Source: Podarcis muralis (taxonomy: Eukaryota). Taken from it: a stretch of DNA of 64,000 bases. A program made the position numbers and the translations under genes. Location of the stretch: positions 20,150,001-20,214,000 of the forward strand of contig NC_135667.1 in NCBI RefSeq assembly GCF_964188315.1. The letters are read 5' to 3'. The notes below the pieces were generated by a model. The model had not been told where the DNA came from and did no database searches. It saw only the letters and a list, made by a program, of their open reading frames with translations. Shown here piece after piece: positions 1-64,000 of this stretch (the first letter of the stretch is position 1; each line of letters opens with the position of its first letter).

Positions 1-314
1 AGTACCGCTCACGCCTGCAAAAGTTGCAGGGTGGTCATACTGCTTCATTTCCAGTCCTTGCCTATTTCTGCCAAAGTCCCATTAACTTGCACAGGCCTGG
101 CCCAAGGAAGTGCGAGGCAATATGATGTGGGCTTTTCTGCGAAGCAGCTCCTTCAAGAGAGGTCTTCTCTTCCTGGAAGGCTGTCCAACGGACAGAGAGC
201 TCCAGCGATGGCAAAACGTAATGACCACACATGCAAGCAGATAGGTGGGAAGCAAGGACAATGGCAGGATGGGAAGCGAAGGCAATGGTAGGCCTTGACC
301 ACGTCACTCTAACC

Positions 315-450
315 CAGGCTACCTCAACCTCGGGCCTCCAGATGTTTTGAGACTACAATTCTCATCATCCCTGACCACTGGTCCTTCTAGCTAGGGATGA
401 TGGGAGTTGTAGGCCAAAAACATCTGGAGGGCCGAGGTTGAGGAAGCCTG
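315..450. mobile_element. Palindromic hAT MITE
   Basis: Terminal inverted repeats CAGGCT(A/T)CCTCAACCTCGG; 8-bp TSD CTCTAACC at 307-314 and 451-458. Confidence 0.85.
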
Positions 451-492
451 CTCTAACCCCCTCCTCCCTGTTTTCCTCCCTCCTCCTTTCAG

Positions 493-2601
493 GGACCGCA
501 TGAGGACCTCCATCAACGTGGTAGGCGACTCCTTTGGTGCCGGCATCGTTCATTTCCTCTCCCAGAAAGAGTTGGCGCTCATTGACGGAAGGGGGGAGGA
601 GCTTGAGATAGACCCCACTACCCTTAAGCTGCAGGCTCTGGCCAATCACCAGGAGGGCTCCATCGGGTCTGGCTATACCGTCTTGCCCAGCCAGGATGAG
701 GAAGAGGTGAGGAGGAGAACATTCCCGGTGAATGTTCAGTGGGCCTGGGAGAAGCCAACAGTCACTGGGGACATAAGAACATCTGGACATGAGAGCTGAG
801 CCCACACAGCTCAGGGCAGTCTTCCTTCGGGCTTCTATTCTCATGCCTACTGTGTCTGTATGTAACAGGGAACCATTGTGGCGCTGAGGGCCAGATTTAG
901 ATTCAGAGCAGGGCCTTTTTAGTGCTGGCCTCTTTGGTTTTGAATCCCGTCTCTGGGTAAATCCACAGTGCAAGGGGCATTGCTGGCCCAACACTCAGCA
1001 TGTTGAGAAGCCCCAAGCATAGGGCTAGCAATACGATTCTTCCTGCCATTCCCATCAGCTGAGGCGATAAGGAGGAACCTGCATCCTCAGGGACCTCTGC
1101 GTACGAGAGAAGTCCCTCTCTCGCAGCAAATGTCTGGAAAAATGGCTGGAAAAATAAAACGGGGCTGTTTGCTTTCACTAAAGAGAGGCAGGAAGGTCTC
1201 TCTTTAATAGTGACAGCAGCTCCAATGAAAAGCAGAGCCTTCAAAGAGATATGTTTGTAAAGGGGCACAGAAAGCTCTAAGCTTTAATTTTGTTCGATTT
1301 TTTCTTAATACATCTTGTTCACGCATGCTGTGTTCCGCAAGGAGTGAGTGCGCCTGAGTGAACAAACCCAGCAAGTCCTATTGGTGCTCAGTTTTGCATC
1401 ATGGAATGGGGGGAAACGTCCTTCCCTTTGCTTCAACCTACTGCCTTGATTATAGTGGGTGGCCCCTGAATACCTGCTTTTGAGAAGGGGCAAATCACTT
1501 TTTCCTCTTCACTGTTTCCATCCCTGTGTATCTCTGTGGCCCTTTCTACGTGGTTGCATTCCAACTCCCTTCCTCCCTGGTCATGTTGGTTGTGGCTGAT
1601 GGGAGTCAGCACCCAACAACATTCAGAAGTCCACAGGCTCCTCAGTCCTGCTGTACATGATCTCCCAAACCTCTTCGTGTGCTGCGTTTCCTGCTTCTCC
1701 ACCCTCTTTTTCTCTAAACTAAGATGTTTGCTGTAAGCCTTTATTCACAAGGAAGATCATCTTTGAGCCCCGGTGACCTACCTTTCCGTTGTCACCTGTA
1801 ACTCTGAGCTAAGACTTGATCTGAGCCAGGGATCAGGAACGTTGTCTGGATTTAGCCGCGGGGCATGTGAAGTAAAGTGAACCCCTGGGCATGTACAAAG
1901 TTAATTTCTCTCATCACTGGGTTAAACACAGCCAATTCACTTCTGTGTTGCAAGCTAAAGTCGTGCAGTGGCATAGCTGTCAACTTTTCCCTTTTCTTGC
2001 GAAGAATCCTATTCGGAATAAGGGAATTTCCCTTTAAAAAAGGGAAAAGTTGACAGCTATGTGCAGTGGAAATCCTTTCTGTTCCAAAATGGGCTTTAGC
2101 TCCAGAAAAAAAGTATAAACGTGAAAGTCCTGCTGCATGCAAATCAAGCTAATTAGATAAACGTTTCCTGGTTTGCAATATCGAGGGCAGGATCTGAATT
2201 TGCTCGCTGCTTGGCAGAGACTCCTGCTTATTTTAAGAAACCCAAGCCAGTTCAGGGGAGAGAATTCAACAGGTATTTTGCTCTTCCCCGCATTATTGTG
2301 CTTGCATTGCATTGCTGTGCTCCCTGCCATGCAGATGTTAATAGCACAGGAGCTTCTGCGAAGGAAAAGCCCCCGGAATCCTTGTTTGCTGATCAAAGGG
2401 ATTTAGAGAGATTTCAGCACAGAAGTCTAGACACCAAACAAGCACACTCACATGTGCCCAGATAATAAATAATAACCCAAACCCCCCCGTTTTTTCTGCT
2501 TCCAGCTTCCAGAAAAAATGGATGCGGCGTCGCAGTATAGTGAGAAGGATGAGGAGGAGCCTGATGAAGAGGAGGAAGAGAAGAAAAAGGAAGAAGAATA
2601 A
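493..2601 (+). CDS. SLC1A2-like: 3' coding exons of an excitatory amino acid transporter, EAAT2/SLC1A2-like paralog (probably SLC1A9/EAAT7); 5' part lies outside the window
   Basis: Exon 493-706 (tttcag acceptor, GAG|gtgagg donor) encodes [27 protein letters not shown], close to SLC1A2 [27 protein letters not shown], then diverges. An in-frame terminal exon 2506-2601 (cttccag acceptor) encodes LPEKMDAASQYSEKDEEEPDEEEEEKKKEEE*. Read-through of the 706 donor would stop at 799. Confidence 0.8.
1972..2061. mobile_element. 90-bp hAT MITE
   Basis: 24-bp perfect inverted repeat CATAGCTGTCAACTTTTCCCTTTT; 8-bp TSD TGCAGTGG at 1964-1971 and 2062-2069. Confidence 0.85.
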
Positions 2602-2632
2602 GCACCTCCCCCCCACTCACTTCACACACAAA

Positions 2633-2636
<4 letters not shown>

Positions 2637-2679
<43 letters not shown>
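2637..2679. repeat. (CA)n microsatellite
   Basis: Seen directly. Confidence 0.95.
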
Positions 2680-2681
<2 letters not shown>

Positions 2682-4685
2682 GTGGCATCAGCAACACAGA
2701 TGGGGGCGGGAGGAATGGCAGGGGCCCCCAAACTGATTTGATTATTATCTTTATGAATATTGTACCCAATGGAAGGCTGGTCCATTCAGGTGCATGGGTC
2801 AACTGCCCCACACACCTCATTCTGCCTTCAGCCTGCCCCTACCCCGACACCTGTCTTCCTGCTTAACAACAAATCCAGGAGTAGCCACTGCCTGTCCATT
2901 TCCTCCTCTTTCTTCTCCCTGTTGCCCTTTGTATAACTCAGCAGGAGAAGGACGGGGGACGGGGACAAAACTAGAATTAGTTGGCTCCACCTGCCATTGG
3001 CTCTATTGCGCCACCTACTGTTGGGCTCCCTGCCTTCCGCCCAACCAGTCCCAAGGAGCACTAGTTCCACAGTTCATACCTGAACCCGCTTTTTGCAGCA
3101 ACCTCAGCTGTGAATGAGAGATACCTGGATAACTTAAACAGCCACACACAGAGAGACACAGCTGCTGTATCTACGCATTGTCTTGTACGTGTGTGTGTAC
3201 ACATATACATAGACTTGTATATTTTTTTTGCACATACCTTTTGTAGATTGCTTGGGGGTGGGAAGAGGGGATCTATTTTTCTTACACAGCCACATTCCAC
3301 CTTTGAGATTCTCGTAGGATATAGAAATCTGCCTTATACCAGGTCAGACTGTTTTGTCCATCTAGCAGCAGCCCTCCAGAGTCTTCAGCAGAGAAAGTTC
3401 TTTCCCATCACTTCCTACCTGTTCATGTTAACTAGAGAGGTCAGGGACAAGCTTTCCACCTTCTACACTCAAAGCATGTGCTCTGCCACTGAGGTTTGCA
3501 CCTCAATTCCCTTCATGCGCATCTATCTATTCATTCACCTTCAGAGACCGAGCTTGTGATTTGGAGCTTCTGGGCTCTGCCATGAACCGAGGCAAGCCTT
3601 GTTGTTTCCCTTCTCCCATCTGTAAAATGGAAATAATAATTCTGGGCCAATTTTGCAGGATTGTATTGTGAGCTCTATGCAGAGAATGTAAGTGAAGCGC
3701 TTTGAGCACTTTGGGGGAAAATACTATATAAATACTAAGTATTATTACTATTATTATCTTCATGCATATCCACACTCCCTCTCACAGAGCGTCATAGACA
3801 TTTAGCACCCTAGAGTGGAATAGCCCCATTGGATCAGTTCCACCCTGTCCCACAACCGGGTAAAATTCACATATATACCAAATGCCTGTCTTTCCTCCTC
3901 TGGAAAACTTCCAGCAAATAACACTTCATACATGCTTTGGCTACTTCTGTCATTCTCCGCACTGGGTAAATTTTAGTCTAGGAATCTTCTGCTAGTTTGC
4001 TGTTTTTTAACTAAAGAGCTTTCCTAATCCCAAACAGCTATGTAACTGAGACCTAAGGTTGGGCAAGCAGCTCCTGCAAGGCCTTGGAGAGATCTGAGCT
4101 ACTCAGAAGCTCAGATTCGATAAAGTTATCCTAATTAACTTGCAGAAGAGCTGAACTCTGTTTCCATATTCTCAGCTCAGCTCCCAAGGTGTTAATTAAT
4201 TAACCCATTATTAAACCCATTGTGAAACTGAACAGAACAGAGGCAAGGTTGGGTCATATCTGAAAGTAGAAGGCAGGCTGGTCAATCTGTGGAAAGAGCG
4301 GGTTTTGGCCGGGATCTGTCCCACTTTGTTCCCACAAGTGCTTTACTGTTTTACCCACAGTCTGAAAGGTAAGCAATCCCTCCCCCATCTTAACTGCTCT
4401 TCAGACAGCACACTGTGAATCGCCCTGCATGTTTCTCTTAAAAAGAGGGTGCAAAAACTGGTGCATATGCAACAATGCCAACTCGACCAAACGTTTCCGG
4501 AGTACCAGTAATTCTGAATTCCTTTCCTGTCCAATAACTTTGCCATTCACTATTTTGCAATGCCTTCTGGCTCTTACAGCATTAACCCCAACTGGGGGTG
4601 ATGAAATGTTAAAAAAAAATTGTGGGGAATCTTTGACAGGTGTCCCAGTGGTAAGGGAATACATTTGCTCCTCGTTCCCACCTCT

Positions 4686-5030
4686 TTTGTTGTTGTTTAG
4701 TCGTTTAGTCGTGTCCGACTCTTCGTGACCCCATGGACCAGAGCACGCCAGGCACCTCTGTCCTCCACTACTTCCCGCAGTTTGGTCAAACTCATGCTGG
4801 TAACCTCGAAAACACTATCCAACCATCTCGTCCTCTGTCGCCCCCTTCTCCTTGTGCCCTCCATCTTTCCCAGCATCAGTGTCTTCTCCAGGGAGTCTTC
4901 TCTTCTCATGAGGTGGCCAAAGTACTAGAGCCTCAGCTTCACGATCTGTCCTTCCAGTGAGCACTCAGGGCTGATTTCCTTAAGAATGGATGCGTTTGAT
5001 CTTCTTGCAGTCCATGGGACTCTCAAGAGT
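4686..5030 (-). mobile_element. 5'-truncated BovB/RTE LINE 3' end
   Basis: Minus frame gives RREDSLEKTLMLGKMEGTRRRGRQRTRWLDSV...GVTKSRTRLND*, the typical BovB ORF end; (CAA)n tail; 12-bp TSD GTTCCCACCTCT at 4674-4685 and 5031-5042. Confidence 0.9.
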
Positions 5031-6894
5031 GTTCCCACCTCTACCCTACAGCAACTGGAAATTTTGGAGAGAGCCTGGCCTAGCCTTTGCATATCTCACT
5101 ACTGCAGGGCAGTCGGGGGGAAGCAAGCACAATGGGAATGCTCAGGCCAGGGGGCAGGAGGAACATCAGCTGCACTGGATCGGAGCTACAGGAAGCAGGA
5201 CTGTACCTATCTCAGGGGAGGTGGAAGAGAGAGATAGAGAGACAGAACAGATTGAAGAGAGATGGGGAGGGAGGGAAAGAAGGAGACGCCGTCTGTCTGT
5301 CGGGCTTAAGAAGCCGAAAGCCAGGAATTTAATCAATGTCTGGGGACTGGCAGGAGGCGATGACGCAGAGCGAGGCTTCGTCAGTATGGATTCAGCTAGC
5401 TGGCCTAATCCAGCACAATGGCTGAGCCGTGGCTCTCTCCCCCTGCCTAGCAGTCCGGCGAAAAGGGGAGTGAGATTTTGTGTGTACGCACAATGGGCCG
5501 AGATATATATTTTGTGCGTGTGCATTTTTGAAATATCAGATTGAGGTTATGCAAGGTCATGCAATACATTTACTTTCAAATTACTTGGTTAGCCCACGGT
5601 TAAAGGTTAAGGAACTTTACGCATCGCAGTTTAACTCTCCCACCCCTTGTCAGGAGTAGACCTCAGATTTCCCCACCAGGCAAGGATGGGATATTTGACC
5701 CCATGTTGCCATCTAGTGTTTAGCTTGAGAGTTACATCTTTTCCCTGGATTTATTTTGGCAAGACTGGTCACACGCCACAAATGGTTGTTACAGGGTAAG
5801 GTTGCCAACTGACTAGAAAAGCAATAGCAGATCTAGACAGGCCTGCTCACGTGCTTTTACCAGCAGACTGGAGGTGCTGCAATCAGCTGGTGAGACTTCT
5901 CACATCATGGATATAAGCCATATCGCCTGATGTCAACAAATCAAGCTTATTTCAGAGAAACTGCCATGGCAGCTGATGGCAGCATAAGCAACGAAGTCTT
6001 GGGGCACCTTAAAGAATGCATTTGATCAGGCTACTGTGAAAGAGACAGCTGCAGCAGCTAGTTAAAAAGTTGGCAGCCCTATTCCTAAAGATTGGAAGCT
6101 TCCCCCTATCAATGCATGAAGTTCAGGAGGCTAGAGTACCTTTAAGCATGTGCAGAGTGCACTTACCAAAAGCACTTCCCAAAAGCCAGTCTCTATGCTT
6201 TCAAGGTTTGGACAGGGATTTGGTTTTTTTTTTAAATTTATTTAGAAAGTGAAGCTTCCTGTTTGGGTTTCCATGTCTCTATTTATTTAAAATATTCCCA
6301 CCTTTCCATACATATTCTCAAATTGACTTACAACACCTCGCATTAAAAACACGTATCACATAATTTTTTTAGGGGGGGGAAATGCAATGAAATATAACTG
6401 GCAGCATTCAAAACCAGCTATGCAGATGAGGATCCACTACTGTGAGAATGCCAACCTCACTTCCAAAAGTGGGGGCACCTGGAGATACGCTGTGCTCTAT
6501 AGCACATGTGGGCAAACTTCAGGATTGCAAGATCTGCTTTGTGTTTGCTTTACTAGGAAGCTGAGCTCCACCAATCAGAGCAAGGAGCAAAGTAGTGACT
6601 TGAGGTGTGGGGTGGAGATGGAGTCAACTACTTCCTGCACCCGTAACCCATGCAGGGGAAGAATATATCAAAAATTCCAAGCAGCATCTGCATTTCTACA
6701 GATCAGGACTTCTAAAAAAAAAAAAAATCTATATTTGGGAAAGGGGTGGATTTTTTCTCATCACTTTTTTGGGGAGCCAATCTACCGCAAATTCTCCAGC
6801 AGCAGCCTATCAGTAAATAGGCTGTCCTACCTTCTGCCTAACCCTGGCCTAGAGAATTCAGGAGTGGGGAGAGGGATTTGCACGTAGCCCATAT

Positions 6895-6900
6895 TTTATT
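6895..6900 (-). terminator. Candidate polyadenylation signal of GFY
   Basis: AATAAA on the minus strand about 20 nt after the GFY stop codon. Confidence 0.45.
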
Positions 6901-6919
6901 CTGGAAAGGGTCCAGAGCC

Positions 6920-8499
6920 TCAGATGAAGTTCCCAGTGCGCAGGTTGGCTGGGGACAGGCACTCCAGCTTCACGGGGCTTGCTTGGGGCGGCTTGGAGTC
7001 TTGCCCTGCCTCGGAAGACGCCAGCTTCCCTGACGACCCATCGAGAGCAGAGGGGGGTTGCTTGAGAGCTGGGATCGAGAGGGTCTGGATTGGCTGAGGC
7101 TGGGCTTGGGAAGCCGTTGGGTAGACGTAACCGTCAGTCTCGTAGAAGAACCAGTCGTAATCCTTTGGGCTGTCCAGGAAGAGGGCTGGGAAGAAAATGG
7201 GGGGGGGGAGCGGAGTAAGAAATAAACCCATTCATGGACCATTGCATCACATGACCATGTCAGGTGCCACTTGAAGTTGCTTTTCACTAAGTCAATCTGT
7301 TTTGCCTGGTATTGGCTGACTGGCAAAAAAAAATCTTTTTCAACACCTGCTAGCTGCAGCAGGGGGAAAAGGGTCTCTTTAGTGGTGGCCCCTTATTTAG
7401 GCAATTCTCTCCCTAGGGAGGCTCACTTGACACCCACATCGACGTGTTTAACTTCTCAAGGCTTCTACTACTCAGGTCACCATCTTATTCAGTTATTGTC
7501 ACTGGTGGTCTATTTGTTGTTTCCTTTTACTTATTTACCTTACAATTGTGTGTAGGTTAAACCACCCTGCTCATCTTTGCCCTGAAGGGTACCATTCAAG
7601 TAACCTATTACGTTAAGAAAAAATACATAGGCAGACCACGCAACACTTCCGAATTAAGCGGGAGATCCCGGAATTACAGAAGCCAATCCTGGCTTCTGTT
7701 TGGATCTAGGAATGTCCCATTGGTGGCTTCTGCCAGAGCGCTGGACCAGAAGACACTTGTTTTTTGGCCTTGCGAGACCCAAAAATGGATGTATTTTGGT
7801 CTCTTGGGACCAAATAAAGGAGCGTCCCAATTTTGGCCTCCAAGATGTTGGAGGGTATGCAGGGGTAACCAGTGATGATCTTCCCCAGCTGTGAAGAACC
7901 TTTGGCCCTTGAGATGTTCTTGGACTCCAACTCCCATCAGGCCCCACCAGCGCAGCCAATAGCCAAGGATGATGGGGACCGCAGTCCAATCACGGGTTCT
8001 CCATCCTGATCGTTCCCTTTCAACAGTGCAGACTGTCGGCTGGTATCAAAGCATAGTCCAGCTGCCTGCACTGTTCTCCTCAATCCTCGCCCACCCGGTC
8101 CCACTCACTCTCCTTCCCAAAGACCACCCATCACTTACCAGGGTCATCAAACCCGTCCTCATACAAGCGATGGTGGGAAAACGGTTCTTTCTTGGATCCT
8201 CGGCTGTAGGCGCAATAGACCCCGATGAAGAGGCAGAGCAGCAGGCCGCAGCCAGCGAGAAACAGCCCCATGGCGTGGCTAGCTGCGGTGTGGGCCTCCC
8301 CAGCTGACAGTTGCCCTGTGCAAGAAGGAAGAATGATATCACGTGGTCCACACTAGGGGTGAAGGAGAGGTCCCATCCGCATTTAAAGCCAAACCTTATC
8401 AAGTCCTCACTTTATGAAACAATACACAAACCAAAATACAGCTCTCCTCAGAAGTTCGCACTTTTTGCAGTTTTGCAATGCAGTCCTCAAAGTTTGCAG

Positions 8500-8542
<43 letters not shown>

Positions 8543-10914
8543 GCATCCATGAAAATGAAGGTGTTAGTGGGGCAGGGGAAACACAAAATGCGTTATATCT
8601 GGGGGAATTGCATTGCAAAAATGTGTATGTCAGTCAAAGCTGCATATAAAAATGTGTTTCTCAGAAAGAAAAATTGCACTAAAAAGCTGGTGAAATTTCG
8701 TAAGGATTTTTCATTAAAAGCACTCACACACACACACAAATGCCTGCAAAATGTGGGGAACTGAATTTAAGACTGGAAAAATGAGAAACAGAGGGGAACT
8801 GGAATGAAAAGATCTTTTTCATCCCTAGCCCACACAGAGAGCTTCGTGGGAAGCATGGACATGCCTCCTACTTTACGAAACCCAGTCCTCCCTTTTAAGG
8901 CGTCTTCTATGAAATAGAGGAGCCAGTCCTAGCAAGCCTCCCATGTCAAGGAACAATCAGGAGGGTGTGACATGGAAATGGCCCCATGGACCAAGCTGAG
9001 ACCCATGCGGAGTCTCGCTAGGCCCACAAACAGAAAGTTCCCCGTCCCTTTGTCTGTTTGAAGGGTTGTCTCACCCAGGTCAAGTTTAAGACTGGAAGAC
9101 AATAAGTTGCCTTGAAATTGCCAGTTAACAGTTAGCACCCTCCTGATTGGTTTGAGCAGGCAGTCACCCAGGTCACCTTCTCTACTATGGTGAGATTCAT
9201 AGATCCATAAAGGGACCCCCCAGGGACATCTAGTCCAACCCCTGCAATGCAGAATCCCTGCCCACAGCCATCCCTGGGTGGGCTCAAACTACCAACCTTC
9301 TGGTTAACAGCCAGACGCACTGACCCAGATGTATTGCAAAAATAATAGAAATTATTTCTAATACTGCGTCTATCCATATAAGTTAGCAGGCGTGTGCAGT
9401 TTTTATGCAAACCTCTATCCTCGTTTGTCCACTTTCTTGACAATGCACTTCATTTGGAACTACATGTGAGCAGCCAAGGTAGACCTCACCTACATTTAAA
9501 GCAGCATCATGTCGCCTGAAACAGTCATGGCTTCCCCCAGAGAATCCTGGGAACTGTAGTTTGTTAAGGCTGATGAGAGCTGTCAGGAGACCCCTATTCC
9601 CCTTACAGTGCTACCGTTCCCAGAGGGTTGAACAGTCAATCCCTCTTCCCAGGGAACTCATACAATTGTAGCTCTCTGAGGGGAATAGGGGTCTCCTCTC
9701 AGGGTGCTTAACAAACTGCAGCTCCCAGGATTCACTGGAGGAAGCCATGACTGTTTAAAGTGGTATGATGCTGCTTTAAATGCGTAGTGTGGATGGGGCC
9801 TGAGTCTGGGTCTAGCCCATTCTAACCCCAATTTTACAGATTTCGCAACTGAGGCTGATAGATGCCAGCTTGCTTAGGGTCACCCAAAAGCCACAAGTTC
9901 TCCCAGGTCCATGATTTCATACTGGTCTGTGAGCTACTCGACCCCAGCGCCCTTCTGGAGAATCCAGGATTGGAATTGCAATCAACTAATCCCTCCACAA
10001 ACAGGGATGGGGTGGCGCTGTGGGTTAAACCACTGAGCCTCTTGGGCTTGCCAATCAGAAGGTTGGCGGTTCGAATCCCCACAATGGGGTGAGCTCCCAT
10101 TGCTCGGTCCCTGCTCCTGCCAACCTAGCAGTTTGAAAGCACATCAAAGTGCAATTAGATAAATAGGGAAGGTAGGGAAGGTAAGCGGCGTTTCCATGCG
10201 CTGCTCTGGTTCGCCAGAAGCGGCTTAGTCATGCTGGCCACATGACCGCTGTACGCCAGCTCCCTCGGCCAGTAAAGTGAGATGAGCGCCGCCACCCCAG
10301 AGTCGGCCACGACTGGACCTAATGGTCATGGGTCCCTTTACCTTCACCTAATCCCTCCAAAAAAACCCACACAGGCATAGGAAGATGCCTCATCCTCCAG
10401 CCCTACCTGGCAAGGCCAAGGGTTGAACCTGAGGCCTTCTGCATGCAAAGCAGATGTTCTACCCATGAGCCACAGCCCTTCCCCTGTCTGAAAGCCCAGG
10501 AGAAGCACCTTCACCTTTGGGTTTCATCAGCATAATGGCCACTCCCTGAGCTGCAGTCTCCCATTGCTGACTTCCTCCAGACTCCTCAATGTCAACCTCA
10601 GGAAACTTGAAAGGAGCAGCCTCCATCTTCTCTTGGGGAAGCCTGGGTTTCTCTGTCTGTGGGCTGGAGACCGAGGGCTCCTTGTGGTCCTGGTCCTGCT
10701 GCGTCAGGGAAGATTTGGGCGAAGATGTCGCGTCAGTGGCGTCTGACGTGGGACCTTGCGTGGATTCGGGGGATGTCTGTGGGGTGGAGGACCAGGTGGT
10801 GGGGAGAGGTGAAGGAGAGGAGAAAAGGGGCGTGCTGGGAGCTTCGTCGGTGGTAGCGTGGCTTGCACCCAGGAACAGCAGCAGCAGGCAAGCGAGAAGG
10901 TGGTTCAGATCCAT
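6920..10914 (-). CDS. GFY: Golgi-associated olfactory signaling regulator (Goofy), about 280 aa type I membrane protein
   Basis: Exons 10914-10515, 8315-8139 and 7185-6920 join in frame (843 nt, AG/GT sites, phase 1-1). Signal peptide MDLNHLLACLLLLFLGASHA, S/T/P-rich lumenal domain, TM GLFLAGCGLLLCLFIGVYCAY, tail HHRLYEDGFDDPALFLDSPKDYDWFFY...LECLSPANLRTGNFI resembling mammalian GFY (..LEALSPATLPNNFV, from memory). Head-to-head with PTH2 as in mammals. The 10515 donor is the less certain boundary. Confidence 0.85.
8502..8539. repeat. (TG)n microsatellite
   Basis: Seen directly. Confidence 0.95.
9485..9800. mobile_element. Long palindromic MITE, PIF/Harbinger-like
   Basis: Long inverted arms (ttaaagcagcatcat...cagtcatggcttcc / ggaagccatgactg...atgatgctgctttaa) ending in gtgtggatggggcc; related fragments occur near 13060, 20400 and 48270. 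Confidence 0.6.
10002..10347 (+). mobile_element. Sauria SINE
   Basis: tRNA-like head (gtggcgctgtgggttaaacc...ggttcgaatccc), Sauria core, (acctt)n tail; TSD ctaatccctcca on both sides. Confidence 0.9.
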
Positions 10915-11344
10915 TTTCAAACTGCCAGACCAGGGAGTCTCTGCAGAGGAAGATGAAACGCTGACCTGTGGCACAATACAAACCGAGGAGATCTTACACA
11001 CATAATACAGGAGCAAACCCAGGAGGGCAAGTGGGACATCCATGGAACACAAAGCCATGACCACCCCCAAAGACCGAGGCCACCTCCAGACCACCCCTGT
11101 TTTGTGGGAGGGACTCAATCGCAGACCGGAAATGTAGGTTTGCTTTAGTCAGATTTATTTGTTGAAAACCTTTGGTGGTCACAAAAATACAAGCAGCACA
11201 GGAGTGAACAGAAAACAGATGGTCCCCACCAGTGCACAGGACCCCGTGATGGAGAGTGAAATTGTGTCTGGTCTGCCGAGCTGCTAAGGGGAACATCGAA
11301 ACCTTAGATGTAGCATAGTACATATAGTCCATATGAACCTACCC

Positions 11345-11686
11345 GGACCCTGAGATCATCTTCTGAGGCCTTCCTTCATGTGCCTCCTCCTCAAGAGGTC
11401 AGGAGGGTGGCAAAACAAGAACGGGCCTTCTCTGCAGTGGCTCCCCATCTGGGGAATGCTCTCCTCAGGGAAGTTTGCCTGGCGCCTTCATTATGCACCT
11501 TAAGGCACAAGGCAAAAACCATCCTTTTTAACCAGGCCTTTGGTTGACCTGATTTACATCCTATGCCCTTTTAAAATGTGTTTTTTTTGGGGGGGGGGCT
11601 ATTGGGGTTTTTGTTTGTATTAGGTATTTTGTGGTTTTATATCTTTTTTATATTTTGTGGTTTTATTCTGTGAATATTTTATTCTG

Positions 11687-11732
<46 letters not shown>
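11345..11732 (+). mobile_element. L2 LINE 3' fragment with (AAT)n tail
   Basis: acgggccttctctgcagtggctcccc...tggggaatgctctcc (RAFSxxAPxxWN motif), followed by an (AAT)n array at about 11689-11732. Confidence 0.65.
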
Positions 11733-11734
<2 letters not shown>

Positions 11735-13817
11735 GTGACATATCCCCATCCACCAAGAAATAACAGTTTTTCTCCCTATTGTCCAAAAAGAAAACTGTGC
11801 AGAGGCTTGGCATGCACCTGTCATGTAAGGTATAGCTTGAGCACTCGTTTATCCCAAAAGAAACTCAAAACAAGATAGCTTACACATGGTGGGAGACCAG
11901 CAGGCGGTGAGACTGAAAGTTGTAGGTGCAACAGAAGAGGCACATGAAGCTATGCAGAGCACCAAGCCCCGCACTACTTGTGCTAGGAAGCCTGATCATT
12001 GAGGCCCTAGCAAATGCAACCTACACAGGTACAAAACCTCTTCTCGGTTTCATGAGGACTAGAAGCTTGAGCATCTTAGCAAGTCATCTTAGCAAGGATA
12101 AGTATGTTGCCACCAATGTCACACATATGCAAAATGTGTCTGACGTTTATCTGAAGCAATGGCAGGGGCGGACCTTCGTAATGTGACGTTCTGTGGGAGG
12201 CCAAAATTTGACACCCCCCTCCCAGCCCTCATGGTGCCTTCCCAAAGCTGGGTAAGGGAGGTGCCAGGCTTTGGGAAGGAGGTGCCAGGCTCTGGCAGGG
12301 TCCTAGAGCCCTTCCAGCTTCTTCACAAAACTGGGCAAGCATTTCTAGGCTTTAGGAACGAGGCATGAAGGTGCTCCCTTGGCGCTGGGGAACCGGTCAT
12401 GTTGCCCTAAATCCACTTCTGGTAAGCAGGGAACTGAGGCCCCCAGTCCTGCCAGACGTTCAGCAATCTCACAAACAGCATGGTATTTTAAAAACAGGAG
12501 CTGGGGATTCAGGCCACCTAGATAACCCTGCACTCTAGCAGCAGACCTGCAAGGCCCTGCAAAGTTCCTTGGGGCTTAAGGAAATGCACTCTGCTCATTC
12601 TCACTGACATGTTTGCTGGACAAGCATTTACCATCAAAACAGCTTCCAAAGTCCAAGTGCAGGATCAAATTGAGCCCGGCTGCCCACAAGCCCTCAAGGA
12701 TAAGCCTGAGCAACAAATCTTTCCTTTCACAGCCGCCTCTGACAAAGCTGTGGCCCAACCCTAGATACGCAACAGCAGATCAAACTCCCTTGTGTGTCAA
12801 CGTGGTCCACAGGGAAGCCCTTGTTTACAGCTCTCTTGACTACTGATCATTCCCCCATCATCATCAAGCAAACACAATTTTACTTGTAAGAGCCAATTGA
12901 CAGAGCAGAGCGACTTCGGAGACCTTGTTGCAAGGCGGATGCTATTCTGACGGGAGCAAAGAGATATCGCATAAAGAAGATGGAAGGCACGGCCACCCAC
13001 CCTCGAATGCTCCTTGGCCATTCCTTCAGTCGAAAAGAATTGCAGGATTGTAGCTCACACCTGCACCATACATTTAAAGCACCTTTATGCCACTTTCACA
13101 GTCATGACTTCCTTCAAAGTTTATCCTGGAAAGTGTAGTTTGTTAAGAGTGCTGATAGTGGTTAAGAGACCCCTCACAGAGCGACAACACCCAGCTCCCT
13201 TAACAAACTACAGTTCCCAGAATTCTTTGGGGGAAAGCGCTGTTAAGTATATGCTGTGGACGTTCTCAGGGAGCCTGCCACTGACTGCAAACTACGCAAC
13301 GGGGCAAACAGCAAGACCTCTTTATTCTGCCAAGCTTTCAATGCAGATTAAACCATTGGCCCAGGGTTTCCAGCTGATTGATTTACCCTGCTCTTGACAA
13401 ATATAATTTGAAATTTGGACTGTTTTCGGGTTGTTGTTGTTGTTGTTTGCAAGCTGGCTTGAGTTTGCTTTACCAAAAGAAAAAGCACAATGTGGATTTC
13501 TAAACACATACAGACACATAACCTAAATGCAGATTTTGCATTTAAAACTGGAACGTTACTGTGCGATACAGAAAGCATGAGAAAAGGACCCCATTATAAA
13601 GCTGTACAGTGTGTATGTTATCTATCCATGTAGGTTTATTCCATGCTTTACAGCAGAGGTGGCAAACCTGTGGACCTGCTAGAAGCTGCCGGGACTACAA
13701 CTCCCATTGTCCCTGACTGTTGGCATTGCTGGCTATGGCTGGTAGGAGTTGCAATTCCACCACTTCTGAAGAGTTTAACAAGGATGCATTGGGAGATATT
13801 TAATCAAAAAGTTGGCA

Positions 13818-14140
13818 TAGCATAAGGAAAGGCTGCTGGGTCAGGCCAATGGCTTGTCTAGTCCAGCATCCTGTTCTCAGCAGCCAAGCAGAAGCCTGTG
13901 GGAAACCAGCAAGACCTAAACACAAGAGACCTTCCCCCTCCTGCCGTTTCCAGCAAGTGATATTCAGAATAATGACTAGTAGCCTTCTCCTCCACAAAGC
14001 TGCCTAATCCTCTTTTAAAGCCATTGCTGTCCTGCGAGGGTGAGTTCCACAGTTTCACTCTTTGCTGTGTTTTACAAACTTCTATCATGTCACCTAATTT
14101 CGCCTTTTCTCTAAACTAAAAAAATCCCTGAAGCTACAAC
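13818..14140 (-). mobile_element. CR1 LINE 3' fragment
   Basis: gctgctgggtcaggccaatggc..tctagtccagcatcctgttctc, the reverse of a CR1 3' end; related copies near 22066-22290, 45610-45720, 46900-47070 and 61040-61150. Confidence 0.6.
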
Positions 14141-15430
14141 CTTTCTGCATAAAGGAGTTCCGCCCTTCCCTTCATCATCTTGGTTGCCCTTTTCTGAATC
14201 TCAGAATGAATAAATGAATTTCCTAAAAAGCAGGAGGCTAACAAATAACTTTCAAGAGGTACCGTATTTTTAAAAAATGAAAAATGAAACCAGCTGAAAA
14301 TTACTGAGCTCCTCCTGGTAGAGGATTTGTAGATACCTGAATTCTTTCTGCTAGGTTTGCTTTTCGAAAGGCGTAACAAACAAGAAGGAAAGTCTTTAAG
14401 GTCTACCTACCATCCAGTGTAGGTTAAGGAGGGGGTCTCCTGTTTGGACACTCGGCCAAGGAAGGGGACTAGAGCGTGGTGATGCTCAAAGGAACCGCTT
14501 GCCACTAAATGCAACAACATCGGAGCAGAATGAGAGGCCCCACCTGAAACATCTTAACTCCCCACAAGGGATAGAAACAGCTAACAAAACACAAGCCCCA
14601 GGAGAGGCCGACTTAGCAACATGGTTGTAGCTAACACTGCATCCCTTTTATGAACGGCTGGAAGTAGCAGCTGTCAGAGTTCAGTCTGGAGGGTCAAATG
14701 TTAGCTCTAATGTTGTGCCTCCCTTATTCGGAAATGAAGATTTAGAAACACACACCCACGTTTTGAAATCAAGGGGAAATTGATTCCTTTTTAAAGGGGG
14801 GGGGGGGAGAAGTCAAAATTTTGTAATAAGTTTTTATTGGTTTTACAATTTAATTTTACATTCACACATAAAATAGAATCAAAAAGTGTAGAATTCTCGG
14901 ACTTCCTTCCCTCCCCCCCCGTGGAGTCCGCTAATAACCATTTTCCACTGCATAGCATATCGTCCTCTATCCTTAAAACTCTGTTTAGAAGAAGTCTTTC
15001 AGGCAAATTGAGAATTGTCTGCAATATACCACATTGGCATATATGCACGTATATAATACATAATCATATGATGTGCTACATATAGCACGCATCAAATCAA
15101 AAGGCTTTTTTATTTTTATTTTAAAAAGGACTGTGCTTATAATTTATTATTTACAGCCTTATGCTAGCACTGACTTATCTCTATAAAGTTAGTAACAAAA
15201 TATATAGGTCAATGTTATCTTGAACTTTTTTGCACCAGGCTCCCCCCCCCCCCAAAAAAAAAATAATTGTGTTGTCTTCTTTCTTTCTTTTAATGATTTG
15301 TTTTGGGGGCCAGAGCACTTTTAATACATTTTAATTGTGCAAACCTAAATTTCATGGCATGTACTTCAATCCCTTCCACAAACTAGTGACCAGTGGGAGG
15401 GAACCCGTGTATCTATGAAAATAAACAACT

Positions 15431-15677
15431 TGTTATGTACTGAAGTTCTCACCCTGGGCCAGCAGGGGGATACTGTAGATAGTTTTCACTCAGGTCCACG
15501 TCAGTTATTTTAGGCTGGAAACCCTGGGTTGTTGTTGCTACAATGTTGACAGCTGGCTGCCTATAAAAGCAGGCCGGCTGAGCTGTTTGCTGTTCAGTTT
15601 CTGTTCCAGCTTACAAAATAAAGAGCTGTTTTGGAGAAATCGCTGTGTCGTCTGCCATGTCTACCCACTATTCAACA
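15431..15677 (+). mobile_element. Solo LTR (247 bp)
   Basis: TGTT...AACA termini, TATAAAA at 15562, AATAAA at about 15616, 5-bp TSD CAACT at 15426-15430 and 15678-15682. Confidence 0.8.
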
Positions 15678-16198
15678 CAACTAGTAGTGTTTTGTTGTTG
15701 TTTTTCAGAAAGGCACAGGTTGTGTTCCCACTCCCATTTCCTGTACCCTCACTCCATTTACAGTGCTGGGTTTCTAACCCGTGTTCACACAGTGTTATCC
15801 AAAACGCATATGTATCCTGTACTTTGTTATAATATAGTATTGTCTGAGGTGTTGTTTCACATCCATGGGAGTCCTTGAGCTGTTTTCAATTCCTCTCCAG
15901 CCAAGGTGTGAAAACACACCTGCATAAGAACACCCCAGCCTTGCCAATGCCAAATTGACAGCGCTGATATGAACAGCTGGTGGGAAGTCGCAGGAGGAAG
16001 AGCTGTGAGATGGACCACAACTTCACTGTGCTCTAGGGTGGTAATGTGAACACACCCATAAAAATCAGTACTGGTTTCGGGTGGTTCTGCAAGTAGCAGC
16101 ATCAGGGAACACTGAGCTACTTCACTCTGGAGATTTGATGTGGGATGGTGGATACGGTTGTCTGCTGGGAGTTGTTAAAATGGTACTTCCACCACCTA

Positions 16199-16580
16199 GG
16201 GACACAGGTGGCACTGTGGTCTAAAACACTGAGCCTCTTGGGCTTGCCGATCAGAAGGTCGGCAGTTCGAATCTGAGTGGTGGTGGTGGTGAGCTCCTGT
16301 TGCTCTGCCCCAAGTTCTGCCAACCTAGCGGTTCAAATGCACACCAGTGCAAGTAGATATCGCTGCAGCGAGAAGGTAAACAGCATTTTCGTGCGCTCTG
16401 GCTTCCATCACGGTGTTCCGTTGTGCCAGAAGCAGTTTAGTCATGGTGGCCACAGGACCCGGAAAAGCTGTCTGTGGACAAATGCCGGCTCCCTCGGCCT
16501 GAAGCGAGATGAGCACCACAACCCCAGTGTCACCTTTGACTGGAGTTAACCGTCTAGGGGTCCTTTACCTTTTTACCTTT
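16199..16580 (+). mobile_element. Sauria SINE
   Basis: Same family as 10002-10347; 15-bp TSD TACTTCCACCACCTA at 16184-16198 and 16581-16595. Confidence 0.9.
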
Positions 16581-18029
16581 TACTTCCACCACCTACGTTC
16601 AACCTGTATATTTGTAAATATTACAAAACTCCACAAGCTCCCAGTGACCCCCTGCCAAAGGAAATGTAACTTCACAGTGCTGGGAGAGGTGGGGTAAGTT
16701 TAACAATGTGAAGCTGTTGAATCCTGAGACTGGCCTACTCTAGACTTCAAGAGTTGGGGGTCTCGAGATGATGTTCGTCTCCATCAGCCTCACCCAGCAC
16801 AGTTGTGAGTTGCCACCCCCAGCAAAAACACTCAATCCAGAGAACAGCTGGAAGATCAAAAAGTAAGGCACATTTATTAGGCTGCAATAAGAACACTGAT
16901 GACACTGGAATGTGGGCAGGTCTTGGAATCCTACACTGGGCCAGGATTCCGTCATTAAGTGCTTCCGGTTCACAAAGTTGGGGAAGATCACTGCTGCCAG
17001 CCAGCCACAATTAACCAAGCAGCCCCCAAAAGTAGGAACACAGTGATGCTTAGCAGGACTATGACAGCCACCAGCCCTCCTGAGAGGCCTCCGAATGCAA
17101 CATCCATGGAACGGAAACTGATAGGTAGACCTACCATGGGAGGAAAGGGAAAAGAGACGAGACACATTTAGTATATGTAGTTAGCCCATAATACGCACAG
17201 GGGTCATGTTCTGGGGATTGCACCTAAAGCCAAAACCATGTGCTTTGACTATATTTTGGAAACAAGGCGTTGCTCAACAGGCACCCAGAGAGAAGAGCTT
17301 CCTTAAATTGCTTCACACGTTCTCTTCCCCCAAAGAACTCTGGGTTCCCCTTTCCCTGCATTTTATCCTAACAACAAGCTGGCAGCCAAGAGTAGCTAGT
17401 CCAAGCAGGTCATGCAGTAACCTCTATGGCTAACTGGGATTTGAACCCAGGACTCTGAAGTCCAGCCTTCTAACCGTTACAGCACACCGTTTCTCAAACG
17501 CCTGTTGGAGGACAAATGTAGGAAGTTGGTCTCACTCTAAAGAAGGGGTGGGGGACCTGTGGACCTCCAGACGATGCAGGACTCCAACTCCTGCATCCCC
17601 AGCTAACACGGCCAATGGTCAGGGATGATGGGAAATGTAGTGCAGCAGTATCTCTGGAGGATCACAGGTTTCCCCACCGTTCTTCTAAGAAGGAAGCCTC
17701 TCTCCAGTCCTCTATCCCACTCCCACTCCCCCCCCCAAAAAAAACCCTCTATAAATCTTGGACCTGGACTACCAAGATGCCTGAAAGCTGTAGTTCCCCT
17801 TGTACCACCACCACCACCCCTCTGCCCCGCATGTCACCTCGTGTGTGGAAAGGCTGGGACCAGTTGGTTGCAGCAAGGAGGGTCTGGACTTGATTGTAGA
17901 GAAGGTACCGGGCACTGTCCAAAGTGGGAAGGGCAAGAAAAACAGATTTGGGCATGACGTGGTTAATGCTTTATGGGACACACACATAAAGCCCACTTTC
18001 CCCCCAGAGGTTTTTCAGATTATTATCCT

Positions 18030-18409
18030 TCTCTTGGTGTTGGTGCTGACCTTTAAAGCCCTAAGTGGCCTCGGTCCTGTATACCTGAAGGAGCGTCTCC
18101 ACCCTCATCGTTCAGCCCAGACACTGAGGTCCAGTGCCGAGGGCCTTCTAGTAGTTCCCTCCCTGCAAGAAGCCAAGTTACAGGGAACCCGGCAGAGGGC
18201 CTTCTCGGTAGTGGCACCCACCCTGTGAAACACCCTCCCACCAGATGTCAAAGAGAAAAACAACTACCAGTCATTTAGAAGACATCTGAAGGCAGCCCTG
18301 TTTAGGGAAGCTCTTAATGTTTAATAGACTATTGTATTTTAATATTGTGTTGGAAGCCGCCCAGAGTCGCTGGGGAAACCCAGCCAGATGGGCGGGGTAT
18401 AAATAATAA

Positions 18410-18463
<54 letters not shown>
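18030..18463 (+). mobile_element. L2 LINE 3' fragment with (TTA)n tail
   Basis: Encodes LTFKALSGLGPVYLKERLHPHRSAQTLRSSAEGLLVVP...RAFSVVAPTL, a typical L2 ORF2 C-terminus; (TTA)n at 18411-18463. Confidence 0.8.
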
Positions 18464-18464
<1 letters not shown>

Positions 18465-19914
18465 TCCTGAGGAACTATGAGAAAGATATTGGTTGCTTCC
18501 AGATGACCTGTTTATTAGGCATTCGTCCTGATTCGTTTGCACAAAGTTTGTAGGGAGGTTATACAACAGGCATTGTTTATTGCGCATTCTTTCCCTCGCT
18601 CCCTCAGGAGGTAGTGATGGCTACCAGCTAGGATTAGACAAATTCATGGAGGGCAAGGCATGCAACCGAGACCCAGATGACACCATTCCTCTGTAAATAA
18701 GATATTTACCCAATGAGACCAAATAAACTTCTCACCTGTACCCTCGCCCAGGAAGGACCGCTTTTGTGCAGTTTTCCTGGAGGCAAACTAAGGTGGGCCC
18801 CACCTCATAAGCGAGGTCTTTTGTGATCAAAGGCTCCTCTGTCACTGGGCCACAATAGGGTATAGGGAACTTCCTACCAATCTTATAAGTGTGGTTGTGT
18901 CCTGGAAGGAAAAAGAAGAATCTGATCTATTCTCTCTTAAGAACCCAGGAGAGGCGGGAGATTCAAATTACTTGGTGATAGATGTTGATATACAGTGTAG
19001 CATCTGCCAACTGCCCAACAGTAGGGCCAGACCCAGCAGCAATATGGCAAGCCTCTCCAAACAGGTGGTTTTATTAGGTACATTTGGAAAGAGATAATAA
19101 TAATACATCCATTTCCCTCCCCCCTTACAATAACCCAACCCTATAAGGTAGATCAGGCTGAGCCGGTGAGCTTCATGGAGCGGAGATCTTAACCCACATC
19201 TCCCCAAGTATTAGTCCATGTTCTCAACGTTTACTGACCCAACCTTCCCTCCAGCTTCTTCCTAGAGAAGGTGGAAATGATAGAGAGAGACAAACAAAGG
19301 ACTAATTACTTTCAGGATTATACGGAATGGAGCACCACAGTTTCTGTACAAGTCAGGGATCTTGCGCTTTCCAAAACAGCACTGGAAGGAGAATTTTTTT
19401 GAAGTGCCAACTTAATCAACAAAACTCTTGAGCAACTTTTTGCTTTATTCTACCTGTTCACCACTTCCATTACCTTCTGGTTTCACTTCCACCTCTATGG
19501 TAGCTGTCTTCCGGGAGGCCTGGCTAGGATCCAAGTCCTCTCTGGTCCACTGTTCATACAGGCAGTAGGCAGGTCGGAGCCAAAGAACAGTTGAGAGGCG
19601 GGAGTCCGGGTAGTATAAGGAAACAGGGTAATCTAATGAGTAAAGAAGGAAGGAGGGAAAGGGATCAAATACAGGCAGATGGGAAAGCAATTGAGGAAAA
19701 GAAGGACACAGTGCTTGGAAGTTATAGCTTCTATATTACACTTCTCTCAGCTAACTGTATTGCCTCCTTATGCCCCCCACCCCAAATTCCCAGAGGGATA
19801 GAATCCCAGCATCCTTCGTCCAATAAGCATAAGCTCCTTCCCCTTTCCAGAATTCAGCAATCTCCCATGGTTTCATTTCAAGGTTAAAGCCCTAAACGGC
19901 CCAGTATACCTGAA

Positions 19915-20172
19915 GGTTGCTCCTGCCAACCTAGCAGTTCGAAAGCACGTCAAAGTACAAGTAGATAAATAGGTACCGCTCCGGCGGGAAGGTAAACGGC
20001 GTTTCCATGCGCTGTTCTGGTTCACCAGAAGCGGCTTAGTCATGCTGGCCACATGACCCAGAAAGCTGTCTGTGGACAAACGCTGGCTCCCTCGGCCAGT
20101 AAAGCGAGATGAGCACCACAACCCCAGAGTCGTCTGTGACTGGACTTAACAGTTGGGGTCCTTTTACCTTTA
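19915..20172 (+). mobile_element. 5'-truncated Sauria SINE
   Basis: ctcctgccaacctagcagttcgaaagcacgtcaaag core through to the acctt tail. Confidence 0.85.
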
Positions 20173-20528
20173 AGTATGGTTGCAGCCTGAGTCACTCACC
20201 TAGTACCAGCAGAGAAGCAGATCCGCCATATAGCAGAAGGTTTATGCCAAACAGTAACATTGCCCCCTTCATCTTTGAAATAGGATAAGCAAACCCTCCA
20301 CAAAGGCTATAAAGATTGCTTTCCCCAAAGCTACAACTGATCTGAGCTAGAGGGGAAGGAGCAGACAGGGATATTTAAAGGGGAAAAGACTCAGGTCACA
20401 TGAGCTCCTAAAGAACTTTAAATTTAAAGAACTATGATAGCACTTTAAACAGTCACGGCTTCTTCCACAAAGAATTCTGGGAGCAGGAGTTTGTGAAGGG
20501 TGCTGAGGGTTGTCAGGAGTCACCCCGC

Positions 20529-20573
<45 letters not shown>

Positions 20574-22506
20574 AGCTACAGTTCACAGAGTTCACAGGGG
20601 TTCACTGTGAGCCACTTCATGAAAAGTAGCTCTGTGAGGAAAATAGGCGTCTCCTAACTTCTCTCAGCACCCTTAACTCAATGCAGTTTCGGGGGGGTTT
20701 GCTGCCAAAGAGTGCCAAATCAGCTTTCATTGTGCAACCTGAATCAGCTGTGTGTGTAAATGCATCTCGCCTAAAAATATTTCTAGGACAATCCTAGACC
20801 TCTCTACTCAGAAGTAAGTCCTGTTAAACTCAAGAAGACTTACTCTCTGGTAATGGAGCACAAGATTTCAGTCTGTTCTGTTCTTTTCTTTCTTTTTTGG
20901 TTGATAAATGAATACCCTGTGTCCTTCGAGCATATTCCACGTGGCTTATGGGGAGGGGGGTGGAATTATAAATGCCACAAAATCAAATCACATGCACTTA
21001 AAAAAAACAAAAAACAACCTGCCAAATCTATAAACAGCAGAGCAGGAAATAAAAACTGCCTGGATGAAAATCAATGTTAGGTTAACAAAAAGTAAGTTCA
21101 AACAAATGTGCAAAACAGCAGCAATAAAACATACACATACGCTGAATTAAAATGCCTTGATGAATAAAAATGTTTTTATCTTGCCCTGGAAAGTGGCAAC
21201 AAATTTAGATGCCAGCCAGGTAAGGCCTGTTGCGTCTCCCCAACAGAGCTTGCAGAAAATCCCAACCCTAAAGTTGTTCGTGCAGAAGTTTCACTGAATT
21301 CAACAGCATTTCCTCCAACCCCAATAAATATGGTCTTAGTCTTGCTCTCTGTGTTCTGTCCACCTCCTACCCTTATGTAACTTGTGTAAAAACAGTGCAG
21401 ATAGTCCTCCAGATGAATTACAGGGGTGGCCAGCCCAACCATTGGACAGAGTGAGGCGGCTGATTCTTTGGTGTTATGAAAGGGTGGCAAATTGTTACTT
21501 ATTTAATTCATTCTTACTGGATTGTATCCAGCTAAATTCTAGATGTGTTGAAATGATTGGGCCTAAATTAGCTGTGGCCATTAATTTCAATGGGCCTATG
21601 CGATGACTGATGTTGAATACAATCCACTGGATTTTTGCTGCCAAGCAAGGATGGGTAAATCTGTCCATTTCTGTTTCCTCACTTTCCCTGTCTTAAATTC
21701 AGTTCTGCACATCAAGTTCACATTTCATTTAAGTTCTCTTTAAAACTTATCAGCATTTTAGTGTGAATTTCTCCTAATATAAATCTGTTTGTGTGAAATT
21801 TTGCCTAATATATTGATTTCTAGGCACATCTTACCCTCTCTCTCTTTTTGTACATATTACTTGGTTGGAGAACTGAGTTACAAGCACAGTTTTCAAAGCA
21901 TTTTGAATCCCGTATCATTTCAGAAAGAGCAGGTTACGTAGGTTCCCCTTCAAATGCTAACCGAATCCAATTTCTCCCCCATCCCTGCTGCCAAGGAAAT
22001 ACAGTACATTTGCAGGGTTGTCTGCCTCGGGCATCGAAAACAACTTAGCCAACCTTAGGTGCTATACATCATGAGAACAAAGGAAGAGGCTGCTGGATCA
22101 GGCCAATGGCCGATCTAGTCCAGCACCCTGTTCTCACAGAGGCCAAACAGATCTTGGGGGGGGGGGCTCTCAGAAAGGACCACAAGAGCCCTCTCACCTC
22201 CCCCTGTGGTTTCCAGCAACAGGGATTCAGAAACATCACTGCCTCCAGCAGGGCAGGCAGGACATAACCACCAAAGCCTGACTTGTGGGGTGGGCATTGG
22301 CTCTTTTTCCTCAGTCAGGCAGCAAAATAAAAAGCCCACCCCACTCCCACCTCAGGGCATTGCATGGACCATCTCCCTGCCCATGACTGAACCCTTCTCA
22401 AGTTCAGGTGAACATCTCTGGGGCAAAACACACACCAATCTAGTTGTCAGCATCTGCTTCACATCTGCGAAAGCCCTGTGTTGCTTTTATATTGGAATGT
22501 TTACAC

Positions 22507-22770
22507 CATGGGTAGGCAAACTAAGGCTCCGGGGGCCGGATACAGCCCAATCGCCTTCTAAATCCGGCCCGCGGATGGTCTGGGAATCAGCGTGTTTTTA
22601 CATGAGTAGAATGTGTGCTTTTATTTAAAATGCATCTCTGGGTTATTTGTGGGGCATAGTAATTCGTTCGTTTTTTTTTCTCTTCACAATATAGTCTGCC
22701 GCCCCCCCCCCCCCACAATGTCTGAGGGACAGTGGACCGGCCCCCTGCTGAAAAAGTTTGCTGACCCCTG
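22507..22770. mobile_element. hAT MITE
   Basis: Imperfect TIRs catgggtaggcaaact / agtttgctgacccctg; TSD GTTTACAC / GTTTAGAC (one mismatch). Confidence 0.75.
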
Positions 22771-23121
22771 GTTTAGACCCCCTTATATCTACAGGCTGAG
22801 ACTTCCATGTCTTTCTGTTTGTTTGTGTGTGTTGGGATAAAAGTCAAGTGCCGCCTCTGAGAGCGCTGGCTACGTCTGAGAAGCCCGCACATCCTGAGAG
22901 GCCTGTGCACCCGGGGGTGGGGGTGGGTGCCTGGCTCCGTTAATTTACGAAAGCAATTGAGCATCTGGCTCTGCGTGTCTGATCCTGACGCCCAATTAGC
23001 CGCATTGGGGTCAGTGCTGGCAGCTGAGGCGCTATTGATAACTTCAGCGACGACAACGCCTCGCTGTGTTCCCTTCAGAAAAGTCGGCATCTGAATGTCT
23101 GATTGAGATATTCCCTGACAA

Positions 23122-23291
23122 TGTGTTTTTAAATGTTTTTGTTCTTAAATGTTTTTGTTTTTTCTTTTTATTGTTGTGTTGTATTGTTTTTATTTTGCTT
23201 TTTATTATTTGATGTATTGTAACTTCTTATTGTTTTTCTTTTTTTGGTAATTGTTAAACTTTTAATAAATATCTTATAATTTAAAAAAAAA
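23122..23291 (+). mobile_element. Short poly(A)-tailed retroposed insertion (L1-like 3' UTR)
   Basis: T-rich body, AATAAA, poly(A); 16-bp TSD AGATATTCCCTGACAA at 23106-23121 and 23292-23307. Confidence 0.8.
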
Positions 23292-25003
23292 AGATATTCC
23301 CTGACAAAACCCAGAGTCTGCTCTTCCCCACACCTTCTCCTCTCTTAATCCACCAGGTCCTTTTAAATGTATGGTCCTATGCTCTCAGCAGCCTGTTCCA
23401 GATATACCTCATATCGAGATATTGAGATATCTGTAGATAGGAAGCAGCCGTGAATTAAGCTGCTGTTATTAGACCCTGTATTCCCCCAGAAACAGAAGGT
23501 CCTGCCTCTTTCCACAGCAAATGCAAAGGATTGAAATATGGGTTCTGCTTGTGGGCCCATGGCATAAATTGAGGAGCATGGCTGGATCTCTTCAGTTTTG
23601 GGAATATAGAACTGCTGCTTCCATTCTGGCAGTTCAGCAGGCCTGCTAAAATCGAAGTTCTTCTTGGTGGGAAGAAGTTTGCCGTTTTAGGCCTTGCTCT
23701 TTTACTATACAAAGAATCCCGGGAACTGCGGTTTGTTAAGGGTTCTGGGAACTGCAGCTTTGTGAAGGGTAAACTGAGGTACCTAGGATTATTTGGGGGA
23801 AGTCAGGTGCTTTAGAAGCATGGTGCGTCCATCTTCCTTCTCCTTTTCTTCTGGTAGCCTGTTATTAAACAATCCTGGTTAGATGGCTGCTGATGGAAGC
23901 TATTTTGGGAGAGGAGAAGCCAAATGGCAGTTGGTTTCAGCTAGGCCCATATGGGGAAGCCTGAGAGGACACTTCTGGAGAAGGTTTCATCTAGCCTGAC
24001 TGATGAAGTAGGTCTTTCCTCTCCCTCAGACACAGCCAAGTAGAATTGCGGGTGATGGAGACAGTCCTGGAAGAGGAACCCCAAACAACAATCGCTTTCA
24101 ACCAGGCTGGTGGAGCAGACCTCAATGAATATGTACATACCTTCCAACATCCGAACAGCAAAAACTGGGACGCCATCTTCCCATTTTTTGTCACAAGTGG
24201 ACAGTGACCATGTGATCACTGCGCGATTTCACACTGCAAACCCCACCCCCAATGCTTTTTTCAGACCAAAAGCGTGTGTTTTGTGGTGCCACGCAAGATC
24301 GCGACCCTGAAAAAAGCATTCTTTTTCCAGGGGAAATTACAGCACGAAATCATGCAAGATCATGGCACCCAAAATGGCTGCCATTCTCTCGCAAGAAAAA
24401 ATGGGATGTCCCAGTTTTTCCGGGACACTTGTGAGGTATGTGTGCATCTCAGCAGCACTATTGCCTCTTGCCAACACCATGGAAATGGTGGATCTAATGA
24501 CGAATACCAAAGGCCATGTTTGGCTCATGCCTGCACTCCAACTTGAGTTTGATGCACAGTCCCTTCTCAAGAGTTGCTGTGGCCCAGGATGCACTTCTTC
24601 CACCGCCCAACGGAGTGGCCCGTCTCCTTGCCCTACCCTCAGTCACATCAACTGCAACTTGTTTGTGTGCCTATTAGCGAGCCTTGTGTTAATGAGGCCC
24701 GGAGGGAAGTGAGACCACCCAGCCGCCCACCCTCCATCGACAACCAAGCGGTGAGTCACGCCATAGTGTGGGAGCAGGTTTCATTAGCGGTGGTTCTGAA
24801 TGAGACCTTCCAAGTGGGGTCAAGGGGATCCGATAGTGTTTGCTCTGATAATGAGAAGAACACAAGCTGCCTAATTTCCCTGTCTTGTTAACATTCACAT
24901 CATCTCCATAGACACACACTTCCGTTTGCTCCTTGACTTCTAGGCACAAGTTCAAAAGGTTTTCAGCGGGACAAAAGAAAACCTCTTGAACCTGTGCATA
25001 GAA

Positions 25004-26616
25004 CAGTGTTTCCCAACCGGTGTTCCGCGGCACACTAGTGTGCCGCGAGACGTTGCCTGGTGTGCCATGGGAGGGAGGCGGGCGAGTCGGGCGGCGAGAG
25101 GCGGGGCGGAGGCGGCGAGGAGAGGCCGCGCAGCGCGGGGCTCTCACCGTCTGCCTGCCTGGGTGCCTGCGTGGCGCTGACGTCACGGGGCTGTAACGTG
25201 CCCCACATAGGCACACGCGGGGCGGCGAACGAGCTCCCTCCCACATCCCATCGCCGGCTCTGCACCAGGCGGTAGAGCTCGGCGAAGTCGCCGCGCTGGA
25301 AGGCCAGCAGCGCGCGCGCCTTGGCCAGGCTCTCGCCCGCCTGCGCCTCCAGGCACGGCGCCTCGGCGTCGGGCGGCAGCGAGCCCAGGAAGCGGCCCAG
25401 CCGGCCGGGGTCGCCCGCCTGCAGCAGCGCCTCGCACCCGCACGAGACCTGCTCCGCCGAGAAGCGCGGCGAGCGCGGAGGATCGGGCGCGGCGGAGGCC
25501 AGCCCCGCGCTTGGAGAGGACGCAGCAGCCGTCGCCAAACCCGATCCTCCTCCTCCTGCTCCGCCGCCGTCCTCTGGCTCTCGGCCGGGAGGAGCCTGCG
25601 GTGACGGGGCGGGCGCCGAAGTTGGCAGAAGTTGGCGCACCTCCTCGGCAGCGCCTTCGTCCTCCTCCTCCTGCCTCTGCTCTCCTCCGGCGGCGGGGGC
25701 GCGCGGCCCTCCCCGGCCGGGGGGCTCGGCGGGGCCCGCGGGGAAGGAGGCCATGTTCGCGGCACGCGGGATCGCGGCCCCCCTCGCCCGCCTCCGGCCT
25801 GCTCCTCTCCCCCTGCGCGCTGCCCTAGCCGTGCGGGTCTCTTCCCCCTGCGCCGCCGTCCCCTTTCCACATCCTAGGAGCCGCGGTCCGCCTACCGCCC
25901 CCGGGCTGCGGCGCGGCTCCCAGCCCGGGCTGGCCTCCGCCTCCTGGGACGCGCGCCCACCCCCGCGGCCCCCCAAACTTCGGAGCAACTCTCCAGACGC
26001 TTCTCCCCCGCCTCGGTCTCCCTCCTTTCCACTTCTCTTCCCCCCTTCCTTCCCTCTTTCTTTCTCTTTCTCTCCCACCCGCCTTTCCTTCTATTAACTT
26101 TCCTTTCCCCTCCCTTCGTCCTTCCTACTTTTACTCCTGGGCTCCTCCCCCCTTTGTGCAGCCACAAATCAATCTCTCTCTCTTTTTTCCCCTCTCTCTC
26201 TTCTTTGCTCAGACGCAAAAAAGCGCCGCTTTTTGGAAATCCGGACTGCTGTCCCCGCTGAAACGATACTTTAAAAAAGGAAGAACCCACTGGCTCTTAT
26301 TTCTGTTTAAAGCAGTAGATCCCGAACTCTTTTGGCCCACTGCCCCCTTGGTTCCACATCCCCCAGTGTCCCCTATGCTTACTCTATAGAAAGCATTACA
26401 GGGGTTAACGCGGCTCGCTAAGGAAGATATTAATAGAATTCTGCATTTGGGGGGAGACCCTAACAGTCATCTACCATTACCTTCTATGCTGTTACTATTT
26501 TTTTATTTTTTTACATAAGTAAAAAGTGACCTTTCCCCATCTGGCATGGTGGTGTGCCTCGAGATTTTTTTCATGAAACAAGTGTGCCTTTGCCCAAAAA
26601 AGGTTGGGAAACACTG
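25004..26616. mobile_element. Pack-hAT: non-autonomous hAT transposon carrying captured host gene sequence
   Basis: Perfect 15-bp TIRs CAGTGTTTCCCAACC (25004-25018) and GGTTGGGAAACACTG (26602-26616); identical 8-bp TSD GCATAGAA at 24996-25003 and 26617-26624; no transposase; interior holds a SIX5 exon-1 fragment. Confidence 0.9.
25253..25754 (-). pseudogene. SIX5: Captured 3'-truncated SIX5 exon 1 (N-terminus plus first part of the SIX domain; no homeodomain)
   Basis: MASFPAGPAEPP...EEVRQLL...RFSAEQVSCGCEALLQAGDPGRLGRFLGSLPP...KARALLAFQRGDFAELYRLVQSR matches SIX5 (FSPEQVACVCEALLQAGHAGRLSRFLGALPP...RARALVAFQRGEYAELYRLLESR). Homology stops abruptly; the frame stays open to a TAG at 25035-25037 in the transposon end. 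No WDGEET or NWFKNRR motif was found in the window. Confidence 0.85.
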
Positions 26617-26883
26617 GCATAGAAGTCCCGGACCAAATGAAAGAAATTGTAGGGAAAGGGAAGTGTGGATGAGCCCCCCACACACACACAAACACACCAC
26701 AAATGCATATTAAACCTGCAATTTTTTTGCACCAAAAATTCCACTCTGTCTGTGCCTATGGACTTTTAACATCAATGTGTTCTCACCAAAGTCTCCCCAC
26801 TACCCCCCACAATACTTTTCCATCCTTCTGTTTAGTTCCATCATCTTTAATCACCCATCCTTTATTTCTCTCAGTCACACTTT

Positions 26884-26888
<5 letters not shown>

Positions 26889-26960
<72 letters not shown>
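26889..26960. repeat. Compound (CT)n(CA)n microsatellite upstream of PTH2
   Basis: Seen directly. Confidence 0.95.
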
Positions 26961-26963
<3 letters not shown>

Positions 26964-27160
26964 TACTCTCCTATCTCATATTTTCCCCTCCACAGTCCAT
27001 ATTCTGACCCCATTCCTTCCTGTGCCTCATTATTTTCTTTTATTAGAGTGACCCGGGGGCAACCCATTCCAATCCGATCCATTCCATCTTTTCCCGCCTC
27101 AAAGCATCGTCCTGCCTTCCCATTGATCTGGACCCCTACGCCTCCACTTGCCCTCTGTGC

Positions 27161-27192
27161 TGATGTCACAAGCAGAGGCAGAGGGGTATAAA
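27161..27192 (+). promoter_or_regulatory. PTH2 core promoter: CRE-like element and TATA box
   Basis: TGATGTCA at 27161-27168 and TATAAA at 27187-27192, followed by a probable non-coding exon ending at 27274 (ag|gtaagg) and a 78-nt intron to the cctag acceptor at 27352. Confidence 0.65.
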
Positions 27193-27363
27193 TTCACTGG
27201 AGGGAGATTGCTGGAGGCAGGAAACAGAGGACTGGGATACAAGAACCCCTGTGCTGTGTCACCAGCATACATAGGTAAGGAATCCAGGGGTGGGAGCCTG
27301 CCGGAGTTGCCCTTTTCACACACCAATCCCTTTCCCTGTCTTTCCCTCCTAGCCGCAGGAGCC

Positions 27364-30300
27364 ATGGAAGCAGCGTTTGGAGCCTGCAAAAGTCCCAGGG
27401 CCACCTTAGTCATTCTCAGTTCTTGCTTGCTGCTGTCTTCAGGGGCTGTGGTGCACAACTCAGGCAGGTAAGTTGAAGGGGTTTTTCTTTGTGTGGGGTT
27501 TTTTACCTGACCACCTTTTCCATCGGTCATTCTAGATCACACAAGCCATTTTCCATCTGAACCAGATTTACAGTGGACAAGATTGGGCAGGGTTGGCAGG
27601 TGTGTGTGTGTGTGCATTTAAAGTTTAGTAACATGACCAAAGTCTTGCAAAAGAGAATGTGGCAGAGAAGGGGATTGGGAAAGGAAAGGAGAAAGTTCTT
27701 CACCCAGAATAGTTTTTAAGAATATGTTGGTCAGGGGCAGCCAACACAGTGCCGTCCAGATGCAGCCAGTGTAGCGTCGTCCCATCAGCCCCAGTCAATG
27801 TGAGCAATGGTCAGGGATGATGGGAGTTGTAGTTGGACAACATCTTGGTGGAACCAAGTTGACTATCCCAATATAGGTAGTGGGATAAATCGGGGGAACA
27901 CCTTTTTGGGAACCTCCTCTCTCACTTTTTCAACAGCTGGTTGCTTCCTTCTCTTCCGAAAGAAGCCAGGCTGGGGAAAGAAGACATTAATACTGACTCT
28001 TTATCCTTTTTGGGGGAGAAGAGGCAGCAAGAAGGTGCAAAGGGAGAAGTTTGACGTTGCAGGAGCGGGGAAAGAGGGGCTGGGCTGGGAAGGGTTAAGC
28101 AGAATGTGGATGGAGCAGGGGCTTTGTTTCAAAGTATAATGAGAGGTTCTAGAGTTGGAAAGATTTGGGGCTCTTCCAGACTGTCGCTATTTTCAGGTGA
28201 GATTCACTCACATACCCGCAGACTCGTGTCTCACAATTACAATTGATTGGGAGTCCTTGCACAAGAAACCCCGTACCCAAAAGATCAGACGTTTTGCAGT
28301 AAGGAAAGTGGCAGGAAAATGCACCGGGAAGGGGGGGGCGGCACTTGCATTGACACAACTGCCATGTGACCAACCCGCAAACAGCTCAGAATGACGGTTC
28401 ATAGTCAAGGTTGTCCAATCTCCCTGCAGGCAAACCAGGATGAACAAACAGGTTGTCTGGAAGAAGTGCTCAAATAATCCACAATTCTATTATTGATTTA
28501 AGAACTAGCTCCACCATTTTTGTCCGTAATTTGCTCATGGAATTCTTCAACATGAATTCCAATGTAATGGCCAATTTCTTAGTCATGTGGGGCCTGCAAC
28601 AAAACGTTGCAGTGTTTGTGGAGTGCTTCTATTCAAGATTCGAGGCCATCTTCTCCACCACCAACACCCCATATTTTCATTTCCCACACTCAACTGCTTC
28701 TCAGTATTTCGTAGCCACACTGAGCATGCTCAGTCCTTGGGCTGTTTTTAAGGTTCCCTTCTCCTTAGGTTTGTTCCCCCCTTAAAGTAGTTTTCGGACT
28801 TGTGCAAACTTTGCAGTTTCCTTGAGTCCACAATAGCTCCCTCTTCTGCCGAGGCGGTGCTTTTTTTTTTTTTTGTCTAAATAAACAATGAAACTCATAG
28901 CCTGGACATAAGTAATGGAGGGAATGACAGTTTTGAAGAAGAGAGCTGAAAAGGCACAGAGAACAGGGGCCTCTTCAGACTGGTGCTTTATTGCGGGTGT
29001 ATTCTGCAATATGTTCCTGACACAATCATAACGTGTCAGTAGTGGGTTTATTCTTCATGCTTTATTTGTCATTCAACGCTTCCTTGATGCTACGACATTA
29101 TTGCTTTCTGAAGGGGCTAAAGCACGACAAAAGCAGGACAAAAATAAACCAGAATGTTTGGCGTAAAGAAAGTTATGGGATCCCAGCAACAGGATACGGG
29201 ATTATTACTGATTGTAGACAAAGCAGTATATGACTGCCCCAAAACTTTTGCAGGCACACTGAATGGAAAGCGGAACCATGCATGGCCAACCTTATTGCCT
29301 CGTGAGTACTTCAGTGAGAATGCACAATGAAACAGATGTCTGGAGGGGCCCAAAGTCTATCAAATGTCTAGTTGAACAGTTGAACAGAACAGGGAATTGC
29401 CGTATTTTTCGCTCTATAAGACGCATCAGACCACAAGATGCACCTAGTTTTTGGAGGAGGAAAACAAGAAAAAAAATATTCTGAATCTCAGAAGCCAGAA
29501 CAGCAACAGGGATCGCTGTGCAGTGAAAACAGCAATCCCTCTTGCTGTTCTGGCTTCTGGGATAGCTGTGCAGCCTGCATTCGCTCCATAAGACGTGGGA
29601 AGGGAAAAAGTGAGTCTTATAGAGCAAAACATATGGTAATAACAGGGAATGACTGTCCCCCCCCCCTTGCCTCTCTTGAGAGCATCCCGGAGGCATCTGC
29701 CTGGTAGGGACAGAATGCTGTAGGCAGACACTGAGCCGGCAATGCCCCCCCCCCCCCCCGAATCTGAACTCTCCCCTCAAGGGACCTTACTGGTGGAGGT
29801 GGCTCCTAGGTGTCTTCCAGCAGGCTTGAGACTATGGGTTTCTTACTCCACTTCCTGCCTATTAATTAAGCTTCCATTATTTCCCACGAACTAACAGCCG
29901 CCAGGTTACAGTATATCAAATTACTAGCGCAGGATTGGGGAACCCGCAGAGCTCACGTTTGAAGCAATGCAGCTCCCTTCAGCGCCAGCCAGCAGGGCCA
30001 ATGGTCAGGGGCAGCAGGAGTTAAAAGCACCCAACTCCCCTCTCATCAAAGAACTGTAGTTTGTGAAGGGTGCTGGGAATTGTAGCTGTGTGAGGGATGA
30101 ACTGCAGCTGCCGGGACTCTTTGGGTGGGTGCGCTGTAAATGTATTCTGTATACGCAGCCTAAATATATTTAGTCTTTTTTAAGGCGCCCAAAGGCTTGT
30201 TTTTGCTGCAACTGGCTAACACAGGTGGCTTTCTGGAGATTGCATATTGTGTGGGCAAGACCTTAGGGAGATCCATACTTGTTCTGTGCTTCCTTCAGAA

Positions 30301-30795
30301 GGCAATATGGGGACTCCTCCTCGGTTCCAATCTACTTGATCCCTCCTCTGGAGAACTCAGGTTTCCTATACTTTTTCTCCCAGCAGGCTCTGGAGACGTG
30401 AAGTGTCCCAGTATCCTCCAGCAGGGAGCAGCGTTGACCTCAAAGGAGCCCCTGTTCCCTGGAGCCTCCGCATCCCATCCACTACCTTGCATGACTGGAT
30501 GCTCAAGTGGATGTCCTCAGATGTCACCGCCCCCTGGGCTGAGGACAATGAAGAGGAAGGGCGAAACAGGAAGTCCCGCCTGTGGGGCCCAATGAGACAG
30601 GAAGCTCCGTCTCCTAGGGGCCAGAAGGTGGCGCTGTACCAAGCCAGCTGGGTTCCAGGTTGGGGCGGGAAGCGAAGTATTGTGCTAGCGGATGATGCCG
30701 CCTTCAGGGAGAAAAGCAAGATGCTGACAGCCATGGAGAGGCAGAAATGGCTCAACTCCTACATGCAAAAGCTTTTGGTGGTGAACTCTGAGTAG
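27364..30795 (+). CDS. PTH2: Parathyroid hormone 2 / TIP39 precursor, 170 aa
   Basis: Exon 27364-27467 (signal peptide MEAAFGACKSPRATLVILSSCLLLSSGAVV, AG|gtaagt) joins exon 30387-30795 in frame. After KR comes a 39-aa peptide SIVLADDAAFREKSKMLTAMERQKWLNSYMQKLLVVNSE (30676-30792), clearly TIP39. Confidence 0.96.
29400..29636. mobile_element. Tc1/mariner (Tigger/pogo-like) MITE in the PTH2 intron
   Basis: TIR CCGTATTTTTCGCTCTATAAGAC / GTCTTATAGAGCAAAACATATGG; near-identical body at 46127-46384. Confidence 0.75.
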
Positions 30796-30971
30796 GAGGA
30801 AGTGGGGGAATTGGCAGGAGGTAGAGCAGGCACGGAGATGTGAGGTGCAAGAAGGGTCAACCCAGCTGCATTTCGCCTCTCTCAGAACCAAATCCAGGGC
30901 ATTGCTTGAGTGACTGAGTTTACTTATGTGCTGCTTTTCCACAAGGAGCGGGGCCCAAAGCAAAACAACTA

Positions 30972-31210
30972 CAGTGGAACCTCGGTTTTCGAACTCAATC
31001 CATTCTGGAAGACCGTTCGGCTTCCGAAAAGTTCGAAAACCAAGGATCAATGTGCTGGCTGCAAAGTCAATGGGTGGGGGGGAGAAAAAAGTGGCTCAGA
31101 AGCCATTCGGCTTCTGAAAATCGTTTTGAAAACCGGGGCAGTTACTTCTGGGTTTTCAGTGTTCGAAAGCCGAAACGTTCCAAAACGGAGGCATTTGGGA
31201 ACCGAGGTTT
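30972..31210. mobile_element. Tigger-like MITE
   Basis: TA|CAGTGGAACCTCGGTTTTCGAAC start and ggaaccgaggttt end. Confidence 0.65.
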
Positions 31211-31382
31211 GTCTAATGGTTCATTTTTGCCATTTTTGAATTTACTGACATGCTCTGTATTGCGTACACGGAAGCCGAAACATTCCAAAATGGAGGCATT
31301 CGGGAACCGAGGTTTGCCCGTGTACGGAATACAGAGCATGTCAGTAAATTCAAAAATGGCAAAAATGAACTATTAGACAAAC
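31207..31382. repeat. 65-bp inverted repeat (fold-back) with a 46-bp loop
   Basis: Arms 31207-31271 and 31318-31382 with 2 mismatches; the loop repeats 31167-31211. Confidence 0.85.
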
Positions 31383-31398
31383 ACAGAATAAATTACCG

Positions 31399-31437
<39 letters not shown>

Positions 31438-31442
<5 letters not shown>

Positions 31443-31679
31443 GTACCTCGGGTTACATACGCTTCAGGTTACATACGCTTCAGGTTACAGACTCTGCTAA
31501 CCCAGAAATATTACCTCGGGTTAAGAACTTTGCTTCAGGATGAGAACAGAAATTGTGCGGCCGCAGCGCAGCGGCAGCAGGAGGCCCCATTAGCTAAAGT
31601 GGTGCTTCAGGTTAAGAACAGTTTCAGGTTAAGAACAGACTGCCAGAACAAATTAAGTTCTTAACCCGAGGTACCACTG
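31438..31679. mobile_element. Tigger-like MITE
   Basis: TGGTACCTCGGGTTA / TAACCCGAGGTACCACTG|TA termini; related copy at 47897-48120. Confidence 0.75.
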
Positions 31680-33866
31680 TATAAGGTGGGCGATGTATCA
31701 ACTGGCCATTTAGAACAGGAATAGGCAATTGGAAGTCTGGAAGCAGCATTTTACCACCCCTCCACCCTAAAAGGCTTTTTACCACTTGTGCTCCAGTGTA
31801 GCTCCTGATGCCAGGGAACTCGGACGCACCCAAAACACATCCAGGGTTGAGTTGCTCTGTGATTTATCCCTAGCTGAGAGCCCGGCGAAATCTCTTTCAC
31901 CCCTGCAGTTGGGATGGCTAGCTGGTGACCCTGTAGGATTCCAACCCCCATAATCACTGCTAGGCTCCTCCAGATGATATATTTATTCAACATTCATCCT
32001 CATTTGTTTGTACCAAGCTGTGTGTGCTGGGTAGACTATGGCTGTGCTCACATAACTGGCTTAAAACACAGCGGGGTTGTGTCATTTCTCCCTCTAAATG
32101 CCTCCTCTTTGAGCTGCTATTAGGTCCACAGTGGGTGAAAATGCAGGTACCTGCATCTTCCCTGCCTGCCCCACATATGCAGGTCTAATAACTGCAGGTG
32201 CATGTGATTTAGATTAGGGAAATGGTTCATTGGAAATGATTAAGCCTTGCCTCCATAACATAGCTGATTTAAAGTGAAGCGGGGGTAAACACTTGGGGAG
32301 CCAATCATGGATTTTCTCCTTCAGCCCTTAGGTGGTGAAATGTAGGAGGTCTGTTGCAGTAAAAACCCTTGAAGAAAAAGAGAATCAGGTTGAATAAGAT
32401 AATTTAGAGCTGGATGGGTCCTTAGAGGTCGTCTCATCCACCCTTGCTCAGGGCAGGAAACCTGCAACTACAGCAGGAAAGGGGAAGCTCTGACCCTCCA
32501 GAGATTCTGATAGACTCCATCTTCTATCAGCTGGAGTCAGTGCAACCAAGAGACAGGGATGATGGGAGCAGCAGTCAAAGGTTCCCCATCTCTGAATTAT
32601 GCCATTCCTGGCTGATAGCCACCCAGCCTCTTAAAACACCTGCAGTGTAGGAGAGCCCGCTAACTCCTAAGGCAGACTACTCCAAATACAAACCACGTTT
32701 TTCAGTTGAGAAGGGTCTAACGTTCTGCCAAAATCTGCTTCCCTGCAAATTCCACCCACTTTGGTCTCGTCCTGTCCTGTGAGCGACAAATAGCAAATCT
32801 GACGTGAGACTGCGTAGCAGGTGGATTTATTACTGCATGAGCCTCACTAAAGGCTGTCTGAGACAGCAGTTGTGCTTGGTTTCCTAGAAAAGATGGTCAC
32901 TTTGTGTTGCCAGTTGGCCAGGGTTGTGGGAGAAGAGAAGTCACAGGAAGGTCACCGAGAGGGTTGCCTCTGCCCTTTGCTGAACATCTGTTTCACACTC
33001 TCTCCACTTATATTCACTTCAACAACATCTGTACCGAAATTGGAAGGATACAGAGAAGTTTAGGAAGGCCTCCGTGCTTGTATCTCGCACTCTCCACTTG
33101 GCTGTTTTATTTTTCCTGTTCTAATAAAATATGAGATTTAGTTTGTCTTGTTTTGTATTTCCTCTGTTGGGGGTGGGAACGAACAGCACAACGAGGTTTC
33201 TCCAGGGGAAGGGTTCGCAAGTTATTTATTAAAAAAATTATCCCTCCTAATATTTTTATGTATACCAAAAGTGCAAACAGTTGCATTCAACAGAATTTCC
33301 TAAAAGCTAAGTAAAAGCAACAAAACTATATGAAACAGAGCAATGTGTAAAATGGTAAACTAAAAATTAAAAAGTCTCAGTACAAGCGTTTATGATTTTC
33401 TGTGTCCACTTCATGAATTACATAAGGGCAGTGCCTTTTTTCTGGGGAGACACAGACATTTTGTGAATCTAAGTTTGGCCTCATTGAGGGGGTCCGTATT
33501 TCAAAATGAATAGGAAAATGAGAGTACCCCTAAACATTATTTTTAGAAAAAAATGTACTGCATAAGGGAGGGAATCTAAAAGGCCCAAAAAGGCCCACTT
33601 CTCCATTATCAACAAGTGAAAATCCACAGGTTGTGGACTGTCCAGCAGGATCTCCTCAATATATTAAAAATTGGTGTGTTCTGGTGTTAGGTATCCTGTT
33701 CCCAAGTTCTTTAGGGCAGCAAAACACTGAACTTGGCTCAGTAGTGTACAGAGTTTTCAACGCCACTGTGATATGTGTAAAGCTGGGTGTCCGCCTGAGC
33801 ACCATAGTAGCTAAATTTTATACTAGCTGCAGCTTCCAAGCCAGGCAGAAGTGTAGTCCTATGTAT

Positions 33867-34027
33867 GGGGCAGTGTGGTGCAATGGTTAGAGCATTGGTC
33901 TAAGACCCGGGAGACCAGGGTTCAAATCCTCACAGCCATGGCGCTCCCTGAATCGCCTCAGGCCAGCCAGTCATTCACTCTCAGCCTAACCTACCACATG
34001 GAGTAGTTGTGAGGATGAGGAGGAAGA
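33867..34027 (+). mobile_element. tRNA-derived SINE interrupted by the ERV (continues at 41122)
   Basis: Box A/B-like head gtggtgcaatggttagagc...ggttcaaatcc; tail gttgtgaggatgaggaggaaga|ggaaccatgtac is split at the ERV TSD. Confidence 0.65.
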
Positions 34028-34910
34028 TGATACGGAAGGAACAGGGGGGGGGGGTACCCATCCTTCCCTACCGCTCCCTGAAGGGGTCCGAGGCGATGGC
34101 CCCTGCAGTGCCCAGCCGGCCTCGAACCCTCAGCCCCCGCACCATTGCATAGGCACCACACTGTACCCCTGCCTTGTAAATAAAAGGCTCTCTTTCCTGT
34201 CTTCACGCGGGCGGAATAAGCCCCATCTTTCCTATGCCTTTCTCTCGCCCTATTCCTAACGTGAGTCTGGAAAGCATTGAAACCTTTAGAAATTGATATA
34301 AAATCAACCACAACTCCGATTTTCTCCATCCTGGTGACATTCAACTCAGTTGCCTCTGGACTCCATGTTGCTACCCCTACCTCCATAATCTTCAAGACGA
34401 CAAGTCACGTACACAGGAACTTCTTAATCCTGTCAGATCCTCCTGCCTAACCCTTCCTCCGGGCAATACCAGGTGGCAGACGATGCATATCACTGTCCCA
34501 TTGTCCTGCCACCACCGGTACTCAAGAAATGTTTATTTATGTATATCCCTCACTCTGCACATTCCCCCCTCCCTTGTCTTAAATGTTAATCAGTGTAACC
34601 CCACCTCTCTGTAAACATATTCATGACGTGTGTAATATATTCATGATGTAATCCATGAAACCCAACCTTCCCAAAATGTATTCATGACGTTTCGTGCACT
34701 GTATTCTGGGACTTGGAGGGAACTTTTAAAAGTCTATGTCGCCCCATTCTCGGGGTTCAATCTCGCCTTGAACCTGTTGCGCAATAAACTTGGATCTTCT
34801 ACAGTTTGCTCCTGCGTCCGGCTGAGCTCATTTTCTTCCGCAGGGACCCACGGACTTAGTCCGATGAGCTGGGTGGCAGAGCAGCCTCGCACCCAGATTT
34901 TGCCGTAACA
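34028..34910 (+). repeat. 5' LTR
   Basis: TGATACGGAAGG...GCCGTAACA; no difference from the 3' LTR found by eye. Confidence 0.95.
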
Positions 34911-34912
34911 GA

Positions 34913-34931
34913 TGGCGCCCGAACGTGGGGC
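34913..34931 (+). promoter_or_regulatory. Primer binding site, tRNA-Lys
   Basis: TGGCGCCCGAACGTGGGGC, two nt after the LTR end. Confidence 0.85.
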
Positions 34932-37900
34932 TTGCGGTTCTCCCGAGCTGCTGACTGGGGGCCCCGAAATCTTCAGCCGGCTCCGGGCCATTTTGCCTGG
35001 GAAGACCCTTTTGGACCCCCAGCCATCTCCCGGGCGGTAATCGAAAGCCCTAGGAGTTCAGCCGGGGAGCAAAAGAGGGATCCAGCCGGCTTATTCATCG
35101 ATCCCGGGATCATCATAGAAGACGCGTGAGTATAAGGAAAAGGAAAAATCCAGTGCACTGGTGGGAAGGGGGTGGAAGTCTCCTGGCAACTGAATTCTCT
35201 GCCCTCCTCTCTATCGCTCCTTCTCGCCTGTCTCTTGGTCCAAGTGGTGAGAGAGACCGTGGACCGCTGCTCAACCCGAAAGGGGGGTTCTGAGCTCTAT
35301 CTCTTTTCCTTAAAATCTCCAGCCAGCCGCACCAATTGGGAGCCCGAAAGTAAGACGGAGAGACCCGACTTGAAAGATAGCCGACTCTCCGCAACGGGCA
35401 TCCCAGTTGAAAGCAAGGGGTTGGAGCTCTTTTTCCGATCTTCCCGAGCGTCCTTCCTAGGGGGCAGGAAGTGGTCTTGCTTTCTATCCCAATCCCAGCC
35501 GCACTGGTCGGAGCCACGTAACACGTGTATCGTGCGTGAGCCCGCTTCCAAAAGCAAGGGGGATTTTCAGTTCGAAGTTCTATCCAGGGATCACCCGATC
35601 TGGCACCGCACGGCGCGGGCGTCCAGTAGGGCCCCTTTTCCTGAGATTGTGACGATAGATAAGGAGGTTGCCAGGAGGGATAGCCCATGAGGAATTGGGC
35701 GGGATCGGCAGAGTGGAAAGGGACCCCAGGTTATTGATTAAGGAAATCGGAAGGAAATATGAAATACCGGATAGCTAGAGCTCTTTAAAAACTCTCTCAG
35801 AAAGTTGCCAAGCGACTGATGACCCCTCTTTTCCTATAAATCCTCATGTTAAGTATACCAATCTCCTAGACCTACCAATCCTCACCGACCCCTTCTCTTT
35901 CCCTCTTTCTGTCTAGACACGCGTGAAACATAAAGGGGTACCCCGTCAACCAAGCGTTGTGAGCACTACCAGTTTGATTAACTGGTGGTGTGTTTGAAGA
36001 GGCAAGGAGGCTCATAAAACCATGTGGGACCTTCCTACTAATTTCACTTAATGAAGCCAAAGGTAGTGGCCCAACTCCTTGCAATAACCAACTAAAGGAT
36101 GAGAATATATATGTTTACATGTTGTCTGTTATGTGTGCTGTCTGTTAATACATATATGAGAATATGTATGTTTACATGTTGTCTGTTATGTGTGTTGTCT
36201 GTTCCTTCTGTCTCTGGCAGACTGCCTTTCTTAAGTGTGCATAGTTTAAACTGCAAGCTTGCTTCAAAAGTTAAATCTAAGGAAGCCATGCTGGATCTTA
36301 GCAGTCCTAAATAAGACAAGATGAGAATGAAGTGTGCAAATGTTTACCCCACCTCTTGCTTTGCCCCAACTTTTGAGATTGTGAGTCTACAGTCTTATTT
36401 TGGAAGGTGCTGATAACCAAATGTTTCTGCTGCAAAAGCCTAGTTGAGCCAACTGCTCTCTCAAGCTAAAATGCAGTGTATGTACTTCATTAAGCATATG
36501 CCTATGAAGGTATGGTGTTCCTTCTAAGAAAATTATGTGAGTCCAGTTTTAACTTTGATTTGGTTGGACAGAAGAGTTATTGTAAAGCTCCTGATATCAG
36601 TCTCTATAAGACGTCCTGGCCTCTTTTCTTAGAAAATGCCCCCCTGTTTCATTCTGTCTCTTTCAGGTTTTTTTTTCCCTCTTCTTCTGTGCCAGGTAAA
36701 TTTACTTCCGAGTAAGCTTCCTTTAAAGGAAACTGCAAAGGTGGGGGGGCATAGATTAGGCTTACTATTCCTCTGCAAGTTCAGGAAAAATTGTTCACTC
36801 TTGTATTCCTTTAAATCAAATCTATGGCTGTTTAAACTATGCTTTATAAGAGATCCTCTCCCTATCTTAGGAAAAATGTTCACTTCAGTCTTTAAAGATA
36901 ATTTATCTAGGAACTTTCACTCTTTAGTCTAAGGAAGTAAACTCTCACTCAAACTAGTTGGGTACTTTTATTTTCCTCTTCCTTAGTACATGATAGGCGC
37001 ATGGTTTGTGATAGGCGCATGGCTTGTGATCTCTTCCCCAGTTGTGTCTGTGTACATAAGTATGTGTGTGTTTCTGGTAGTACAAATCTTGCTATGAACC
37101 CTGTATTTTAGGGTTGGACTAGATGACCCCAGGTCCCTTTCAACTTTCCCAATTTGTGGCTGATGAGTTGAAATTCAGCCCAGATTTGCTCTTTGTTTTT
37201 TTAAAAGGTGTGAGGTGAAGCCATGATGTTTGAAGCAGAACTGGTGATATCAGGCATTTAAGTGATTACAGTGTTTATCGTTTTGTCTATTATTTACAAA
37301 AATCAGACTTAAAAGTCCACTCAAAGTTTAAGCACATACAAATGAATAATCAAGTAGAATTAGCCTTGACCAATCCTGTAAATAAAGGGCAGGAGAAAAA
37401 TTTGTCTGCGAATGGTAAGGCTGAACTGACTGAGAATGTTTAAAATCCTATGAATTCTGACTGGCCATTTTTACTCATAAATAAGAGAGCGGTTGATTGT
37501 TCCGCGAATGACCAGATAACATGACCAATAATGATAGCCCTTTCCTGTACATAAAGGAAGCAGTCCCTTTGCTTGGGCTGAAATTGCTAGCTTTGGTGAA
37601 TACTTGAATTGCTGAGTTTCTCTTTTTTGCTTTAAAATCTAACCCTATTTTTTAAATCTACTCCTTACCCTTCATTTCCTTTATTCAAATGGTAATTTTG
37701 CCAAAAGATGCAACATTTCAATAGTATAAAAGGTTTGCTGAGACATGAACTCCACACATGCACAGAGACTAGATCAGCAAAAAAAAAAAAGGGATAGGAA
37801 AAGAAATGAGAGAGAGAGAGAGAGAGGAAGGAGGGGGAACTGTGGGGGGGGGAGGAGGTTTTTTTTTATGTAAAACTTGGAACCATTGAGAGAAATCACC

Positions 37901-40238
37901 CTTAATGTGTCCCAAGTTTGAAATCTTAACATGCCAAATTCTTTTCACAGGTAAATATCAAAGAATTCCACCCCTCAATGGGATTAAAATCACAGACTTT
38001 GTTTGTCTGCATTTTAGGAACAGCATTTCCTGACAGGCTTCTCACATGAAATAATTTTTCCTTTTAACAGGATATGTGAACCCCGATAACAAAGTGTTTG
38101 TCCCCTTTTTTCCTCCCACAGCGACTTTCTTTCTATTCCGTGAAACAAGCCTGAATCTCTTTGTGGCTTTGACACTTTTAAAATTACAAATAATCTGTTT
38201 TCCATTTATTTAATCCGTTTTTCCATGATGTCTATGAAGTTAATCGAAGCACAACCAAACATTGTTTGTGGAATGGTATTTGTTTACCTTTTGCCTGAGC
38301 ATTTCTTATTAATTCTATCATTTTGGCTAGTGCAAGGTACTTGCACAATTTTAAATTAAGTTTCCCCCCATTGTTTTCCCAATTTTTTCAGTCCAGTAGT
38401 AATCCGTGTGGTTTTGATAATATCTTTGTATTACTTAATAATAATTCTTTTCTAAGTCTGATGTCTTTGTGTCAAGTCTGGTTTCATCTGACTGGTAATC
38501 TAATTTTTTTTTCTTCCCTTTTTTTTTACCTTTGTATTTTTACAGTTCTCTTTCTAGACTAACCGTGTTTTAAGTCCCCAAAACCCTGCCCCCTTACAGG
38601 ATATCACTTATACAGATGTGCAATGATGAAAAGCGGCAACAACCCCTCCCTCAACTCGGTTCTTCGCGATCACAAGACCTGCACAACAGACGCCAGAGTG
38701 CCCACAGCTATCTCTTTCAAAGGATGTAGACTGACGGGGAAGAGTTGAATAGCGAGGACATTTTTTCACTTGAACCTCAAGCCTCGGTGCTCCAGGGATT
38801 CAAAAGATACATGCGTAAAAGATCACAATTATGTCAATATGCAAATGATATTTAATTAGTTGGTTTTGTGTATTATGTGTTATTATGTAGGGATGTTGAA
38901 GTGTGTCTGATTATGTGTTATCTCCACAAAAGAAAAATTTCTGTGTAATGTAACATACATAACTATGAACAGCAGAAGGATATGGCTTACACCCCAAGTC
39001 TTCATGGAGGACTCCCATATATTACAATGCTTTCCCATATATTACAATGCTTTCCAATAGAGCAGACTATACTTAGATCAAGTCAACTGATGATCATATT
39101 TCCTTGTCCCACCTGGCACTCTGAAGAGTGCCAACCTTCCCTACCCATTTATTTATGCATTCAATGTTTTTCTATATATGAAGTTCCCAGATTTTACTAT
39201 TTCTTTCTTTCTGTTCCAGAAAACTATTTCAAATCTTTTCTATGATTTCCCTGCATCTCTTGCAGATTCAGTACTGTCTTCAAGTAGCAATTGTTCTGCA
39301 TTTATTTACTTATTAATCTTGGTTTTCATCTATAGCTGCGAAATTAATCTACCACAACCAAGTATTATTATCGGAACCATATTTTATCAGATAGATTTGA
39401 AGCAACACTCCTTATTATTATTTGAGATGTTTTGATTAGGATGCCAGATGAAATTGGGTGTAGATCATGTCAAAATTTTATTTATTTATTTGAGGACACG
39501 ACTACCATACGTAATATTATTATTGGTAACAAGAAAATTGTATATGCCTTGATGTAGCAAGAATGGTCCCTTATAGAGTTAAATTGACTCATTTGGACAA
39601 ATGCCCCCTTAGGAATGGCTTTGGTTTTAACATATTGGTTTTGAAAAGTTGAGAACCATGGGGCAAGATAAATTCAAATTGGACTCTACCGGAATTGGGC
39701 ACGTGTATCCAGGCTGCAACTAGCTTTTGGTCCTTTAAGAGTAAGTGGACAACTTTCCATGAGTGTGGGACCAGAGCCTGCAATAATGAAAACCCTATAG
39801 AAAGACCAAGGCGAAGACATATCTCTCATGATGTGTCCAAGCCTGGTCAGCTATGGTGGTTGCCAGGCGACATGGTTAAATGAAAGCCCTGAGGGGATTC
39901 AGCAGGATGTGTTACTGTACCACTATGCCGGTGTGAGACCACAGAAGAGCTAGCTTGGCACCTGAAAACACAAAAACGGTGGGGCTAAAAAGCAAACTGC
40001 ATTTTTTTTCAGTCAGTAGTGGACCTTCCTGCTAAATGTAAAGCATACACCACTATTGGAAGTGTTTGAAAGAGCTAGGGTGCCACAAGTAATTTTATTC
40101 GTCCGTGTTGTTCCCTCTTTTGCTGCCCACTATTCCCACTCACAGGGCACCCCTACATTCACCGAGATTTAGGGTGCGGAGAAAAGATTTGCAAGTTCTT
40201 GCAGAACTTTAATGCAAATCTATCTCCGAATGGGGGAC

Positions 40239-41121
40239 TGATACGGAAGGAACAGGGGGGGGGGGTACCCATCCTTCCCTACCGCTCCCTGAAGGGGTCC
40301 GAGGCGATGGCCCCTGCAGTGCCCAGCCGGCCTCGAACCCTCAGCCCCCGCACCATTGCATAGGCACCACACTGTACCCCTGCCTTGTAAATAAAAGGCT
40401 CTCTTTCCTGTCTTCACGCGGGCGGAATAAGCCCCATCTTTCCTATGCCTTTCTCTCGCCCTATTCCTAACGTGAGTCTGGAAAGCATTGAAACCTTTAG
40501 AAATTGATATAAAATCAACCACAACTCCGATTTTCTCCATCCTGGTGACATTCAACTCAGTTGCCTCTGGACTCCATGTTGCTACCCCTACCTCCATAAT
40601 CTTCAAGACGACAAGTCACGTACACAGGAACTTCTTAATCCTGTCAGATCCTCCTGCCTAACCCTTCCTCCGGGCAATACCAGGTGGCAGACGATGCATA
40701 TCACTGTCCCATTGTCCTGCCACCACCGGTACTCAAGAAATGTTTATTTATGTATATCCCTCACTCTGCACATTCCCCCCTCCCTTGTCTTAAATGTTAA
40801 TCAGTGTAACCCCACCTCTCTGTAAACATATTCATGACGTGTGTAATATATTCATGATGTAATCCATGAAACCCAACCTTCCCAAAATGTATTCATGACG
40901 TTTCGTGCACTGTATTCTGGGACTTGGAGGGAACTTTTAAAAGTCTATGTCGCCCCATTCTCGGGGTTCAATCTCGCCTTGAACCTGTTGCGCAATAAAC
41001 TTGGATCTTCTACAGTTTGCTCCTGCGTCCGGCTGAGCTCATTTTCTTCCGCAGGGACCCACGGACTTAGTCCGATGAGCTGGGTGGCAGAGCAGCCTCG
41101 CACCCAGATTTTGCCGTAACA
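40239..41121 (+). repeat. 3' LTR
   Basis: Same length and sequence as 34028-34910; the ORF-track translations of the two copies are identical. Confidence 0.95.
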
Positions 41122-42667
41122 AAGAGGAACCATGTACATTGTCTTCAGCTCCAGTTAACTAGACTGCATTCAGGTACCCGTTTAGATGTTTCAGGGGACA
41201 GAGCTGGGCATTAGTTTACTGGCAACCCCTTGTGCCAAATCACCTAATGACACCACACACACACCCCCCCCCCCCCGGTTTCAGCTAGCTATGATATGAA
41301 GCGCTGAGAACAAAAGTAGCATGAAGGGCAAAATTGTGCTCTCTGGCACGCTGCAGACCAGCAGCTCCAGCCGCCAGCATCACAAAAGGGCAGGAATGGT
41401 GGCTGTGGAGCCCATCTAAACGGCTTCCTGCATTATGGGTTGTTAAAAGATTAAGAAATGGCAGTACCCAACCCAACACAGACAGACTCAGAAGCAATAA
41501 GCTGCTCAGAACCTGTGGAAGAACAGCAAGGTAGGACTATTTCCTCTGGGTTTTGCTTGTGGGCACCTGGTTTGTTGATACACACAAGACAGACTGCCAG
41601 ACTAGATAAACCTTTGGTCAGATCTATCCGAGCTCTTAGCCTTCTCACGAACCCACAACTGCAGCTGCCCCCTTTGCAGCCATTCGATCTGCGGCACATT
41701 AGCAGGGGATCCTGTTTCGTTCCTTACCGCGAAAAGCATCGCCTCCGTTCTTTTTTTAGGGATAGAGAAAGCTGTGCTATGCCAAGTCAGACCGCTGGTT
41801 CATTTAGCCCAGCACTGGCTGGCTGGCATTGGCTCTCCAGGTTTCAGGTAGGGATCTCTCCCAGCCCTGCCTAGAAGTCCTAGGAATGAGCGCTGGGCCC
41901 TTCTGCATGCAGAGCAGGTGTCCTGACCGCAGAGCTCATCTCCTTCCCTCTAGTTTAGCATGTCAGGCTGCTGTTAAAGGCCCAGTAACGAAAATCCTGT
42001 TCTGGCAGGAGTGAGCCAGCAGTCTCTACTTCACGGGGGCAAGACCTGATGGAGATCATTAGGTCTGACACTCCTGTGCAGATCCTGTGTTTGTTAATAG
42101 CTCCTATTTCCCCAAATTGGCTTAAGTTGTGACTGGGCTGTGATTGAATCCCCCACCCCCAAAATAGCCTGCTAGCACCTCCCTCTGTAAATTCTGAGCC
42201 CCGTCTCCCTTGGACCTGTGCTGATCAAAGACATCAACGCTAGAGAGGCCAGCAAATTCAGAAGAGAAATGTTTATTCAATCAGTTCATTTACAGGGCTT
42301 CTTCTCCCCTGTTCCCGGGTCTCCTGTCCATAACCACAGCCCCACATTCTGTTCTCTCCATTCTCAAAGCAGGGTGAATAAGTTTGTTCAGAGTGAAAAT
42401 GTAGCAGCAGGGATGAGGGGACAGCTAGGGGTAGAAAGGAGGTGTGCACAGTTTGTTTCATCTACTGCAGTGCTGGGGGGGGGGGGGTTTAAACAAAATA
42501 ACATTGAAAGACTAAAAAATATCAGGGGCTCCGTTCCAGGGATAGGGAAGTTGGTTGGGGTGAAAGATAGCAGTACGGTGCTGATGTGAAAAAGAGGACA
42601 GGGCTCCTGCCCCTTTAAGTGTTATGTGTAGCAGAGGGGATTTCAGAAGAGGGAGCTTCTACACAAA

Positions 42668-42932
42668 NNNNNNNNNNNNNNNNNNNNNNNNNNNNNNNNN
42701 NNNNNNNNNNNNNNNNNNNNNNNNNNNNNNNNNNNNNNNNNNNNNNNNNNNNNNNNNNNNNNNNNNNNNNNNNNNNNNNNNNNNNNNNNNNNNNNNNNNN
42801 NNNNNNNNNNNNNNNNNNNNNNNNNNNNNNNNNNNNNNNNNNNNNNNNNNNNNNNNNNNNNNNNNNNNNNNNNNNNNNNNNNNNNNNNNNNNNNNNNNNN
42901 NNNNNNNNNNNNNNNNNNNNNNNNNNNNNNNN
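42668..42932. other. Assembly gap (265 N)
   Basis: Run of N. Confidence 1.
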
Positions 42933-43413
42933 ATTCAACTGATCACAACAGCAAACAGAGCTCTCTCTTTCTCCCCATCTCTAGTTTTCTCGTCCACTGT
43001 ATGCTACCCAACAACAATTAGGCTTAGAAAAGAAGGTTAAATTTGTGTGTTCTCCATGCAGAGCGTGTCTTCTACCACTGAGCTATGGCTATTCCTACTA
43101 AGGTTCACGAGCATGGCAAGGGTGCGACACTGGGCAGGTGCCAAAGGAGCACACGTGGGCATGTGTTCATCTACACTCCAACATTTCTTCCTATACAAAC
43201 TCACACATTACAAATGATGCATACAGGATTGTGCGTGGATATACGTGTGTGTCTCTAGAAAGGAGTTCGTAAAGGTGTAGTGCTGATGGGGGAGGCTGAG
43301 CTAATTTGAGTGTATAGCTCTGCACACACCATATATTTAAAGCACATTGGAAGCATGTGACTTGCCCCACCCAAAGAATCCTGGGAACTGTAGTTTGTTG
43401 AATATAATAATTG

Positions 43414-43444
<31 letters not shown>

Positions 43445-43958
43445 TGTTGTGGTTATTCCCCACCCATCTGGGCAGCTTCCAGCAATATATAAAAAATAAT
43501 AAAATGTCAAACGTTAAAATCTTCCCAATACAGGGCTGCCTTTGGATGTCTTCTAAAAGTTGTGTAGTTCTTTATCTCCTTGACATCTGATGGGAGGGCG
43601 TCCCACAGGGAGGGCGCCACTGCTGAGAAGCAGATGCTGAGAATGTTGACTGTGTGGTGGGTAAACTACAGTTCCCAGAATTCTTTGGGAGAAGTCATGT
43701 GCTTTAACTGTATGGTGTGTTTATAGCCTATATCTCTGGGGCAGATTAGTCAAAGGGAGGGGTATTCTCTCAAAAGGGGGGGGCTGAGCTCTCAAATGGC
43801 TGTGCAACGGGCACAGCTGTTTGGGGCACCAGATTGTATTAAGGTGGCTTTGTGTCAGGAATATAGCAGAATCTTGTATGTGTGTGGGATGGGGAGGGGT
43901 CTGAGGGGTGGTGGCAGCAGCAAGCAAATCCGAAGGGTGCAGGCTGGAGGCCAGGCCG

Positions 43959-46900
43959 CTACTGCCGCAAGGACTCTTCCTCCGACAGCAAGAGGGGCAG
44001 GCGTGAAACAGCTCTTTGATCTGTAAAAGACAAGAGAGAAGAGATTTGATTTTCCAGGTTTCCAGCCCTATCCTGCCCTGCTCCACACAGAGCTCCCAGC
44101 ATTCCTTGTTCCAAAACAGAGAAGATTCAGAACCAGGTTTCCCAACTCCCTAAAAAAAATGCCCCTCTTCTCCCAGAGAATCCAGCATCTGTCCGTACCT
44201 TGGGGGTTCAGGTAGGTTAGAAAATCCATCAGCGTTTGAAAGGTGCCATCATCTAAGGAGCGCAGAGCATGTGCTGAAAGACAGGTGACAGGCAAGTGTT
44301 ATAGGAATTCTAAGGTCTTATATATGAAAAATAAATGTTCATAAATTTACAAGGCAAATACATACATAAGTATATAAACTAAGGTTACCAGATACTTTTC
44401 AATGAATCCAGGGACACTTTTCAACTTCAATGGATTTTGTATAGGGACTGATTTGTAAATCTGAAGACTGTCCCCAGAAAACGGGGATGTCTGGTAACCT
44501 TAATATAAACCACGTGCCTGAAATAGTACAGGAGAACCCATCCTGAAGCCATTTTGACTCTTCCAGCAACCTCAAATATTCTCCCCACTGTCTCTTTGCT
44601 CACAAATCCTGTCTTAAGGACATATTTGTGTTATGAATAGGGTGAGCCTGTGACCTGAATTCAGGAACTAAGTATTTAGCATCTCAAAAGGAACGGCCAG
44701 GCTGCGAAGGTAAAACAATCAGTGACCATTATCAGTATCCTGCCAGACAGGATTTCTGCTGGAGTCCACGCCCTTCAGTAATGTACCGGTATGTATGATG
44801 TGGAGGAGGGGGGTCCTCAAACTACAGGGTGGGCAATTTCAAAAGTCTATATAAGGGCTTGCACACCATTGTTCGGGGTTCCTCTCCTCCCTCCCTACGT
44901 GGGTTGAGTGGGGGACCCTGTTGCAACAGTTTAATAAAGATCAGGCTTACTAGCTGCTTTGCTTCTCAATATTTTCTGGCTGGCCTCAGGGAAAAGGGCA
45001 GAGAATTCAGTGAAAGGGTGCTCACCCAAGGAATCCTGCCCTACGGAATACAAGTCCTCCATAGCATCTCGCTTATGCGCCAGGCTCCCTTTGTTGGACA
45101 GTGTCTGGTGAGCATCTGCTTTGGGGAGAGGAGAGTGCAAGGGGAGAAGTGCTGCAGGTTACATAGGAGGAAAAATACAGATTACATCAGGTTTGTGAAC
45201 AGCCTTTTGGCTAGTGGCACATAAGAACCACCCCTTAGCTACCAGGCAGGACGTTTTCATACATTGGAATATAACTTGTTCTTTCCTCTTATGCCATCAA
45301 CGGGCTATAAACGAACTAACATGGATCCGGGAGGTTATGCGGAGCAGTAGCAATCTCTGAGGACTAGCAACTTGTGCAGACTTAACTTGCACGCCTGCCT
45401 GTCTGGATTACACTACAGAAAACTAATTTAAAGAGTGAGGAGATTGAATTTATGATGATAAGGATGACGGATCGGAAGTATTTTCCCTCCCTCCTTGTTT
45501 TCCTCCAAAGACTTATTGCAAGGGTGTACACCAAGTTTCATCAAAATCCAAGACGGTGGGTGACAAAACCCTTGTTTTTTGCGTTGATTTGATATGGAAT
45601 GACCCGTTGGGCAGCTGCCTAAGAAGAGGACTGGCTGGATCAGACCAAGGGCCTTTCTAGTTCTGCTTTCTGTTCTCACAGCGGCCAGACAGATGCTTCA
45701 GGCAGGAGATGGCTGCAGCAGCACTCTTCCCCCTAAGGAAGTTGCCTTAGAGCTAGTCAGTAGGAATGGACAAAGCTGTCCATGATTTTGACTTCTCTCA
45801 GTTTCTCATTTTTCTCAGTTCTACACATTCATTCATTCATTCATTTTGCCTGTTCTCAATTTCTTTTGAGCCCCATGGAAAGTTGCCAGCATATCGGTGC
45901 AAGTATCGCCTCAAAGGCACATTTTTAATATGCAAATTTGCCCGATATACACATTTCTGCAAGACATCATGCCTTTTATACATTCGTTTTTACCGACACA
46001 CGCATTTTTAGGCACACTTTCAAATCCCATAATAACAATACACGTATGCTTGGGTTGGAGAGACGCATCCTGCAATTTGGAGAAGTGCGTATTTCGAGAA
46101 ATAGCTGTGTTTCGGTTCAAAGATTACCGTATTTTTCGCTCTATAAGACGCACCAGACCATAAGATGCACCTAGTTTTTGGAGGAGGAAAACAAGAAAAA
46201 AAAATTCTGAATCTCAGAAGCCAGAACAGCAACAGGGATCGCTGCACAGCGAAAGCAGCGATCCCTCTTGCTGTTCTGGCTTCTGGGATAGCTGCGCAGC
46301 CTGCATTCGCTCCGTAAGATGCACACACATTTCCCCTTACTTTTTAGGAGGGAAAGGCTGAGTCTTATAGAGAAAAAAATACAGTAATTCAGAAAGTGTG
46401 AAATAAGCAGCTTTGCATTAAAAACCCAACTTATTCCTCCCCACACTCCTACAAAACCAGACCATTGGCCCATCTGCCTCAGTGCTGCCTGAAGCGGCTG
46501 ACAGCAGCTCTTCAGAGTTTCAGTCTCTCCCTGCCTTACTTGGAGATGTTGGGGATCGAACCCGGGACATTCTGCATCCCAAGCAGATGCTCTCCCTCTG
46601 AGCTACTGCCCTTCCCAGGAGAGGCATCTGCGCTGGCATTCCAGCAGCTGCCCATGGGTGCTGCACACTCATGCCAGGCCTGGAAGATGGCTTCCCTAAC
46701 AACAGAAATATTTCTCTGAGAGCTGAAGTGGTTATGCTAAAGGCATCGTTATGCCATCTCTAGTCCAACAGGATTTGCAGGTTTTCTGAAGCACCGGGGA
46801 AATAAACCAGCAAAGGTTTATTTGAGTAGAGAGGACAGAGGCATGGACGAAAAGGGGGCGTATTCCGCAAGCAATGGTGGCTCTCACAGGCCTTCTGCTT

Positions 46901-49376
46901 GGCTGTCACAGTCAGAGGCGGCAAGCATCCTCTGAGCATCAGATGCTGGGAATCATAAGTGGGGGGAGCTGCTCTCGCACTCAGGTCCTGCTTACGGGCT
47001 TCCCTGGTTGGCCACTGTGAGAATGGGATGCTGGATTAGATGGGCTATTGGCCTGATCCAGCAGGCCTCTTATTTTGTTCTTCATTATTATTAACTATTT
47101 ATTTATTAAATTTGTATACTGCCCTATAGCAGAGGATCTCAGGGCAGTTCACAACATAAAATTACTACACACACACACACACACAATGACAACTCCCGGA
47201 CCTGCTTCCACACACGGTGGCAGATACCTTATAGTGCAATCTTAGGCACTTCGACTCAGAAGGAGGTACCATGGAGTTCAATGGGATTTAACCCCCAGGG
47301 AAAGGTAACTTCAGCTTCCAATATCATTTCATTCTTCTCCTTGCCCTTTGGCCACATACCCTCCAAAATTTCTCCGATGAAAATAGGGACGTCCCATTCC
47401 ATAATGATAATTTCATACCCCACACATCCTACTCGGTTGCCCCAACCACTCTGGGCAGCTTCCGACTTATATAATAACATCATTAAACATTTTAAAATTT
47501 TTCCCTATACAGGATTGCCTTCAGACGGCTTGGGGATCGGATAACTCCAGACCCTCCAACATTTCTCCAATGAAAATAGGGACATTCTAAGGAAAAGCGG
47601 GACATTCCAGGATCAAATCCGAAACTGGGACAGCTTCTCTAAATCAGGGACGTCCCTGGAAGACAGGGACACTTGGAGGGTCTGTGGCCGTATCTTTCTC
47701 ATGCCAAGCAAATCCTGACTTGACTTACGATGTCCCAAGAGGTATCCAGCGCTGTTCAGGGTCCAGCCGCGTTTGTCCTTGGGCTGCACATGCAACAAGA
47801 GGAAAAGTCCCCTGAAACTAAGCCTGCCAACAGTGAGTCAGAGGGTGACATTTGCTATGGAGAAACCTTCTGTGGATGGAGGGATACATGCCAGTACAGT
47901 TGTACCTCGGTTTAAGAACAGCCCTGTTTATGAACTATTCGGTTTACAAACTCCACAAAACCAGAAGTACTGTCCCGGTTTGCGAATTTTACCTCTGTCT
48001 AAGAACGGAAGCTGAACGGTGGAAGGCCTCATTAGGGAAAGCACACCTCGGTTTAAGAACGGTTGCAGTTTAAGAATGGACTTCCAGAACGGATTAAGTT
48101 CGTAAACCGAGGTACCACTATAGTGGCTTACACCATAGACAAAAGTGGGTGGGGCTAGAGATGGGCAGGGCCAGAGACAAAGGTGGGTGGGGTTAGAGAC
48201 CAAACTGGGCGGAGCAAAGGATGTAACTGTCACCCTTGCACGATAGGGCCACATTTGCACCTTACTTTTAAAGCACGATTATGCCATTTTAATGGGCCAT
48301 GGCCTCCACTATAGAATCTGGGGAATGGTCATTTATTCAGGGTGCTGAAAGTGTAAGGCGATCCCTCTTCCCCTCACAGAACTGCAGTTGGCAGAGTGGT
48401 TTAACAGTCAATCCCTCTTTCTGAAGAACTCTGGGAACTGTAGCTCTGTGAGAGGGGGAAAGGGTTCCCTAACAACTCTGAGCACTACAGCTCCCAAGAT
48501 TTTCTAGGGGAAGCCAAGACCATTCACATAATTTAATGGTGCTTTAAATATATGGTGCAGATGCATGGGCATAGCCAGGATTTTTGTTGCGGGGAGCAGA
48601 ACATCAGTTTGCTATGTACCTTAATTGATTTTTATTGATTCAGGGGGGCAACTGCCCCTCCCCCCCCCCGGCTACGCCCATGCGCAGATGTGACCTAAAC
48701 TTCAACCACACAAAAGTCAGAGGTTTCTACACACTCTCTCTCTGTGTGTGTGTCTCATTTTCTCTCTCACACACAGAATAGCTGGGAAATAGTTGGGGTA
48801 GAATCTTTATCCCTGATATATGGTACAGTATTTACTTTGTATCTGCAAGGATTTTTCGTTTGCTTTTAAAGTGTTGGAGTAATCAAAACTGGGGTTTTAT
48901 ATGGACCATACATTTTCCTCCCACCCCACCAAGAATTCTGGGAACTGTGGTTTACCCCTTGCAGAACGACAGTTCACAACACCATTCACAAACTACAATT
49001 CCCAAGATTTGGGGGGGGGGGTGCTTTAAATGCCTGATATGTCTGCAGAACCTGCTTAGTAAGTTGCTTAGAAGCCTATTTTGAAATTAAGCCTATATAC
49101 ATTAAAAACAAACAAACTGCGCCACCTGCAACAGTCTGAACTGATGCAGTTCCATCTTGCCACTTCATTTCTGCTGCATGTGAGGACCAGCCCAGCCCAT
49201 GCAGGCGATCAGGAGGGACGGAGGGAGGCCAGTGACAGCTCTCTATCAAGTAGGGTTGATGGGGTGGGGTGGGGGGGGGCAGTGTAACTCACCACCAGAA
49301 CGGTTCCACAGCATTCCCCAAGTAGCCCGCAGAGGAGCAAAGATGCACAGAGCACAGATTGAGAGCTCCACATCAT
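43959..49376 (-). CDS. GALP: Galanin-family prepropeptide (GALP/GAL paralog), 121 aa
   Basis: Exons 49376-49293 (84 nt, signal peptide MMWSSQSVLCASLLLCGLLGECCGTVLV), 47783-47729 (55 nt, PKDKRGWTLNSAGYLLGH), 45115-45026 (90 nt, HAHQTLSNKGSLAHKRDAMEDLYSVGQDSL), 44273-44199 (75 nt, AHALRSLDDGTFQTLMDFLTYLNPQ, GMAP-like) and 44020-43959 (DQRAVSRLPLLLSEEESLRQ*). All have AG/GT sites and join in frame (366 nt). Family assignment is firm; GALP rather than GAL is inferred from synteny. Confidence 0.9.
46127..46384. mobile_element. Tc1/mariner MITE (second copy of the 29400 element)
   Basis: TA|CCGTATTTTTCGCTCTATAAGAC ... GTCTTATAGAGAAAAAAATACAG|TA. Confidence 0.8.
47897..48120. mobile_element. Tigger-like MITE
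   Basis: TA|CAGTTGTACCTCGGTTTA ... TAAACCGAGGTACCACTA|TA. Confidence 0.75.
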
Positions 49377-49466
49377 CTGTGGGGAAGAAAGAAATCAAGG
49401 AAGCATTCTGGTTTCCAGTCTGACTCTGTTTCCCCCACTAAATCACATTCCCAATCCAGAATAAGT

Positions 49467-49830
49467 AAAGGACGCCTGGACGGTTAAGTCCAGCCAAAGG
49501 CGACTATGGGGTTGTGGTGCTCATCTCGCTTTCAGGCAGAGGGAGCCGGCCTTTATCCACAGACAGCTTTCCAGGTCATGTGGCCAACATGACTAAACCG
49601 CTTCTGGTGCAATGGGACACCGTGACAGAAACCAAAGTGCATGGAAATGCCGTTTACCTTCCCGCAGCAGCAGTACCTATTTATCTACTTGCACTGGCGT
49701 GCTTTCAAACTGCTAGGTTGGCAGGACCTGGGACAGAGCAACAGCAGCTCACCCCATTCTGGATATTGGAACCGCCAACCTTCTGATCGGCAACCCCAAG
49801 AGGCTCAGTGGTTTAGACCACAGAGCCACC
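49467..49830 (-). mobile_element. Sauria SINE
   Basis: Reverse complement of the family at 10002 and 16199; flanked by ccagaata. Confidence 0.85.
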
Positions 49831-50719
49831 CAGAATACCAGGATTATGATAGACATTATTTCTTGAGAGCTCCCCAAGAGGCACGATAAATATATACTGG
49901 TAATATTGGTTCCCTTGGTGATGTGTATACAATTTTTGTCTGCCTGTTGCCAGTTTTGCATGGAGTTTTTTAAGCACTAAGAAGTCTTCAAAACCTGTTT
50001 GACCACAGACCATAGTCTCTAATTACATAGCGGCTATGGTCTGTGACGGGATACAAGTGCGCACCAAGGGCACCGTGAGTGTAATTTCAAGCCTTTGAAA
50101 AAGAGCACTGTCTGCTTACACAAACACACACTCCTCATCTTCTTTCCAACCCCACCCACTGGATGATGCTCTCAGAAAATCCACATAGCAAGACTGCCAA
50201 TAGCCATTGCCAGAGGGGATGCTTTGTATGCAATGTTCCAAGATTCGATCCCTTCACAAGCATGGCCATTTGAAGGGTGAGATGCAAGTCAGAGTATTTG
50301 CACTAAGCTAGAGGCCCAAAGAGGCTGGTCTCAGAATAAGGCAGCGCCCCACGGTCTGCATGCGCTCTGGCACAGTGCTGGATGGTACCTGCCCAAAAGA
50401 TAACTGAGCTGCAGGCCTCAGCTCAAAGCCCAGCCGCATCATGACCTCTAGCCCCTAAAAACCCCCAACCCTCTCAAACAGAGATGACTTCAAGATGCTT
50501 TTAAGATGCAGGCACATGGAATGTGGTACATGCGTGCCATATCTTCCCTGACAGGGCTCCTGTTCCTCTTGGCACCTGCACAACAGCCATACATTCAACA
50601 GGTGGAGACATTTCTATCACTGCTTTAGGCCACAAAAAAGGAACCTGTTGAATTTCTGCCTACCCCGTTGGAGCAAAAAACAGTGACACCCCTGCTGTGC
50701 CCCATTTCATGGAACTGGA

Positions 50720-50960
50720 GAGTTGGGTCATCTAGCCCTGCAATACAGGAATCTAAACTAAAGCATCCCTGACAGATGGCCATCCAACCTCTGCTTAATA
50801 ACCTCCAAGGAAGGAGAGTCCACCACCTTCTGAGGGAGACTGTCCCACTATCGAAACGCTCTTACTGTCAGGAAGGTTCAGTCGGAATCTCCTTTCTTAT
50901 AATTGAATCTATCTGTCTGAGTCCCACCCTCTTGAAGTAGCAGAAAACAAGCTTGCTCCA
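50720..50960 (-). mobile_element. CR1 LINE 3' fragment
   Basis: catccctgacagatggccatccaacctctgctt...aaggaaggagagtccaccacc, typical of a reversed CR1 end. Confidence 0.65.
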
Positions 50961-51059
50961 TTTAAACTCTCTTAACGGTCTGTCAGCCCACACCCCCAAA
51001 CCAACACCCTTAAATCCCAAACCTCCATCATAGATTTTAAGGAATTCATACCTTGAAAC

Positions 51060-51146
51060 CTGTCAGGAGCCGCTGGATGTCTGATTCCCCACGAAGTAGG
51101 GGACCCAGGATTTATAGAGGGGGAAGGCACAGGTCGGGTTGCGTCA
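51060..51146 (-). promoter_or_regulatory. Candidate promoter and non-coding exon 1 of the galanin-family gene
   Basis: Minus strand: TGACGCAA (51146-51139), TATAAA (51116-51111), then a possible donor ACAG|gtttca at 51060. As in GAL (from memory), the next exon starts directly with ATG. Confidence 0.55.
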
Positions 51147-52222
51147 TTACTCCACAGACAAAAGACACAGGGCGGCGGGAACGTATGTGTAATTGACCGT
51201 AATGGCCCCCAGAAACCCAGCTGAATGGGGAACAGAGAGAGAGAGATGTACTAATCTCTTTTAATGCGCAATTTATTCACATCCTTTGTCAGAAAATTGA
51301 TGGAACATTGGGGTGGGGGGGTAATTAGAGCTAATTGACTCCTCAAAATGAATTGGAGGAGGGTGGTCAACCATGCAAGAAGTAGGCACCTGCCAAGAGG
51401 CCTTCCTGTTTTTGAGGCCAGAGAACTCTGTGCCCTGCTGCCTCTTCTCTAATCTCGCTGCCCTCCTTGCAGCCACTTCACCTGTGTACATTATTCACCC
51501 TGCAGTGCTTTTCCAAACAATCACATCTTTGAGAGAAATCTGGAGATCTAGCTCCAAGGAGGCCCACTCTGGAGGGTTGGTGTGTGTTCATTATTACTGG
51601 ATTTTATTTAAAACACGTTCACCCCACCTTGTGCTGTAAGGTCGGCTTCCAAAACGAGGCATTAAAATCAGTTGCTACAAAATATCACAATTAAACAGAG
51701 ATTGCTGGGCGAGCTTCAGTCAATCTAACATTAATTCCTGGGGTGGAGGGAAGCAAAGTTTGGAGCTGAGGCCCAAATGTTACTAGCATTGGCACAGGGT
51801 GAATTGTTCTGGTGAGGAAGTTCAAGAGACGAGGCGCTACCACAGAAAACAGGGGTGCAAACTTGAATATAATATTGAGGGGGCCCAGGTAAGGCCCACC
51901 CCACATAATCGGTCACATGATACAGTGCGCACACACCATTTGAACGGGAATGCCCATCAACTTTGTGGGCCTCAAATATTTTATTGTGGGGGCCAAAGCC
52001 CCCACAACCCCTAGGAGTTGGCTCCTTTGACAGAAAATATCCTACAGCCACTGTCAGGGCTCATCCACACTGCGGTTTGCCATGGGCTTTCTAGACACAA
52101 GTCTGAGAGGTTCTTTGTTTGTCCTGCCCCATTCCCAGGGGAAACCCGCAGTTTACCACAGGATTGGAACAAACGTCAGTCAGGTTTTTGCAGACTGGCA
52201 TTTGTTTCGATTCAGCAGTTCA

Positions 52223-52970
52223 AAAGGATTTTGCATCCAGGTTTCTTGGAGCAGGATGATCTTGAACTGTGATACGTAGGTTAGAACGTCTTTGTCCATT
52301 GTTTTCGATTGCCATCCAGCAACGTTCCAGGATAGTAGTAGAGGTGAGCTCTCTAGAGCCCGCTTTGAGACAATGCCCTCAGCAGTGCTGCACGGCAAAT
52401 TCACGCGGGTACCAATGCATGCACGTCTCTGCCCCTGTATGTCTAATAAGGTAGAATCTGTTACACACATCCTGCTATTTTGCGAATTTTATAGTGAAGA
52501 ACGAGCTCAACTTATTTTGCCGCTTTTATCAAAATTTATACCCCTACAACATTATTTGGAATCCTCCCCCGAAATTCTACGAAAATACCTTCTGGAAGAT
52601 TCCTCAAGCTCAATATCATATGAGGTGGCCAAATTTTGCACTTTAGTAATCAGGAAGCGTAAATCTCCTCTGTTGAACGGCACTCTGCGAAGTTCCCCTG
52701 TGTAATCCTTTTTTTTCTTTTTTGATGTTGCTGTTGATCTCTTTTTGTTTGATCTTGTGGTGTCTAGTGTCACTGGCTTTTGCCGCAATTAAAAAAAACA
52801 AAACAACAACCTTTTGCGCTCTTCCACACCCGTCCAATGTTCCTGACCCTTATTTTGGATTCTTTTAGCTTCTTTTAAATTCTTATAGATTTTTATATTC
52901 ACCTTGTGTTTTAATACCTTTTTAGATTTTAAATGCTGGTCTATGACCGTAATAAAGATTTGTTGTTGTT
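52223..52970 (+). mobile_element. APE-type LINE insertion with 5' inversion (clade uncertain, RTE-X/Crack-like)
   Basis: 14-bp TSD GATTCAGCAGTTCA at 52209-52222 and 52971-52984. Plus strand: ORF2 C-terminus with zinc knuckle RLCPC..VESVTHILLFCEFY, AATAAA and (TTG)n tail. Minus strand 52223-52341: endonuclease N-terminus SWNVAGW...ILLQETW. Confidence 0.85.
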
Positions 52971-54807
52971 GATTCAGCAGTTCACAGAGGCTTCTCTGGG
53001 GGAAAGCAGTGGGCCTCTCAGAACCGTGTCTAGAACAAGTGGAAGAAAACACCACAGGGCAAACCAAAATGTGGACAAGCCCTCAGAGGCAGTGTGACCC
53101 TGAATACCACTCCTGCTTACAGCCTTCCCACAGACATGGCATGTCCCAGCAGGCTCTGTTTATGTTCTTAAAAGATCCCAAAACTATCCCTTGTCACCTC
53201 CACACCCATCTCACTTCTGAATAACGGGCTCAGGCAGGCTCATATGGGAACAGTCCATTCAAGACAGATTCTACTGCACCAGACCAAACTCTCCAGCTCT
53301 CCTGGCCAAATTTCACTCCAGAACCCCTAAAGAAATCAGCAGCTGGAACTCCCAGCGAGGGCATCCAACTTCTTCTCCCCCAATAGGCCTAGCCACCCTG
53401 CCTTCTGCAGCAGTCGGACACATACAAATAAAGTTTTAATTCTCCACTACATTAGCTTCCTGCTAGGGGAGATGGTGGACTGATCTTTGAACTTCTACAT
53501 TCAGACTGCTTTTAAAGGCCTGGAACACGGCCTATTATAAAAATGGGCAACCCTGCTTCCAAATGAGCCTTGCTCCATCTCCAGGAACCTCAGGGATCCT
53601 GCTCCTAGCCAGTATTTGTTATAATACTGTAAAGTAGCCTTCCCTGACCAGGTGGTGCCCTCTGTATGGTTGGGTTTGATGGGATTTGTAGTCTAAAGCC
53701 TTTGGAGGACACCAGCATGTTGGGGAAGCCTGGTTGAAGCATTGTATATGCTTAACAACAGCAACAGTGTTATCGGCATATGTGATGCATCAAGCTGGCT
53801 TCCCCAAGCTGCCGGTGTCCTCCAAAGGCTTTAGACTACAAATCCCATCATCTCCAAGCCATACAGAGGGCATCACCTGGCTGGGGATTGGGAAGGCTGC
53901 TTTACAGATTATTTGAACAAAAATAAGCACTCCTGTGTCCTGTTGTAGTTTCCTATCTAAAAACTGATGCAGGGGAATATCGGAGGCAAATGCCACCCCA
54001 GCTACTTAAGATTTCTTTCCAGCACAATTTAATGCATTAAATGACACTCCTGCACCAAGTCCTCTTTTTCACAGCATCCTGTAATTTTCACCCTCTGAAT
54101 CTAATTGGTACCCTGGTGGGCTTTAGGACAAGGACTTTCATCTGCATCTGGCCTGCTTTAAGTGCACATGGGGCCCTTCAGCCTAATGGCCCCATTAGAG
54201 ATCTTGAAGACCTTTCGGGAATGAAGAGGCATCTGCAATACGTCAGGATTCCAGGCTGCTCTGGGAGGGGAGTGGTACCCAATATAGAACTGATTTGTCG
54301 GAAGCTAATAGGTCATCAAAAGATGCAAAGAGGCACTCGAGGCCTCTTCTTGTAACATGTAAAAAGCGTATTTGCGTACATCCATTTTTCACTGCTTGTT
54401 TGTAAGGGCTGGTGGTTTGAAAGGAGCACTGAAGTAGATTATCAAGATTCTCAGGGTGGCATCCAGGACTCTTGGGTTCGCAGGGACATTTGTTGATTGC
54501 CAACCATGTTTCGGGAAGGAGCTTAGAAATGAGTTTCCTGGCACCCATCCAGAATGTTACCTTTGTGGCCTAATAGATCTGGAAAATGCAAAGCTGGAGG
54601 GAAAGATTCCGCCAAGCCGTTCTTGCTGTTAATGCGCACTATCAAAGCGCATCAATGTGTACTAAGGCATCACCATTGCATAGCCAGGATTTTTGTTGGG
54701 GGGCAGGCCTTTGTGGGGGGCAGAGCTTCAGTTAGCCATGAGTTTTACTGATTTTTATTGATTGGGGGCAGCTGCCCCTCTCTGCCTACACCCATGGACA
54801 TCACACT

Positions 54808-54842
<35 letters not shown>

Positions 54843-56449
54843 GGGCTTTGTGCACGCAAACTGTGAAAGCAAACACATTGTGCCACCCTGCTCTTAGTAA
54901 GATGACTGTGCTCTTAATAACTGGATCACAATGTTGTTCTCCCAGCTGCCGTGCAGCTAGGATAAGCCGTATAGCCCAAAGCCCTGGTCTCCCCCACTCC
55001 CACATGGCTTCATGTATCTCCAAGGCCAGTGCTGGCTCCAGGATTTCAGTTTGGCCCCCTGTAACCTGGAAGAGGTGGGACATGCAAACTGGGAGTTCTC
55101 TTAGGGCACTTCAGAACTGTTGCTATATGCAAGGTGGGGTTCCATCCCACAGTGACCAATTCAGGTTGTCCAATCGAAGTGGATTTGGAGGTCTTGAACA
55201 ACAAACCCGCTTCCCCCAAAAGAGCAGACTTTTTGTGAAAAATGAAGAGGAAATTCATCAGAAGGTACGGGAGAACAATTGTCTGACACGTCGCATAATG
55301 TCCTCACATACAGATCAGAATTGATGCTCAATAAGAGCCAATGTCGCCTAGCCTCTCCATAAACTCTGCAAACAAATCAGGATGAACGCTCAGTAAATAG
55401 GTCATCTGGATGCAACTGCAGGCTACATCTAATCGTCTTAGATACTTTGTGCCAAGTCAAAATGATAGCACTGTTAGGGCAACAACAGTCCCTCTGCTGG
55501 TTTGGGGGGGGCCCTGGCTGCCCTCTAGCCCTGGCAGGGCAAGAGGCAGGGATGAGAAGGTAGGTCAAGATTTTCTGATAGATCTCAGGATGATCGACAG
55601 GCATTTCTGACTCCCAGGCGTTTAATGACAGCAGCAGCAAAACATCTCCTCCCATCCCTTCTCCGAAATAAATCGCTGAAATGAAGAAAACTTGTGGATG
55701 GGGAACCAGGAACTATTTGCATTTGAAAGGACTGTGTGATCCAGTTCTGGGTCAGAAAACAAATTCCAGGACTGAAATGTGCCCAGGGGCACCCTGGCAC
55801 TTGGTTCAAAGTGTGCATGAGTCCTCTATGCCATCATTCCTCACCTTGTTCTGGCTGGTGGATCCTGATGTTCTAGTTCAAAACAAAACAAAACATAGTT
55901 ATGCCGAGTCTGCAGCTTGCCTGCTCCTTGTCGTCTAAGGCAATACATCTTTATTTGTGGACTCGGAGTCACTTCCATCATCTGATGCATAAAATGCAAT
56001 CCTTTGTTGCAGGGATACAGACACGTAGTTTTTAGGGTGGGTATGTTAAGCCGCGGGCTCAAGGGGAAATGAAATGCAAGAGAAGGGACGACAATTCAGT
56101 TGGAGCTGGAGTGTCTGCGAAATAAGCGAAGCGGCCCTTTTGCAGCAGCCCTGAGCAGTGATAGGATAAATAACAAGGGTGTTTTAATGAGGATCCGCAG
56201 CAGGAAAGGAACCCACGGTCTCTATTCAATCCCAAATAAGCAGAGGTAAACTCTCCAAAGTCTAACCTGCTTTACTTTGGATAACTCAGTCGTTAGAGGA
56301 TGAGTGGCCAAAAGATTCCTGCATTGCAGGGGTTGGACTAGATGACCCTCGGGGTCCCTTCCGACGCCACAGTTCTATGATTCTGCACATGCCCACCGCC
56401 CAGCTATCCCGACACAGCGCCGCCTCTGTGAAATCCATGGGGCTACTCC

Positions 56450-57520
56450 CTAGCCAACCTGCAGCGCCAGCCGTCAAATTTGCCTGAATCCATTAAGCCT
56501 CCCCGGGGAGGGAGAGAACCAGAGAGCGAGGGGGGGGAGGGCGCTGGCCCTTTAAATCTCACCCGCCCCGCCTCCCGCAAGCCCGTCCATGCCAACCTCC
56601 GGCGGACGCTCTTCCCTCCCGTCGCCGCCCTAGTCCTCCAGCCCATCCGGCAGCTTCTCTAGCCGCACCCATTCCCCTCGACTCTATGGCGCCACCCGAC
56701 TCCGATTGGCCAATCCGGGGCGGCGGCGCGCTCTTATTGGCCGGGCGGCTCAGCCCGGCGGGGCGCGGAGGGGAGCTGTCAGGCTGCGGAGGGAGGGGTT
56801 TTCCGCTGCCGGCCCAGGGCCCTGAGAGCGCGCGCCGCCGCCGCCGCTGGCCCCCCTTCCCTCCCGCATGGGGGGTGCCTGAGACCCCGAGCCCGTCTTC
56901 CCCCTCCCCGTAGGGCGGGTGAGTGCCAAGAGGGGCGGGGGCGGGTGATTGACAGCAGCCCCCCCCAAAGGGGATGCAGGGCGTGGGGGGGGCGCTTGGA
57001 AGGGCAGCGGAGGGCGAGAGGGCAGGGCGCGGCGGGGGGGGGGGGCTTCCCTTCTGCAAGGGCCGCCGGGTTGGCGCTGGGTCCCCGGCCCCTGGAGGCG
57101 CGCAGCCATTGTGGGGTTGCGCCAGGGTGGGGCACCTGCTTAGCAAAAGCGGTGCATAAACATGGCAAGGTGGCTGCTTCTGCGCGCGCAGCCGGGGTAG
57201 GGCTCCGGGAGGGCAGATGCCTGCCTGCCTGCGGGAGGGCGAGGGCAGAAAGAGGGCTGGCAGCTGCGCGAGGCGTGTTGCAATACCGACCGAGGGAGCC
57301 CGGGACTGGCTCCACCCATCCCCGCCGCCGCCTCTTTTCTCCCGAGCAGCCCAGCCTTCTTCCTCGTCCCGGGTTTCCCACGTGCGTGGTTTGTGCCCGC
57401 ATCCCCCCTCTTCCTTGGCCAGCGTCCGCGATCCCTTCCTGCTTCTTCTTCTCCCAGGTGGGCCGCATCTGACGGAGGAATATTGACTTTTGCTTGCATG
57501 GAGTGTTAGGGTGGGTTGGG
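56450..57520 (+). promoter_or_regulatory. CpG island / promoter and probable non-coding exon 1 of the RAS gene
   Basis: Very GC- and CpG-rich; palindromic double CCAAT GATTGGCCAATC at 56704-56715, GC box 56717-56723, ATTGG 56736-56740; strong donor GG|gtgagt at 56918. Confidence 0.75.
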
Positions 57521-58732
57521 TGTAGTTCCACAGAATTGGGGTTGCTTGGCTGTGAGGCCAGTAAATGCACCCCTGTAATATTGCGGGCGGGCGGGGGGGG
57601 GGTGGAGTTGTAGCAGGGAGCAGAAATCACAGGATTGTAGGCCTCTAGCCGGACGTACCTTCCCTTGTGGACCGCTGAAATGGGAAAGTGGGTCCAAAGG
57701 TTTGAACTGAACCTGCTACTTCTCGAACTTCTGTTGAAACGAGCAACAGTCGTTGTGGGGATGGGCAGGGATCCTGCATGGTTGGTGTGGATCAGATGTA
57801 CTGATTCAGCCTGCCTAAGTACATAGGAAGCTGGCTTCTGTTCTGTCTGGTTTACAGCTATCAGCATTGACTGGCAGCAGCTCTCAAAGGCTTCAACAGG
57901 GTTCTACCTGGAGATGCCAGTGATTGAACCCAGGACCCTTTGTGTGCAAGGCAAATGCTGTATCATTAATTTGCAGGAAGCACTGGGGCAAGCAGGCAGC
58001 AAGGGAAGCTGTGTTCTGTCAAGTGACCAGAGTCTCAGCTCTCAATTCCACCAGACACCACCCATAATCCACGACCCTTGAGAAGTCTTTACTGCAACCC
58101 TTTAGTTCCCACATTCTGCTGTAATAACCAGGTCTGATTACATGTAACTGAAACAAATGCATATGCCTCCCTACTTCCATTTCCTGTCTTTTCTCAGTTT
58201 TTATTTTGTAAGCTCTTTGAGACAGAGACACTTTGCTAAAAGTGTTGTGTGCTTAGTTGATGCTGTATAAATAAACAGTAAAAACCTGCGAAGTTGAATC
58301 CTCTGATCCACCATATATTTTTTGAGCTGTGTAGCTCCTCTTCCAGTTCCTTTGTGGCCCCATCCAGGTGTCCAGGATTGTTGCTGTTGATTTTTGGTTG
58401 TAGGGTGGTGGTGGTGGTAAAAGTTGGCAGCCATAAGCATGCCTGACACTTGAAGTTCTCTAGCAGCTGTATGAGAAGGAATCAATTAACACCAATCCCA
58501 GCTTCATGATAAAGTGACCTGACATTCATCTACCTAGAAAAAGCAAGAATTCTAGTTAGATTGTCCAATTCAGAGTGCTGCTTTTGGGGAAAGTGTTGAA
58601 AGGATTTCCTGCAAATAGAATGGACGTAGCAATCTAGCTAGGAGCAAATATCTAGGAAGATGTGGCCAAAACTCATACAAACTCTTGGTAGCACAGAGGG
58701 GAACGGACTCTGTGTCTTCTGCTAGAGCTTGA

Positions 58733-62343
<3,611 letters not shown>

Positions 62344-63605
62344 AGAAGAGAGACTCTGTTGCACAGTTGGGAGTGCAAAACCCCCCTTTTTGAGTCTGGG
62401 TATTTTCCCAAGCTGCAAGATAAATTCTGATGGCCATGCCCCTCACCCATTTTCAGCTGGAGGGCGAAGGTCGTTTTGAGTTCTTACTGTCAATTATTTT
62501 ACTATTTTTAAAAACTGGGACGTTGCATCCAGTATGAGGATTTGTAACCACATTTGATGTTCTGTTGCTTCTTGCCCCTTCATTATTATTTTTTAAAAAG
62601 ATCATCTTGTTTCTGGTCCTTAGGATTATAGAGGTCACTCCTAAGTGTGACCTGGTGTAGACTGATCCTGCAGGTTAGATGGAAGGGTTAGCACGAAGCC
62701 AGTGTCTCAGTCAGAACCTTAGGGGCCTTTCTCATTTTTTGTAGCATTTTACCCACCTTGGTTCTCCATGAGACTGAAGAGGAAGCCACATAGACTTGGC
62801 ACCATTGTCTTTTTGCTAGCAGAGGAATAAAGTTAACCTTGGACAGAAGGTGATCTGCTGAAGGTGGCAATGAGTAATGCCAAAAGAGAAAATGTGGAAA
62901 GCCAAACCCTCTCCGTAGCTGAATATTTCACCCCACTATTAAAATAGATGGTGCTCAGTTATTTTTCTTCTGGGTGGTTGAAATTCTGTATTAAGTTGGT
63001 TTCTCTCTCTCTGGTTTTCATTTGGGCTGTTATAACTTCTGAGCAACAGCTCCCACTTTAAAATGAATGGGGAAATGTACTTTTGCTCAGCAAGTTTTAT
63101 AAAAAATGTGTGGTGATGGGGAGATATCAACAAGTTATGAGAGGTACTTTTAAATGGCTGTACAGCTTCCACCATCCAAAGGCAGTGGCACCTGTTTGTG
63201 AAAAAACAACTGTTGGAGATAGCTGAATATTTGCACCATAGAAGTGTCCTAAATTAACCTGCCTCTGTTGCTCTCCTTTACTAATTGGTTCTTGGGAGTA
63301 TAGCGATGTCGACTCTCTTTATAAACAGAAGGGAGGAATATGATCCAAAGGTCTCTTAATCATCCCTCTTTTTTTAGTCTCCTGCATAGTCCTGGGGTTG
63401 CTTGGATGGGTTGAAATATAGGTACTTAAATGCTGGCATGGAGAGAAAAGAGTCTGAATTTATTATCCTGTTAGTGTTTATAAGCCATCGAAATTACGTT
63501 CTGTCATTATTTGATCTTATTCTCTTCCCCCCATCCCACCCCAAAATCCCACCCTTGGAATCCTGTGTTGATTTGGTCTTTTTCCATGGTCCTGAGGATC
63601 TGTAC

Positions 63606-63630
63606 AATAAATGCCACCACTTGGAATAAA
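63606..63630 (+). terminator. Tandem AATAAA signals in the RAS 3' UTR
   Basis: AATAAA at 63606 and 63625, plus one at 62826. Confidence 0.45.
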
Positions 63631-64000
63631 CCTGTGAATAAGCTACCTGATCTACAAGACCTGACTTTTTCTAAAGGGTATGTGTGGTAGATTTATGGTA
63701 GTTTTCTGGTTATCTTTCTTGGAACAGATTGTTTTGGGAAACTGCAAAACATGTGGAGGCTTTCAAGGAAATTGTAGTTGTCTGTTCACAATGGTGCTAG
63801 AATCAGCAAAGCCTTCTATCAGAATATGGTACCTTTCAGCCAGGAGTTGCCTTTGTTTAGCTCAACTCCCTATTTTGTGGATTTTCTCCCCCACCCTCAT
63901 GTGCTTCTCAAGAACATGTACCTATTTGGGTTGCATCTATCTAGTTCTGTTCTTATTGTTTCCATCCAACTTTTTTGAACGTGATTTTTTTCAACAGAAA

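What the first reader, a model, noticed from the sequence alone, without database searches (positions are those of the whole stretch)
25004..26616. Pack-hAT transposon that captured and moved the 5' end of the homeobox gene SIX5
Seen in sequence: perfect 15-bp TIRs (CAGTGTTTCCCAACC), an identical 8-bp TSD (GCATAGAA) and no transposase. The interior holds about 1 kb of SIX5 5' region, ATG and first part of the SIX domain, cut off just after YRLVQSR. Established: 8-bp TSDs and CAG-starting TIRs define hAT elements; gene-fragment capture by TIR elements is common in plants (Pack-MULE, Pack-CACTA) and much rarer in vertebrates. Inference: the whole unit inserted here in one event, so what an annotator would call SIX5 is a mobilised developmental transcription-factor fragment. 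Human SIX5 and PTH2/GFY are both on 19q13, so the donor may be on the same chromosome.
Basis: partly seen in the sequence, partly recalled or inferred. Interest (0 to 1): 0.92.

Follow-up and report, generated by a model that had tools for sequence, protein, structure and literature searches.

The report
hAT transposon carrying SIX5 gene start
A 1.6-kb cut-and-paste transposon in the common wall lizard carries the promoter region and first 167 codons of the developmental gene SIX5, sits at roughly 30-130 places in the genome, and landed at this spot so recently that four related lizards still show the empty site.

Summary
Window 25004-26616 has perfect 15-bp inverted ends (CAGTGTTTCCCAACC) and an 8-bp target duplication (GCATAGAA). 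It holds no transposase.

- **Anatomy:** two transposon arms (249 and 143 bp) enclose one unbroken 1,221-bp piece (25253-26473, minus strand). That piece is collinear with the SIX5 locus: about 0.72 kb upstream of the ATG plus 167 codons, cut inside the SIX domain.
- **Genome:** the window is Podarcis muralis. Its full-length SIX5 (929 aa) lies on a different chromosome record.
- **Empty sites:** Podarcis raffonei, P. lilfordi, Lacerta agilis and Zootoca vivipara have the uninterrupted site with one copy of the 8-mer.
- **Copy number:** in an independent P. muralis DNA run, contigs of the captured piece, including the arm/SIX5 junction, have 33-134 times the depth of the unique flanks. A UniProt protein encodes a second copy with a different flank.
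- **Activity:** the copies look nearly silent, and this copy shows CpG decay.
the captured piece is longer than stated. The donor is not on the same chromosome. The immediate source was probably another loaded copy.
- **Unexplained:** the captured piece is closer to P. lilfordi SIX5 (2.0%) than to the resident gene (3.9%).

The scan found this kind before on other DNA of this genome: a second SIX5 copy (s1-188830), and PPAT and RANBP9 elements (s1-175883, s1-175884).

The parts
24996..25003 (.). Left copy of the 8-bp target-site duplication, GCATAGAA
   Evidence: A single copy is present at the empty orthologous sites of four relatives.
25004..25018 (+). Left terminal inverted repeat, CAGTGTTTCCCAACC (begins with the hAT-type YARNG motif, CAGTG)
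25004..25252 (+). Left transposon arm (249 bp). It has a 22-bp palindrome at 25026-25047, GTGTGCC subterminal repeats, and a GC-rich inner part shared with many other family variants.
   Evidence: It has no homology to the SIX5 loci. Word depth is 4e3 to 1.4e5 against 8-16 in the flanks. Variant elements diverge at 25131, 25174, 25195 and 25256. Heptamers. Palindrome.
25253..26473 (-). Captured host DNA: one contiguous 1,221-bp piece of the SIX5 locus (upstream/5'UTR CpG island plus the start of exon 1)
   Evidence: blastn matches: P. muralis SIX5 locus L007 5272-6505 at 93.3%; P. raffonei L001 5276-6517 at 93.2%; P. lilfordi L008 3888-5117 at 96.4%. CpG observed/expected is 0.92 and GC is 67%.
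25253..25754 (-). SIX5 coding fragment: the ATG (25752-25754) to codon 167, ending inside the SIX domain after YRLVQSR
   Evidence: The real SIX5 proteins continue with PFGAPHH.
25755..26473 (-). 719 bp of SIX5 upstream sequence (promoter and/or 5'UTR; transcription start not determined)
   Evidence: It is collinear with the DNA upstream of the ATG in three Podarcis SIX5 loci.
25035..25754 (-). Chimeric 239-codon ORF: SIX5 residues 1-167 fused to 72 codons read from the left arm. Probably meaningless.
   Evidence: The second known copy (P0001) is out of frame over the first ~20 codons and again in the tail, so the frame is not conserved between copies.
26474..26616 (+). Right transposon arm (143 bp) with GTGTGCC subterminal repeats at 26552 and 26582
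   Evidence: It has no homology to the SIX5 loci. Depth is 1.8e4 to 2e5. Other variants join at 26473 and 26546. Heptamers.
26602..26616 (-). Right terminal inverted repeat
26617..26624 (.). Right copy of the target-site duplication, GCATAGAA

Best explanation
[quoted passage not shown] The element's original interior was replaced by a single 1.2-kb piece of genomic DNA from the 5' end of SIX5: upstream CpG island, ATG and 167 codons. The replacement most likely arose by template switching during double-strand-gap repair or replication at a transposon copy. That step is inferred from the sharp junctions and a 4-bp microhomology (GCCG) at one of them. The loaded element kept both ends and the subterminal GTGTGCC repeats. 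A transposase supplied in trans (partner not identified) could therefore move it, and it multiplied to roughly 30-130 copies. This copy then inserted, as a whole unit, into the intergenic DNA 748 bp upstream of the PTH2 gene model, in the P. muralis lineage, and made the 8-bp duplication. It has no sign of function. The SIX domain is cut at 70 of 113 profile positions and there is no homeodomain. The reading frame is not conserved between copies. RNA coverage is very low. This copy has lost CpGs in the way methylated DNA does.
For: Shown:
- Ends and duplication.
- Five of the nine GTGTGCC heptamers in the 64-kb window lie within 65 bp of the two ends.
- The interior is collinear with three Podarcis SIX5 loci over 1,221 bp, and homology stops abruptly at 25253 and 26473.
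- A full-length SIX5 sits on another chromosome record.
- Precise empty sites exist in P. raffonei, P. lilfordi, Lacerta agilis and Zootoca vivipara.
- In the independent DNA run X2, unique flank contigs have depth 8-16 and run 19 and 23 nt into the ends. Interior contigs have depth 526 (25230-25382, spanning the arm/SIX5 junction with 0 differences), 1713, 924 and 1711.
- A second copy is UniProt A0A670I980 (P0001). It has the same SIX5/arm junction, a translated transposon end and a different flank.
- At 25275, 4 of 6 RNA reads carry the letter of the real gene, not the element's.
- Of 6 private differences in the captured part of this copy, 5 are CpG transitions (and direct reading).

Inferred:
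- The capture mechanism, and the 4-bp microhomology. The latter rests on progenitor-type contigs that keep matching to 25256 while SIX5 homology ends at 25253.
- Trans-mobilisation.
Against: - No autonomous partner or transposase was seen.
- The copy number rests on contig word depth in one run, not on counted loci.
- The flank contigs enter the ends by fewer than the 31 nt that the tool asks for to call a bridge.
- The hAT target consensus nTnnnnAn is only half met: A at position 7, but C rather than T at position 2.
- The captured piece differs by 3.9% from the resident SIX5. That is more than expected for a recent capture from this very allele.
Confidence: 0.9

Rival explanations
1. Foreign origin of the loaded element. 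The capture happened in a lineage nearer to P. lilfordi (Western-Islands or Iberian side of the genus), and the family reached P. muralis by hybridisation/introgression or by horizontal transposon transfer. This refines the origin and is not a rival to the anatomy.
For: - The family-majority sequence differs from P. lilfordi SIX5 by 24/1218 (2.0%). It differs from the resident P. muralis SIX5 by 47/1210 (3.9%) and from P. raffonei by 46/1214.
- There are 14 informative sites for (element, lilfordi) against 1 and 0 for the other groupings, plus 9 shared gap columns.
- The ML internal branch is 0.013 with support 100.
- Pervasive introgression in Podarcis is documented (PMC8114931).
Against: - The tree is unrooted.
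- The two coding sites that could be polarised with the Zootoca protein (Ser at 25604, Ala at 25534) show the element/lilfordi state as ancestral. The grouping may therefore partly be shared ancestral states plus a fast muralis+raffonei branch.
- P. muralis carries at least two rather different SIX5 alleles (P0169 against P0401), and only one was compared as DNA.
Confidence: 0.3
2. A single-copy, transposition-independent 'gap-filling' Pack-TIR: an old hAT relic at this site was broken and patched in place with SIX5 DNA. This is the commonest origin of animal Pack-TIRs according to PMC8277862.
For: It is the majority mechanism in the published animal survey. The junctions are sharp, with microhomology, as in that model.
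Against: Four relatives have no element at all at the site, only one copy of the 8-mer. The same junction sequence is present at about 33 times flank depth in an independent individual. A second copy has a different flank. The donor is on another chromosome, against that model's cis bias.
Confidence: 0.03
3. Assembly artefact: a SIX5 CpG-island read joined to a repeat in the wrong place.
For: GC-rich (76%) repeated sequence is hard to assemble. L006 is the same assembly as the window, so its 100% identity is not independent.
Against: Contigs of a different individual from a different study leave both unique flanks and enter the transposon ends at exactly 25004 and 26616. The perfect duplication matches the single 8-mer of the relatives. 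The chimeric junction is multicopy.
Confidence: 0.02
4. A processed retrocopy or ordinary segmental duplicate of SIX5 that happens to lie between chance inverted repeats.
For: None beyond the presence of SIX5 sequence.
Against: The fragment includes 719 bp upstream of the ATG, stops inside exon 1 and has no poly(A). It is bounded by high-copy transposon arms that begin exactly where SIX5 homology stops.
Confidence: 0.01

Closest known systems
Multicopy Pack-hAT-N8_XT of Xenopus tropicalis (CAPSL 5'UTR fragment), from the animal Pack-TIR survey of Tan et al. 2021 (PMC8277862)
   Same: A non-autonomous hAT with inverted ends and distinct 8-bp duplications. It carries a 5' gene fragment, its copies lie on other chromosomes than the parent gene, and it is absent from the orthologous sites of a relative.
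   Different: The frog element carries 291 bp and has three copies. This one carries 1,221 bp, including a CpG-island upstream region and 167 codons, at an estimated 30-130 copies. In that survey only 4 of 370 animal Pack-TIRs were multicopy.
Pack-MULEs of rice and other plant Pack-TYPE elements (PMC5861414, PMC8903248)
   Same: Non-autonomous elements with inverted ends that pick up GC-rich 5' parts of genes and amplify them. They are mostly non-functional and epigenetically silenced.
   Different: They belong to a different superfamily (Mutator, 9-11 bp duplications) and a different kingdom. No small-RNA or translation data exist here.
Anolis carolinensis hobo-type hAT elements with 'filler' DNA (Novick et al. 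2011, PMC3014272)
   Same: Lizard hAT elements whose interiors are variably replaced by extraneous DNA.
   Different: There the filler is described as often being other transposons. Capture of a host promoter and first exon is not reported in that paper's text.
hAT2_NA MITEs of Manduca sexta, Bombyx mori and Rhodnius prolixus (Zhang et al. 2013, PMC3845634)
   Same: The printed terminal sequence of the Manduca family (CAGTGTTTCCCAAC) equals the first 14 nt of this element's end, and the duplication is 8 bp.
   Different: Only the 14-nt end was compared. The hosts are insects. Relatedness beyond the end, or horizontal transfer, was not tested.

Membership tests
hAT superfamily (non-autonomous member) | 8-bp target-site duplication | tested here: met
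   GCATAGAA lies on both sides. It is single at the empty sites of four relatives.
hAT superfamily (non-autonomous member) | Short terminal inverted repeats beginning with YARNG | tested here: met
   The 15/15 inverted ends start with CAGTG. The same 14-nt end is printed for a published hAT MITE.
hAT superfamily (non-autonomous member) | Target consensus nTnnnnAn | tested here: inconclusive
   In GCATAGAA, position 7 is A and position 2 is C. One site cannot decide.
hAT superfamily (non-autonomous member) | Autonomous partner encoding a hAT transposase (DDE fold with hAT C-terminal dimerisation domain) and the same ends | not testable with these tools
   No lizard genome search is available. 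The arms occur nowhere else in the window or in the eight fetched loci.
Pack-TIR / Pack-hAT (gene-fragment-carrying transposon) | Host, non-transposon sequence between intact ends, with no transposase | tested here: met
   1,221 bp are collinear with the SIX5 locus between arms of 249 and 143 bp.
Pack-TIR / Pack-hAT (gene-fragment-carrying transposon) | An identifiable parental gene elsewhere in the genome | tested here: met
   Full-length SIX5 (929 aa) is on OZ076960.1, a different record from the window's OZ076966.1.
Pack-TIR / Pack-hAT (gene-fragment-carrying transposon) | Mobilised after loading (several copies with the same internal junctions at different sites) | tested here: met
   The junction contig has 33 times flank depth and other interior contigs 58-134 times. 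P0001 has the same junction and another flank. The number of loci was not counted directly.
Processed retrocopy | Starts at the transcription start, spliced, poly(A) tail, L1-type duplication | tested here: not met
   It ends inside exon 1, has no poly(A), and is bounded by inverted ends.

The most novel reading that the evidence does not exclude
The SIX5 piece was not taken from the resident P. muralis gene lineage but from a P. lilfordi-like lineage. If so, a loaded transposon family carried a host promoter and first exon across a species boundary, by introgression or true horizontal transfer, and then amplified in its new genome. Together with the other loaded hAT families that the scan notes in this genome, this would make wall lizards a vertebrate counterpart of the rice Pack-MULE system.
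Probability: 0.25. Interest if true: 0.8.

Novelty: new member of a known kind. Interest (0 to 1): 0.62.

Why it matters
Gene-fragment capture by cut-and-paste transposons is a major source of new gene structures in plants. In vertebrates the published survey found almost only single, immobile cases. Here a vertebrate hAT element has taken a whole CpG-island 5' end of a developmental transcription-factor gene and spread it to tens or about a hundred sites. It did so recently enough that empty sites, a second copy and the parent gene can all be lined up base by base.

That gives a clean natural experiment on three questions:
- How such captures arise: the junctions and a microhomology are preserved.
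- What happens to a CpG-island promoter once it is scattered around a genome: this copy shows methylation-type CpG decay and near silence.
- How annotation is misled: one copy already sits in UniProt as a 'SIX1 SD domain-containing protein'.

The insertion also puts a foreign 1.2-kb CpG island 0.75 kb upstream of PTH2.

Tried and rejected
- The look-up of encoding contigs found nothing for the second-copy protein P0001, the UniProt P. muralis SIX5 (P0169) or Zootoca SIX5 (P0172). So no DNA of a second copy and no lacertid outgroup could be had, and the tree stays unrooted.
- The notebook search by sequence was blank.
- The exact end sequence and both arms were sought in the window and the eight fetched loci, about 230 kb in all, and found only here.
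- Literature searches for loaded hAT elements in Podarcis or lacertids found no description.
- RNA contig run X16 was said to hold 66% of the element's words, but its laid contigs covered only the arms. The tool warns that a filter drops records, so I drew no conclusion about transcription from it.
- tblastn with real SIX5 proteins extended weakly past the breakpoint (to 25185-25227). DNA alignment shows that homology really stops at 25253, so that extension is a low-complexity artefact.
- I considered spending the last contig look-up on Rhineura SIX5 as an outgroup. I rejected it because only one of the 14 informative sites lies in alignable coding sequence.

Full report
**1. The observation**

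The sequence shows CAGTGTTTCCCAACC at 25004-25018 and its exact reverse complement at 26602-26616. Each is abutted on the outside by GCATAGAA, at 24996-25003 and 26617-26624. The 15-mer has no other exact match in the 64-kb window. A second perfect 15-nt inverted repeat lies inside the GC-rich interior (I11), so the inverted repeat alone is weak evidence. The combination with an adjoining identical 8-mer is not: I estimate about 3e-6 expected per window under uniform composition (own arithmetic).

The heptamer GTGTGCC occurs nine times in the window. Five of those lie within 65 bp of the two ends. This is the pattern of subterminal transposase-binding repeats in hAT elements (established knowledge).

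**2. What the interior is**

Read on the minus strand from the ATG at 25754, the sequence gives a SIX5-type N-terminus and the first 70 of 113 positions of the SIX1_SD profile (PF16878, E 9.6e-13). Real lacertid SIX5 proteins are nearly identical up to YRLVQSR and then continue with PFGAPHH, whereas the window reads RWDVGG.

At the DNA level, window 26473-25253 is collinear with the SIX5 loci of three Podarcis species:
- P. muralis L007 5272-6505, 93.3%;
- P. raffonei L001 5276-6517, 93.2%;
- P. lilfordi L008 3888-5117, 96.4%.

In the two RefSeq-annotated loci (L007, L001) the SIX5 ATG is at locus position 6001. The piece therefore covers about 0.72 kb upstream of the ATG plus 502 nt of coding sequence. 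It is genomic and unspliced, and it stops abruptly at both ends. What remains is a left arm of 249 bp and a right arm of 143 bp, too short for any transposase. tblastn with full-length SIX5 proteins finds no other SIX5 exon in the window.

**3. Which genome, and where the parent gene is**

A locus fetched through the PTH2 protein of Podarcis muralis (GCA_964188315.1, OZ076966.1) is 100% identical to the window across both flanks and the element. The window is therefore P. muralis.

The same assembly has a full-length SIX5 (XP_028597956.2, 929 aa, with SIX domain and homeodomain) on OZ076960.1. The parent gene exists, it is complete, and it lies on another chromosome record.

**4. Proof of insertion as a unit**

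In P. raffonei, P. lilfordi, Lacerta agilis and Zootoca vivipara the left and right flanks are directly adjacent. In the first three species the two flank alignments overlap by exactly eight bases. All four carry a single copy of the 8-mer: GCATAGAA in P. raffonei, GCGTAGAA in the others. None of these loci has any part of the element.

The insertion is therefore specific to the P. muralis lineage and created the duplication. It lies in intergenic DNA, 748 bp upstream of the annotated start of PTH2. The PTH2 gene model corresponds to window 27364-30795 on the plus strand.

**5. It is a family, not a one-off**

*A second copy.* A protein search with the chimeric ORF returned UniProt A0A670I980 of P. 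muralis (P0001). It is 97% identical and contains the same SIX5/arm junction. It then reads through the transposon end (…GTPVGKHW) into a different flank.

*Depth in an independent individual.* Contigs of DNA run X2 show the following.

| Region | Contig word depth |
|---|---|
| Unique flanks | 8-16 |
| 25230-25382 (spans the arm/SIX5 junction, 0 differences) | 526 |
| 25510-25669 | 1713 |
| 25913-26037 | 924 |
| 26084-26502 | 1711 |
| Outer arms (bin sums) | 1.4e5 to 2e5 |

The interior depths are 33-134 times the flank depth. The arm depths mean that thousands of short relatives share the ends. The commonest of these is a form of about 260 bp that joins 25195 to 26546. That form is also present in RNA contigs of a second species label. 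Other variants leave the arms at 25131, 25174, 25256, 26473 and 26546.

*Junction support.* The flank contigs of X2 enter the ends at exactly 25004 and 26616, by 19 and 23 nt. That is short of the tool's 31-nt rule but independent of the assembly. No empty-site contig was seen in X2.

*Earlier notes.* The scan's notes list another SIX5-loaded copy in an ITGA8 intron (s1-188830, not checked by me). Two copies noted in about 3% of the genome scanned fits a total of several tens.

**6. How the capture probably happened (inferred)**

Contigs of progenitor-type elements keep matching the left arm up to 25256 and then continue with unrelated transposon sequence. SIX5 homology reaches 25253. The two therefore overlap in GCCG, a 4-bp microhomology. 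At the other junction the overlap is at most 1 bp.

The features are one contiguous filler, sharp junctions, microhomology and retention of both ends. They fit template switching during repair of an excision gap, or the replication-fork model (FoSTeST) proposed for multicopy animal Pack-TIRs (PMC8277862). I cannot tell these apart.

**7. State of the copies**

*RNA coverage.* In raw RNA-seq run X23 (about 12% of the run read), the interior has 0-8 reads per position on both strands, while the ends have about 100. At 25275, where the element and the resident gene differ, 4 of 6 reads carry the resident gene's letter. All loaded copies together thus give less signal there than the single real gene.

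*Reading frame.* The frame is not conserved. P0001 is out of frame over the first ~20 codons and again in the tail. Both copies carry Gly for the otherwise invariant Val in SCVCE.

*CpG decay.* The family-majority sequence still looks like a CpG island: 125 CpGs, observed/expected 0.95. Only 2 of its 11 private changes are CpG transitions. This copy differs from the majority at 6 positions of the captured part, and 5 of them are CpG to TpG or CpA (contexts read). In the whole element, 7 of 12 private differences are of that kind. That is the signature of germline methylation after insertion.

*Age.* With 0.5% divergence from the majority, mostly at CpGs, the insertion is perhaps 1-5 million years old. 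This is a rough figure, because the rate is assumed from general knowledge.

**8. An unexplained twist**

The captured piece is not closest to the resident gene. Distances of the family majority are 2.0% to P. lilfordi, 3.9% to P. muralis and 3.8% to P. raffonei SIX5. The three genes differ from each other by 3.4-3.95%.

Fourteen informative sites and nine gap columns group the element with P. lilfordi, against 1 and 0 sites for the alternatives. ML support for that split is 100. Under a clock, the donor allele split from the P. lilfordi lineage at about half the depth of the P. muralis/P. lilfordi split. That split is dated 18-20 Mya in PMC10214862.

Podarcis has pervasive ancient introgression (PMC8114931). 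An introgressed transposon family, an introgressed SIX5 allele or horizontal transfer are therefore all possible.

Cautions:
- The tree is unrooted.
- The two sites I could polarise with the Zootoca protein show the element/lilfordi state as ancestral.
- P. muralis itself has two rather different SIX5 alleles in its two assemblies.

**9. Comparison with what is known**

Pack-TIRs are documented in animals: 370 in 100 genomes, 208 of them hAT. Only four were multicopy, with three copies shown for the one frog example that is described, and the median insert was 224 bp (PMC8277862). Anolis hobo-type hATs are known to take up filler DNA (PMC3014272). I found no paper describing loaded hAT families in lacertids.

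The thing is therefore a new member of a known kind. It is unusual for the size of its cargo, a whole CpG-island 5' end of a homeobox gene, and for its amplification.

The scan has met the same kind on other DNA of this genome: PPAT and RANBP9 elements with follow-ups, and SPR and CRPPA notes. If those hold, the real finding is a genome-wide habit of this transposon family, of which this is one clean, fully documented case.

**10. Verdict**

- Confidence in the anatomy and in insertion by transposition is 0.9.
- The copy number is approximate.
- The origin of the captured allele is unresolved.

Noticed in passing
window 25004-25017, compared with the table in PMC3845634: The first 14 nt of the end are identical to the terminal sequence printed for the insect hAT2_NA MITE of Manduca sexta. 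The Bombyx, Rhodnius and Heliconius versions differ by one base. That family was discussed in the context of horizontal transfer.
   Followed up: partly
L007 (P. muralis SIX5, new assembly) versus protein P0169 (older assembly): The two P. muralis SIX5 N-termini differ at several residues and indels (for example GLAT against GLET, and PPPQ against PPPPQ). The species therefore carries quite divergent SIX5 5' haplotypes.
   Followed up: partly
L008 / protein P0400 (P. lilfordi SIX5, 1013 aa): The P. lilfordi gene model has a ~100-residue N-terminal extension translated from the GC-rich 5' region, and a frame error in the low-complexity part. It is probably an annotation artefact.
   Followed up: no
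UniProt A0A670I980 (P0001): A database protein named 'Homeobox protein SIX1 N-terminal SD domain-containing protein' is in fact a read-through of another copy of this transposon, including its translated end and flanking DNA.
   Followed up: yes
window 27364-30795 (+): This is the PTH2 (TIP39) gene. Its last exon ORF, 30403-30795, is 89% identical to Lacerta agilis PTH2. The loaded transposon puts a 1.2-kb CpG island 748 bp upstream of the gene model, pointing away from it.
   Followed up: partly
window 34591-34605 and 40802-40816: An identical 15-mer (CAGTGTAACCCCACC) occurs twice, 6.2 kb apart, inside the stretch that another note calls a young ERV with identical LTRs. This is consistent with that note.
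   Followed up: no
window 25070-25252: The inner, GC-rich part of the left arm contains TGACGTCA at 25181-25188. It is shared by many family variants at about 1e3-5e3 times flank depth, and it may itself be an older captured promoter piece, as the RANBP9 follow-up suggested for its element.
   Followed up: no
window 26473 / L001 5262-5283: The distal breakpoint in the SIX5 upstream region falls inside a motif (…GGGTTAGAC|TAGATGACC…) that I recall from squamate SINE tails. The outermost cargo may therefore be an old SINE remnant of the SIX5 upstream region.
   Followed up: no

Follow-up and report, generated by a model that had tools for sequence, protein, structure and literature searches.

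A transcribed second galanin-family prohormone gene between KRASBL and PTH2 in the lizard Podarcis muralis

The 64,000-nt stretch of the Podarcis muralis genome analysed here (contig NC_135667.1, positions 20,150,001 to 20,214,000; hereafter the window, with coordinates counted from its first letter) carries what is, with good confidence, a second galanin-family prohormone gene that is transcribed and spliced and whose orthology to mammalian GALP we take from the literature. It is a member of an ancient lineage of jawed vertebrates that is distinct from GAL. RefSeq already annotates it, and earlier publications treat its relatives in other non-mammals as the counterpart of mammalian GALP. In reptiles, this second galanin-family gene retained the full galanin-type layout, with a GMAP-like tail.

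Exons, isoforms and transcripts

Between 49376 and 43959 on the minus strand, five coding exons join into 366 nt encoding a 121-aa galanin-type precursor, and 4/4 introns are GT..AG with pyrimidine tracts. Coding exon A (49293..49376; 84 nt, 28 codons) encodes a putative signal peptide and has the ATG as its first bases; it is flanked by a CAG acceptor and a GTGAGT donor, splice sites that are kept in Lacerta. Coding exon B (47729..47783; 55 nt, phase 0 to 1) encodes PKDKR, next GWTLNSAGYLLG, and after it a His where Pro13 is expected. An exon of the same length and phase occurs in alligator, Lacerta and pike GAL, in agreement with the match to GAL claimed in the preliminary description of this DNA. 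Coding exon C (45026..45151) has three acceptors, at 45115, 45118 and 45151, and in its 90-nt form (45026-45115) encodes what is left of the peptide, then the second KR and the beginning of a GMAP-like part. Coding exon D (44199..44273; 75 nt), which has a counterpart in alligator and Lacerta, encodes the GMAP-like core with the motif MDFLTYL. Exon E together with the 3' UTR occupies 43900..44020, with the coding part at 43959-44020 (62 nt including the stop; TAG at 43959-43961). The 3' UTR extends ~245 nt further beyond 43900 in a contig of RNA data set X1, and the first 400 nt from the stop codon contain no canonical poly(A) signal.

In full, the gene comprises seven exons over ~13 kb of the minus strand, of which five are coding when translation starts at the canonical ATG. 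An upstream exon of 28 nt (55845..55872) is identical to exon 2 of Lacerta agilis isoform X3, with the AG/GT flanks kept, and the first exon (56597..56745), which lies within a CpG-rich island (GC 0.61), is identical to Lacerta exon 1; its 5' limit (~56745) is deduced from the 177 nt by which the contig extends upstream beyond exon A. An upstream in-frame ATG in the first exon (56646-56644) gives a 159-aa isoform. At exon C, the acceptor at 45115 gives the short form of 121 aa, the tandem acceptor 3 nt upstream at 45118 gives 122 aa, and the acceptor at 45151 gives a long form of 133 aa, in which a 36-nt extension, identical in Lacerta, adds 12 proline-rich residues. All three acceptor forms are annotated in squamates, P. 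muralis included. Because of the acceptors at 45118 and 45151 and the two upstream exons, the 121-aa precursor is one of several products.

The models built from the window coincide with existing annotation. The 133-aa and 159-aa models are identical to isoforms X1 (XP_028607860.2) and X2 (XP_077773238.1) of P. muralis "galanin peptides-like", and the 121-aa model differs from isoform X3 in a single residue, L14I; in an earlier annotation, X2 had 122 aa and X3 121 aa. The gene had been described as hidden and as easily missed or misnamed by annotation. Because RefSeq annotates it as 'galanin peptides-like' in P. muralis and dozens of other squamates, and never as GALP for the P. muralis gene, "misnamed" is fair, but the gene is neither hidden nor missed.

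Transcript evidence came from RNA contigs of two P. muralis studies and one study of a related species (data sets X1, X5 and X9), and spliced contigs containing exons of the gene were present in all three studies. Two contigs, of 847 nt (data set X1) and 704 nt (data set X9), align exactly to the boundaries of exons C, D and E, and bin depth equals contig depth multiplied by exon length at exons A, C, D and E. Specifically, at exon A the bin depth of 3.44 in data set X1 corresponds to 85 nt at a contig depth of 6.35, and two extra aligned bases there are consistent with an upstream exon whose last bases are AG. Exon D appears as a 75-nt gap between aligned pieces in two contigs, with exact bin depths, and at exon E the pieces from X1, X5 and X9 all stop at 44020. 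At exon C, the X1 contig ends at 45115 and the X5 and X9 contigs reach 45151; the long form is, therefore, the form in 2/3 data sets. Repeat-derived depth overlies exon B, for which support comes solely from contig-length arithmetic. Expression is low in the sampled libraries, and bulk RNA run X19 contained no reads over the exons of the gene. With GT-AG introns and spliced contigs, the joining of five short exons into one precursor, including its junctions, is borne out, with exon B supported by length arithmetic.

Precursor layout and predicted processing

The 121-aa precursor consists of a hydrophobic N-terminus, KR at residues 32-33, a 27-residue peptide starting with GWTLNSAGYLLG, a second KR at 61-62 and a GMAP-like tail. 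The hydrophobic core of the putative signal peptide spans residues 7-20, and in the long form the second KR lies at 73-74. On exon B, the Pfam Galanin profile (PF01296) scored 30.7 bits (cutoff 20.5) and covered profile positions 1-12 of 29, i.e. the N-terminal GWTLNSAGYLLGP core exceeds the gathering cutoff, with His rather than Pro as residue 13; the same exon was identical at 12/12 residues to galanin in the PDB, while on exon C the Galanin profile had no match. The GMAP profile (PF06540) matched exon D alone weakly and below threshold (12.8 bits, cutoff 25, E 0.13); a precomputed PF06540 match exists for many members of the clade described below, and the lacertid entries list PF01296 only. 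The order of signal peptide, KR, peptide, KR and GMAP-like segment given in the preliminary description was thus recovered, its GMAP part at the weak score of exon D.

We suggest that the signal peptide would send the precursor into the secretory pathway, where prohormone convertases would cleave the two KR sites and a carboxypeptidase would remove the basic residues. The expected products would be a peptide of 27, 28 or 39 residues, depending on the acceptor, and a GMAP-like peptide of roughly 60 residues. Galanin 1-12 contains the receptor-binding residues, and because residues 1-12 of the lizard peptide are the same, the peptide is predicted from its sequence to be a galanin-receptor agonist. 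The lacertid peptide cannot be amidated because no Gly precedes the KR.

A lineage separate from GAL and its relation to mammalian GALP

Database searches were done exon by exon, and the spliced models were compared locally with the proteins retrieved. When 30 aa of exon B served as the query of an exhaustive search, nine matches at E <=0.001 were obtained, one of which is the Rhineura ortholog; word searches with stop-free stretches around exons B and D gave no candidates. For exon B, the length window of 41-130 aa excluded the 131-133-aa squamate forms, but shorter relatives went unmatched too. The proteins retrieved (147) included neither mammalian GALP nor tetrapod GAL, and 52 proteins entered the tree. 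In this tree, a KDKR-type set that includes the window gene and spans sharks to sauropsids is split at 100/99 from the GAL set, which is of KEKR type, and the window protein is placed among lacertids at 100/100, among squamates at 100/99 and among sauropsids at 100/98. Non-mammalian GALP (also named gal.2, GAL2 or gall; Xenopus gal.2, Anolis XP_016852185.1 and zebrafish galp) belongs to the same clade, has the same PKDKR-GWTLNSAGYLLG start, and has the exon plan and the GMAP-like tail in common with the lizard gene.

The gene is placed between KRASBL (58781..62343, plus strand; Ras on three exons), to which it lies head-to-head, and PTH2, whose exon encoding TIP39 (30403..30795, plus strand) scores 94.6 bits with Pfam TIP39; the Pfam matches on either side agree with the neighbours named in the preliminary description. 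KRASBL is the fourth classical RAS gene (PMC9882654). Lacerta and Alligator share the order KASH5, KRASBL (Ras, 186 aa), galanin-family gene and PTH2 (TIP39). At the one GAL locus examined, that of pike, the neighbours are a Na/H exchanger and a short-chain dehydrogenase, unlike the window, and at the Xenopus galanin-family locus there is no informative neighbour within 10 kb. Because the gene lies with two members of 2R families, KRASBL and PTH2, within 32 kb, it makes a tidy illustration of a paralogon. The separation at 100/99 and the neighbours uphold the earlier view that the gene is distinct from GAL.

The preliminary description had also placed the gene at the likely GALP locus. With human GALP at 19q13.43, and human PTH2 and KASH5 at 19q13.33, this holds at the level of the chromosome but not beyond it: in humans, GALP shares a chromosome arm with PTH2 and KASH5, yet the neighbours in the window match 19q13.33 and not GALP's own neighbourhood. 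Mammalian GALP is a 60-residue peptide with an alarin splice form and an N-terminal extension ahead of its core. It resembles the lizard peptide in its galanin 1-13-like core and, like the lacertid peptide, is non-amidated. It is not known, however, to have a dibasic site immediately ahead of that core or a recognisable GMAP, whereas in the lizard precursor KR abuts the core and the tail is GMAP-like.

These differences in layout and map position are what might be expected if the gene represented a 'GAL2' lineage lost in mammals, perhaps with the adjacent KRASBL, and if mammalian GALP had another origin. Along these lines, the Xenopus and coelacanth gene has been regarded as a duplicated GAL, 'GAL2', because it contains GMAP and lacks synteny to human GALP (PMC4992253). 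Moreover, KRASBL is absent from mammals and birds and a preprint table lists no chicken GALP (bioRxiv 10.1101/2023.03.29.534505), so that in both groups this interval lacks the two adjacent genes together. Nevertheless, we consider this origin unlikely, because tree and synteny in the same preprint place these non-mammalian genes with mouse and human Galp, and because GALP and KISS3, coelacanth and Xenopus included, are assigned to one 2R paralogon in the citing accounts of Kim et al. 2014. The common chromosome arm also argues against it.

We therefore favour the reading in which the gene corresponds to mammalian GALP. This link rests on the literature, the 147 retrieved proteins having included no mammalian GALP. 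A GAL-like form of non-mammalian GALP that still contains GMAP is attributed to Kim et al. 2014 in PMC4131245 and PMC5207463 and is also described in bioRxiv 10.1101/2023.03.29.534505, and published work puts mammalian GALP on the same paralogon as the lizard gene. Two members of the KDKR-type clade, Anolis XP_016852185.1 and Xenopus XP_004916350.1, fall into the same 90%-identity clusters as the corresponding GALP rows of the preprint (bioRxiv 10.1101/2023.03.29.534505). As an ortholog of mammalian GALP, on the strength of the literature, this lineage would have kept the ancestral galanin-like layout, and the lizard gene thus bears on the GAL2-versus-GALP naming dispute.

It is highly improbable that the gene is the lizard's true GAL. 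It does share with the GAL precursor an identical galanin 1-12, the flanking dibasic sites in a KR-peptide-KR layout with a GMAP-like tail, the 55-nt exon, the intron phases and the 62-nt last coding exon; however, residues 14-29 bear no relation to the segment conserved in GAL, the Galanin profile match ends at position 12 and leaves exon C unmatched, and the gene has KDKR instead of KEKR, falls outside the GAL clade at 100/99, and has PTH2 and KRASBL as neighbours, unlike pike GAL. In addition, Anolis has a separate GAL of 140 aa on chromosome 1.

The gene is under purifying selection: over 113 codons, 8 synonymous and 4 non-synonymous codon changes separate it from Lacerta, and every splice site is conserved. 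Hence, even with Pro13 and the amidation glycine lost in lacertids and with expression low in the sampled libraries and nil in one run, a decaying or non-functional copy with a fortuitously open frame deserves almost no credence, given this excess of synonymous changes, the intact frame, the splice sites kept between genera, the spliced transcripts in three studies and conservation from sharks to squamates.

Squamate and lacertid changes in the peptide

Most non-mammalian GALP/gal.2 members have Pro13 and a peptide that ends in G-KR, an amidation signal, whereas lacertids have His13 and no Gly; squamates further differ from the other gal.2 members in the 12-residue proline-rich insert gained via the upstream acceptor. 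The change of Pro13 to His and the loss of the amidation glycine are new but minor points, with a possible effect on receptor choice; in spexin analogues, position 13 is reported to influence GALR3 activation (PMC5207463). A scenario in which a squamate pyrimidine tract first became the 12-residue insert, and lacertid Pro13His and amidation loss followed, producing an elongation akin to that of mammalian GALP and a lineage-specific shift in receptor preference, is conceivable but doubtful. Altogether, the three acceptor isoforms, the conserved insert and the lacertid changes are of modest specialist interest.

Two points concern the insert itself. In that doubtful scenario, it would be coded by the former pyrimidine tract of the intron preceding exon C. 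Its site, after residue 13, coincides with the alternative-exon site of GAL and with the point at which mammalian GALP leaves galanin; in GAL, the alternative insertion after residue 13 gives the GAL53 isoform (PMC12749109).

Gene model, transcripts and existing annotation

In the window sequence, five minus-strand exons splice to a 366-nt frame of 121 codons: A (49293-49376, with the ATG at the first base of the exon), B (47729-47783; 55 nt), C (short form 45026-45115, acceptor at 45115), D (44199-44273; 75 nt) and E (43959-44020, the last coding exon). All introns of this model are GT...AG, and each AG is preceded by a pyrimidine tract. The 121-aa precursor consists, in order, of a hydrophobic N-terminus (core residues 7-20), KR, a 27-residue peptide beginning with the 12 residues GWTLNSAGYLLG, KR, and a tail with the MDFLTYL motif. 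Exon B matched Pfam Galanin at 30.7 bits (cutoff 20.5) over only profile positions 1-12 of 29, and galanin sequences from solved structures aligned to the peptide at 12/12 residues; exon D matched Pfam GMAP, the tail peptide of galanin precursors, weakly (12.8 bits, cutoff 25).

RNA evidence came from three contig sets, each with ~5-8% of the window's words, and one raw RNA run. In data set X1 (Podarcis muralis), an 847-nt contig placed its positions 317-406 on 45026-45115 and 482-602 on 43900-44020, and the 75 letters separating these exon C and exon E pieces equal the length of exon D. A 704-nt contig from data set X9 (a related species) covered 45026-45151 and 43912-44020, again with a 75-letter gap between, and its first 133 letters are accounted for by 78 nt from exon A and the 55 nt of exon B. 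In both sets, mean bin depth agreed near-exactly with contig depth multiplied by exon length (exons C, D and E: 3.07, 2.49 and 4.13 in X1, contig depth 6.35; 3.15, 1.83 and 2.73 in X9, contig depth 4.66). Because repeat-derived contigs swamped the exon B bin, support for exon B consists of contig-length arithmetic only. Reads on the exons were sought in the raw run X19 and none was seen, so that expression is restricted or low. Splice sites, the Pfam Galanin match and spliced RNA contigs thus support well the galanin-type five-exon gene proposed in the preliminary description. Every RNA-type run covered the intronic repeats at 46125-46390 and 47000-48120 to depths in the thousands, and strand-switch joints lay at 46153/46345; these highly covered repeats are expressed transposable elements with no relation to the galanin-type gene.

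The gene is not hidden or easily missed, as had been supposed, but is already in RefSeq for P. muralis (isoforms X1, X2 and X3, names independent of our RNA data sets). A Rhineura protein titled "galanin peptides-like" was recovered in an exhaustive search for matches to exon B, and this protein, used as a query in turn, retrieved 620 relatives. Using cluster look-ups and local comparison with P. muralis proteins, the 133-aa and 159-aa window models were identical to XP_028607860.2 (isoform X1) and XP_077773238.1 (isoform X2), respectively, and the 121-aa model differed from XP_028607863.1 (isoform X3) by L14I alone. The gene is therefore ordinary, being annotated in P. muralis and with its evolutionary reading already in print; what is added here, the isoform structure and the changes in lacertids, is minor.

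Family placement and genomic neighbourhood

The retrieved proteins, a set without mammalian GALP and tetrapod GAL, fell into two classes. The KEKR class (GAL proper), with the conserved GAL 14-29 segment, comprised chimaera, coelacanth, gar, bowfin, paddlefish and teleosts; the PKDKR class, continuing PHAH(R/Q)TL..DKGG.AGKR, comprised sharks, bichir, sturgeon, lungfish, amphibians, turtles, alligator and squamates. In a maximum-likelihood tree of 52 rows (a single isoform for each species, with fragmentary predictions and all further isoforms excluded) the classes separated at 100/99, in line with the earlier claim that the gene is distinct from GAL; it grouped with Lacerta and Zootoca (100/100), within squamates (100/99) and sauropsids (100/98). 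With sharks in one class and a chimaera in the other, the split is older than the jawed-vertebrate radiation, which fits 2R ohnologs. Both galanin genes have a common exon plan (pike GAL: 81, 55, (72), 87, 72 and 62 nt; alligator KDKR-type: 78, 55, 90, 75 and 53 nt; Lacerta KDKR-type: 84, 55, 126, 75 and 62 nt), including the 55-nt exon whose match to GAL had been pointed out before.

The Anolis and Xenopus rows of the tree share 90%-identity clusters with XP_016852185.1 and XP_004916350.1, respectively, and the clade thus represents the same genes as these accessions. A 2023 zebrafish atlas preprint (bioRxiv 10.1101/2023.03.29.534505) names both GALP, lists an Anolis GAL (140 aa) separately, and reports that tree and synteny group the two GALP entries with mammalian Galp. 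According to citing reviews, Kim et al. 2014 placed GALP and KISS3 on a single 2R paralogon. The opposite view names the same Xenopus gene GAL2 (PMC4992253), because it has a GMAP and is without synteny to human GALP. On the published trees and synteny, we consider it quite probable that the KDKR-type gene is orthologous to mammalian GALP.

As had been described, the gene adjoins PTH2 and KRASBL, identified on either side: a PTH2 exon at 30403-30795 (TIP39, 94.6 bits) and KRASBL, the fourth classical RAS gene, at 58781-62343 on the other strand. KRASBL is described as lost in mammals and birds (PMC9882654). The order KASH5, 186-aa Ras gene, galanin-like gene and TIP39 is common to Lacerta agilis and Alligator, whereas pike GAL has other neighbours. 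In human, KASH5 and PTH2 are adjacent at 19q13.33 and GALP lies at 19q13.43; on this map, the suggested "likely GALP locus" holds at chromosome level and not gene-to-gene. PTH2, the galanin-like gene and KRASBL occupy 32 kb (30403-62343); their human paralogs are grouped on other chromosomes (PTHLH, SPX and KRAS on 12p; PTH, GAL and HRAS on 11). A Ser/Thr/Pro-rich 219-aa ORF with a signal-like start (10459-11118, minus strand) had no significant match in Pfam and may be a GFY-like gene, a neighbour of PTH2 in mammals.

Alternative acceptors, upstream exons and lacertid changes

In X5 and X9 contigs, exon C starts at 45151, not 45115. The AG at 45153-45152 yields a 36-nt in-frame extension, adding 12 residues (PLLPLHSPLPKA) directly after residue 13 and giving a 133-aa precursor with a 39-residue peptide; the precursor is 122 aa long when splicing uses a tandem acceptor 3 nt 5' of 45115. 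Annotations across squamates, Podarcis muralis included, contain each of these three forms, and the 27-mer is one among three possible peptides. The proline/leucine-rich insert (45116-45151, minus strand) results from translation of the pyrimidine tract that serves the shorter form's downstream acceptor, and is kept as coding sequence among squamates from geckos to snakes, with an identical 36-nt extension in Lacerta; a comparable extension is absent from the annotation of the corresponding region in alligator and turtles. KDKR-type genes of lungfish, axolotl and sturgeon have long isoforms with a ~22-24-residue insert after residue 13, resembling the GAL exon 3a insert (GAL53). Because such an insert occurs in both lineages, the alternative exon may predate the GAL/GALP split.

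Upstream of exon A lie a 28-nt exon (55845-55872, minus strand) and a first exon (~56597-56745, minus strand) in a CpG-rich island and carrying an in-frame ATG; the 177 letters 5' of exon A in the X1 contig fit 28 + 149. Use of this ATG (56644-56646) would place 26 basic, hydrophilic residues before the signal peptide (isoform X2, 159 aa). The island has a GC content of 0.61, with CCAAT boxes near 56700-56730. Its position ~2 kb from the first coding exon of KRASBL (58781) on the opposite strand suggests that the two genes share a bidirectional promoter region.

Over 113 aligned codons, the gene differs from Lacerta by 8 synonymous and 4 non-synonymous changes, with all splice signals kept. 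The unusual character claimed for the 27-mer was borne out: in Lacerta, Zootoca and three Podarcis species the peptide carries His as residue 13 (codon 47729-47731, minus strand) and ends in H-KR (codon before the second KR, 45074-45076, minus strand), hence no amidation signal. Rhineura, from the lacertids' sister group, and all other squamates retain Pro13 and G-KR, except at position 13 in agamids (Pogona and Phrynocephalus), which have His13 yet retain G-KR. Pro13 was thus apparently replaced by His independently in lacertids and agamids, and only in lacertids is this accompanied by loss of the amidation glycine.
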